A DNA stretch of 64,000 bases, from the NCBI RefSeq assembly GCF_009914755.1, contig NC_060947.1; one strand, written 5' to 3'. Of the stretch, positions 1-64,000 are shown piece after piece. Source of the stretch: the human T2T-CHM13v2.0 reference genome, Homo sapiens. The notes under the pieces are model-generated. The model was given only the letters and a program-made list of their open reading frames with translations. It made no database searches and was not told the DNA's origin. How positions within the stretch are numbered: position 1 is the stretch's first letter; each line of letters opens with the position of its first letter. A program made the translations under genes and the position numbers.

Positions 1-54
1 TTCAAAACTGAAGTATGATGTGTTTTGGTTTTTGTATGTTTGTTTGTTTCTAAA

Positions 55-218
55 TTTTTACTTTTTATTTTTAATTTTTGTGGGTGCATAGTAAGTGTAT
101 ATATTTATAGGGTACATGGGATGCTTTGACAGGCATGCAATGTGAAATAATCACGTCATGTAGAATAGGGTTTCCATCTTCTCAAGCATTTATTCTTTGT
201 GTTACAAACAATCCAACT
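55..218 (-). mobile_element. L1MA-type 3' end fragment
   Basis: T-rich tail, then 'tgtgggtgcatagtaagtgtatatatttatagggtacatg...ctcaagcatttattctttgtgttacaaacaatccaa', typical of the antisense L1MA 3'UTR. Confidence 0.75.
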
Positions 219-219
219 G

Positions 220-1130
220 TGTTTTGCAAGAGTACTTATTTTTTACTGTAATTCATAGTCATGAAATCTCTTGAGTTCCCTAGGCCTTATCTATATATGA
301 CATGGAACATGGCCTCCTTCCATGAAGCAGGGGCTTAATCAACAGGAATTAGTCCTGCCCATTTACTCTGTGCCTGTTGCCTGGCTTTGGATCCCTCAGA
401 TCTGGTTTTCCTTTCTAGGGCTTCAACCAAAGTTTGTAATTGAGTTTGGGACAAAAAGGTGTCTCGGGGGATGCATGGATTTATTTAGATTAAGTCCCAG
501 ACAGACTTTGCCAAATTTGCCGTTATTAGCCAGTGGGATGGCTCCTCTGTTGCTTTCCTATCATAAGCAGAGTGCAGAGGTAGGAAAAGAAACCTCTCAC
601 ATAGAAAAGGAAAAAGAAAAAAAATCGATTTAGGTGGAGAAGAACCTCTTCCTCTATGCAAATGGATTCCTTAAATCACTGTATCCTTCCTCTGGCTCGG
701 ACAAAGCCGGACCTCTCGCCCGGGGAGGAAAGACCCTATGGGCACATGGCAGGAGGGGATGGCGGGTGGGACATGCTGGCCAACTAGCCACGTGAGGCCC
801 CTGGCCCCTGAGACTGCCCTGGGGCCTGGGCAGCAGCCACAGTTCTCTCCCACCCTGCATGGCCATTGCAAACATACCCCTCGCCCCACATGTGCAGACA
901 CAGGTGTGTGCCGTGGATCCGCCCAAGCACCCCATCCAGGAGGGAAGGGGGGTGAGAAGGGGAGCCACCATGCACCCTGCGTGGCTGTGGATCTTTGGCT
1001 AGAGGTGGGGATCGCACCTCTATGAACGAATGGAAATCACATTGTTCTAAATTGCATATGTGGTGGCTAGGCCAAACACTCATTTTACCTAGTAACATTT
1101 CTGCAGTTTGTAACAAGATCCTTATCAATA
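220..1130 (-). mobile_element. ERV1-class internal fragment (MER4-group/HUERS-like), no LTRs visible
   Basis: GC-richer block sharply bounded by AT-rich DNA; 'gcctggctttggatccctcagatctggttttcctttctagggc...gagtttgggacaaaaaggtgtctc' resembles ERV1 internal sequence; exact family uncertain. Confidence 0.5.
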
Positions 1131-2644
1131 ATATTCAAAATGATGTTATAACATAGCAATTTAATAGCTGGAAAGTTATTAAAAATTCAAGTGTAGAGCA
1201 GCAAACAAAATTTAATCAGGAAATTTGTTACTGACTTCAAATGATTTGACACAATGATTAATTATTTGTCCATTATATGAATAATGGACAAAACAAATGA
1301 TTTGTCCATTCAATTCTACTTAGAATATACAAATTTAGATAAAATATAGAAACGACTCTGTGAATACACACAAAAAAAACAAATTTTCCACTTTTTTATT
1401 CCACAAAAGCAGTCTGTTACTTATTTGAAAACAGCAAATTTATCTTCCAAATTTATTATGTAATACAAGTATCCTTGTGCAAGATGCAACTATGAACAAA
1501 ACTGATTGTGCCTCTGTTTTCGTGCTTCAGTGTTTTAAAAGTACTTCAAAAAGACAAAAAAATAAAGTATCTCAAAGCCAACCAATGCTTCACAGAGAAA
1601 AAGACAGTAGAAAAGTTACATAAAATATAAATAACTTTTTCTTAAAAGCATTAGGGAACTAATACAGAAACAAGACCAGAGTGCTCAAGATTCTGGGAGA
1701 GAGAAGAAACACTGAGAGTTGAGTAGATACTTTTACCTCAGGAGTCCATTTTGTCATAAATGGACTGAGAGCTCAAAATCCAGTCTTTGCTCAGGCAGAA
1801 TGGTTGCTGAAAGACAGAGGTATAAGCAAAGTGTTTGTCAGTGTCAACAAACTAGAGAGAAAATTGAAAGCTTTAAGGCACAAAATGTTCAACATATTAA
1901 ATAGCAGAAAACTGGGCATTGAATGTGTATTGTTTTATTTTCAAAAAGTTTGCCAAATTCTGAAGCTACAAGTAGCAAGGTGCTGAAAAGCTAAGCTGAT
2001 ATTCTCTGTAAAGTGGTGTAAAGTTTTCTGCAATTTATTTTTGCTCAGGACATGAAAAGGAAAGCTGAGGACCAGCCAGTGAAGGGAACTCAGTTATGAT
2101 ACCAGGCTCTCAGTTGTAAGGTCTAGACTCAGTCACACTGTAGTTGAAAGTATGTACCCTGGGATCAGTGTCAAAGCAGAAGTCTACCAAGCTTTACAAA
2201 AAGTGCAATGAAGCTCCTATTGAAATCAGTCTCTCTGTTAAGATTAAAGTGAACAGTCCTCATTCTCTCTGCTTAGCAGAGAAAATTCGAAACTATGTGT
2301 GCAGGAAAATATTACCACATGGAGTGTGTAACTTCGTTTATAACTAATACCTTGCCTTCATCAAAAACTTCCTCCTACCAAAAGACAGAATCCTATAACC
2401 AAAAGGAAGATTAACAAATAAAATAATAACAGAGCTGAGGTATTCCAGATATTATAGTTGGAAGGCAAATAATGGCAGATAAGAGAAAAAAGTGAATGAT
2501 TTCATTAGAATATTAGAATTTATTGTTTTAACTAGAAATTTTGAAAAAACAAAATAAATGAAATTATAAATTGGGTAGATGGATTTTACTGCAGGTTAGT
2601 CATAGCATAACAACATACTGGGGTACTGCACAAATGGTCACACC

Positions 2645-2896
2645 TATAAATTAGATTTCATCAAAGTCTAAAGATTCTTTTAAGAGGAAGAAAACCAATG
2701 TACAGACAGGGAGAAAATATTTGTATACCATGTATCTAACAAAGGATTTATATCCAGAACATGTAGAGTAGTCTTAAAAGTCAACTGTAAAAAATTAATA
2801 ATAACCTAACTGGAAAATGGTCAAAAGGTATGAACAGACATTTCACTGAAAAATGATCTACAGATGGTAAACAAGCACATGAAAAGATGTTCAACC
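2645..2896 (+). mobile_element. Old L1 (L1MB/MC) ORF2 3' fragment
   Basis: 'gagaaaatatttgtataccatgtatctaacaaaggatttatatccagaa...tgaacagacatttcact...aagcacatgaaaagatgttcaac'. Confidence 0.8.
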
Positions 2897-2897
2897 A

Positions 2898-2961
2898 GTT
2901 GTCTTAGGATTCTCCAGAGAAAAAGGGGCAAGAGAAGATCGATCTATCTACTATCTACTTA

Positions 2962-3000
<39 letters not shown>

Positions 3001-3533
3001 GCTATCATCTATCTATGTCTAGCTATATAAGATTTGTTATAAGGAATTGGCTTACACAATCACAGAGGTTGAGAAGTCCTATGTTCTGCTATCTGCAAGC
3101 TGGGGGACCAGAAAGAGAGTGGTATAGTTTCAGTCCAAGTCCAAAGGCCTGAGCATCAGGGGAGTTGATGTTAAATGACAAAGTCCAAGTATGAAGGCCC
3201 AGTGACCAGAGGAAACACTGTGTAAGTCCCGGTCCAAATGCAAAGGCCTAAGAACCAGAGCACTTATGTTCACAGGCAGCAGAAGACGAATGTCCCAGCT
3301 GAAGCATAGAGAGTGAATTCACCCTTTCTCTGCCTTTTTATTTTATTCAGGCCCTCAACAGATTAGATGATGCCCATTTACATTGAGCAGGTTCATCAGC
3401 TTTACTCAGTTCACCAATACATACACTAATTTATTTCAGAAACATCCTCATGGAAACACCCACAATAATGATTCACTAGTTATCTGAGCATCCCTTAGCA
3501 CAGTCCAGGTCAACACATTAAATGAACCATAAC
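2898..3533 (-). mobile_element. MLT2 (ERVL) 3' LTR with internal (TATC)n
   Basis: 'ggattctccagaga...aaggaattggcttacacaat...gagaagtcc...aaatgaaccataaca'; directly adjoins the ERVL polypurine tract and internal sequence. Confidence 0.85.
2940..3028. repeat. (TATC)n microsatellite
   Basis: About 10 perfect TATC units plus degenerate flanks. Confidence 0.95.
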
Positions 3534-3846
3534 AAGAAGACCCCTTGTCAACTGGGCACATGTACACATCTCCTCAAGCCATACTTAATCTCCAAATTAA
3601 GACAGGAAAATGGTCATAATTCCTCCTGACATGATGCAGCTATTCTGCATACAACAAAAAATCCATTGATCTCCACACAAGAGAAAGTAAAGTAAATGAG
3701 TGATGTTTACTCCTCTCCTGACATCCCGTAACTCAAATACTATGATGTAACATTGACAATATTTAAATACTAATATAAAGTCAATATGTTTTATTTTAAA
3801 TTATTATAGAATAACAGAGAAAATAAATCAAAGGCATTTGCTTTAC

Positions 3847-3890
<44 letters not shown>

Positions 3891-4590
3891 GTATTTGTGT
3901 ATAAACACAACTGTATTCATAACAAAATAAGAAGGGAATACTCATGATGATGACAGTCCTCCTTTTGGAAACCGGTCACATCATCAAGGCTGGTATTTCT
4001 AACTACCTTCCTCTACAACTCATTCTGTATTCCATTTGCCTTCAGCAAGCATCTTAGCTGGTTGTCATTTTTTACCTGGCAGGGTAACCAAACCTTAATT
4101 CCAGAAGGGCCTAGGCCAATCATAGTCCTGCCTAAATTGGGCTGTTTTCGATTTTCACTGATCTTAATTACAGTGCACAGTCATAATAAGAGAATCCGTA
4201 AAAGATTTCTATTATTCTATACATATTTTTCCTCCCCACCATTGTAGAGTCACAGTCCATATTCTTCTTGGTAGTTGGGATCATTCGTCCCAGCCAACAA
4301 AGTAATTCCCTTCTTAGCCTATTGACTGAGGCAGGAGGAGCCCAAAATTGCTGGGTGTCAGTCTTAACTTCCAGTTTGATACAATCATTGTTGTGTCTTT
4401 TTCTGGAAACATCCCTCCCTCTGGAATTAAGACCTTTAGGCTAGCAGAGCATAAAGTCACAGGAACAGGAAACAAAATTTTTGCTTGTAGGTCAGTAGAG
4501 GTAATAATGAATGTTACCACCACTCCAATTTCCGTCTGAACCCCTGAATCCTGGTAATCAGAGAAACAGCGCTATATCTTGAACACTGAT
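3534..4590 (-). mobile_element. ERVL internal 3' region (PPT, end of pol, dUTPase remnant)
   Basis: PPT-like 'ccccttgtca' beside the LTR; minus-strand translation matches the ERVL dUTPase region. Confidence 0.85.
4200..4530 (-). pseudogene. Degenerate ERVL dUTPase coding remnant
   Basis: ORF 4314-4523 'ILFPVPVTLCSASLKVLIPEGGMFPEKDTTMIVSNWKLRLTPSNFGLLLP' resembles HERV-L 'FLLPVPATLRSAGLEVLVPEGGTLPPGDTTTIPLNWKLRLPPGHFGLLLP' (recalled); frame broken near 4315. Confidence 0.8.
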
Positions 4591-4637
4591 TAAGCTGAAT
4601 TGCATTCAATTCCATTGAAGGGGAATCCTCCCAGTGA

Positions 4638-5392
4638 CCTGCTATAGCAAAAATACCATAGACTGGATAGTTTAAACAACAAAAATGTATTTCTCATGGT
4701 TCTGGAGGTTGGGAAGTCTGAGATAAGATTGCCAGTATTGCTGGATTTTGGTTATGGCCTTCTTCCTAGTATGCAGAAGGATGTCTTTTTACTGTGTCCT
4801 CACATGTTGAAAACCAAACACCAAGAAAAGAAGCCGTGGTTTATCTTCTTATAAGGGCAATTTTCATTTGTCTTAGTCCGTTTGAGCTGTTATAACAAAA
4901 TATCTTAGAATGAATAATGTATAAATAACAGAAGTTTATATCACACAGTTTTGGAGTCTGCAAAGTCCAAGATGAAGGCACTGACAAGTTTTGTGTCTGG
5001 CGAAGGCCCATTCCTCATAGATGGCACACCCTTGCTATGTCCTCACATGGTAGAAGGGATGAATGCTGTGTCCTCACATGCTGGAAGGCATGGAAGAAAC
5101 CAGAATGCTCCTTTAAACTTTTTTATAAGAGCACTAATCCCATTTATGGGGGTAGAGTCCCCATGACTTAATTACTTTCCCTTAATTACTTTCCCTTACC
5201 TATTACCACATTGCATATTATGTTCCAACATACAAATTGGGGGAGGACACCAACATTCAGGCACAGCATCATTCGTGGGGGATCCACATTCATTACCTAA
5301 AACTAAGGCCCTACCTCCTAATACCATCACATTGGGTATTAGGATTTCCACATGTGAAGTTTGGAAGTACACAAAAGTTCAGTCATAATACA
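4638..5392 (-). mobile_element. MLT1A-type MaLR LTR interrupted by a nested MST LTR
   Basis: 'gctatagcaaaaataccatagactgg...' resumes after 5273 as 'cctacctcctaataccatcacattggg...ttcagtcataataca'. Confidence 0.75.
4869..5268 (-). mobile_element. MSTD/MSTC-like solo LTR nested in MLT1A
   Basis: TG...CA ends; perfect 5-bp TSD TCATT at 4864-4868 and 5269-5273. Confidence 0.8.
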
Positions 5393-5419
5393 TGGTGTCA
5401 AAAGTTGTAATTGTAAGAA

Positions 5420-5590
5420 GTGAGTGCCTGGTAGGAAATATAAGGGTGATTCTAGGCACTAGTAATTTTGTTTTATGACTTTGTTTATGTTCTGTTTACA
5501 TATGTACATTCACTTTAAGAAAGTTATTCTAGCTTTACACTTATGAGTCTTGTACTTTTCTGAATAGATACTGTAGTTCAATAACAATGT
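5420..5590 (+). mobile_element. Old L1 (L1MC/ME) 3' end fragment
   Basis: 'tgtttacatatgtacattcactttaagaaagttattctagctttacacttatgag...ttcaataa'. Confidence 0.55.
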
Positions 5591-5787
5591 ACTTCAAACA
5601 ATATATTTCTAAGGGAAAGGAGTTCTGAAATATAACCATTTTGACATACTAAAGTATATACTCCATGAAGCATTACATTAACTGCAATATAGACACACAC
5701 ACACACATATATATACACATATATATGTATTTCCATGTGTAGATATAAATTGACATAATCAATGATTGAGTCATGTGTACTCAGATA
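5469..5787. repeat. Donor of the inverted copy at 9452-9783
   Basis: Its reverse complement aligns end to end with 9452-9783 (about 12 substitutions plus small indels, hand count). Confidence 0.95.
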
Positions 5788-7092
5788 TGCTTTCAAATGT
5801 CTTCCTTTCTCAATCAGATCCAGAGGCTAGAAAACCTAAGCAAAGATGGTAGCTATATGGTCTGCAATGGTGCTAATGAATAATCAATTCTATGAAAATG
5901 ACAAACTATCAAAGAGGCCAGATTTATCAACATAATAAATGAACTTTAAGAAATTGAAAATTTTCCCTACCATTTAGATCCTTGATCTACCTGTTTAATA
6001 TCTTGAACAAGCTTAGCTATTACCAGGGATTGGAGCAAAGGAGATGATAACCAAATAGAGAAGAATTAATTCCATTTGCAGACAACCTCTTCACTGTTGG
6101 AAATTGCAGATAAATGTAAAATACAAAATTGGTGGTTCATCAGAGAGTAAATGTTCCAAACATTAACTTTCTAATAAGGTCATGATAAATCTTGATTAAA
6201 GGCATGTCAAACTAGTTGCTTATTATTTAAAAGATAAGAAATCTAGAAAGAAATATGTATCCATTAACATTGAAATTAGAAAATTCAATACATTCATAAA
6301 ACCCAGGCAATTAAAGACTTCAATTTGCTTTTTATAATAAAAATTGAAAATGTCAATTCTATAATAAAGAGAAACCTTATTTCTATCTGGTAAAATCTTT
6401 GGCTCCAGATAGCCATTGTTAATTTTCAAAAGATGAAAAAAAAAAAAAAAACACTTACACAAATGGAATGTATTATGTATCCAAATGATGTAAATGACAA
6501 ATTTGTTCAGTGAAATTCAAGAAAAAACCAAAATTATGCATGCAAATACCCACACACTGACACTCACACATACATCCTTACATACATTAATTATCTCATT
6601 AATACAGTAGTAAAGCTAATCTGAATAATAATGACAAGTTTCCAAGATCATAATAGAGAAAAAGGGGGCTAATAAAATCATATTTTAAGATAGTCATATA
6701 CCTTTCTGTGACAGGAAGCAGGTTGAATTCTAAGGGCTGGTAAGAAGAAGCAGAATTAAGAGAAGCCATACTTTTTTCTTGGGTGTAAAACCAAGATCCC
6801 TATGAGATAAACAGACACGCACGGATGTGTCTATGCATACACAGACACACACACACAAACACACTTTGCACATCACACATTACACATATATTACATGGAA
6901 TTAGAGTTTGTCTCAAATGAAACTATTGTGGCCTGTTGAAGCTTTCAAAACCTTCCAGTAGAAAAATTGCCCTAATTTGGAGGGTCTGCTTCCACAGCAG
7001 TGGGGTCTCTGATTCTCTACTCATAACATCTACATCCATTAGATGGAAAACCCCTTTTGAATGAGGGAATGATTCAACATATTTATGTCAGT

Positions 7093-7456
7093 TGCTATGG
7101 TCTGAATGTTTGCATTCCACCAAAAAACTGTATGTTGAAATTTAATCCCCAATGTCAGGGTATTTGGTTGTGGGGCCTTTTGGAGATAATTACATCAAGA
7201 GTAGAGTCTTCATGAATGGGATCAGTGCCCTTAAAAAAGAAGCTCCAGAGATATTTACCTGCCCTTTCTGTCATGTGGGTACACAACAAAAAATGCTGTC
7301 TATGAAGCAGGAAGTGGCCAGCACCAGGCACTAACTCTGCTGGCACCTTGATCTTGAACTTTCTGGTTTTCTAAAGCTGTGAGAAACAAATTCCTCCTGT
7401 TTGTAAAACAGCTTGTCAATGGTAGTTTGTAATAGAAGCCTGAATGGACTAACACA
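7093..7456 (+). mobile_element. MLT1A0-like solo LTR
   Basis: 'tgctatggtctgaatgtttg...tatgttgaaa...atgggatcagtgccctta...ctgctggcaccttgatcttgaactt...gcctgaatggactaacaca'. Confidence 0.85.
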
Positions 7457-7629
7457 CCAAAGCATTGGTAAAGATATCATTAAAGTAATACATACGCTCA
7501 GGAGCTAGAGTGTTTAGAATGACTCTAGGACATGAAAATGATAATTGGACAGAGTTGACCTAAATGCATCAGCACATCACAAAGAATCTCCCCAGGAGAA
7601 CTCAATATCTGAATAATTGCTGGCACCAC

Positions 7630-8000
7630 TGAGTTCACTAAATTTTTTAGTGTCTATTATGTACTAAGCACTGATCTAAACATTAGGGCTACAAAGATAG
7701 ATCAAAGATAGATAATACATAATATCTCTTACCCTCACATTTTTCTAGTCTATTAAGGGACATACATGCAAACAATCTTAATCCAGATAATATCGGGATT
7801 GTGTCGGCAATATATATGTGCATAATATGATCGTGTGCCTCCAAAAGTAAGAGTAATGAAAGATGCCCATTAGATTTTGCAATTAGATCGTCAGTGGTGA
7901 TCTCAGCGAAATAACTTCCTGCCATTCCTGGGATAAGAGTCACATTATGATGAGTTGAGAAAAGCAAGAACAATGAGAAAATCATGACAGAAAGTTCTGA
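7630..8000 (-). mobile_element. L2 fragments (3' end plus RT remnant)
   Basis: Minus translation 'ITTDDLIAKSNGHLSLLLLL' resembles the L2 RT motif 'VTNDLxxAKSNGxFSVLILL'; L2 3'-end-like 'gtgtctattatgtactaagcactg'. Confidence 0.65.
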
Positions 8001-9009
8001 TTATGGGCAAGAGCAAGAGCTGAACAGGATGAAGAGTTAAGAGGAGGAATGTGTGTGTACACGTGTGTTAGAATGAGTGCCGTCTGGATATATTCATAAA
8101 TTTGGAAGGAAAGAGTTGAGTGAGAAGGAAAAAAGTTTAAAATAAGAAGAGAAAGTGAATGAAAAATTGTATCTGTGTGAGATGGAAGTAAGACAGGATA
8201 AAGAGCACAGAATAGGAGATCATACAGAAGAAGAAGGAGCCCTCTACAAAGTTATTAGATTTTAGAATACAGAATGTTGTTTTCTATTCAGAAAGTTTCC
8301 ATCCAAATATTTTCTACTAGGTAAATACCTCTCCCCTCAAAACTCTTCTCATCTTTCATCTCTATGAAGAGTTTCTCTGAAATCTCACGGTCTCTCAATT
8401 GTGACCCCACTCAACTTTTATATATATATGATCTCAATATGTTTACCATGCCTGCTCTTATTTGTTTACTGTATGCCACTAGACCAACGTTGTAAGATCA
8501 TTGAATCCAGATACACTGTATGCTTCATGTATATTATTACATCCTAGTGAGGTGTCAGACTTATGGCCTGCATTTAAGAGATATTTGGTAAATATAAAAG
8601 AAAATGATTGGCTATAGAATAGCATGCAAGGTAGGAGGTAGAGATGATGTTGCAGAAGAGTTTACCCAATTATAAATTATGCACAAAACTAAAAACAAAA
8701 CATTCTCAGATGTGAAAATAAACAACCATAAAAACAAAACTTTTATAAGCAACCCTCAAGCAAAATTGGAAAATGTGGAACTTCCATTAGAAAATATTAA
8801 TAAAAGGAAATAATTAGAATATTACCTATAAAAATCTATAAAAGGCAACCAAATTTATACTCCATGGACAATTCATAATGTTGAGTTCTTTCATATTTGA
8901 AAAAATAATGGATGAAAAATAAAAAATGAACATTAAACTCAAGACACTAGAAATAATTTTAAAAATAAAATGTGTGATAAAGAAATTAATATGCATAAAT
9001 AAAAGCAGC

Positions 9010-9157
9010 TTGTCCTTCCACAGTGGCTCACTCGTGTAATCTCAGTGCTTTAAGAGGCCGAGGCAAGTTTGTGGTTGCAGTGAGCAATGATTGCTCCAGT
9101 GCACTCCAGTCTGGGCAACCGAGTGAGACTCTCTCTCCAAAAAAAGGGAAAAAAAAA
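9010..9157 (+). mobile_element. Alu monomer (FRAM/FAM-like, or internally deleted AluJ)
   Basis: 'cagtggctcactcgtgtaatctcag...gcactccagtctgggcaacc' with A-tail; AAAAGCAGC on both flanks as a likely TSD. Confidence 0.75.
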
Positions 9158-9283
9158 AAGCAGCAAAAGCTTTTTTAAAAAGCCACATATCACAGGTATA
9201 CCCCCGCAACCCCAAGGAAAGATACACATTTCTGCAGGATGTTTTAAAAACACAAAAACTGGACAAGAAAGCTTAAACAGTGA

Positions 9284-9926
<643 letters not shown>

Positions 9927-9958
9927 TTGACTACTATTTTAAGTATACGAATATTTTG

Positions 9959-10231
9959 GGCCAGGCGCGGTGGCTCACTTTGGGAGGCCGAGGCGGGCGG
10001 ATCGCAAGGTCAGGAGATCGAGACCATCCTGGCTAACACGGTGAAACCCCGTCTCTACTAAAAATACAAAAAATTAGCCAGGCGTGGAGGCGGGCGCCTG
10101 TAGTCCCAGCTACTCAAGAGGCTGAGGCAGGAGAATGGCGTGAACCTGGGAGGCAGAGCTTTCAGTGAGCTGAGATTGCACCACTGCACCCCAGCCTGGG
10201 CAACAGAGCGAGACTCCGTCTCAAAAAAAAA
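9959..10231 (+). mobile_element. AluY with a 17-bp deletion near the 5' end
   Basis: AluY diagnostics 'gagatcgagaccatcctggctaacacgg', 'gagaatggcgtgaacc'; TSD AAGTATAC(G/A)AATATTTT at 9941-9957 and 10232-10248. Confidence 0.95.
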
Positions 10232-11164
10232 AAGTATACAAATATTTTAAATATTATTGAGTATTTACAATTTGAATTATTAAATTAAACATTACTTATT
10301 TAGTAAGCCATAACGTATTATAAAGTGGATATTAATTTGTCTATAATCTATAAAATGTGCATAATTTTCCTAATCTATGCTATGAAAATAAATTTCTATT
10401 TGTCTTTCATAAGAATTCACATTTTTGTAGGGAGTTCAGGTTGTAAAAGCATAGGCTCAGTATCTTTAAAATTACATTCTTCTGTTTTGGCCTTCGATGG
10501 ATTTGTAATTCATTTAGTTCATGGACCATCCTCTTTGACTTTGGGTCTTTCGACAAAAATGTTGGATAATGACAAGCAAAAAGAGCCATTAGTTTGTTAC
10601 CTACAATTTGAGTAGTGTCCTAAATTTTTATGGCTAACAGATAGTATAAACATCTGCTGATAGTCAAAGCCCTATTGTTTGATGTGGAAATTAATGAGGT
10701 TGGTGTGGGTTTAAAATAGTTTCTCAGAGAAATAAAAGTGAAAAAATTCGTCTGCACCAAGGCACAACTAAAATTGTGTTGGGGATCATGTATTTTCAGA
10801 ACTGTGAGTATACATAGCTATCTGGTATTTATTCAGCATTATTCATCCACACACCAAAATATATTTTTAGGGAAGTGATGTTAGAAAATTGATCAGTTTT
10901 CCAACACTTGCAACATAAGCAGCTGGGCCATGTCTTTGTTAGGCTGCACTAGTGACCTCATAACCAATAGGTTTTTCATTACTTTGCCATGGGGCTGCAA
11001 ACTCAAATGCCTCTACATGTAGGACAGGTAATCTAAAGAGACAATAGACCATATGTAAGACTAGAGGACATAATGAGATCTATATGGCCCTATCAAGATT
11101 TTTATTCTACCTTAAATCATGCAAGTCAAATGTTCTCTCAACAATGGAGTGAAACTGTGAAGAC

Positions 11165-11375
11165 CATTGCTTAGAGCCAGGCTGTATAGATTTGAATCAT
11201 CAATCCCATGCTTGCTAGGTACAATGCCTTAAGCAAATTACTTAAACTCAACTTCATTAGCTGTAAAATTGGGCTAATAATGCTTCAAAGTCTCCTCAGA
11301 TTCTTGTGAGCATTACTTGAGTTAATACCAATTACGTGCTTAGAATACCGGGTCAAAGTAGGTATCATATATGGG
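11165..11375 (+). mobile_element. MIR
   Basis: 'ttagagccaggctg...tttgaatc...ccttaagcaaattacttaa...ctgtaaaattgggctaataa...gtgcttagaa'. Confidence 0.75.
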
Positions 11376-11662
11376 TTTTCCGTGATCCTCATTTTGGGCC
11401 TTTTCTAACTTCCTAAATGTTAATTTAACATTTATTTCCTGCTTTCAAAACTTAAAAGTGCTAAGCACTTGAGCATATTCTGAAATCCAACCAATTTTTA
11501 GATGGAGGACTCTAACAGGCCCAAGTACATTGATCTCATTGTTATTTATGATGAGGTAATTAAAAACCACATTAATTCCAAACAATGGAGAAATAGCTAT
11601 TCAATTGTAGCAAATCCAAATAATGCAGAATTAATCTACCATTATAAGTGCTCTTCTACCCC

Positions 11663-11968
11663 AGCCAGGCGTGGTGGCTCACACCTGTAATCCTAGCACT
11701 TTGGGAGGCCAAGGTGGGCGGGTTGCCTGAGCTCAGGGGTTTGAGACCAGCCGGACAACACCGCGAAACCCTGTCTATACTAAAATACAAAAAGTTAGCT
11801 GGGCATGGAAGCGTGCGCCTGTAGTCTCAGCTACTCAGGAGGCTGAAGCAGGAGAATTGCTTGAACCTGAAAGGCAGAGGTTTCAGTGAGTCGATATCAC
11901 ACCACTGCACTCCAGCCCGGGGAACAGAGCCAGGCTCCATCTCCCTGCCCGCCCACCCCCCCAAAAAA
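11663..11968 (+). mobile_element. AluS with a C-rich tail
   Basis: Full dimer; TSD AAGTGCTCTTCT at 11646-11657 and 11969-11980. Confidence 0.92.
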
Positions 11969-12199
11969 AAGTGCTCTTCTGAAGAGTGTGCAAAAACATG
12001 GTATTCTTTGATGATGTGTCTTTAAATGAAAAAGGCAGAAAGCAAACATATATACACTGTATGACTGTGTATATATAAATACACACATAGTAGCAGAAAA
12101 TAGTTTTTTTAATAGGATTAGGGATAAATTTGAATTTTCTATATTGGGCACATTTCGTATTCTTGGACTATAATACTTTTACAAAATTGTATTAAAACA

Positions 12200-12947
12200 C
12201 AAGGATTTAGAGCAACAGGAGCTCTCAATCATCGTTGGTGGGAATCCAAGATGGCATAGCCACTTTGGAAGACATTTTGTCAGTTACTTACAAAACTAAA
12301 CATAGCGCTACCATACAATTCAATAATCACACTTCTTGATATTTACACAAATGAGTGGAAAACGTTTGTCCACACAAAAACCTGAAAGCCTAAGGGAAAT
12401 GTGGAGATAATGGTAAAAGGGTACACAATTTCAGGTATAAGATGAAGAAGTTCTGAGGATGTAATTTATAGCATGGTGACTAGAGTTGATAATATCATAT
12501 CGTATACTTGAAATTTGCTAAGAGAGATAGATCTTAAGTTTCCTCACCTCCTTATACACACACACACACGCACACACACACACACGGACAGCATACCTAT
12601 GTGTGGTTATGGAAGTGTTGATTAATTTGATTGTAGTGATCATGACACAATGCATATGTATATCAAATCATCACATACAACTTGAATACGTACAATTTTT
12701 ATTTGTCAATTAATATCTCAAAGCTGGGAAATAACTGCACAGGAATTTTTACAACAGCTTTATTTATATTTGTAAAACTTGGAAACAACCAACATGTCCT
12801 TCAATAGGTGAATAAACAAACTGTGGTGCATTCATACGGTAGAATACTTTAGTGATAAAAAGGGATGTGCTATCAAGCCATGAAAAAATATGGAACAATC
12901 TTAAATGCATATTGCTAAGTGAAAGAAGCCAGTCTGAAAGTGCTACT
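12200..12947 (+). mobile_element. L1MC 3' region interrupted by an L1MA8/9-like 3' end (about 12385-12733) containing (CA)n
   Basis: L1MC 'gcaacaggagctctc...cacacaaaaacctg' resumes at 'ctgcacaggaatttttacaacagctttattt'; the insert carries 'aaagggtacacaatttcag...tacttgaaatttgctaagagag'. Confidence 0.75.
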
Positions 12948-13173
12948 GACAGTTGAGGTGGAAGCCAATCCTCCTAACACAGCTCTGGAATACCAGACAG
13001 TCAGAACTGGAAGATGTGCAGGTGGAAGTACCAACACAGAAGGTGAATATTTAAAGGAACATAAAAGGAATGGCTGCATCTGACCACACTGGCCACTTGC
13101 CATTCCGGTTTATACAGAAGCATCCCAGTGCTTACTACCAAAAGACTGTTCTCTAAAGAAATAATGTGTTCAT

Positions 13174-13498
<325 letters not shown>

Positions 13499-14056
13499 TT
13501 AGGCTCATTGGAAGGTTTTCAGCACACACGATTCTGTTTCAATTAATTATGAAGTGATAAGAAACAGAGTGAGTTGGTTATTCACCAGTCCTCCAATGCA
13601 CAATTAAGAAAAGTTGAGTAGGCTACAATACTTATTCAATTACACAGAACTCTTCCCTTTCAGATAAGGAAGGCACCTATTAGGGAAACAATCTGCTCTA
13701 CAAATAGTCAGCCTAGGCCTTGATTTTTACAAAATGACTAACCATCAAAGATAAACCCATATTTGAAAAAATTGTACAAAATAGAAAGAGCATAAGGATT
13801 AAATTGAATATTTTACACTAGGAGAAATACATACAATTCAAGGAAGAAGTATGAAAGAAAAATATAATTAGGCTACTCAAGTATATTTGGGATGATACCA
13901 ATTTCATCAATAAAAAGGGACAGGATTTTATATAAAAGCAAATGTAATAGAACAAATGAGAATGTATAGAAATTAAACATCACCAATTAAAAGTTGGAAG
14001 TCATTAGAAAGAATAAAATATATAATCAAGAATATCTCTTGAAAATAGAGTTAAAA

Positions 14057-14343
14057 GGCCAGGTGTGGTGGTTCAACATGTAATCCCAGTGCTTTGGGAG
14101 GCCAAGGTGAGAGGACCGCTTGAGGCTAGGAGTTCAAGACCATTCTGGACAACATCGCAAGATCCTGTCTCTACAAAAATTTAAAAAAATTTGCCAGGGG
14201 TAGTGGCACACACAGGTAGTCCTAGTTACTCAGGAGGCTGAGGCAGGAGGAACAGTTGAGCGCGAGAGTTCCAGGCCATGGTGAGCTGTGAATGCACCAC
14301 TGCATTTCAGCCTGGGTGATAGAGTAAGATGCTGTCTCTTAAA
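14057..14343 (+). mobile_element. AluJ
   Basis: J-type 'gaggaccgcttgaggctaggagttc'; TSD AAAATAGAGT(T/C)AAAA. Confidence 0.9.
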
Positions 14344-14529
14344 AAAATAGAGTCAAAAGACAAAAAAAAAAGTGACAACATATTGGATAAATGTGACTAA
14401 TAGGAATTTCAAAAAGAAATTACAGAGAGGAAGTTACCAGGGGCAAAAATATTACTCATAACTAAAGACAGGCAGGAATGAATCATCAGACTCTTTAGAT
14501 TGAATGAATCACCACTTACCAAGCAGGTC

Positions 14530-15210
14530 ATTAACTCAACCAGTATTTACTAAGTGCCTACTAAGGGCAGGCCTATTTCTGGGTGCTTGTAATACAGCAG
14601 TGAACAAAACAGACAAAAATATTTCTGGCTTTATGTAGCTGATATTCTAGATGAGGGAATCAGACAATAAATGTAAAAAATTTGTAATACGTAATATGTC
14701 AGATGGCTATGACTATTATGGAGAAAATAAAACAATAACAAATAGGAAGTGCTGGAGAATTTGCTGTTTTTAAATAAAATAGTTAGGGAAAACGCCCATA
14801 ATAAGGTGACATGCCATCAGAGACTTGAAGAAATTAAGAGACTGAGTTATGCAAATATATCTAGAAGAACATTCTGCGCAGTAGAAACAGCAAATGTGAC
14901 AACCTTGAGATGGGAGCATGTTTAGTATACACAATCAATAGCATAGAGGCCAAAATCTCTGGAACACAGAGCAATAGAAGATAAGGTCAGAGGCAAAAGG
15001 CTTTGCAAGCCACTGTAAGAATTTTAAACTTTTCTGTCCAATAAATGGGAAGTCTGGAGGGTTTTGAGGGTAGTCCTAGTAATGTGATCTCATTTACATT
15101 TTTAAAGAACCCCTCTGGGCTTTCTAATGAGAATGCTGTCATTAGAGCAGAACAGAAGCAGAGGCTCCTCTGTAAGAGAAAGGGCTGAATTAATTCCAAG
15201 TGAAACATGG
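14530..15210 (-). mobile_element. L2a 3' region
   Basis: 'tatttactaagtgcctact...atacagcagtgaacaaaacagacaaaaat...aaggtgacat...atgggaagtctggagggttttgag'. Confidence 0.8.
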
Positions 15211-15801
15211 ACCCTTCTACTTAAGCAACAACATATATCAAATCCTTCATAGAACCATGCTCACAACTACTGCAAAAAGTCAGTGGCACTAAGGACTAGC
15301 TTCACAAGTATTCTTTTATGGTCCCATTATCAATGTCTCTTTGTAGATTGCAGATGTAAAAGCATCTTATAGGCATTTTCAATATGACATCAATGGCCCC
15401 TTTCACACTTTAAAAAGCATTGAGCAATAAAATTATATTTATTTATAAGACAGAGCTAACAACTCAAATTCTAGAGTCAATAGGTTATATTACGTATTAT
15501 GACAGTGGCATATGTAATTAATTTTGGCTTTTTAAAAAGAAGCTGTACAGTGTTCAGAGACAGACAGGTTCTTTCCTAATTAAAATAAACACTCTGACAC
15601 CTAAGTAATAAATTCACATTTATTTTCTAAGCAGAAGCTACTCCTAAAACAAAGACATAAGTATCTTTTTTCCTTTTGGGAAAATTTTCTAATCAGTAAA
15701 CTCTTAGATCAATTCTCATGATTCTTAGAAGATTAGACAAAAACATGAATTTAGTAAAGTGAATAAAGAAAAGAGAAATAACATCAATTAATCCCATATG
15801 A

Positions 15802-17045
<1,244 letters not shown>

Positions 17046-18691
17046 AACCCATTTATTGTTTTTGAGTCCTTACAACTCAGCCAACATGCGAAGCTTTGTA
17101 ATACACCTAGTTTTGTCAATCCCTTAAATGCAAATTGAGAGCCCAATTTGATGTTGTTGGTGTCATAATGAAATGATTGTGACACATTCCTAAGAAAACA
17201 ACCAAGTATGCTGTTTTCTCGTATAACTTCCAAAGAAGCTCATATTTCATCTTTTGAAGGTAATAGCCAATTTCTTTGAGGTGGTTGAGGTGTAAGTGAC
17301 AAATCTGACCAGCTTATTAACTTAATTGACTTGTTGATTTCTATTCATTCATTAATACATTTATTCATTTAATCGTTTATTCAATCAATAAATAATATTT
17401 GAGATAATGTGTTGGGAATGTTGAATCGAAACAAGTGAACATGGCATTTGACTTCAAAGGATTTATCATTACAAAAATAAGTACGTTCAATTAAGTTTTA
17501 GCCATGCCAGGGCACAGTTGAAGACTAAGGAGAGAGCATAGTCAATTTTCTTTGGCAAATTAAGATTGGCCAAAAAATTTAAATTCTTCACAGGTGAAAC
17601 GGCACGTAAAGTCAGATTTGAAAGATGAGAAATTATTCTAAGGCTAGTTTGTCGATTCCAGGACATTTTAGATGTAGGGAACATCATACCCAAAAGCATG
17701 AAAGCCCCACGTGGACAGAGCTGAATATGTTACATCAGCAGTTTTCACCACATAGATGATTGTATTATAATTAGCATGCTGACTGACTAATACTAGTTGT
17801 ATGACTATATACAATATTCCTCTGAATGTAGGTAACCAACATGTCAGTATAAAGGGGAAGTATTGGATTTGAAAGGAATCTAGTTTAGAAGGCAAGTTAC
17901 CATTTGGTTGGCAAATACTTCACCCTTCATATCACAGGCACATTTGTACACATGGGTAGATATACTCTAGTCCTGTTGTCATGTTTTTATTTTTTTGTTG
18001 TTGTTATCAGTTGTGTGCCTAGCACATATTATTCCTATCTGAAAAACGAGAAAAATCTGAATACACTTGTCCATATAAAGATGGAAAAACTCTTATGATA
18101 ATGTTTTGGAAAAAAGGAAAAACAATCTCAAAATTAATAAATGACTTCAATTATTTCCTGCAGTGAGTAGTAATTATACTAGTAATTGTATGCTATGTCA
18201 TCTGTAAAATTATTCTGATAAGTATAAGAATCATAGCAATCATATTTCAACCCTTACATCTCAACTAACTATAATAGTCTTTTCAAATAAAAACAGACAC
18301 AATTCATTCCCTTAATTTTCTCAGCTTTGTAAATTTGTATTATCATTATTTATTTCCTATATAAATACATTATCAGTATATGCATTTTTCTTAGTTTATC
18401 TTATGCTTCATGATTACCTTTGAAACACTCACTACACATGCTTGGAAGAAAATACAATTTTTCTCTCCATAAATTATCGTTTTGGCATTAAATATTTTGT
18501 GAAGACAATATACATGCTGTTACTAGAGCAATATTTAATGTTTTTTTGTAACTCAAACGTCAATTTTCTGAAAAAATAATTTGTAAGAAATGATTAAACT
18601 TCCAAAGTTACTTTGTCATAGGTCTCTGAGAAAGTATCCTAGGACTAGCATTGATACCAAAATAAAAGAAAGGGCTTATATTTATCTATTT

Positions 18692-18719
18692 GCACACACA
18701 CACACACACACACACACAC
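18692..18719. repeat. (CA)n microsatellite
   Basis: About 13 CA units. Confidence 0.95.
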
Positions 18720-19594
18720 CACACCCTCAATTATTTTCCACCCTTTTTAAACCAAAACCTCTAATTTTGGCCAGGATGTCATTTTGTAGAGCTCGTTGAA
18801 AGCCCTTTGATGTGGTATCCAGATTTATTTTTTAGGTTATTAAACCCCAGGTTAAGACACATGACATAAAAATGAAGCCAGAGTTGTTTCTGTGTTTGTG
18901 TTTTTATCATAAAGATTTTAATCCTCATGCCATCTCAATTTGATTGTGTAACACTGCAATATTATTTTTACATTCTCTAGCTCTGAAGTTATTGGAATCG
19001 TACCAATTAACCACAAATGAAAATATATATGATACTGAATAACGTGTATTCTTTGGTTTCATTCCTCCAGAATTCATTTCTCAATCAGTCATATGTTCAT
19101 TCCAAACTGATTCTAAATATATATCAAAAGGATTATAAAACAAAGATTTTCACTAAAACATGGACTACAGCCGAAACTGCCAAAATTAAATTCATCATGT
19201 AGCATCACTACATTTTTTACTGAGAAATAATGAAAATAATCTGTACTTTTAAGTAAATAAAAATAATGAAACTATGAATTAACAATTTGTACAATAGTAA
19301 TATATTTTAATTTATTTTTAAAGCTATAAATTGGTTCAAAAGACAAACTACAGCAACCTCTGTCATGCTTAATGGATAATGTATAATAAAATACAAATAA
19401 ATCAGGAATAGCAAGAAGCTGTATTAATAACTATTGATTGTATGAGAAAATATGTATTACTCCTTGCTAATGAATTTGGAAATCTAGAAAATATGACTTA
19501 TTTTCTAGGAAACCACAGGATATCAAAACAAAAAATAGAAAACTTCTAAACTGTGAATCAACCTATACTTATGAAAAAAATAAAAATTATGACA

Positions 19595-19757
19595 TGGGAA
19601 CAATAGACACTGTGGACTTTTAGAGGGAAGAGGAAGACGTCATGGGTCGAAAAACTACCTGTTGGATACCATGCTCACTATCTGGGTGCAATGCAACCAT
19701 GTAATGAGCGTGTACATATACCCTCCTATCTAAAATAGAAGTTCAAAAGAATTAAAA
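19595..19757 (+). mobile_element. L1PB/L1PA16-like 3' end fragment
   Basis: 'gggaacaatagacactg...gaaaaactacctgttggataccatgctcactatctgggtg...tctaaaatagaagtt'. Confidence 0.75.
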
Positions 19758-19781
19758 TTAAAATCAAAATTATCTCAGATA

Positions 19782-20097
<316 letters not shown>

Positions 20098-21009
20098 TCA
20101 AATACTTAGCTCAAAATAATCTGAAAAGCCAGACAACTTTACACTGAAATATCTCCATACTTTCAAGAAATTATGAATTCTAAACCAAACTCTCCTACAA
20201 TAGAAAAAATTTCGAAACATGCTAATCACTTTGCCAAGCAAGAAATACCTGTATATTAAAAAACAGAAATATAACACAAAAACTGCAATGAGATTTGAGT
20301 ATAGATATGAGAATTCTAGAAAATAAAACACAATGGTATGTCATCCAAATATAAGTTGGTTAGAAAAAGGTTTTACGCTTAACATGCAAAGTGGCTTAAC
20401 ATCAATAAATGTAATAACATATATCATCAAGTAAAATCAATGGTAATCTGGAAAGATACTAAAAATTCAGTTGACAAATTTCATTACCAATTTGATGAAT
20501 TACCACTGTTGATGAAAAACAAGTTCCTAAGAAACTAGGAATATCATTTCTAAAAAAGTAAAAACACAACTGCATTGTCATTAAAAACACGGAAAAATAA
20601 GGCTAATATTGCCTTAATTAAAAAAAGAAGACAGAGCAGCAACTGAAATAAGATACAAAACAGTTACAAAAGACATGGTTATTTTCAAAAACTGAAAAGG
20701 ACAAAAACAAAAAACTTTTAATATACTTCTGAGGCAGAAAATAAACCACAACAGCTAATCAAAATATAAAAAATATTCCACTTGGTATCACCTGAAGGAA
20801 GGCAAAATAATATACAAATATAACATGACTTTTCTAATGTTTACCATTTAAAAAATGCTAATAGCCATGGTTGAATGATCTAGAAGGAAGGTATTTCTCC
20901 ATGAAAAGTTACCAGATGTTTAAGGCTTTTGGTATATATCTGGTAATTTTTGCACGTATGCTCATAGCGTTCTTACACAAAGTTGGGCTGCAGGAATGTT
21001 CATCAGAAT

Positions 21010-21160
21010 ATTTAATTCAAAAAATTGTTGAGAAATATTTATACATATTTATAGGATGCATGTGATATTTTTTACCAACATAGAATGTGTAATGATCAAG
21101 TCAATGTATTTGGGGTTCACATCACATCCAATATTTATCATGTCTATGTGTTGGGAACAA
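21010..21160 (-). mobile_element. L1MA 3' end fragment
   Basis: 'atacatatttataggatgcatgtgatattt...catagaatgtgtaatgatcaagtca...tatgtgttgggaaca'. Confidence 0.7.
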
Positions 21161-22259
21161 TATCATAATGTATAAATAATCTAATTGTTCAATAATTGAG
21201 AATATTTTAGTAACCACACTGTGCCTGCATAATTCAATGGTATGCAAGCATTGAAGTAATGAGTGTGGATGTTTATTTAAGAGTAATGAAAATCTCCTGA
21301 AATTGGTTGTATTAATGGTTTCTTACCTCCGTATACATCCTAAAAGCCATTGAATTGTACTCCTTAAATAAGTGAATTGTATGGTATGTGAATTATATAC
21401 CAATGAGGCTATTACCCCAAAAAAACACCACATATAGGAAAATTATGATATACAAGTAAAATTAATGGTGTTTAAATAACTTAATTGATCAAAAGCAGTA
21501 TACAAAACACTATGCACAATATAATGTACTGTTTATAAAATGTATAAGAAAAAATGAATGATAAGAAAAGTATTTTGAAATTGTAATCAAGAAGAGAACT
21601 CGAACATAAATCAAATTTTAATCATTAAGAAAATAAAATCACAATAAAGATATTTTAAAATTATAAGATAATACTGTCAATAAAATATGCTAATAAGTAC
21701 AATTTCTAATTTAAAGTATAAGTTTCTATACAAAATAAAATTATCTTAAAGCAAAAGTCTTGAAAGAAACAATGACAATGGAAAACATTGAAAAAGGTAA
21801 TAAAGCATTATTAAAAATATAGCACTAGTTTCATTTGGTTTTACAGAGAATTTATTTAAAATTTCAAGATCGGATAATTAATATGCTGTATAAACTCTTC
21901 TGTCACTTATAAAAATAACTAAGATTTATATTTTGCTAAGCTAGTTTAAAACTAATACCATGACCTTATAGATAATAACACAAAGTTGTACAGCCTGATC
22001 ATGCACATGCTAATTTAAAATATATTTTCAACAAACCCCCCCTAGCAAATCAAACTCATTTGTGTATAAAATGATGCTATTCTGTGGTGAGGAAATTATT
22101 GTTTCATCAATGAAAAAATAGCTTTATATTTTCTTTTATGAATATGTTACTATACTAAATCATATTTTATCTATAACATAAATAGAATAAGAAAAAAATA
22201 GCTCCACAGAAGAAATGTCCACAGAAAGACATTTAATTTAGCATTCATACCTGATGTTA

Positions 22260-22470
22260 CTAACATTGAGCCCTTAGAATATGTTGGCCACCGTAGTAAA
22301 CATTTTACATTTGTTACCTCATTTAATCCTTACAATAACTCTATAAGATAAGGCACTATCAGCTTCTTTATTTCAAATGAAGAAAAAGGCTCAGGAGTTT
22401 GAGTCACTGAAAGTTCAACTAGGAAATGCAGAATTTCTCCATAGGACATACTCTTAGCCACAGTGCAAGT
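22260..22470 (-). mobile_element. MIR
   Basis: 'ctcatttaatccttacaataactctataagataaggcactat...atttcaaatgaagaaaaaggctcag'. Confidence 0.75.
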
Positions 22471-23355
22471 TTACCATAACCTAAGAGCCAACATTATTTT
22501 CATTGGAATAAAAGACAAGAAATAATATGCACTGTCATCAGGATTATTTAATACTAGTCTGAGTGTATTGCTCAGACAATAAGAAAAGAATCAGTAATTT
22601 ACCTATTTGAAAATTGATGACAAAATAATCGTTATTTTAAGGTGCTATGATTAGAAAAATAGAAAATGCAAAAGAGGCAACTACAAAATACTGCAAGTAA
22701 TAGAAGTAAACTGGATGATTATAAACTAAATATACAAAATCAATAATTTCCTTATAAATGAGATATTACAGGTTAGAAAATATAATAGAAATATATATTT
22801 GAAGAAACAATGAAATTGTAAAATAAAATAAAAAATTAATACAAATAACAGATAATATCTTAAGAAATTTTAGAAATTACTGAGAGACTTAAGAAATGGA
22901 AATTTAAAATTCCATCTTTCTGGACGAATTCACTTGAATATATATATATATATAATGTATCTCCACATGACATTAATTCACCTTTATTAATTTCGAAACA
23001 TAAAAATTATTCTGTCACCTAAAATTACGTGAAATTATTTTAAAAAGTAAAAACAAGAAAACCTTCATGAATCATCACTGAAATATATAATAGGCAAATC
23101 AGAACAAGAGTGAATGTTTTGCTATCAGCCTAGATGTACCGAGTCCTTGACTACATTATAATATCTAAACAATCAAGAATATGTGTAAATATATCAGATA
23201 AGAAAAGGTACTTTTAAATAATTATAAAATTAAAAATATCATAACTGCAAAACACTATTAATAATTATTTTTATTCTGAAACCGTGTATCAGAATAAGTA
23301 AAATTGAATTGAATAATTTAAAGCAAAAACTATTAAAAACCTATATTTAAAATTT

Positions 23356-26551
<3,196 letters not shown>

Positions 26552-27113
26552 ACTGTCATACAGATTAGAAAGTTATAGTCCCATTAAAGTGTCTTGTTGA
26601 TTTGGGAAATTGATGTGACAAGTGAGAAAGTTAGGATAGAACATGATTGTGTCAAAATTTAACAGTGATTTCCTTCTAATACAATTATATAAACATCATT
26701 TTAAATATATTTTTAAGTTTTCTACAATGCATATATTTCTTTTCTGTTTAAAATAAACTTTACTGAGCTATGATTTGTATAGCATAAAATGCAGTCATTT
26801 TAAGTGTACAATTTGATTTATATTGACAAATGTATATACATCAATAACTATATAGAAAAAGATATTGAGTATTTCTTTTTTTCTCATAAAACTACCTCAT
26901 GCTCTTTGCAGTGAATTCCTCACACATCTGAACAAAGGAAAATACTGGTCTCCTTTATCTTATTAACAGTTTTACCTTTCTAAAACTGTATATAAAGGAC
27001 TTCATACTACATGCATTTTTCATTTCAACTTCTTTTTAAAGTTTTTTTTAAAATACATCCATGTTTTGTATATCAAGGGTTCATTTATGTTTTTTTCTGG
27101 GTAACATCCTCTA

Positions 27114-27566
27114 TGTACTACTTTCTAAGGCTGCCATAACAAATTACCACAAACTGTGCAGCTAAAAATAACAGAATTTTATCATCTCAAAGTTCTTGGA
27201 GAATAAAAGTTCAAAATCAATGAGTATGGCAAGTCCATATTGCCTCCAAAAGCTCTATCAAAATATTCTTTCTTGCCTCTTCTAGCCTCTGGGAGTTACC
27301 ATCAATCCTTGCTCTTCTTCAGGTTGTGGCAGCATAAATCTAATCTCAGCCTCTGTCTTTACATAGCCATTTTCCTCTGAGTATATTGGTGTCGAAGTTT
27401 CCCTCTTCTTATAGGGACACCAGTCACTGGATTAGAATTTACCCTAATCCTTCATGACCACATCTTAACTTGACTACATACGCAGAGATCCTATATCCAA
27501 ATAAGATCCTATTCACACCTTCTGGGTGGACATAACTTTGAAGGGGATACTCTTAAATTCAGTACA
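27114..27566 (-). mobile_element. MLT1B/C solo LTR nested in an old minus-strand L1 (about 26740-27670)
   Basis: 'ggctgccataacaaattaccacaaactg...cttatagggacaccagtcactggattag...ccaaataag'. Confidence 0.8.
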
Positions 27567-30500
27567 CACCATATGGATGAACCACAATTTATTTCTTCAT
27601 TGGTCAGTTATTTCCATTTTCTGGCTTTTACAGTAAGTGTGCTATTTGTGTAAACACTCTTGAGAAATAATGTGTTTTTTTTTCTTTCCAACATTTATTT
27701 TAGGTTTGGGAGTACATGTGAAGGTTTGGCGTATAGATCATTTTATCATCTGGATAATAATCCTAGTACCCAGTAGGTGGATTTTCAATCCTCACCCTCC
27801 TCATACCCTCCACCTTCAAGTAGGCTGTGGTATTTACTGTTCCATGTTTTGTGTTCCCGTGTACTCATTGTGTAACTCCTACCTATAAGTGAGAATATGT
27901 GGTATTTGGTTTCTTTTTCTGCATTAATTCATTTAGGATAATAGCCTCCAGCTCCATCCATGTTGCTGCAAAAGACACAATTTTCTTCTTTATTATGGCT
28001 GCATAGTATCCCATGGTGTACATGTACCATATTCTCTTTATCCAGTCTGCCACTGATGGGCATCTATGTTGATTTCCCATTGTGAATAGTGCTGTGAAGA
28101 ACATATGAGTGCACGTGTCTTTACGTTAGAACTATTTATATTCCATTGGGTATATACCCAGGGATAGGATTGCTGGGTCAAATGGTTTTCTCTACAACAT
28201 CACCAGAATCTGTTATTTTTTGACTTTTTGATAATAGCCATTCTGACTGTTATTAGATGGTATCTCATTGTGGTTTTGATTTGCATTTCTCTTATGATTA
28301 GTGATATTGAGCATTTTTCATATGCTTGTTAGCCACATATATGTCTTCTTTTGAGAAGTCTCTGTTCATGGCCTTTGCCCATTTTTTAAATGGGGTTGTT
28401 TGTTTTTTGCCTGTTAATTTGTTCAAGTGTCTTATAGATTCTGAACATTAGACCTTTGTTGGATGCATAGTTTGCAAATATTTTCCGTCATTCTGTAGAT
28501 TGTCTGTTTTTTCTGTTGACGGTTTCTTTTACTGTGCAGAAGCTCTTTAGTTTCATTAGGTTCACTTGTCAATTTTTATTTTTGTTGCAGTAGCTTTTGG
28601 ATTTTTTTTTATGAAACCTTTGCCAGGACCTATGTCCAGAATGGTATTTCATAGGTTTTCTTCTAGGGTTTTTATAGTTTTGGGTTTTACATTTAAGTCT
28701 ATAATCCATCTTGAGTTGATTTTGGGATATGGGGAAATGAAGTAATTCAGTATCAATCCTCTGCATATGGTTAGCCAGTTATCACAGCACCATTTAGTGA
28801 ATAGAGAATCCTTTTCCCATTGCTTCTTATCGTCAGCTTTGTTGAACATCTCATTATTCTTCTGCGGAAATAGAATGGGCCTAAGATGTCCAATACTTTG
28901 TTCAATAGGAGTTGTAAAAGTGGGTATCCTTGTTTAATTCTGGTTCTCAAAGGGAATGCTTCTAGCTTTTACCTGTACAGTATTATGTTGGCAATGGGTT
29001 TGTCATAGATGGCTGTTAGTATTTTGTGCTATCTTCCTTTGATGCCTAGTTTGTCAAGGGTTTTTAACACAAAGGAAGTTCAGTTTTATTGAAAGTCTTT
29101 TCTACATCTATAATCACGTGGTTTTTGGTTTTAGTTCTGTTTATGTGATGCATCACATTTATTGATTTGCATATATTGACCCAACTTTGCATCCCAGGAA
29201 TGATGCCTACTTGATCATGGTGGATTAGCTTTTTGATGTGTTGCTGGATTAACTTTGTTTGTATTGTGTTGAAGAATTTTACATCTAAGTTTATTGGGAA
29301 AGTTGACCTAAAGTTTCCTTTTTTGCAGTGTGTTTGACTGGTGTGGGTATCAGAATGATGTGGGCTTTATGGGATGAGATAGGGAGGAGTGCCTCCTCTT
29401 CAACTTTTTGGAACAGTTTCAGTAGAATTAATACCAGCTCTTCTTTATATGTCTGGTAGTACTACTTGACTGTGAATTCAACTGGTCTTGTGCTTCTTCT
29501 GGTTGATCAGCTTTTTATTTGTGATTCAATTTTAGAACTCCTTAGAGGTGTGTTTATGGTTTTAATTTACATTTGGTTAAATCTTGGGAGGTTTTGTGTT
29601 TCCAGGAATTTATTTAATTCTTCTAGGTTTTCTAATTTGTGTGCATAGATGTGATTGTAATTGTCCCTGAGGGTTTTTTGTATTTCTGTATAGTCAGTAG
29701 TAATGTGTTCTTCTCATTTTTGAATGTTTCTATTTAAATCTTCTTATTTTTCCCATTATTCTAACTAGAAGTGTATCAAACTTATTTATTCTTTCAAGAA
29801 ACCAAGTTTTGGTTTTTTGCATCTTTTGCATTATTTTTCCCTTCTTAATTTCCTTCAGATCAACTCTGATTTTGGTTATTTCTTTTCTTCTGGCAGATTG
29901 GGTGTTGGTTGCCTCTTATTTTTCTAGTTCTTCTAGGTGTCATGTTAGGTTGTTAATTTTAGATCTTTCTAACTTTTTGATGTAGACATTTAGTGTCATA
30001 ATCTGTCCTCTTAACACTATTTTTGCTACACCCCAGAGATTCCGGTACGTTGTATCTTTGTTTTCACTAGTTTCAAAGAATTTCTTGATTTCTGCCTTAA
30101 TTTTATTCTTTACCCAAAGTAATTCAGCAGCAGGTTGTTTAATTTTAATGTAATTTTATAATTTTCAGAAATCTTATTGATATTGATTTCTATTTATATT
30201 GCACTGTGGTCTGAGAGTGTGGTTGGTGTGATATCAGTTTTTATGAATTTGTCGAGAATTGCTTTATGACTAACTGTGTCGTCAATTTCAGGGTATGTGC
30301 CATGTGCAGATGAGAATAATGTATATTCTGTTGTTGTTGGGTGGAAGGTTTGGTAGAGGTTAGGTCTATTTAGTTAAGTATCAAATTTGGGTCCTGAATG
30401 TCTTTGTTAGTTTTCTGCTTTGATGATTTGTCTAATTCCTTTACTGGAATGTTGAAGTCTCCCAGTTTTACCGTGTGGTTATCTGTCTATTTGTGTGTCT

Positions 30501-31211
30501 CTAAGAACTTGTTTGATGAATCTGGGGGCTCCTGTATTGGGTCCATATATAGAGAGAATAGTCACATATTTTTGAATTGAAACTTTTATCATTATGTAAC
30601 GCTCTTCTCTGTCCTTTTTGATGATTGTTGGTTTAAAGTCTGTTTTGTCTGAAATAAGAATAGCAGCCCTTGCTCATTTTTCTTTCTGTTTGATGATAAG
30701 TTATTATCTACCCCTTTACTTTGAGCTTATGGGTGTCATTGCATGTCAGATGGCTATTTTGAAGGCAGTATACAGTTATGTTTGGCTGCTTTACCCAATT
30801 TGTCACTCTGTGCCTTTTAGGTGGAGCATGTAGCCATTTTCATTGGATGTTAATATTGATACCTGTGGATTTAATTCTGTTATTGTGTTGTAAGCTAGTT
30901 GTTATGATGACTTGATTGTGTTGTTCATTTACATTGTCAATGATTCTTGCAATAGCTGGTTAGGGCCTTTTGTTTCCAAATTTAGTACTCCCTTAAGGAA
31001 CTCTTATATGGCAGCTCTGGTGGTAACAAATTCTCTCAGCATTTTCTTGGTCTAATAAATATTTAATGTTTCCTTCACTTATGAAGTGTAGTTTGGCTAG
31101 ATATTAAATTCTTGGTTGAAATTTCTTTTCTTTAACAATGCTGAATATAGGTCCCCAGTCTCTTCTGGCTTGTAGGGTTTCTGCTGAATGATCCACTGTT
31201 GGCCTGATATT

Positions 31212-31428
31212 TTGTTTCTGTTTTCCTTTCTTTTCTTTTCTTTTTTTTCCTTCCTTCCTTCCTTCCTTCCTTCCTTCCTTCCTTCCTTCCTTCCTTCCGT
31301 CCTCCCTCTCTCTCTTTTTCTTTCTCTTTCTTTCTTTCCCTTCTTTCTTTCTTCTTTCTTCTTTCTTTCTTTCTTCTTTCTTCCTTCCTTCCTTCTTTCT
31401 TTCTCTATTTGTCTGTCTCTTCTCTCTA
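31212..31428. repeat. (TTCC)n/(TTTC)n polypyrimidine tract
   Basis: About 200 bp of nearly pure pyrimidines on the + strand. Confidence 0.95.
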
Positions 31429-31648
31429 GTTCCCACTAATATTTTTTCTTTTTCTTTGACCTTGGAGGATCAAGGACTATGTGTCTTGGGAATGGTCATC
31501 CTGTATGGTATCTCACAGGGGTTATGTGAGTTTCCTGGATATGAATGTTGACCTCTATAGTAGTGTTGATGAAAATCTTGTGTACAATATCCTTAAATAT
31601 GTTTTCCAAGTTGTTTGCTCTCTCTCACTTTCTTTCAAGGACACCAAT

Positions 31649-32192
31649 TGAAGCAGAAGATATAAAAAGAAAAACAAGTTTTTCTGTACTAGGCTCACTC
31701 ACTCCAAGACCCAGGGAAGGGCAGGGCTCTGTGGAGGCTTTGATAGCACTATCTGCAGAGCCAAGGCTAAGAAGGAATGGGCTCCAGAGTCTCTCCCTCC
31801 AAACCCAGAGCAAGGTTGGGAAAAACAAGTTTTTCTCTTTCAGCTTCCACTTTCCCCCTTACTATTCTCACAATTATCTTTGCAAGTTTTGTAAGTTCCT
31901 GTTTTTCCCTTCTGTGCAGCACAACGAAGGTCACAAGATATGCCTGAGTTGCAACACCTGGCTTGAGTTGTAAAACCTGTCACTGGTTGATAAACTGCCT
32001 TTGTTCTGCTTCTGTAAGCTTGCTTACCCGCCTTACAGATTTCACACCCTTTTCAGATGCATGTATAAAAGTGGAGCCCTGTCTTTGTTCAGGGCTCAGC
32101 CTGTGGATGTTAGTTCACTGAGCCAGTGGTCACCTAAATAAAATTCTCCTGTTCCACACATTGGTCTCTCTAGTCCCTCAATTCCCACAACA
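31649..32192 (+). mobile_element. ERV1 solo LTR (LTR15-like, family tentative) inserted in L1 ORF1
   Basis: TG...CA ends; 4-bp TSD CAAT at 31645-31648 and 32193-32196; TATAAAA near 32064 and AATAAA near 32137. Confidence 0.8.
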
Positions 32193-32429
32193 CAATGACC
32201 AATGAGTCATAGGTTTGGTGTCTACGTAATCCCATATTTTTCAGAGGTTTTAATCATTCTTTTTATTCTTTTTTCTTTATAATTGTCTGACTGAGTTGAT
32301 TCAAAGAACGGATTTTTTTGAACACTGAGATTCTTTCCTCTGCTTATTCCTTTCTCTTGTTGATATTTCTGATTGTATTATAAAATTCTTATAGTGACAT
32401 TTTCAGCTGTATCAGATCATTTTTCTTCT

Positions 32430-33760
32430 ATGACTAGAATTTGTTCTTATATGTCTAAGAACCCTTTGCCTACCTCAAAGTCAGCAACATCTTCCTACAA
32501 TTTTTTCTAAAAGCTTTTAATTTTGGTTGTTATATTTAGATCTATGATGCATTTCCAGTTCATTTTTGTATATGGAGTGAGATAAATGTAAATATGTATT
32601 TTTTTATCTACAGATGTCCTGTTTTTCTCAGAACTATTTGTTGACATATTATTAATTCCATACTTAGTTACCTTAGCACCTTAGTCAGAAAATCAATTGA
32701 TCATATACAGCAGTTATATATTGAGTCTTCAATTTGCTAATGTTAGTATTACAACGTTGGGCTTCTTTTTCAAAATTGTTTTTCTGCATTATAGGTCTTT
32801 TGCTTCTTATAAGTTTCAAATCCACTTAACCATTTTTTTAAAAATCCTCGTGTTCGTGTGAGATTACAATAAATCTATGTAACATTTTATGAATATGGGC
32901 ATCTTAACAATATTGGACCTTCAAATTCATGAATACAATATCTTTTCCCACTCATTTATGGCTTTTTAACTTTTTCTCAGCAATGTTTATGTGTTACAGT
33001 GTATAATTTTTGCATGTATTTTGTTAAATTCATATCCAATTGTTTCATATTGTGTTAGTTTGAGTGATATTTTAAATCTCTTTCCAATTGTTTGTTACTA
33101 GTAAGCAAAAAATCTATTTTTTCTATATATTCACACTGTATCCTGAATATGTGCAAAAGTCATTTGCTAGTGCTAGTAGATTTTCTGTGCATTTTTTACT
33201 ATATTCTACATCTATGATCATATAATCTTCATATAAGGAGAGCTTTAATTCTTGCTTCTCAGGCTGAGGCCTTGCATATTTTTTCAACCTTGTCTTACTT
33301 GTTATGGCTTTCATTACAATTTTGACTTCAAATGGTGTGCACAGATACCCTTTTCTTCTTCCCCAGTTTAGAGCTCAGTTTTTCACCAATAAATATGATA
33401 TAAATTGAAGGTTTTCTTAGATGTTATTTATCAGATAAAGGAAATGCACTTCTAATTTTCTGATTTTTCTCCGCTTCTCTGTTCATGGTGAATCACGCTG
33501 ATTGATTTTCAAATATTAAACCAATATTAAATTCCAGGTAAAAAATCCACTTGGTTATGATGTAGTATACATTTTATAAATTGATGGATTTTGTATCCTA
33601 ATGTTTTATAAATTTTTTTGCATCTATATTCATGACAGACATTTTTCTGTAGTTTTCTATTATAATTTACGTATCAGATTTTGATGTCAGGACAATGCTG
33701 GCTTTCTACTGAAAGCTGGAAAGTGCTCTCTTTTCTGCATTTCCCGATAAAAGTATTTAC
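32430..33760 (-). mobile_element. Ancient L1 (L1M/ME) ORF2 RT region
   Basis: ORF 33123-33314 'KLSLYEDYMIIDVEYSKKCTENLLALANDFCTYSGYSVNI' resembles L1 RT '[16 protein letters not shown]...SGYKINI'. Confidence 0.75.
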
Positions 33761-34685
33761 TTTTTAAAATATCAATTAATTATATTTAAGCTTTGGCTTC
33801 TTTAGATAAATAGTATAACTAAAATTGTAATATAAGATATGTAGCTTTTAACTATCATTCATTCTTTGAAATATTTGGGTTATATAACAATTATTACTGT
33901 TATTATTATTGTTATTGTGCTATTACCAGCTTCTCCATATGGTAAAACTCCCCCACATTTTATTTTATCTTGTTTCAGCTTCACTATGCTATAATTAACA
34001 AAAAACTATATATATATTTGAAGCATATATGATATTTTTATATATGTATAAAGTGAGGAATGACGGGATCAAGCTAATAAACATATCCATCACCATACGT
34101 ACTTATTATTTTTTGGTGTTGAAGGCAGGTAAGATCTACTCTATAAACAATTTTAAAGTATACATTATGTTAACTATTAACTACAGTCACCATGCTGTAC
34201 AATAGTGCTCTGGAACTTATTCATCATTCTAACTAAATCTTTGTACTTTTCAACCAAAATCTCCTCAAACTCCTCGTTTAACTGGCAGTTTATGTTTATG
34301 GCTATAATGTATAAAACTGTTATGAATATTCTTGCTCATGTCATGGTGAAGGTAAGAACTCATTTCTCTTGGAGTGAAATTGCTGGCTCACCAGATGTAT
34401 GTATTCTTAGATATAGTAGAAACAGCCAAAATTATTTCTGAAAAACTGACAGCAATTTATATTTCCACTGGCAAAATATGGGATTGTCAGTTCCTTTACA
34501 TCCTTGTCAACATTTGGTATTATTTGTCTTTTTAATTTTAGTCATCAGTAGGTCTGTAGTAGTGTCTCATTGTGATTCTATTTTCATTCGATTAATGACT
34601 AGTTGTGTTGATCATTATCCTATGTGCTTATTGGTCATGTACATATCATTTTCTGAAAGTCTTGTTCAGGTTCTTTTACTATGTT

Positions 34686-34977
34686 ATATTTATTTATTTA
34701 TTTATTTATAGACAGAGACTAGACTCTCTGTCACCCAGTCTAGAGTACAGTGGCATGATCGTAGTTTACTGCAGTCTTGAATTCCTGGGATAAAGTAATC
34801 CTCCCACTTCAGCCTCTGGAGTACACACCACCAAGCCTGGCTAATTTTTATTTTTTTTTTAAAGAAAGGTTCTCGCTATGTTGCCCAGGATGGTCTCAAA
34901 CTTCTAGACTCAAGCAATTCTCTCACCACAGCCTCCCAAAGTGCTGGGTTTACAAGACTGAGCCACTGTATCCAGCC
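34686..34977 (-). mobile_element. AluJ with (TTTA)n tail
   Basis: 'tcgctatgttgcccagg...ctcaagcaattc...cctcccaaagtgctggg'. Confidence 0.88.
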
Positions 34978-35169
34978 TACCATTTAGTTTTAAATTTAAT
35001 TGCCTATCTTGTTTTTAATGACTTCCAGGATTTCTTTATCTATTCTAAATAAAATCTTTTGTTAAATGCATATTTTAATAATCTTCTTCTGTGTGTGGGT
35101 TTATGGTCCAAAGAATAAAAGTTGTTACTTTCAACATGGTCTGATATTTTGATATAGTTTATATTTACC

Positions 35170-36540
35170 TACAGTAACTTTATTTAGAGATTGTGTGGTA
35201 TATCTTTTCTGTCCTTTCTCTTCCAGACTTTCTGTGTTGTTGTAGTTAATATATGTCCTTTTTAAACAGCATCTAGTTGTATTTTCTAATTGTTCCGACA
35301 GTTTGCTTTTCAATTAGAGTGTTTAGTACATGTACATTTAAAACAATTACTAACATAGGTAGGTTCAAGTCAACCATTTTGCAACTTGTTTCATTATTTC
35401 TTCTTTGTTTTTGGTAAATTTATTTATTTTCAATTAATCATACATTCTTATACAATTAGTTCTATTATATTAAGTTTTACTTGTACATTCTTTTATTAAT
35501 TTTTATTAACATCTTTAGGTTACAGAATGCATTCCTAGTTATTATAATCAACCATTTTTTAGTAGTACTAATATTTTTATAAAACTGCACAAATTTTACA
35601 AAGCATATATAACTATTCGCACCATTTCCATGCCTTTTGTGATATTTGTCATATATTTATATACATATTTATTATAAATCTACCAAGATTTTGTTGTTTC
35701 TGTGTTAACAATATTATTAAAATATTATTTTATAATTATTTATATATTAAAGCTTCTAATACTCTTCATTTTTTTTTTACTGTGATTCTGCTTCTCATGT
35801 GGTATCATCATTGATTTCAGCTTGAGAAATTCACTTAGCAATTCTGCTGATGAATTATCTCATCAATCTTTTGTTTGAAAATGATTTATTTAGCTTTCAG
35901 TTTGAGTGATATTTTTATTAGGGATACTATCATAGGTTGGTAGGTCTTTCTCTTTATTAGGATTTTGTTTTACTTAGTATTTTAATAATAACTTTCTATT
36001 GTCTTCTGGCTCCATTTCTTATGGAAAATAATCTAGTTGTTAGTATTACTGTGGCTGATTTGAAAGTAACATTGTATGTCTCTTCCCAAATCACAGCTAT
36101 TTTTTTAAGATATGTTTTTTCACTTTGACTTCAGCTTACAGTAATTTGACTAAGCATATACATGGGGTTCTCTTTGTTTTTATTTTGGTTGGGGTTCACT
36201 CACATTCTTGAATTTGTCAATTGAAGTCTATCAATTTTTGGTATTACATATTCAAATATTACATCTGCTCTATTTTCTCTCTCTTCTCTTTCTGTACCTC
36301 TAACAACATGTATGTTAGATATTTTAATGTGCTCACATTTTCCTTACACTGTGTCCAGTAAAAAAAAATCATTATTGCCCTGTGCTTCATATTGACTATT
36401 TTCCATTGATATCTTTTCCATTTTACTAATTTGTCTTCTGCCATGTCCTGTTTGCTGTTAAACATATTTTATATGGCCTAAGTTTGAGACACTGCGTTTT
36501 TAATCTCTAGAATATTTATTTGGTTATTTCTCATAGAATC
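35170..36540 (-). mobile_element. Ancient L1M ORF1/EN region
   Basis: ORF 36259-36465 'FNSKQDMAEDKLVKWKR' resembles L1 ORF1 'LNSRLDTAEERISELE'. Confidence 0.6.
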
Positions 36541-36706
36541 CAATTATTTAAGTTACCATACTTTCCATTATTTTATTGACTATTTTCATTGTTTCATGCA
36601 AAAACATATTTCTTGTGTTTTATTTCATGCAAAAATAACTTTAATTTTAAAGCCTGTGTGGTAACGCAACTATGTTAATGTGCTGTAGGTCTTTTTCTAC
36701 TATTTG

Positions 36707-38207
36707 TGATATGGTTTGACGGTGTCCCACTCCAATTCTCATCTTCAACTGTAACTCCCATAATCCCCACTTATCATGGGAGACACCAAGCAGGAAGTAA
36801 TTGAATCATGGGGGTGGGTTTTTCCAGTGCTGTTCTCGTGATAGTGACTGTTTCATGAGATATGATGGTTTTATAAAGGGCAGTTCCCCTGCACATGCTC
36901 TCTTGCTTTCCACCATGTAAAACATGCCTTTCTTCCTCCTTTGCCTTCTGCCATGATTGTGAGGCCTCCCCAGCCATGTGAATCTGTGAGTCCTTTAAAC
37001 CTTTTTCTTTATAAATTACCCAGTCTTGTTATTTCTTCATAGCAGTATGAGAATGAGCTAATACAGTAAATTGGTATCAGTAGAGTGGGGTACTGCTATT
37101 AAGATACCGAAAAATGTGGAAGCAACTTTGGAACTGGGTAACAGGCAGAGGTTGAAAGAGTTTGGAGGGTTCAGAAGAAGACAGAAAAATGTGAGAAAGT
37201 TTAGAGCTTCCTAGAGACTTGTTGGATGGCTTTGACCAAAATGCTGATAGTGAAATGAACAATAAAATCCAGGCTGAGGTGGTCTCAGATGTAGATGGTG
37301 ATCTTGCTGGGAATCTCTAGCTAGATTTCAGAGGATGTATGGAAATGCCTGGATGTCCAGGCAGAAGTAAGTTTTCAGCAGGGGTGGAAAATGCTGTGAA
37401 AGTACCCAGGAGAGAGTCTGTACCCTGCAAAGTCTCAGGGGCAGAGCTGCCCAAGGCTGTGGGAGCCTACCTCTTGCATCAGTGTGACCTGGATGTGGGA
37501 CCTTCAGTCAAAGGAGGTCATTTTGGAGCTTTAATATTTAACAGCCTCACTGAATTTTGGACTTTTATGTGGCCTGTAGCCTGTTCGTTTTGCCATTTTT
37601 TCCCATTTGGGTGTATTTACCCAATGCCTTCACCCCCGTGTATCTAGGAAGTAACCAGCTTGCTTTCGATTTTACAGGCTTGCAGGCCGAAGAGACTTGC
37701 CTTTTCTCAGATGACACATTGGACTGTGGACTTCTGAGTTAATGCTGAAAGCAGTTAAGATTTTGGGGGACTGTTGGGAAGGCATGATTGTGTTTTGAAA
37801 TGTGAGAAAATGAGATTTGAAAGGAAGGGGTGAGGGGCAGAATGATATGATTTGGCTGTGTCCTCAACCAAATATCATCTTGAATTTTAGTTCCCATAAT
37901 CCCTACATGCCATGGGATGGACCTGACAGGACTCAACTGAATCATGGGAGCGGGTTTTTTTTCTCTTGCTGTTCTTATAATAGTGAATAAGTCTCATGAG
38001 ACCTGAAGGTTTTATAAAGGGCCGTTCCTCTGCACATACTCTCTTGCCTGCTGCCTTCTAAGACTTGCCTTTGCTCCTCTTTTCCCTTCCACTGTGATTT
38101 TGAGGCCTCCCCAGCCATGTGGAACTGTGAGTCCATTAAACTTCTGTTTTTTTAAATTACTGTGTCTCAGGTATTTCTTCATAATGGTGTGAGAACAAAC
38201 TAATACA
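36707..38207 (+). mobile_element. THE1B provirus: 5'LTR 36707-37065, deleted internal region 37066-37842, 3'LTR 37843-38207
   Basis: Two THE1B-like LTRs; internal start 'gtaaattggta'; PPT 'ggggtgaggggcagaa'; TSD ATTTG/ACTTG. Confidence 0.93.
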
Positions 38208-40074
38208 ACTTGTTTACATTGTCTTTTTTATTGGGTTCTAGACATCTAATGTTTGCATTTTACCTTCCCAACAAGAAAACAGATTGACACAACTGTTCTA
38301 GAAAGTAATGTGGCAAAAATAATCAAGTAATATGGTAATAAGAATATTTAAAATATCTATATCATTTAATTTTCTACATGCATTTCCAGGAATATAATTA
38401 ATGAAAATTAGTAGAATTATTAAAAAATATTTGAGTACATGTATCTTCACTGCAGCACTGTTAAAGCAATTTTAAAGTAGAAAGCAATGGAAATGTTCAA
38501 GAAATGAATAAATAAACACACTATAGTCCCTTCTTGTAATCAATTACCATGTGGTCACAAAAATTAAATTTTCAACAATTATTAAAGAAGAAAGACAAGC
38601 TTGCTGTCACATATTATATAAAGCATCAGGATATACACTGTATGACTGTACATGCATTTATCTATAACTGTATATCAGCTGGATCACTTTGTCTTTTCGG
38701 AATAAAAATAAATTGATTTGCAACAACTTTCTTTTTATCTTTGGAAAGTACAAAGATTTCCTCAAGTTTACCAGGTACTAATTTTTTTTCTGACATTCAT
38801 GATTCTAACATTTTTATCCTAATGATGTCTCAATCTCATTTGCATCTCAATTCCCATGGAGATTTTCTTTTATCTGCTACATACAGACATACAAACAACT
38901 AGAATAAAATATATTAACATTTATCACTGAATTTGTTTTGGTTTAAAAATCTTCAACTATTTTTATTTCATTCATTATACTTGTCAATCATTTTACAACG
39001 ACACTATTGTATTTTAATCAAAATATTCTTTAAAAAACAAGAACAAAGAATCATTGATGGGAATTATGAAGAAAATCACTTAATTGAAAATATTTACTAG
39101 TTGGTAGTTTTAGTCAAATTAACACGAGAATCCAATTCATGATTTACGTAAGCAACTAGAAAATTTAATCAGAAATAATTAGTGTAGTGGCAAAATGTAA
39201 ATACACATTCCCCACCAGTTAGTCAGGTATGGTTTCTGAAAGCATAGATACAGGAAAAAAATCTTCATTATTTAGACAAGCACAGAAAGTGAGCATAAGC
39301 AAATACACACATACATACACTCACACACATGCCTTTTATGAATTAATCAGGCATGAAAAGTGTAACATGTGTGTATCTTATACATTTGCCACGATCATAC
39401 TGTAACCATACACAAAGATACATGCATAAAAACACACATAAAATTTCTCTGGTACTTTTGCATACATAGTTGTCATCATCTGCACTAATGGAACTTCTTA
39501 AGCATTTCAATATGCTGCAATCAGAGGTATAAAATTTGAATGTATTCTGTAGTAATATTTTTAATTCTGAAGTAAACTGTGAGTCTACACATTTTCTCAC
39601 ACAAATTCGAGGAAGAGTACCTAGAATTCAGCAGGGCTGTGAAAAAGCATACCATAGATTATTTTTTCAGATAATTGAGCATTAAAGTATTCTCTGGGGT
39701 GTATAGCACCAAAATTGTTTTTCCGTAATAAAACAACTTTAAAAAACAGTAAATTAGTAAACATATATTATAACTAAGTATTTTACAAGCACAAATTTTA
39801 AAATAAAGAAATATTTCTAAAGGTTTGCCTATGTTTAACCATTGCCAAATGAAATGACATTTCTCACTTTCTTTTTGCATGGAGAGAAAGGTAGAATGAG
39901 CAAAATTGGAGCTCAAGAAAAATTTGTTGATTGAATTATCTTAAATCAGAAAAACAGTTGCATTCTACACCAGATAACCAGAAACTTAAATGACGACATC
40001 AAAATTCTATCAGCTGATGTGATACGTTTGTAAAAACAATGTAAACTAAAGTAAGGAAATATATGAAGCCAGGA

Positions 40075-40305
40075 TTTATTATTGCTGTCTACATACTAGG
40101 CAATATAAAGTGTGCTTCATGTGACTTGTCTCATTTAATTTCTCAGTAACCCTACAGTTAAGGTACTTTATTATCCAAATTTTATAGTAAAAAAATGAAG
40201 GTTTATAAAGGTTCAGTTACTTTTTCAAGGTCAAAAAGCTGAAAGTGAGAAAGTTGGAATTTGAACCCAGGTTATCTCTGATTTAAAAGTTTTTTTTATT
40301 CTACT
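40075..40305 (-). mobile_element. MIR
   Basis: 'tctcatttaatttctcagtaaccctac...tttcaaggtca...ggaatttgaacccagg'. Confidence 0.8.
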
Positions 40306-40689
40306 ATGGAAATCTCCTTCTGCCATACAATAAGATATAACAAAATTATCTTTGTTACTATTTTTTTGCTAACCATAAACCTCAAGGGGTAGAGGAATAT
40401 AAACATTCTCAACGGGCATCCAATACCTTTAAAATCCATTTTTTCACACACACATGCACACGCATACACACATTATTCTTTTTAACTCTTACACTTCCTT
40501 TCTGTCAATCTCATCTTTTTGGAAATTAAATAGGTATACAGATAAATTAGACAAAGAGAGCACGAGAGAGAGAGAAAGAGAGAACAGAGAGAAAGTCTTT
40601 CTGAGTTTGGCATTCTAGTAGGAAGAGGCTATATTAGATTAGATTCTACTTCATTCTTTAATCCCTGCAAGCATCATTTCCACAGGATT

Positions 40690-40955
40690 CTTGGTGCATG
40701 GGTATTCAGCATTAGAATGAACACTTCGTGGGACTTTATGCAGCCACCTGTTCCAATACTATGCACTATTAGAAAGTTATTCCTTAAATTGAATAAAATT
40801 TTTCTACCCTATGACTTTCTTCCCTTAATGTTAGTTATACCCTCTGGGCCTACAGAAAAAAGTCTATTCTCTCTTCTGCATGACAGCTCTTCAAATATTT
40901 CAACACAACTGGCATGGTTCTCCTTAGTTTTCTCATCCCCAGGCTAAACACCCAC
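40690..40955 (-). mobile_element. L3/CR1 LINE fragment
   Basis: 'ttagaaagttattccttaaattgaa...ccctctgggcctacaga...tgacagctcttcaaatattt...ccccaggctaaaca'. Confidence 0.7.
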
Positions 40956-42109
40956 AGAAGATTATACTGTAGCATTAATATCTCCACCTTGCATTTCTCT
41001 ACACGCCCACATGTCTTCTCCTTTGTTACTTTTCTCTAAAACAGTGGGAACAATGAAAAATTATGACATATATGAACTTAATTACATAATCTCAGTCACC
41101 TCCTACTTCACTCCCCCACATAGCTTCTTTGCAGACCTTGTAGTGAAGTGCTGTAGCATTTAGAGGAAAGAAATCATTCAGGAATCATTTGTAAACCAAC
41201 AAGGTTTATTTTAACCCTAAAAATCATAGAAATGTAAAAGACAAGCACATTCTAGAATTAATCATCATTCCCATTGAAGCTATTCATGGTAGCAAAGACT
41301 AAATAAATATATGAAAATATTTTATATTTTAAAAATTGTAATGAATTTACAAAATTTACAGGAGCAGATACAGTAACAGGAATCAGCTATGTTGCTACAA
41401 GTATATTTTAGAATCAGATTTCCATTTGAATTTCAATTATGCCATTTACTAGCTGTGTGTTCCTATAGACTTTACGAGTAGTATCTGAGTCACAATGTCT
41501 TTACAAAGAGAAAATAATTCTTAACTGAGATATTTACTGTAAAGATATAAACAAACCTATGTATAGCAGATTGGAACAAGTTCAGCTTATCTGAAAGCAT
41601 ACAAATGAAAATATTGAAATAAGCAAATGAATGGTTTACTCCATCCCAAGGTTTAGGTCAAATATGCAACAAAAAGGTTATTCAGCAAAGGAAGAACTTC
41701 ATAATGTCAAAACGAGGAGCATGCAAGAACCCTGACAGCCAGTCAAGGATTTTGAGTGCACTCAACAAGGTAAATTTAATCCACACATTAACTGCTGTTC
41801 CCTATTGAAATCCTACTAAAATGACATTAAAATATTTAAAGGCAGAAATCTGTAAGGTCAAAGAAAAGAGAGGAAATGACAGCTGACAAGAAATGAAACA
41901 CGATTTTAGAAGCTGGAGAGAGCAGATAGACAAGTGGAAATTGACTTAGCAGTCCAAGGAAAGTTAAGTATCTGCAGGGGGAAAGGCCAAAGAGAAAATC
42001 AATCTGTGCTGTAGCGCCCCAGAGAGAAAGACTCCGAATTTGCAGACATCCGTTGCCTCTAAGACAGCGATGTAGATGGCGATGAAAATAAAATTACCTC
42101 TTCTCTGCT

Positions 42110-42428
42110 CCTTTCACACTTTGCTTAGCAGTCTACTTAGCTAAATAGTCAAGTTTATCATTTACAAATTCTGCTTTCCACAAAAATAGAACATAATTAA
42201 GACAGGTTCTCAGTCATTTTATAAAATCTATAATCTTTCTTCCAGTTTCCACTAGCATGTTTCTCTTTCACATCTCAGATATCACCAGAAGCATTTTTAA
42301 CATTGATATCTCTAACAACATTCTGTTTATGATGTTATATATGTATTATCTAAGATGGTAGAAACTTTCCCTACAGCTCTTCTCTTGTCTTTCTTTCTAA
42401 GCCTTCATCATAATCACCTCTAACATAC
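42110..42428 (-). mobile_element. MaLR internal fragment
   Basis: 'ttctgctttccacaaaa...tccagtttcc...tctaagcc...', as in MST/MLT1 internal sequence. Confidence 0.55.
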
Positions 42429-42429
42429 T

Positions 42430-43246
42430 TGTGATGATTAATTTTATATGTTAACTTGATTAGACCATTTAACTAAACATTACTCCGGATGTGTCAGTGA
42501 AAGTGTTTCTGGAATGAGATAAATATTTGAATCACTTTGGTGGTTACCAGAGATTGGAAGAGCTGGGTAGATGGAGATGGGAGATTTTGTTCAGGGGTAC
42601 AAAGTTTCAGTTAGACAGGAGAAATAAGCTTTAGCAATCTATTGCACAGAATGGTGATTATAATAAATAATAACTCATCATATATTTTAAAATTGCTGAG
42701 TATATTTTAAATATTTAAACAATAAAAGTACATGAGGTGATAGATTTTCTAATTAGCTTGATTTAATGATTCCACAATTTAAACATATATCTAAACACCA
42801 TAGTGATCCCCATAAAGATATACAATTATTATATGTCAATTTAAAATAAAATACATCCATTTAAATAAACAAACATAACATTTGGATCTGTAGACTAAGT
42901 AAAGAAGATTGTCCCCTCTAATGTGAGTAGGCCTCATCCAATCAAGTGAAGGCCTGAATAAAACAAAATGGCTGATGAAGAGGGAACTCATTCTGCCAGA
43001 TTGATTAAGCTGAAACATTGGTATTTTCTGACTTTTGGACAGAAACTGAAATATCATTATTCTTGGGTCTCAGGCCTGCCAGCTTTCAGATTTGAACTTT
43101 CACCACAGGTTCTCCTGGTTCTTAGGTCTTCAGACACATAATAGAACTACACTTTGTCTCTCTTGGATCATAAGCTTGCAGACTACAGATCTTGGGATTT
43201 TGCAGTCTCCATAATCATCATGTGAGCAAATTTATTTTATATATAT
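42430..43246 (+). mobile_element. MLT2D-like LTR interrupted by an L1MA 3' end (about 42534-42873)
   Basis: 'tgtgatgattaattttatatgttaacttga'; resumes 'tagactaagtaaagaagattg...gcttgcagactacagatcttggga'; degenerate TSD ataaatatttgaatc/ataacatttggatc. Confidence 0.8.
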
Positions 43247-43249
43247 GAA

Positions 43250-43700
43250 AGTTGTAAGGAAGTATTACTAATTCAGTGGCTTCAAAAAACAGAAATTTAT
43301 TGTCTCTCAGTACTGTAATCTCGATGTCTGAAACCAAAGTGTCAGCAGGGTTCTCTTTTTTTTTTTGACAGGCTATAAGTGCAAATTTTTCTATGCTACT
43401 ATACTAGCTCCTGGTAATGACTAGCAAGCAATGTTTAGTGTCCCTTGTCTCACAAATGTATCACTTCAACTCTGCCTCCATCTCCACGTGGAATTCTCCC
43501 TGTATTGCTGTGTCTTCATATATCAATCTTTTTCAGAAGACACCAGTCATATTGAATCAGGAACCCAATCTACTGTAGTATAACTTCATCCTATCTAATG
43601 ACATCTGCAGCAACTTATTTCAAATAAAGCCATATTCTGAGATACTAAGGGTAAGGACTTCAACACATATTTTTGGGGAGACACAATTAAACTCATAGTG
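43250..43700 (-). mobile_element. MLT1B/C LTR
   Basis: 'aacagaaatttattgtctctcag...gacaccagtcatattg...ggacttcaacacatatttttggggagacacaatt'. Confidence 0.75.
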
Positions 43701-44135
43701 CTATTGAAATAAGATTAACATTAACTTTAGGTTGTGTGTAAATTAAGATTTTAATTGTGACCCACAAGGCAGCCACTGAAACAATTAAAAATATAGAGTA
43801 AAACCAACAAAAATGAATCAAAATAATACAGTAACAATATTTAACACAAAAAAGACAGCAGTTGAAGAGCTGAGAGAAAAATATACCTTATATAACACAA
43901 ATAGGGAAAAGACAGTAGTAAAAATCTTCCTTGTCAGCAAATACATTACATGTAAATTTTCTAGACATCCCCAATCAAAAGTCAGAGATTGGAAGAAGGT
44001 ATAGGAAAAACATGATCCAATTATATATTATCTACAACATACTCACTTTAGATTCAAAGAAATAAGTTGAACATGAAAAAACATTAAACTTCCATGAAAT
44101 AATAAAAAAAAGCTTGAGTGACTATACTATCAGAC

Positions 44136-44490
44136 TGTGATGGTTAATACTGAGCATCAACTTGATTGGATTGAATCCAATCAAGTGTGTGTTTTCAGGG
44201 TGTTGACAAAGGAGATTAACAACATTTGAGTCAGTGGGCTGGGAAGGCAGACCCACCCCTAATCTGCTGGGCACAATCTAATCAGCTGCCAGCGAATATA
44301 AAGCAGACAGAAAAACATCAAAAGGTGAGACTGGCCTAGCCTCCCAGCCTTCATCTTTCTCCCATGCTAGATGCTTCCTGCCCTCAAACAATGGACTCCA
44401 AGTTCTTCAGTTTTGAGACTCGGGCTGGCTCTCCTGCTCCTCAAGCTTGCAGACAGCCTATTGTGGGACCTTGAGTTTATTAATACTTAA
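44136..44490 (+). mobile_element. MLT2A (HERV-L LTR, MLT2A1-like), 3' end missing
   Basis: 'tgtgatggttaatactgag...gagtcagtgggctgggaaggcagacccac...gcttgcagacagcctattgtgggaccttg'. Confidence 0.9.
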
Positions 44491-45036
44491 TATAATATTA
44501 TATTAATATAATATATATTAATATATTATATTAGTATAAATATATTTAATGAATATTTTTATATTTTTAAAATATATTTAAAAATATATTTTAAAAATAT
44601 ATTTTATAAATGGAAATATATTATATATTTATATATTATATTAATAAATTAATATAATATAATATATTAATAAATTAATTTATTAATATATTATATTATA
44701 TAATCATATATGATATATAAAATTATATTAATATTATATAATATATACAATATATTATATTATGTAATCATATATGATATATAAAATTATATTAATATTA
44801 TATAATATATAATATTAATATATTACATATAACACAAATATATAATATATAATATATTAATTAATATATTATTTTAACATAAATATATAATATATTTCTA
44901 TTTATAAAATATATTTTTAATATATTTCAAAAATATAAAATATTCATAAAAAATATAAATATAATTATATTAATATATTAATATATATTACATTAAGTAT
45001 TAACTTAATAAACCCAAGGTCCCACAATAGACTGTC
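44452..45036. repeat. Palindromic AT-rich repeat (PATRR-like), 585 bp
   Basis: Left end 'gacagcctattgtgggaccttgagtttat' pairs with right end 'ataaacccaaggtcccacaatagactgtc'; the AT-rich arms also pair; perfect 50-bp palindrome at 44652-44701. Confidence 0.92.
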
Positions 45037-45064
45037 AGAAACATAATGCAATTTCTCTATCTCT

Positions 45065-46075
45065 TCATCTCTCTAGATAACAGTTATTTAATCTTGTTTA
45101 TTCTTTTCCGAGAGCTATTTCTTGGCTACATTGATCCTTTCTATTGTTTTTGTACCTCAGTTTTATTCATTTCTTCTCCAATTTTAGTTTTTGTTTTCTT
45201 CTGCTAGCTTTGGCATTGGTTTACTCTTATTTTTCCACTTCCAGCAGGTACACATTTAAATTGTTAATTTGATATATTTCTAACTTCTTGAAGGCATTTT
45301 TCACTAGAAACTTTCCTCTTAATACTGCTTTAGCTGCATTCCAGGGATTTTAGTAAGTTGTATCCCTATTTTCATTAGTTTCAAATAAATTTTGACTTCT
45401 TCCTTAATTCAGATGTTCACCCAGGATTTATTCAGGAGCAAGTTTTTAAAATTTCCATGTATTTGGATAGTTGTATGGGATCTTCTTGATATTGATTTCT
45501 ATTTTATTGTACTGTTGTTCAAGAGTGTGTGTAGTGATAGTTTTTTCCTTTTTTAAAAAACTTTCTTCAGCCTCACTTTATAATTGAGAGTGTGGTGGAT
45601 ATTAGAATGTGTTTTGTGTATGGACAAGAATAATGTATATTCTGTGGTTGCTGGGTGGAGTGTTCTGTAGATGTCTATTAGGCCCAATTGTTCAAGTGTT
45701 GAAATTACGTCCAGAATTTATTTGTTAGTTTTCTGCCTCAATGATCTATCTAACGCTGCCAGTCAGGTGTTAACGTCTCCCATTATTATTGCTTAGTTTT
45801 CAGTCTTTTTGTGAAACTTGTTTCATGAATCTGGGTACTCCAATGTTGGGTGCATATTTATTTAGGACAGCTAAGTCTTCTTGTTGGATTGTACCATTCT
45901 TTATCATTATGTAATGACGTTTTCTGTTTTTGTTAATTTTTATGTGTTTAAAGTCTGTTTTGTATGATATAAGAATAGTGATTCTTGCTCTTTTTTGCTT
46001 TCCATTTGCTGCATGGTAGATCTTTCTTCGTTCCTTTACTTTGAACCTGTGGGTATCATTATGTATGAGATGGGT
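45065..46075 (-). mobile_element. L1P/L1PB ORF2 (EN-proximal) fragment
   Basis: 'aatgtatattctgtggttgctgggtggagtgttctgtagatgtctattagg...tgaatctgggtactccaatgttgggtgcat'. Confidence 0.85.
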
Positions 46076-46079
46076 GTCA

Positions 46080-46580
46080 TTATGGGGTAATCACTCTAGT
46101 CATTACATTATGATATACGGAACTCTGTTTTAGCAGATCGAAGAGAGATATTTGAAATGAGAGAGGTTATCCTGCTGTCTTTGGAGAAGCAAACAACTAT
46201 GTCGTGAACTGTTTACAGAGGGAGTCCTGTGGCAAGAACCTGAGAGTTGAGAGTGGTCCCTGGCTGACAACTACAAACCAAACAATCAAACATACAAACA
46301 ACAACAAAGGAACAACAACAAAAAAAAAACCTTTGGAACTTCTGTTCCATAACTTCAAGAAAAGGAATTCTGCGAACAACCAGAATGGGTTAGAAAGCAG
46401 TTCTGTTCTAGTCAAGCCTCCCAGTGAGGACACGGCTGACCATGAAACCCTGAGCACAAAACACAGATAAGCAATGGGTGAACTCATTATCCATGGGAAT
46501 TGTGTGATGATAGTAAGTTCGAGTGTTTGTAAGCCACTAAGTTGATGGTGACGTGTTACACAACAATGAAAAACAACTTC
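46080..46580 (+). mobile_element. MLT1E/F-like LTR
   Basis: 'gaagcaaacaactatgtcgtgaactg...ggctgacaac...aattctgcgaacaacc...taagccactaagtt'. Confidence 0.7.
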
Positions 46581-48021
46581 TGTCATAGCATTATTATGAA
46601 GATTAAATGAATAAAATATCTAAATCTACATAAGTGCCTGTCAAATGAAAAATGCAGAGCATTCAGGAAACTGAAAATGAAAAGTGCTATACCTGCAAAA
46701 AAACAGAGAGAGTAAGGAACAATATTGGGACAATTTCTTCAAAACTCAATCTTTAGTCCATATTATAGACTGCTTCTTTCAAGTTAAAGTGTACTGTGGT
46801 TACCTCCACACAGTTGCACTATAATTCATTCTGAATTAATCTGAAATGTATAATCTCCTCGGAAACTGCTTCAAATATATTTTTCCTTCACTCAATACCC
46901 ATTTAATAACACTGTGCTTTTCTTAAGATCCCTTTAAGCATTACAGTGCTATGTAAGATAATGCAAGTGGTATCATAGCTCTTCCAAAAATTTATTAAAG
47001 TTTTTATTTTGCCCTCCCATTATTCTTAGAATACAACACCTGTAGTGGTTTATGAGGTTGAGACTGTAAAACAAAATAATCAACATTTTAGCAATGATTT
47101 CAAGCTGCTACATGAACAATGAATCACCAAAGTTGCCAATTTTACAAGATAAAATAAAGATGTTTTATACAATCAAAGTTTATGCTCCTGGTGGCAGCCA
47201 ATTTATTGTTTTATTTAGAAAGATTAACATCTAGCTATTGTAAGCTAGGTATATTTTGAAATGTGTGTCACATAGATATTGATTTATATAGATTAAGAAC
47301 ATTGAAACATGTTATTCTTTTTTATTGTTACAAAATCAGGTTGGAGTGTTTTGCACTCATTTTCATTGTTGTGTCATATGAAATTGAAAGTTTGCCATTG
47401 AGAAAAGAATTAGTTCACTAGGGCTCATTATATTTCTACATTCCCAACATTAGAAAATAATTATGTGATATATCCCATATAATAATTTTAATTCTACTCA
47501 GTTTTCTAAATTTAGAACATGTCTTACATCATATCTTCTTGTATAATATAACTTTTGTTGCCTAGTCTGCAACTACCAATGTTTGTGTTTAATCAGCCTG
47601 TGCTGTGTTTTTTTTATAAGTACTTTTTATTCTGTGGTTGGCTCCATGCTGAAAGGAGAGTTCACCTGGCAGAAATCCTCACCCTGCTTGATTAATGATG
47701 TTTATATATTCAATGGCATACAATGTAGTAGGTATGCATATATCTAAGCATATTCAATAGAAGAACAAAAAAATCTTACATGACATTTATTTACCAGAAT
47801 GGTAATAAATTCAGTTTTGTTTTTTGAGAGCCTACCTTTCTGAAATTTCCTGAGAATATGAAGTACTTGATGTACAAAACCCCTGAAAAAAATATCTAAT
47901 TTTGAACATATTATGTAAACTGCTGAGGTGCATATAGTCAAAGTCTGCGTGGTCTATTGATAGCCTGAGAATTCCATCCTCTTCATTAGTACAGGGGTTT
48001 TTTATCCACAAATTCCAAGAC

Positions 48022-48665
48022 TCATGTTGCCCTATTGTATTGTGGCTGATCTGGTATCCAGGGTACAAGATAAAGAAGTCCCCTTTTCTCTTAGCTCTCT
48101 TCTCCTCAGGTGGAAGGAAGGCATCTCTTTTGGAGCCGCAAGCTGTGCAGACTGTGGTTGGGGGAAGGATGGTGCAAGCACTCCCTTAGCTGCCCTGGCT
48201 GGTGTCACAGTAGGTCATGTGCCCTCCCAGTCCATTGGCTCTGAGCCCAGCTCAGCACTAGGACTTGCCCAGGAATTGCAGTCCTTGTGACCTAAACTAC
48301 CTTTCAAGTTTATGTAGCCCTGCAGCCCAAGGTGGTGAGGTGTGCAGGAAATCAAGTTCCACCCGCTGGGATAGGAGACTACCCTCTGGCTAGGGCCAGT
48401 TCTAATGCGCCCTCTGTTGATGGTCATCAACTAAGTACAGGCAGGTGATTTTTTTCATTATGACCGAGCAGCACTGAGTTCAATGCAAAGTCTCACAATC
48501 ACTGTATTCTCACTCCCCAAGCACAAATACTCTGTGTCATGCAGCGGTTTCCAGGGGATGGTGCTTATGAAGGTGCGTTTCTGTGTAGACAGTTGTTAAA
48601 ATTTGGTGTTCCTGCGGGGGGATGATCAAGGAAACCTTCTATTCTGCCTTCTTGTTCCACCCCTT
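48022..48665 (-). mobile_element. L1M1/L1MA 5'UTR region
   Basis: 'gtggctgatctggtatcca...gcaagcactcccttagctgccctggctggtgtc...gcactgagttcaatgcaaagtc...ccttctattctgcc'. Confidence 0.7.
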
Positions 48666-48669
48666 CTGA

Positions 48670-49625
48670 TAAATTTCTGAATTGCATTGCTGTGTTATCT
48701 TGAAGATCACTGAGTTTCCTTGAAACTACTATTTTGAATTTTTATTCAGAGAACTCACATATCGTTGTCTCATTATTGTCAGTTACTGGCTCTTTGCTTT
48801 CTCTGTATGGAACCATCATGCTTTCCTGTTTGCTGTTATTTCTCATGGTTGTACGTATATATCTTTGCATTGAAGGATTAGTCAATTATTCTAGTCTTAT
48901 CTGTCTGGCTTATTTTAATTTCTATTAGATATGTTTGCTTAGAGGTTTTTTGCTGTTAGATAACAGCCCCTTTTTGGCTCTTAGGTGGCACCTTAAGCCC
49001 AGAATCACCTCAGCTCTAGTAAGCTATCTGAGTGAGTTCTTTCCTTCCAGAATGAAGGAGGTACCCAAAAGAATGTTTTGGCAGTGTGAGGAGGCTGGCT
49101 AGAGGTTCTTGCCCAGGGAACCTGCGGGACAAACCTCCCACAGTGTGGCATTGCTGGGCAGTCACTCTGATTTGGTGTGTCCTTTGGCCAGGTTACAAAG
49201 TAGAGTTTATTTGGCTGAGCCTGGTAGTCCTGCCTCTTCCTTTGTCTCTATCTATCTTCAGGGATAATTCTTCCTTCAGACACTCTGATGCTTCCTGTGG
49301 GTTAAAGCAAGTACAAGATGGTGGAAAAGCTAGCAGTCCACCTCAATCCCACTTGTTCCAGGGTAGAAAGAAAGAGTGAGTTGATGAAAATTTTCTGCCT
49401 GCTTGGTGCCAGGCAGAATGAGGGAAGGGCATGACAGATGTGGAAGTATGATTCTCTTACCATCTACAAGGAATGTTTGTTTTCACTTCTCTGTGCCCCA
49501 AGAACTGTCTCACCTTCATATTTGAGTTTTGATGTATTTCTGGCTGTATCCTAGGGACTGCATTTTTTGTTGGTTTTATTACTGGAGGGAGTTTAGCCAG
49601 CTTGCTACTATGCCACAATGTTTCT
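48670..49625 (-). mobile_element. Older L1M (L1M2-like) ORF1/5' region
   Basis: 'aaatttctgaattgc...tcactgagtttccttgaaactactattttgaatt...ggtggcaccttaagcccagaa'. Confidence 0.55.
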
Positions 49626-49949
49626 AGTCAAATTTTATATGTGTCTGGAAATACAAGTAGAATTATATTTTCTCTCTCTTTTTATAATCCTTTCATAATT
49701 CATAAATTTTCTTTTGTGTCTGGATTTCCAATGTGAAAAAATTTATTCAAAGGAAAATTCCATGACACCTATTATTTGGTTGCTAAATGATCCAATTTTT
49801 CCATGAATGTTAATGTTTTTTGCCTGTCTGTCTTTGTTGAGAGAGTAAAATAAGTAGAGGGGCTTATAATCTCAATTAAAGCAAAAGAAATAATGGTTAT
49901 TACCTAATTGCATATGAAATACATAACCAGACTTTTTTTATTACCCAGA

Positions 49950-50314
49950 CTTTTAAAATTTTACAATTATTCACATCTTCATTATGTAGACTTTCTGGAT
50001 TAATAAAAAAAAAAAATCTTCCTTTCTCACTCTGCCCTTTACAGACAGACTTAACCGCCAATTACATTTTCCTCTCTAGGTTCAGCTCCCAAAACTATTT
50101 GGTCTTGGCAAATAATGACATAATATTAGGTAGTCTTTTAAAATTTTACAATAATTCTCATCTTCAATATGTAGACATTCTGGATTAATAAAAAAAATTT
50201 ACTTTCTCACTCTGCTCTTCACAGACAGACTTACTGCCAATTACATTCTTTTCTCTAGCTTCAGCTTGCAAAACTATCTGGTCTTGGAAAATAATGATAT
50301 AATATTAGATTGTC
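49950..50314. repeat. Tandem duplication, 2 x about 185 bp
   Basis: 49950-50134 versus 50135-50314 ('cttttaaaattttacaa...acagacagactt...ggtcttgg...taatattag'), roughly 10% diverged. Confidence 0.93.
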
Positions 50315-51288
50315 CATTCACATATAATTCAATATTTCTATGATGTATTTCTATATTTGTGTGTGTTATTTCTACATCTATTGAATATTATAGACGATTT
50401 CAAAAATTATCTGTAGGGAAAGAGTTGTACTGGAACTCATGTGGCAAAACTGAGATAGAATCGTCTACTACTTTTCTTCTAGTCCTTAAGAATAGAAATT
50501 TCAATATATATCTTAGCATAATTCTATGCATATTTGTGCCCTTAAGAAGTTCTACGTTTGATTATCAGGCAACAATCAGTGTACTGTTTTTTTCATCTTC
50601 TAAAGATATTATCTCTACTCTATGTTGACTTCACTATACATGTACTCTGTTACACGTTTTTTGAAATCATTGTCCAGCTAATTTTACTATAACAAATTAA
50701 ACTTTGTTATACAAATGAACTGAGAATAACTAGGTAGTGAAGGTAAAAGAGAAAGAAATGCAAAGTGTTATCATATTACATGAACTTTATTCCAACTGTG
50801 ACCAGTATTTGCTTGGTTAATTAAATGATGGTTGGAGCAGATCATTATTTTGGAAGTATATAAGTTAAACGTTCTTTAAAAAGTAAAAAACATATAGATG
50901 TACATCAATTTGCCAATCTTTTGAAATAGGCTGAGGCCTTTTTCTCTTGAATATGCAACCAAGTTTTATTCCTGATTGTATAAATCTCAGCCAAATGCAA
51001 AGAATACTATTTTCAGTTTCTGCTCCTTTAAATGGAACTTAGAGACTTGTATAGAAAGCTGGGTATGGAACACTTAAAGAGTTTTATATTTTTACCCAAT
51101 ATTTTATACTTTTCTTTCCCCACATTTAATTTGACAGCAACTTGTTTTGACTTTCATAGAGTCTTCTCAAAGTACTGCTCTTGTTTTTAATAGCCATAAC
51201 ACTAGTTTTAAAAAATCATATTTTTCAATTTACGTAATATTTAATTAAACTAGGTAATTACAATAATAAACATAAGTAGTATACACAG

Positions 51289-51647
51289 TGTTTTAGTCTG
51301 TCTGAGCTGCTATAACAAAAACACCATAAACTGAGTAGCTTGCAAACAACAGAAATTCATTTCTCACCGTTCTACAGGAGGGGTAGTCAAGATAAGTTGA
51401 TGGCAGATTTATCGTCAGGAGCGGGCTCTCTTCCTAGTTCATAGAGAGTGATTTCTCACTGTGTCCTCACATGGTGGAAAGCTCCCAGGGATCTCTTTTA
51501 TGAGGACACTAATCTCATTTCTGAGGGCTCTGCCCTCATGATCTAATCACCTCTGAAAATCACCACCTCATAATACTATCATCACTTTGGGGGTTAGGAT
51601 TTCAGCATATAAAATTTGTGGGGGACACAAACATTCACATAATAGCA
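51289..51647 (-). mobile_element. MLT1A-like solo LTR
   Basis: 'tgttttagtctgtctgagctgctataacaaaa...ctgtgtcctcacatggtggaa...ggggacacaaacattc...agca'. Confidence 0.82.
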
Positions 51648-51716
51648 AGCAGGCTCTGAAATAAATACAGTTAACTCTCAGAAAGCATATAATTCAGTTG
51701 TTGGGGGTTATGTGCT

Positions 51717-51894
51717 TTGTTACAAATGATGATGCACTGGTAGGTGCCAGGGTGCCATAGTCACTGTCCACTGTATCGGAAGGAAGAAGGATACATGAAA
51801 TCTGATGAGGAAGTTCAATGGCCTTAACAGCAGTTGGGACAGCCAAAAGTGAGAAAAAATTGTGGGGAGGAGGTAGATGGAAAGAAGAAACTTC
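51717..51894. repeat. Copy A of a 178-bp dispersed direct repeat
   Basis: Ungapped match to 52456-52633 with about 17 mismatches (hand count). Confidence 0.93.
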
Positions 51895-52455
51895 TTTGAC
51901 AAAGGAAAAATAGATACTTTTATATAAATATATACATAGACATTTGTTACTTTATATTTCTAAGAGTATCCAATCAAGTGAAATCCCAAAATATCTGCTC
52001 TCACGCAGGCTGTGATCTGAAGGGATTTTTTTCCTAAGAAGTAATATCCCTGATGGGTTCATTTTCTAATCTGAGCTTGAATTAATTACCTTAAGCATTT
52101 TCAGAAATAGTCCTAAAATATATTTTTGCAAAGATGCTATTGAAGTTGTACTGTGTAACTAGAGACAAATATAGAAAATTGACAGCCTAACTTTCTCTTC
52201 TGCTTTTTCATTAGTGTGTCTTCCGAAGTCCAAAAACAGAAATAATGAAAGCAATAACACTTGGTTCTACAAAAGGTATGACATATTGAATGAATGAAAT
52301 ATTTCCACAGCTTATTTTTGGGATGTGAGCTATACTTTCATTTTGCCCACCTAATAGCATAGTTCTTTGGGAATTCTTATCAGAATTAAGGACTCTTTTG
52401 AAATGTTTCCATCATTAAAATATGCCTTTAAAACTCCCTATTAGTCAATTTACAG

Positions 52456-52633
52456 TTGTTACACATGATGGTGCACTGGTAGGTGCCAGTGTGCCATAGT
52501 CACTGTCCGGTGTATCAGAAGGAAGAAAGATACATGTAATCTGACGAGGAAGTTCAGTGAGCTTAACAGCAGTTGGGACAGCCAAAAGTGAGAAAAATAT
52601 GTGGGGAGGAGGTAGGTGAGAAGAAGAAACTTC
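52456..52633. repeat. Copy B of the 178-bp dispersed direct repeat
   Basis: Matches 51717-51894; TTACAGTTG present on both sides. Confidence 0.93.
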
Positions 52634-53133
52634 CATTTCTACTATTTATTTCTATTTCTACTTACAGTTGACTAACCATACCATGTACTAATCACACAGT
52701 ATACTAAAAATACACCAATAGAAATTATATTCAATAAGATGCTTTCTATTTTTAGCAAGCAGATGATTGTTTTGAAATTGAAGCTTGCTTTTATTATATA
52801 AAATGTCCATGCTTTAAAATAATTCAGTTCCTTTAAAATGTTATCAATCTTTCTAGAACACACAATCCCAGAGACACCCTCCCACTACCAAAAATTATAA
52901 ATGGTCAATTTTCTTTTGAGGGACCATGATACAAGATCACACACATTCAGAACTGAAATTCATTTTTACCCAGCTTATATACCAGCATGCTATCTATTTT
53001 AAGTGGCCAAAGTAGCAATGCCTACTTCTGCTGTGGCTGATACCAGTTTTCTATCTTTTAGCTATAGGATGCAGTCACCTTCGCTCTGGTCTCATTACCA
53101 TGGCCATGAGAGAATTTTCAAAAGAACATCATT

Positions 53134-53196
53134 CTATCTATCTATCTATCTATCTATCAATCATCTATCATCTATGTATCTATCCATCCATCCATC
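53134..53196. repeat. (TCTA)n/(TCCA)n microsatellite
   Basis: Direct inspection. Confidence 0.9.
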
Positions 53197-53630
53197 CTGG
53201 AAGTATATTTTGCCTTTGCAATGTCATTGGAAGTTTTCAGAGAATATGGTGTCGTATTTGTGAATTAGAAATACAGGGTCCAGCAATAAATTTAATGAGT
53301 TTTCATTCTCATTTATGATTAATTTAATCTGGACCTCAGAAGAATTTTGGCAGATGCTGATATCAGCCCATTTCTAAATAACTGGTTTGTAAGCCTGTAT
53401 ATTGGACAGGGCATTCATTCTCATTGAAACACCTTTGTGTAAAATTTTAAAATTGAATGCCACTTTTCCCTAGCGAAGTACAATTTCTGTTCCTTTGTCA
53501 GTGTTATCACCACAGTTGCACAAGTCTTGAAATAGTAAAATGGCTTAAATCCCTGGTAGTGTGCCAATAAGAGCATTAATGTTGCTTTTCTATGGGCCAA
53601 GAAAAATCGATGGCTATTTTCAGGTGTATC

Positions 53631-53663
53631 TGTGTGTGAGTGTGTGTATGTGTACATACATAT

Positions 53664-53734
<71 letters not shown>
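53631..53734. repeat. (TG)n-(CA)n compound microsatellite
   Basis: A TG tract followed by three CA tracts interrupted by TATA. Confidence 0.95.
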
Positions 53735-54075
53735 TTTTTCCTTTCTGGTAAATATATGACGCTTTACCTTAAATCATATTTAAAATCCCAGTATACTTCC
53801 TGCTATGTTTTTTTTTTTTTAAGCCTCTAGGTTAAAAGCAACATTTCCTTGAGGTACACACACAAACATACTGTTACAGAAATAAAGTTTTTAGGACAGT
53901 GTCATTACCTGTACCCTCTGCAGTATTACTACTAGTAATTTCAGCCACCGCCTTATTTTCAGTTACCTTGGATTTAAAACATTATGCACTTATCGAGCTG
54001 TAGGAAGTAATTGATAGGTTTGATTATTATAACAATCATGACTAATTGAGAATCACAAAACTATACTTGTTTTAC

Positions 54076-54257
54076 TTCTTTTTTTTATTATACTTTAAGT
54101 TTTAGGGTACATGTGCACAACGTGCAGGTTTGTTACATATGTATACATGTGCCATGTTGCTGTGCTGCCCCCATCAACTCATCATTTACATTAGGTATAT
54201 CTCCTAATGCTATCCCTCCCCACTCCCCCCACCCCACAACAGGCCCTGGCGTGTGAT
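54076..54257 (-). mobile_element. L1PA4/5-like 3'UTR fragment
   Basis: 'ttattatactttaagttttagggtacatgtgcacaacgtgcaggtttg...ccccacaacaggccc'. Confidence 0.9.
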
Positions 54258-56055
54258 AATGCTAAATCATCTTCCAAAGTGGTTGTAGCAATTTATCCTC
54301 CAATCAATAGTGTGAGATTTCATTTTGATCTGCATTCTAGACAATTTCAACGTATTTCAACTTTTGCTAAGTCTGTAGGTATTTAGTGATGTAACTTTAA
54401 TTTTAATTATCTGAATATTAATGATGCATAAGGCCTATTCCTGTGTTCATTACTATTTTGGATTTACTTGCTTGTGAAGTGGCCACTAAAATTCATATCC
54501 TTTTTCTGTTGGGTTTTCTTTCTTTCTTTCTTTTTACTGATTTGTATCTTTTGCAAAAATATTTCGGATACAAAGTCTTTGTTGCTTATAGGTTCTGGAA
54601 GTATTTCGCTCATTCTGTGCTTTTTAAACTATTCTCTGTGTGGCATTTTTGGTAAATGTAAGTTGGTTTAATGTGGACTTTTTTCCCCCTTTTTTATTGT
54701 ATGTGTTCCTATGTTTTATTTAAGAAACTACCTAATGGTCATGAATATATCAACTTTCATTTTCTTTTAAAAGCCTTATAGTTTTGCCTTTGACATTTAG
54801 GTCTATAACTCAACCGGATTCATATTTGTATGTGGAGTGAAGTGGGCATATACATTCATATTTTTCAAAATGAATATCTAACTATCTCAGCTTGAGTAAA
54901 GTGAACATCTTTGCTAATGGTTCTTCAATTAAAATTCAAATATGCATATATGCATGGGTCTTTTTCTGGGCTATCTGTTCTTTCCATTGATTTATTTCTG
55001 TAAACATGTTACATTTTCTTAATTAGTATAAGCTTTTATTAAATCTTCAAGCCTATACTAGAAGAAGTTCTACTTATTTTTCTTCTTTAAGATTGTCTTA
55101 GGTGGTAGCAGACATTTGAATTGCAATATGTTATAATCAGAATTTCAAGGTTAAAAAATATTGGGAGTTTTATTGTAATCACACTGACTTAAAAATTAAT
55201 TTAGAGATAAATGACATTTTTACAGTATTGTCTCTTCCAAATTAGCATTTCTAATCTCTATTTATTTAGGCGCACCTCACTTGGCAGATCAATATCTTCA
55301 CATTAGTTTAGTTTACATCAGAATCTCAGCATCAGTTTACCAATTTCCCCCAAAATAATCTGCTCTGAGTTTTATTGCAACTGTAATAAACCCTTAGGTT
55401 AATTTTTAAATAATTGATGTCTTTACCAAATTTTTTCTGAATCTAAAAGCATGGTATATTCTTCTATTTATATTTGCGTTCTTTACTTAAAATAGTCTGT
55501 TCTTTTCAGTTTTTGGGTTATAAATCTTACAAATCTTTATAGTATTAATTCTTAAATATTTAGTGTCTGTTGATACTAAATTGCATATTTTAAAAATATT
55601 ATTTTAATATATTTTTCTTACATAAAGAATACAATTGCTTTTGTGTTTAACTATGTATCCAGTAACCTTAAGTCTACTATGTTACTATAAATGACATTGC
55701 CACATATACGTGAGCCATAAATGATAATACACAGTTTATAAATGTGTAATATGTAAAATATAAACTAATAATATAACATATAGCATATAAGCTACATTAT
55801 AATTTTAGAAGATGATTTCAAGTAATGACATCTTAATTTTTATTTCCAATTATTCTGCCTTTTATTTCCTTTATCTCCAGTAAAGAATTGAATATGAATG
55901 GTGATAACAGGCAGTCCAGTCTCCTTGACCTCAAGGGAAGCATTTGAATATTTAACTATTGAAAATTATATCTCCTATAAATTTTTATAGATATCCATTA
56001 TATTTAAACATCCCCTCTTGATTTCTCAATTGCCAATAATTTTATTATGAATAGG
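54258..56055 (-). mobile_element. Ancient L1ME fragments
   Basis: 'ttccaaagtggttgtagcaattta...gacatttaggtctat...atggtgataacaggca...gacctcaagggaag'. Confidence 0.6.
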
Positions 56056-56074
56056 TTCATTCACTCATTCTTTT

Positions 56075-56460
56075 CTCAAAGTTCTCTATTTCAGTTAAAG
56101 GAGCCATTATCTATCCATATATGCATGCCTGAAATCTAGGAACTATCTTTGCAACCTCCCTACATTCAGTCTTACATTATGTCTTACAGATGTTATCTCT
56201 TAAATATATCTCAAATCCATTCACATTCACATCTCTTTACTTCTACCACCACCACCTAGTCCAAGCCATCAAAATGTCTTGCTTGCATCAGTTTTCTGAT
56301 TCATTTTATAATTGTGCTTAAGTACAACAGATGCTTCACATTGCCCTCAATCGATCACACACGTACCAACACACGGTGATCTTTTAAAATGCAAATCTGA
56401 CTGTTACCCCCTTGCTTAAAACACCACACACCACGATGACTTTCTAAGAACTCTTAGTAT
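56075..56460 (+). mobile_element. L2 fragment
   Basis: 'ccaccacctagtccaagccatc...tgatcttttaaaatgcaaatctgactgttacccccttgcttaaaac'. Confidence 0.75.
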
Positions 56461-56473
56461 GTTATAAACTTCA

Positions 56474-56770
56474 GGCCAGGAGCCGTGGCTCACACCTGTA
56501 ATCCCAGCACTTTGGGAGGCCAAGGTGGGCAGATCATGAGGTCAGGAGTTCGAGACCAGCCTGGCCAATGTGGTGAAACCCCATCTCTACTAAAAATACA
56601 AAAATTAGCTGGGCGTGGTGGCATGCACCTGTAGTCCCAGCAACTTGGGAGGCTGAGGCAGAAGAATTCCTTGAAACCGGGAGGCGGAGGTTGCGGTAAG
56701 CCAAGATCACGCCACTGCACTTTAACCTGGGCGAAAGAGCGAGACTCTGTTTCCTGACCCCCCAAAAAAA
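56474..56770 (+). mobile_element. AluS (Sg-like), no visible TSD
   Basis: Full dimer 'gatcatgaggtcaggagttcgagaccagcctggcc'. Confidence 0.92.
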
Positions 56771-57313
56771 GTCTATTTAGATATTTGCTTGTTTATACGT
56801 CATATAATTTGTTTTGTTGCTATTTTGTTTCTATTTAATTGTTTGACCTCTCTGTATGTATATATCCTGTGAAGAAGTGTTTTAGCTTGATGCAATCTCA
56901 TTTATCTATTTTTCCTTTTGTCACCTGTGCTTTTAAGATCTTACATGAAATAATTTTGCCAAACTCAATGTCCAGGGGTATTTTACCAAGGTTTTCTTCT
57001 AGTAGTTTCATAGTTTCAAGTTTTATATTTAAGTCTATAATGTATTGTTACACTTGATGTTAGTATATGGTGAGAGAGAGGGGTTCAGTTTCATGCTTTT
57101 TGCATGTGGCAATCTATCACCACCATTTATTGAAGAGGGTGTCTTTTCCTCAATGTATGTTCTTGTTGGCTCTGTGAAAGCATAGTTGAGTGTAAATATG
57201 TGGCTTCATTCTGGGTTCTGTATTCTGTTTCATTAGTCTATGTGTCTATTTTAATACTAATACCTATGCTGTTTTGGTTATTATAGCCTTGTAATGTATT
57301 TTGAATAATATAC

Positions 57314-57349
<36 letters not shown>

Positions 57350-58489
57350 ATATATATTGAATAATTTGATGCCTCCAGCTTTGTTTCTGTTTTTGCTCAG
57401 GATTGTGACTACTTGGTCTCCTTTTTAGTTTCATATGAATTTTAGGATTGTTTTTTCTAACTCTGTGAAGAATGTTGTTGATACTGTGATATGGATTGCA
57501 CTGAATCTGTAGATCATTTGAGCAGTATGGTGATTTAAATGGTATTAATTATTCTGATCCATGAGCATGAAATGCTTTTCCATTTGTTTGTGTCACCTTC
57601 TGTAAATGTCTGTTAGGTACTTTTGGTCAAAGTCCAATTTAAATCCAGTGCTTTCTTGCTGATTTTCTGCCAGCATTATCTGTTTAATGCTGATAGAAGG
57701 GTGTTGAAGTCCACCACTGTTATTGTATTGAAGTCTCTTTCTTCAGTTCTAGTAATACTTGCTTAATGAATCTGGATGCTCCAGTGTTGGGTACATTTAC
57801 ATTTAGAATTGTTAGTATTTTTGCTAATATATTCTCCCTTCTTAATTACATAATGACCTTCTTTGTCTCTTTTCCCTGTTTTTGACTTAAAGGCTGTTTT
57901 ATCTAAGTGTAGCTATTCCTGCATGCTTTTAGTTTTCTTTTCCCTGGAATATTTTTCCCAGCCCTTTTATTTCAGTTTATATGTGTGTCGATGGTAAGGT
58001 CAGTTTCTTGTAAGTAGTATATAGCTGGGCTTTGTTCTTTTTATCCATTCAGTCAATCTATATACTTTAAGAGGGTAATTTAATCTAATTAATTTCGAGG
58101 CCATTGTTATGTGAGGCATTGTTTCTGTCATATTGTTAATTGTTTTCTGATTGATTGTTTTATATATTCTTTATTCCCTTCTTTTTCTCTTATTGATTGT
58201 CATTTTGTTTCGATGATTTCTGTATTAGTACCATTAGAGTCTTTTATCTTTCACCTTTTTGTGATTGTTTTTTACCTGTGAATTTTGTAATTTGTGTGTT
58301 TCCATTATGGTAAAGGTGATCCTTTTGCTTCCAGGTTTAGGAATTCTTTGATGATTTTTTTGTAAGGCTAGTGTAGCGATAACAAATTCCCTCAAGATTA
58401 GCTTGTCTCAGAAAGACTATTTTTTGTTCATTTATGGAGAACCATTTCACTGAATAGTATTCTCTGCTGACAGTATTTTTTTCTTCCAG

Positions 58490-59432
<943 letters not shown>

Positions 59433-59467
59433 TGAATATGTCATCATATTTTCTTCTAGCCTATACT

Positions 59468-60857
59468 TGTGTCCGGAACTGGTGGGTTCTTGGTCTCACT
59501 GACTTCAAGAATGATGAAGCCGCGGACCCTCGCGGTGAGTGTTACAGCTCTTAAGGTGGTGCGTCTGGAGTTCGTTCCTTCTGATGTTCGGATGTGTTCG
59601 CAGTTTCTTCCTTCTGGTGGGTTCGTGGCCTCGCTGGCTCAGGAGTGAAGCCGCGGACCTTCGCGGTGAGTGTTACAGCTCTTAAGGCGGCACGTCCGGA
59701 GTTGTTCGTTCCTCCCGGTGGGTTCGTGGTCTCGCTGGCTTCAGGAGTGAAGCTGCAGACCTTCGCAGGGAGTGTTACAGCTCATAAAGGCAGTGTGGAC
59801 CCAAAGAGTGAGCAGCATCAGGATTTATTGCAAAGAGCGAAAGAACAAAGCTACCACAGTGTGGAAGGGGACCCGAGCGGGTTGCCACTGCTGGCTCGGG
59901 CAGCCTGCTTTTATTGTCTTATCTGGCCCCACCCACATCCTGCTGATTGGTAGAGCCGAGTGGTCTGTTTTGACAGGGTGCTGATTGGTGCGTTTACAAT
60001 CCCTGAGCTAGACACAAAGTTTCTCCACGTCCCCACCAGATTAGCTAGATACAGAGTGTCGACACAAAGGTTCTCCACGTCCCCACCAAAGTAGCTAGAT
60101 ACAGAGTGTCATTGGTGCATTCACAAGCCCTGAGCTAGACACAGGGTGCTGATTGGTATGCTTACAAACCTTGAGCTAGATACAGAGTGCCGACTGGTGT
60201 ATTTACAATCCCTGAGCTAGACATAAAGGTTCTCCACGTCCCCACCAGACTCAGGAGCCCAGCTGGCTTCACCCAGTGGATCCCGCACCGAGGCTGCAGG
60301 TGGAGCTGCCTGCCAGTCCCACGCCGTGCGCCCGCACTCCTCAGCCCTTGGGTGGTCGACGGGACTGGGCACCGTGGAACAGGGGGCGGTACTCGTCGGG
60401 GAGGCTGGGGTAGCACAGGAGCCCATGGAGAAGGGGGGGAGGCTGAGGCATGGCGGGCTGCAGGTCCTGAGCCCTGCCCCGCGGGAAGGCAGCTAAGGCC
60501 CAGCGAGAAATTGAGCACAGCAGCTGCTGGCCCAGGTGCTAAGCCCCTCACTGCCTGGGGCCGGTGGGGCTGGCTGGCTGCTCCGAGTTCAGGGTCCGCC
60601 GAGCCCACGCCCACCCGGAACTCGCGCTGGCCCGCAAGCAATGCACGCGGCCCCGGTTCCCGCCCGCACTTCTCTCTCCACACCTCCCGGCAAGCTGAGG
60701 GAGCCGGCTCCGGCCTTGATCAACCCAGAAAGGGGCTCCCACAGTGCAGTGGCGGGCTGAAGGGCTCCTCAAGTGCCGCCAAAGTGGGAGCCCAGGCAGA
60801 GGAGGCGCCGAGAGCAAGCGAGGGCTGTGAGGACTGCCAGCACGCTGTCACCTCTCA
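59468..60857 (-). mobile_element. LTR12C (ERV9) full-length solo LTR
   Basis: Ends 'tgtgtccggaa' and 'gctgtcacctctca'; 4-bp TSD TACT at 59464-59467 and 60858-60861; U5 repeats, U3 'gagctagacaca/ctgattggtg' repeats and a CpG-rich U3. Confidence 0.95.
59900..60245 (-). promoter_or_regulatory. LTR12C promoter/enhancer: CCAAT (NF-Y) boxes, GATA-like motifs, AATAAAA TATA-like box
   Basis: ATTGG on + (CCAAT on -) near 59946, 59984, 60111 and 60152; 'ttttatt' at 59909-59915 reads AATAAAA on -; would fire leftwards. Confidence 0.7.
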
Positions 60858-61575
60858 TACTGTTTCTGCTGTAAAATCTACTGTTAGTTCAATGGGGTTT
60901 TCTTTATAGGTAACTAGATGTTTTTATCTTGGTGCTTTTAGGATTTTCACTTTTTATCATTTATCTTAGAATGGTTTGATTTCAATGTTCCATGGAGAAG
61001 ACCTTTTGTGTTGTATCCACCTGGGCATTATTAAATTTTCTGTATTGGAAAGTCTAAGTAAGTCTCTTACTCGAACTGGAAAGTATTTATCGATAATGTA
61101 ATTAAGTAGGTTTATAATCTTTTTATTTTCTCTTTGTCCTCTGGAATACCAATAAATATAATATTTTTTTTTTTTTGCTTTATGTAGACCCAAGCGTCAC
61201 AAAGTTTTTGCTACTCATTTTTAATTTTTGTAAAAAAAAATTTCTTACTGGATTATTTCAAAAGACCTGTCTTCAAGTTAAGACATTACTTTGCTTCTTT
61301 TTGATCTAGTCTATTGTTTAAGCTTTCAAATAAATTTTGTATCTACTTTAATAAATTATTTAGTTCCAGAATTTCTATTTTTTTACAGTATCTATTCCAT
61401 CAGCATATTTTTCAATCATATATTATGTATCTGATTTCTTGGTATTGATTTTCAGAATTCTCTTTTAGCTCACTAAATTTTGAAATTTTCTTTTTGATTA
61501 AATTCAATTGCTAGAGAATTATGATGTTTATTTGTAGGTGTCATATTTTCTTGCTTTTTAAAATTTCTTGTGCCC

Positions 61576-61966
61576 TTACATTTATATTGGTACATCTGCT
61601 ACAACCGTGACTTTTTCCTATTTTTCAATTTACTTTCATAAAGAGGACCTTTTTCCTGAAGATGTATCTATGGTGTTGGTTTTGTAGAGTACACTGGCTG
61701 TGATTGGGGGTTTGCACAGTAGTTCAGATGCTATACGATTTCTTTGCTTTTAAATGGCATTAATGGTATTTTTACATTTATATTGGTATATCTGCTACAA
61801 CAGTGACTTTTTCCTATTTTTGAATTTCCTTTCATGAAGAGGACTTTTTTTCCTGAAGACGTATCTATGGTGTTGGTTTTGTAGAGTACATTGGCTTTGA
61901 TTTGGGGTTTGCACGGTAGTTTAGATGCTGTACGATTTCTTTGCTTTTAAATGGTATTAATGGTAT
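61576..61966. repeat. Tandem duplication, 2 x about 195 bp, within L1MA
   Basis: 61576-61769 versus 61772-61966, joined by 'tt'; roughly 7% diverged. Confidence 0.95.
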
Positions 61967-62130
61967 GTGTAATTTTCTTAGTTGGTTAGAGTATGATTAT
62001 TATTGGAAGCTCTGGTAAATTTGTGCTGGGGACTAGGATGCTAGGCTTGCCTGTCTTCAGGCCTCAGGAGTGTCAGTGGTGGGTTGAGTGTGCCTATTCT
62101 TATGGCCCAGGGTAGTTCACGTTGACCTCA

Positions 62131-64000
<1,870 letters not shown>

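What the first reader, a model, noticed from the sequence alone, without database searches (positions are those of the whole stretch)
44452..45036. 585-bp palindromic AT-rich repeat (PATRR-like) formed by fold-back of an MLT2A LTR
Seen: the last GC-containing ~30 bp of the LTR (gacagcctattgtgggaccttgagtttat) reappear reverse-complemented 585 bp away (ataaacccaaggtcccacaatagactgtc). The AT-rich arms inside also pair, for example atgaatatttttatattttt...ataaatggaaatatattatatatttat against the reverse complement of about 44879-44947. This gives imperfect arms of ~190 bp around an almost pure A/T core. The normal LTR 3' end is absent, the upstream + strand L1 does not visibly resume, and a different minus-strand L1 begins instead. 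Established: GC-clamped AT-rich palindromes of this size, such as PATRR11 and PATRR22, extrude cruciforms and mediate recurrent translocations. Inference: the (TA)n tract of the MLT2A LTR seeded a fold-back repair event, creating a possibly uncatalogued PATRR from a retroviral LTR.
Basis: partly seen in the sequence, partly recalled or inferred. Interest (0 to 1): 0.8.

Follow-up and report, generated by a model that had tools for sequence, protein, structure and literature searches.

The report
Decayed AT-rich inverted repeat from LTR
A real but worn-down 585-base AT-rich inverted repeat on the human X chromosome, made long ago when part of an old retroviral LTR was copied backwards at its TA repeat; it resembles the palindromes behind recurrent translocations but is too imperfect to act like them.

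Summary
A self/reverse-complement alignment picks out exactly 44452-45036. It is the strongest inverted repeat in the 64-kb window (score 505, next 238, median 32).

Anatomy: a left arm of 181 bp and a right arm of 158 bp, with 145 matches, 10 mismatches and 9 indels. They flank a 246-bp AT-only core with no symmetry above shuffles.

The left arm is colinear with an ERVL/MLT2-type LTR up to its TA microsatellite. The right arm is an inverted copy that ends sharply against an unrelated minus-strand L1. The LTR 3' end is missing.

Fold-back or template switching at the TA tract is supported by other copies of the same LTR. One of 40 sampled copies carries a younger and larger palindrome centred on the same tract, and 6 of 40 carry small ones against 0 of 40 controls.

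It fails the defining PATRR features, which are near-perfect symmetry and no spacer. The hairpin-versus-duplex cost is +137 kcal/mol here. PATRR22 and PATRR8 from the same assembly give +10.9 and +33.2.

Verdict: an old quasi-palindromic AT-rich repeat, a new member of a known kind, of modest interest.

The parts
43727..44136 (+). Old, highly diverged L1 fragment (5' part of ORF2, endonuclease region). The LTR was inserted into it and it ends at the LTR start.
   Evidence: Multicopy: 353 first-look candidates, of which 40 were scored at 69-79% identity. Two of 7 fetched paralogues (L023, L021) carry L1 endonuclease coding sequence in register. This places window 44136 near ORF2 residue 76. Direct protein searches with this fragment found nothing.
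44137..44495 (+). 5' ~360 bp of an ERVL/MLT2-type LTR, up to its TA microsatellite. The last ~45 bp of the LTR are missing.
   Evidence: 40 scored genomic copies at 85-94% identity, most aligned up to query position 113, some to 119 (window 44492-44498). L024 aligns to 44136-44492. Same-strand pairs of the LTR 16-mer lie about 6.1-6.4 kb apart. An integrase core domain lies upstream of one such 3' copy. The 3' end probe is not found within 2 kb.
44452..44632 (+). Left arm, 181 bp. It consists of an LTR-derived GC-containing clamp (44452-44483) and the AT-rich arm.
44633..44878 (.). AT-only core or spacer, 246 bp, with no symmetry about the main axis. It holds a perfect 50-bp palindrome at 44652-44701, 67 bp off the main axis. 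A tandem array of period 64 (44615-44894, 4.4 copies) runs through it.
   Evidence: Core halves score 89 inverted, against shuffles 84.2 +/- 7.3. Perfect palindrome list. Tandem repeat finder.
44879..45036 (-). Right arm, 158 bp: an inverted copy of the left arm, including 30 bp of LTR body.
   Evidence: 145 matches, 10 mismatches, 29 gap columns in 9 gap events against the left arm. Identity is 93.5% over aligned bases and 78.8% with gaps. K2P is 0.068.
45037..45058 (.). Junction, 22 bp that I could not assign to either side.
   Evidence: Arm homology ends near 45036-45041. L1 paralogue alignments start at 45059 at the earliest.
45059..46090 (-). Unrelated minus-strand L1 ORF2 fragment. It has lost its own 3' part at the junction.
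   Evidence: 3019 first-look candidates, of which 40 were scored at 75-81% identity. 45803-46090(-) matches human L1 ORF2 protein residues 43-129 at E 4e-29. It runs uninterrupted across the site where the left L1 carries the LTR. It has no protein-level similarity to the left flank.

Best explanation
This is an old inverted duplication. It is not a working device.

Origin (inferred). A solo ERVL/MLT2-type LTR sat inside an old plus-strand L1. The TA microsatellite near the LTR's 3' end had already grown into an AT-rich tract. A break or a stalled fork in that self-complementary tract let the 3' end fold back, or let the nascent strand switch to the complementary template. About 180 bp of upstream sequence was then copied in reverse: the AT tract plus 30 bp of LTR body. 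The new end was joined to a distant piece of DNA, now the minus-strand L1. The LTR 3' end and the rest of the plus-strand L1 were lost.

Later decay (partly shown). The arms picked up 10 substitutions and 9 indels. The centre was remodelled by tandem duplication.

Behaviour today (inferred from published rules plus energies computed here). In duplex DNA, the 520-bp stretch of 96% AT should melt under negative supercoiling rather than extrude the whole cruciform. Only the perfect 50-bp palindrome at 44652-44701 is a plausible small cruciform. In single-stranded DNA, during lagging-strand synthesis or resection, the arms can pair into a long imperfect hairpin with a branched 246-nt loop. The realistic consequences are fork slowing, slippage and length polymorphism. 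Recurrent translocation is not expected.
For: Structure shown.
- Arms and core are measured.
- The left arm is colinear with other LTR copies up to the TA tract.
- The right arm keeps 6 bases that other copies have and the left arm has lost. Both arms share a variant after the clamp that is not seen at that position in any of the 40 sampled copies. The arms are therefore copies of each other, not two independent LTRs.
- Arm homology stops sharply, and the LTR 3' end is absent.
- The two flanks are different L1s in convergent orientation.

Mechanism supported by parallels, in an unselected sample of 40 copies of the same LTR.
- The TA site is a microsatellite hotspot.
- 6 of 40 copies have inverted arms of 18 nt or more there, against 0 of 40 control stretches (Fisher p 0.026).
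- Two of these, L046 and L065, invert LTR-specific sequence.
- One copy, L043, is a large palindrome centred on the tract, with arms 98.7% identical over 303 bp.

Low cruciform potential.
- The two halves are 77.1% identical.
- Only 166 of 245 predicted pairs cross the main axis.
- The cost, MFE minus half the duplex energy, is +137 kcal/mol. PATRR22 gives +10.9 (98.7% identity, 293 of 293 pairs). PATRR8 gives +33.2. Both were located in the same assembly with published primers.
- A 9-bp spacer plus 4 mismatches abolishes extrusion of PATRR22 (PMC1851657, passages).
- Asymmetric PATRR11 alleles, with mean loop 41 bp and 95.7% match, are computed to resist extrusion and to denature instead (PMC3834812, passages).

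Still a strong single-strand fold: z -16.6.
Against: - No outgroup or second human haplotype was available. The ancestral state, the age and the size of the deletion are therefore inferred.
- Fold-back repair of a break and replicative template switching cannot be told apart from the product.
- If the event made a perfect palindrome, the present asymmetric core needs later remodelling. The 64-bp tandem array shows some remodelling, but not that it explains all 246 bp. Alternatively the event left a spacer from the start.
- The 22 bp at the junction are unassigned.
- Several of the 6 small palindromes in other copies are built from TG/CA or TA microsatellite. Such sequence forms inverted symmetry easily, so the family-level enrichment is weaker than the count suggests.
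- The energies use ViennaRNA DNA parameters, not the mfold values of the papers. Only comparisons within my own pipeline are valid.
- No experiment on this sequence exists to my knowledge.
Confidence: 0.7

Rival explanations
1. It is a genuine, uncatalogued PATRR. The whole element extrudes a cruciform in vivo and is a hotspot for palindrome-mediated translocation or insertion, at least on some haplotypes.
For: - Size 585 bp and 92% AT, with non-AT-rich ends.
- Very strong single-strand fold, z -16.6.
- Such loci are length-polymorphic, and the assembly shows one haplotype only. PATRR8 and PATRR11 have symmetric and asymmetric alleles.
- It is not in the list of known PATRRs in the 2016 review (passages only).
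Against: - It fails the defining features: a 246-bp asymmetric core, halves 77% identical, 9 indels in the arms, and a cost of +137 kcal/mol against +10.9 and +33.2 for real PATRRs.
- Much smaller defects abolish extrusion and translocation.
- Arm divergence (K2P 0.068) indicates a long, quiet persistence.
Confidence: 0.05
2. There was no fold-back. Two independent LTR copies, or an inversion breakpoint, happen to face each other across a TA-rich tract.
For: The LTR family is abundant: 988 exact hits of one 16-mer. Opposite-strand copies a few kb apart do occur: one pair 4 kb apart among the 100 hits listed.
Against: - Right-arm homology to the LTR stops after about 30 bp instead of running on into the LTR body.
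- The AT-rich arms share idiosyncratic sequence far above shuffles (143 against 75 +/- 7.7). TA tracts of independent copies, by contrast, all differ.
- The arms share a derived variant after the clamp.
- The right L1 is intact across the LTR insertion site of the left L1, so a simple inversion of one element is excluded.
Confidence: 0.05
3. It is an assembly artefact: a chimeric fold-back read, or a collapse in an AT-rich tract.
For: Palindromic AT-rich DNA is hard to clone, amplify and sequence (PMC4940405, passages).
Against: - The arms differ by 10 substitutions and 9 indels, and the core is asymmetric. An artefactual fold-back would give identical arms.
- The same assembly resolves PATRR22 as a 595-bp palindrome with arms 98.7% identical.
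- Reads could not be inspected here.
Confidence: 0.02
4. The symmetry is a by-product of low-complexity TA-rich sequence and a chance 30-bp match.
For: TA-rich DNA is self-complementary by nature. 138 inverted pairs are reported within 1.7 kb, and the core shows only shuffle-level symmetry.
Against: - None of 300 dinucleotide shuffles reaches the observed inverted score, for the arms or for the inner halves. The direct comparison is at shuffle level.
- Non-TA marker bases pair up across the axis.
Confidence: 0.01

Closest known systems
PATRR22, PATRR11 and PATRR8 (palindromic AT-rich repeats at recurrent translocation breakpoints)
   Same: Several hundred bp long. Over 90% AT in the interior. 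Less AT-rich ends that act as clamps. Probably born by inverted duplication. Strong predicted hairpin.
   Different: Real PATRRs are nearly perfect and spacerless. In the same assembly PATRR22 has halves 98.7% identical with no gaps and a cost of +10.9 kcal/mol. PATRR8 has 87.9% and +33.2. This element has 77.1%, a 246-bp asymmetric core and +137. No translocation is known here.
Asymmetric PATRR11 alleles (AS-PATRR11)
   Same: AT-rich inverted repeats with a loop and imperfections. Published calculations say they denature rather than extrude, and they rarely give translocations.
   Different: Those alleles have a mean loop of 41 bp and a 95.7% match. This element is worse on both counts, and it is at another locus with another origin.
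AT-dinucleotide-rich sequences of common fragile sites (such as FRA16C)
   Same: The AT+TA dinucleotide fraction is 0.63 here, against 0.66 quoted for the FRA16C element. Flanks have 0.18. Branched secondary structures are predicted in single strands.
   Different: The element that was shown to create fragility is 3.4 kb long. The published folding threshold of 7 consecutive 300-nt segments below -40 kcal/mol is not reached here: 4 segments, two of them mostly LTR body. The longest pure TA run is 6 bases.
Xq27.1 AT-rich palindrome near SOX3
   Same: An AT-rich palindrome on distal Xq in a gene-poor region. It is known to trigger insertions (PMC9233990, passages).
   Different: That one lies 82 kb from SOX3 and is described as human-specific. 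According to the hub's gene table, the nearest gene listed after this window is a pseudogene about 94 kb beyond the element, and none is listed before it. Arm divergence here points to an old event. They are different loci.
Palindrome at G000:C1:55610948-55612133 (locus L043), same LTR family
   Same: An inverted duplication centred on the TA tract of the same kind of LTR, with an AT-rich centre and no LTR 3' end found within 2 kb.
   Different: It is much younger and larger. Arms are 98.7% identical over 303 bp and include most of the LTR body and about 200 bp of unique flank. The right arm has an internal deletion of about 139 bp.

Membership tests
PATRR | Several hundred base pairs long | tested here: met
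   585 bp. PATRR22 is 595 bp and PATRR8 is 453 bp in the same assembly.
PATRR | More than 90% AT | tested here: met
   92.0% over 44452-45036. 96.0% over 44484-45004.
PATRR | Nearly perfect palindrome (arm identity about 98% or more in translocation-prone alleles) | tested here: not met
   Halves are 77.1% identical: 242 matches, 28 mismatches, 44 gap columns. The best arms are 93.5% over aligned bases and 78.8% with gaps. Published values: 98-100% for PATRR8 M and S alleles and 98.4% for long PATRR11.
PATRR | No spacer; central symmetry | tested here: not met
   The 246-bp core has inverted similarity at shuffle level: 89 against 84.2 +/- 7.3. The only long perfect palindrome (50 bp) lies 67 bp off the axis.
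PATRR | Small free-energy cost of hairpin relative to duplex | tested here: not met
   +137 kcal/mol, against +10.9 (PATRR22) and +33.2 (PATRR8) in the same pipeline. Published range for PATRR11 alleles shown in the passage: 8.1-26.5 with mfold.
PATRR | Found at breakpoints of constitutional translocations, with breaks at the centre | not testable with these tools
   No variant or patient data are available here. Xq27 does not occur in the 2016 review's text (0 occurrences).
AT-dinucleotide-rich sequence (fragile-site type) | Very high AT/TA dinucleotide content over more than 250-400 bp | tested here: met
   0.63 over 521 bp, against 0.18 in flanks. The paper quotes 0.66 for the FRA16C element.
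AT-dinucleotide-rich sequence (fragile-site type) | At least 7 consecutive 300-nt segments folding below -40 kcal/mol | tested here: not met
   4 consecutive segments, computed with ViennaRNA DNA parameters rather than mfold.
Fold-back / template-switch inverted duplication | Two arms in inverted orientation that are copies of each other, with a sharp outer boundary on the copied side | tested here: met
   Shared derived variant.
Fold-back / template-switch inverted duplication | Loss or displacement of the sequence that followed the break point | tested here: met
   LTR 3' end not found within 2 kb. The plus-strand L1 does not resume within 5 kb. An unrelated minus-strand L1 abuts the right arm.
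Fold-back / template-switch inverted duplication | Ancestral, unduplicated state seen in an outgroup | not testable with these tools
   No primate genomes are held. The assembly has no relatives in the collection (header).
ERVL / MLT2-type LTR | Retroviral LTR: many dispersed copies, and paired same-strand copies flanking retroviral genes | tested here: met
   988 exact hits of a 16-mer. Four same-strand pairs 6.1-6.4 kb apart among the 100 hits listed. Integrase core domain (E 2e-10) upstream of one 3' copy.
ERVL / MLT2-type LTR | Assignment to subfamily MLT2A by a repeat library | not testable with these tools
No Dfam, Repbase or RepeatMasker is available.

The most novel reading that the evidence does not exclude
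The TA microsatellite near the 3' end of ERVL/MLT2-type LTRs may be a recurrent, genome-wide seed of inverted duplications. Hundreds of dispersed copies would then form a standing source of AT-rich palindromes of all ages. These would range from decayed relics like this one to young, nearly perfect ones like the chr1 example with arms 98.7% identical. Some could be polymorphic and unstable in living humans and would be uncatalogued PATRR-like hotspots. For this X-linked locus itself, the bold version is that other haplotypes carry a more symmetric allele that does extrude; I put that alone at about 0.04.
Probability: 0.2. Interest if true: 0.55.

Novelty: new member of a known kind. Interest (0 to 1): 0.3.

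Why it matters
For this locus, very little follows. It is a gene-desert relic that should not behave like PATRR11 or PATRR22. Saying so prevents a false entry in a list of translocation hotspots.

Two things are of some use. First, the locus preserves the whole anatomy of an inverted duplication born in a microsatellite: donor sequence, copied arm, sharp junction and lost distal piece. It is a clean natural example of how AT-rich palindromes arise.

Second, the same event recurs at the same tract in other copies of the LTR family, once as a young large palindrome on chromosome 1. This suggests that a defined class of retroelement microsatellites feeds palindrome formation. With complete assemblies this can now be counted genome-wide and across haplotypes. 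I found no paper that describes it: the search for 'MLT2' with 'palindrom' gave 8 papers, 7 of them listed. None was on this topic by title, and I read passages of one.

Tried and rejected
- Genome-wide search for the LTR 16-mer and its reverse complement a few hundred bases apart. I used the plain 16-mer instead, which lists only 100 of 988 hits, so no whole-genome count of LTR-centred palindromes was possible.
The sample stayed at 40.
- My first test for an inverted clamp in the 40 copies (30-mer, threshold 16) found none and missed L043, which scored 15. Searches corrected this.
- A first version of that script used a 16-mer three bases out of register and found nothing.
- I tested the idea that the two L1 flanks are one element split by an inversion. 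It was rejected. The right L1 runs uninterrupted across ORF2 residues 43-129, which include the LTR insertion point of the left L1 (about residue 76). The two flanks share no detectable protein similarity.
- A predicted reverse-complement LTR 3' end near 46270 is not there. That stretch looked to me like another interspersed repeat, not identified.
- Pfam found nothing in 5 L1 fragments of the window. phmmer against solved structures found nothing meaningful for the left-flank fragment (best E 0.81).
- Literature: no mention of Xq27 in the PATRR review. The palindrome catalogue of hg38 allows only 4 mismatch pairs, so it cannot hold this element as a whole. Its supplementary tables were not opened, and they might list the 50-bp perfect palindrome.
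- A search for FRAXD gave only listings and was not pursued.
Full report
WHAT IS THERE. The window is T2T-CHM13 chrX:142476001-142540000, so the element lies at chrX:142,520,452-142,521,036. In a scan of the whole window in 1.5-kb steps this is the top inverted repeat. Its score is 505, the next is 238 (a pair of inverted Alu fragments), and the median is 32. It is also the only block of 100 bp or more with at least 92% AT.

IS IT MORE THAN CHANCE. TA-rich DNA is self-complementary by nature, so I tested the AT-only parts apart from the GC-containing clamp.
- The AT-only arms (44484-44632 against 44879-45004) score 143 in inverted orientation. 300 dinucleotide-preserving shuffles give 75.1 +/- 7.7 (max 112). 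The direct orientation gives 79.
- The inner halves give 218, against 148 +/- 9.2 (max 173).
- The rare non-A/T bases mirror each other: 5 G and 2 C in the left half, 3 G and 11 C in the right half.
- As single-stranded DNA the 595 bases fold to -132 kcal/mol, against -64.7 +/- 4.05 for 100 shuffles (z -16.6).

ANATOMY.
- The left arm 44452-44632 (181 bp) and the right arm 44879-45036 (158 bp) align with 145 matches, 10 mismatches and 29 gap columns in 9 gap events. Identity is 93.5% over aligned bases and 78.8% with gaps. K2P is 0.068.
- The best stretch is 47 nt at 96%.
- Between the arms lie 246 bp of almost pure A/T (44633-44878). The two halves of this core are no more complementary than shuffles: 89 against 84.2 +/- 7.3, and direct 108.
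- The core holds a perfect 50-bp palindrome at 44652-44701, 67 bp off the main axis. An array of period 64 bp (44615-44894, 4.4 copies, 79% matches) runs through it.
The element is therefore an imperfect inverted repeat with a long AT spacer.

WHERE THE ARMS COME FROM.
- The sequence from 44137 is an LTR. A 121-base query ending in the clamp finds 40 scored copies at 85-94% identity (963 first-look candidates).
- A 16-mer from the clamp occurs 988 times exactly: 497 forward and 491 reverse, with no hits to the reversed control. Four same-strand pairs about 6.1-6.4 kb apart occur among the 100 hits listed.
- An integrase core domain lies just upstream of one such 3' copy (E 2e-10).
- This fits an ERVL/MLT2-type LTR. 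I could not check the subfamily name.
- In other copies the clamp is followed by about 30 more LTR bases, then a TA microsatellite, then about 45 bp of LTR end.
- The window's left arm is colinear with those copies up to the microsatellite (most alignments run to query position 113, some to 119).
- The LTR end is absent. A 42-base probe taken from copy L002 scores 10 of 42 within 2 kb downstream. It is found (score 24 or more) in 28 of 40 sampled copies, at 45-349 bp from the 16-mer.
- The right arm, read in reverse, carries the same LTR bases. It keeps 6 bases that other copies have and the left arm lacks.
- Both arms share a variant directly after the clamp that none of the 40 sampled copies shows there.
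- To the right, similarity to the LTR stops within a few bases of 45036-45041.
The right arm is thus a copy of the left arm, not a second LTR.

FLANKS.
- The left flank is an old multicopy sequence (353 first-look candidates; 40 scored at 69-79% identity).
- Two of 7 fetched paralogues carry L1 endonuclease coding sequence in register with it. This places the LTR insertion near ORF2 residue 76.
- Direct protein searches with the window's own left flank failed. That identification therefore rests on transitivity and on my recall of L1.
- The right flank is a minus-strand L1. 45803-46090(-) matches human L1 ORF2 protein residues 43-129 at E 4e-29. Paralogue alignments cover 45059-46078.
- The right L1 runs uninterrupted across the point where the left L1 is split by the LTR, and it has no detectable similarity to the left flank. 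It is a different element.
- Its own 3' part, which should lie to the left of 45059, is missing.
- The plus-strand L1 does not resume within 5 kb (sensitivity is low for such old repeats).
- The 22 bp at 45037-45058 are unassigned.

HOW IT AROSE (INFERENCE). The product has four marks of a fold-back or template-switch inverted duplication started in the self-complementary TA tract: an upstream segment copied in reverse; a centre in a TA tract; a sharp outer junction to foreign DNA; and loss of what used to follow. The AT-rich parts of the arms share specific non-TA features, so the tract had already grown to about 150 bp before the event. Break repair and replication switching give the same product, and I cannot separate them.

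With a recalled neutral rate of about 1e-9 per site per year, K2P 0.068 gives roughly 30 million years. The error is very wide: 10 differences in 155 sites, in unusual sequence, with possible arm-to-arm conversion.

PARALLELS IN THE SAME LTR FAMILY. I fetched the first 40 of the 988 exact 16-mer hits in chromosome order. This sample was not chosen for any property of the TA site.
- The site is a microsatellite hotspot (TA, TG/CA, GA and mixtures). Its longest AT-rich block is 119 bp in the sample, against 540 bp in the window.
- Scanning 270 bp at the site for inverted arms of 18 nt or more (at most 1 mismatch, at least 3 G/C, loop up to 100) finds 6 of 40 copies. Control stretches 1 kb upstream give 0 of 40 (Fisher p 0.026).
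- Four of the six are largely microsatellite-built. Two, L046 and L065, invert LTR-specific sequence next to the tract.
- One copy, L043 on chromosome 1, is a large palindrome centred on the tract. Arms 1500-1802 and 2383-2685 are 98.7% identical over 303 bp. The arms continue through the LTR body, with about 139 bp missing from the right arm. The AT-rich centre is 216 bp.
- My first screen missed L043 because of a threshold.
- Two further copies among the best BLAST hits, L003 and L007, carry long AT-rich expansions at the same site.
They suggest it is a repeated process. The sample is small, and TA repeats in general were not used as a control.

DOES IT WORK LIKE A PATRR. [quoted passage not shown]

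For a like-for-like comparison I located PATRR8 and PATRR22 in the same assembly with the published flanking primers (PMC4255720, passages). I ran one pipeline on all three.
- PATRR22: 595 bp. Halves 98.7% identical with no gaps. 293 of 293 predicted pairs cross the axis. MFE minus half the duplex energy is +10.9 kcal/mol.
- PATRR8: 453 bp. Halves 87.9% identical. 213 of 213 pairs cross the axis. Cost +33.2.
- This element: 585 bp. Halves 77.1% identical. 166 of 245 pairs cross the axis. Cost +137.

Published experiments and calculations show that far smaller defects are disabling.
- A 9-bp central spacer with 4 mismatches stops extrusion of PATRR22 and stops its instability in E. coli (PMC1851657, passages).
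- Asymmetric PATRR11 alleles rarely give translocations (PMC3197554, passages).
- Those alleles are computed to lose to denaturation at all physiological superhelix densities. Their mean loop is 41 bp and their match 95.7% (PMC3834812, passages).

On each of these measures this element is worse. I therefore predict melting of the AT tract rather than full cruciform extrusion in duplex DNA. At most, a small cruciform could form at the 50-bp perfect palindrome.

In single-stranded DNA, spacing and up to 25% divergence matter much less (PMC10164571, abstract only). Hairpin formation during replication or resection therefore remains plausible.

By composition the element resembles the AT-dinucleotide-rich sequences of fragile sites: an AT+TA fraction of 0.63, against 0.66 quoted for the FRA16C element. 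It is six times shorter than the element shown to cause fragility. It reaches 4, not 7, consecutive segments below -40 kcal/mol. Its longest pure TA run is 6 bases. From my recall of the WRN and microsatellite-instability work, which I did not read here, long uninterrupted TA runs are what is cleaved, so I would not expect a signal of that kind.

WHAT IS KNOWN.
- It is not the Xq27.1 palindrome. That one lies 82 kb from SOX3 and is called human-specific (PMC9233990, passages). The hub's gene table lists no gene before the window, and after it only a pseudogene about 94 kb beyond the element.
- Xq27 does not occur in the PATRR review.
- The hg38 palindrome catalogue allows 4 mismatch pairs and reports 718 palindromes over 200 bp (PMC7680136, passages). 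This element cannot be in it as a whole. I did not open its supplementary tables.
- Quasi-palindromic AT-rich repeats are already recognised as a class of fork-collapse sites (cited in PMC6765107, passage; the primary paper was not read).
- A search for 'MLT2' with 'palindrom' gave 8 papers, 7 of them listed. None was on this topic by title, and I read passages of one.

VERDICT. The functional label is not: this is an old, decayed quasi-palindromic AT-rich inverted repeat, a new member of a known kind. The most interesting by-product is the recurrence of the same event at the same LTR microsatellite elsewhere, including a young large palindrome on chromosome 1.

Noticed in passing
L043 1500-2685 (G000:C1:55610948-55612133): An independent, much younger palindrome centred on the TA tract of another copy of the same LTR family. 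The arms are 98.7% identical over 303 bp and continue through the LTR body and about 200 bp of unique flank. The AT-rich centre is 216 bp with its own symmetry. The right arm lacks about 139 bp. The LTR 3' end is not found within 2 kb. This locus is a better candidate for present-day instability than the assigned one.
   Followed up: partly
L046, L065, L041, L053, L067 (TA site of sampled LTR copies on chromosome 1): Small inverted duplications at the LTR's TA microsatellite. L046 and L065 invert LTR-specific sequence (arms 24 and 29 nt). L041, L053 and L067 are built from TG/CA or TA repeats. Counting L043 as well, 6 of 40 copies have arms of 18 nt or more, against 0 of 40 control stretches.
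   Followed up: partly
L003 and L007 (G000:C6:61.73 Mb and 57.50 Mb): Two copies of the same LTR carry AT-rich expansions of several hundred bp at the same TA site, made of tandem units. In L007 the upstream flank seems to start again after the AT block, which suggests a tandemly duplicated unit.
   Followed up: no
window 9785-10078: Two Alu fragments in inverted orientation about 35 bp apart. This is the second strongest inverted repeat in the window (self/reverse-complement score 238, 51% AT). Closely spaced inverted Alu pairs are a known unstable motif.
   Followed up: partly
window 46080-46580: A stretch with an internal A-rich simple repeat follows the minus-strand L1. It looked to me like another interspersed repeat (LTR-like by recall), and I did not identify it.
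   Followed up: no
L024 (G000:C4:75415129-75418317): A paralogue of the left-flank L1 also carries a copy of the same LTR family about 110 bp further along the L1. I take this as coincidence and did not examine it further.
   Followed up: no
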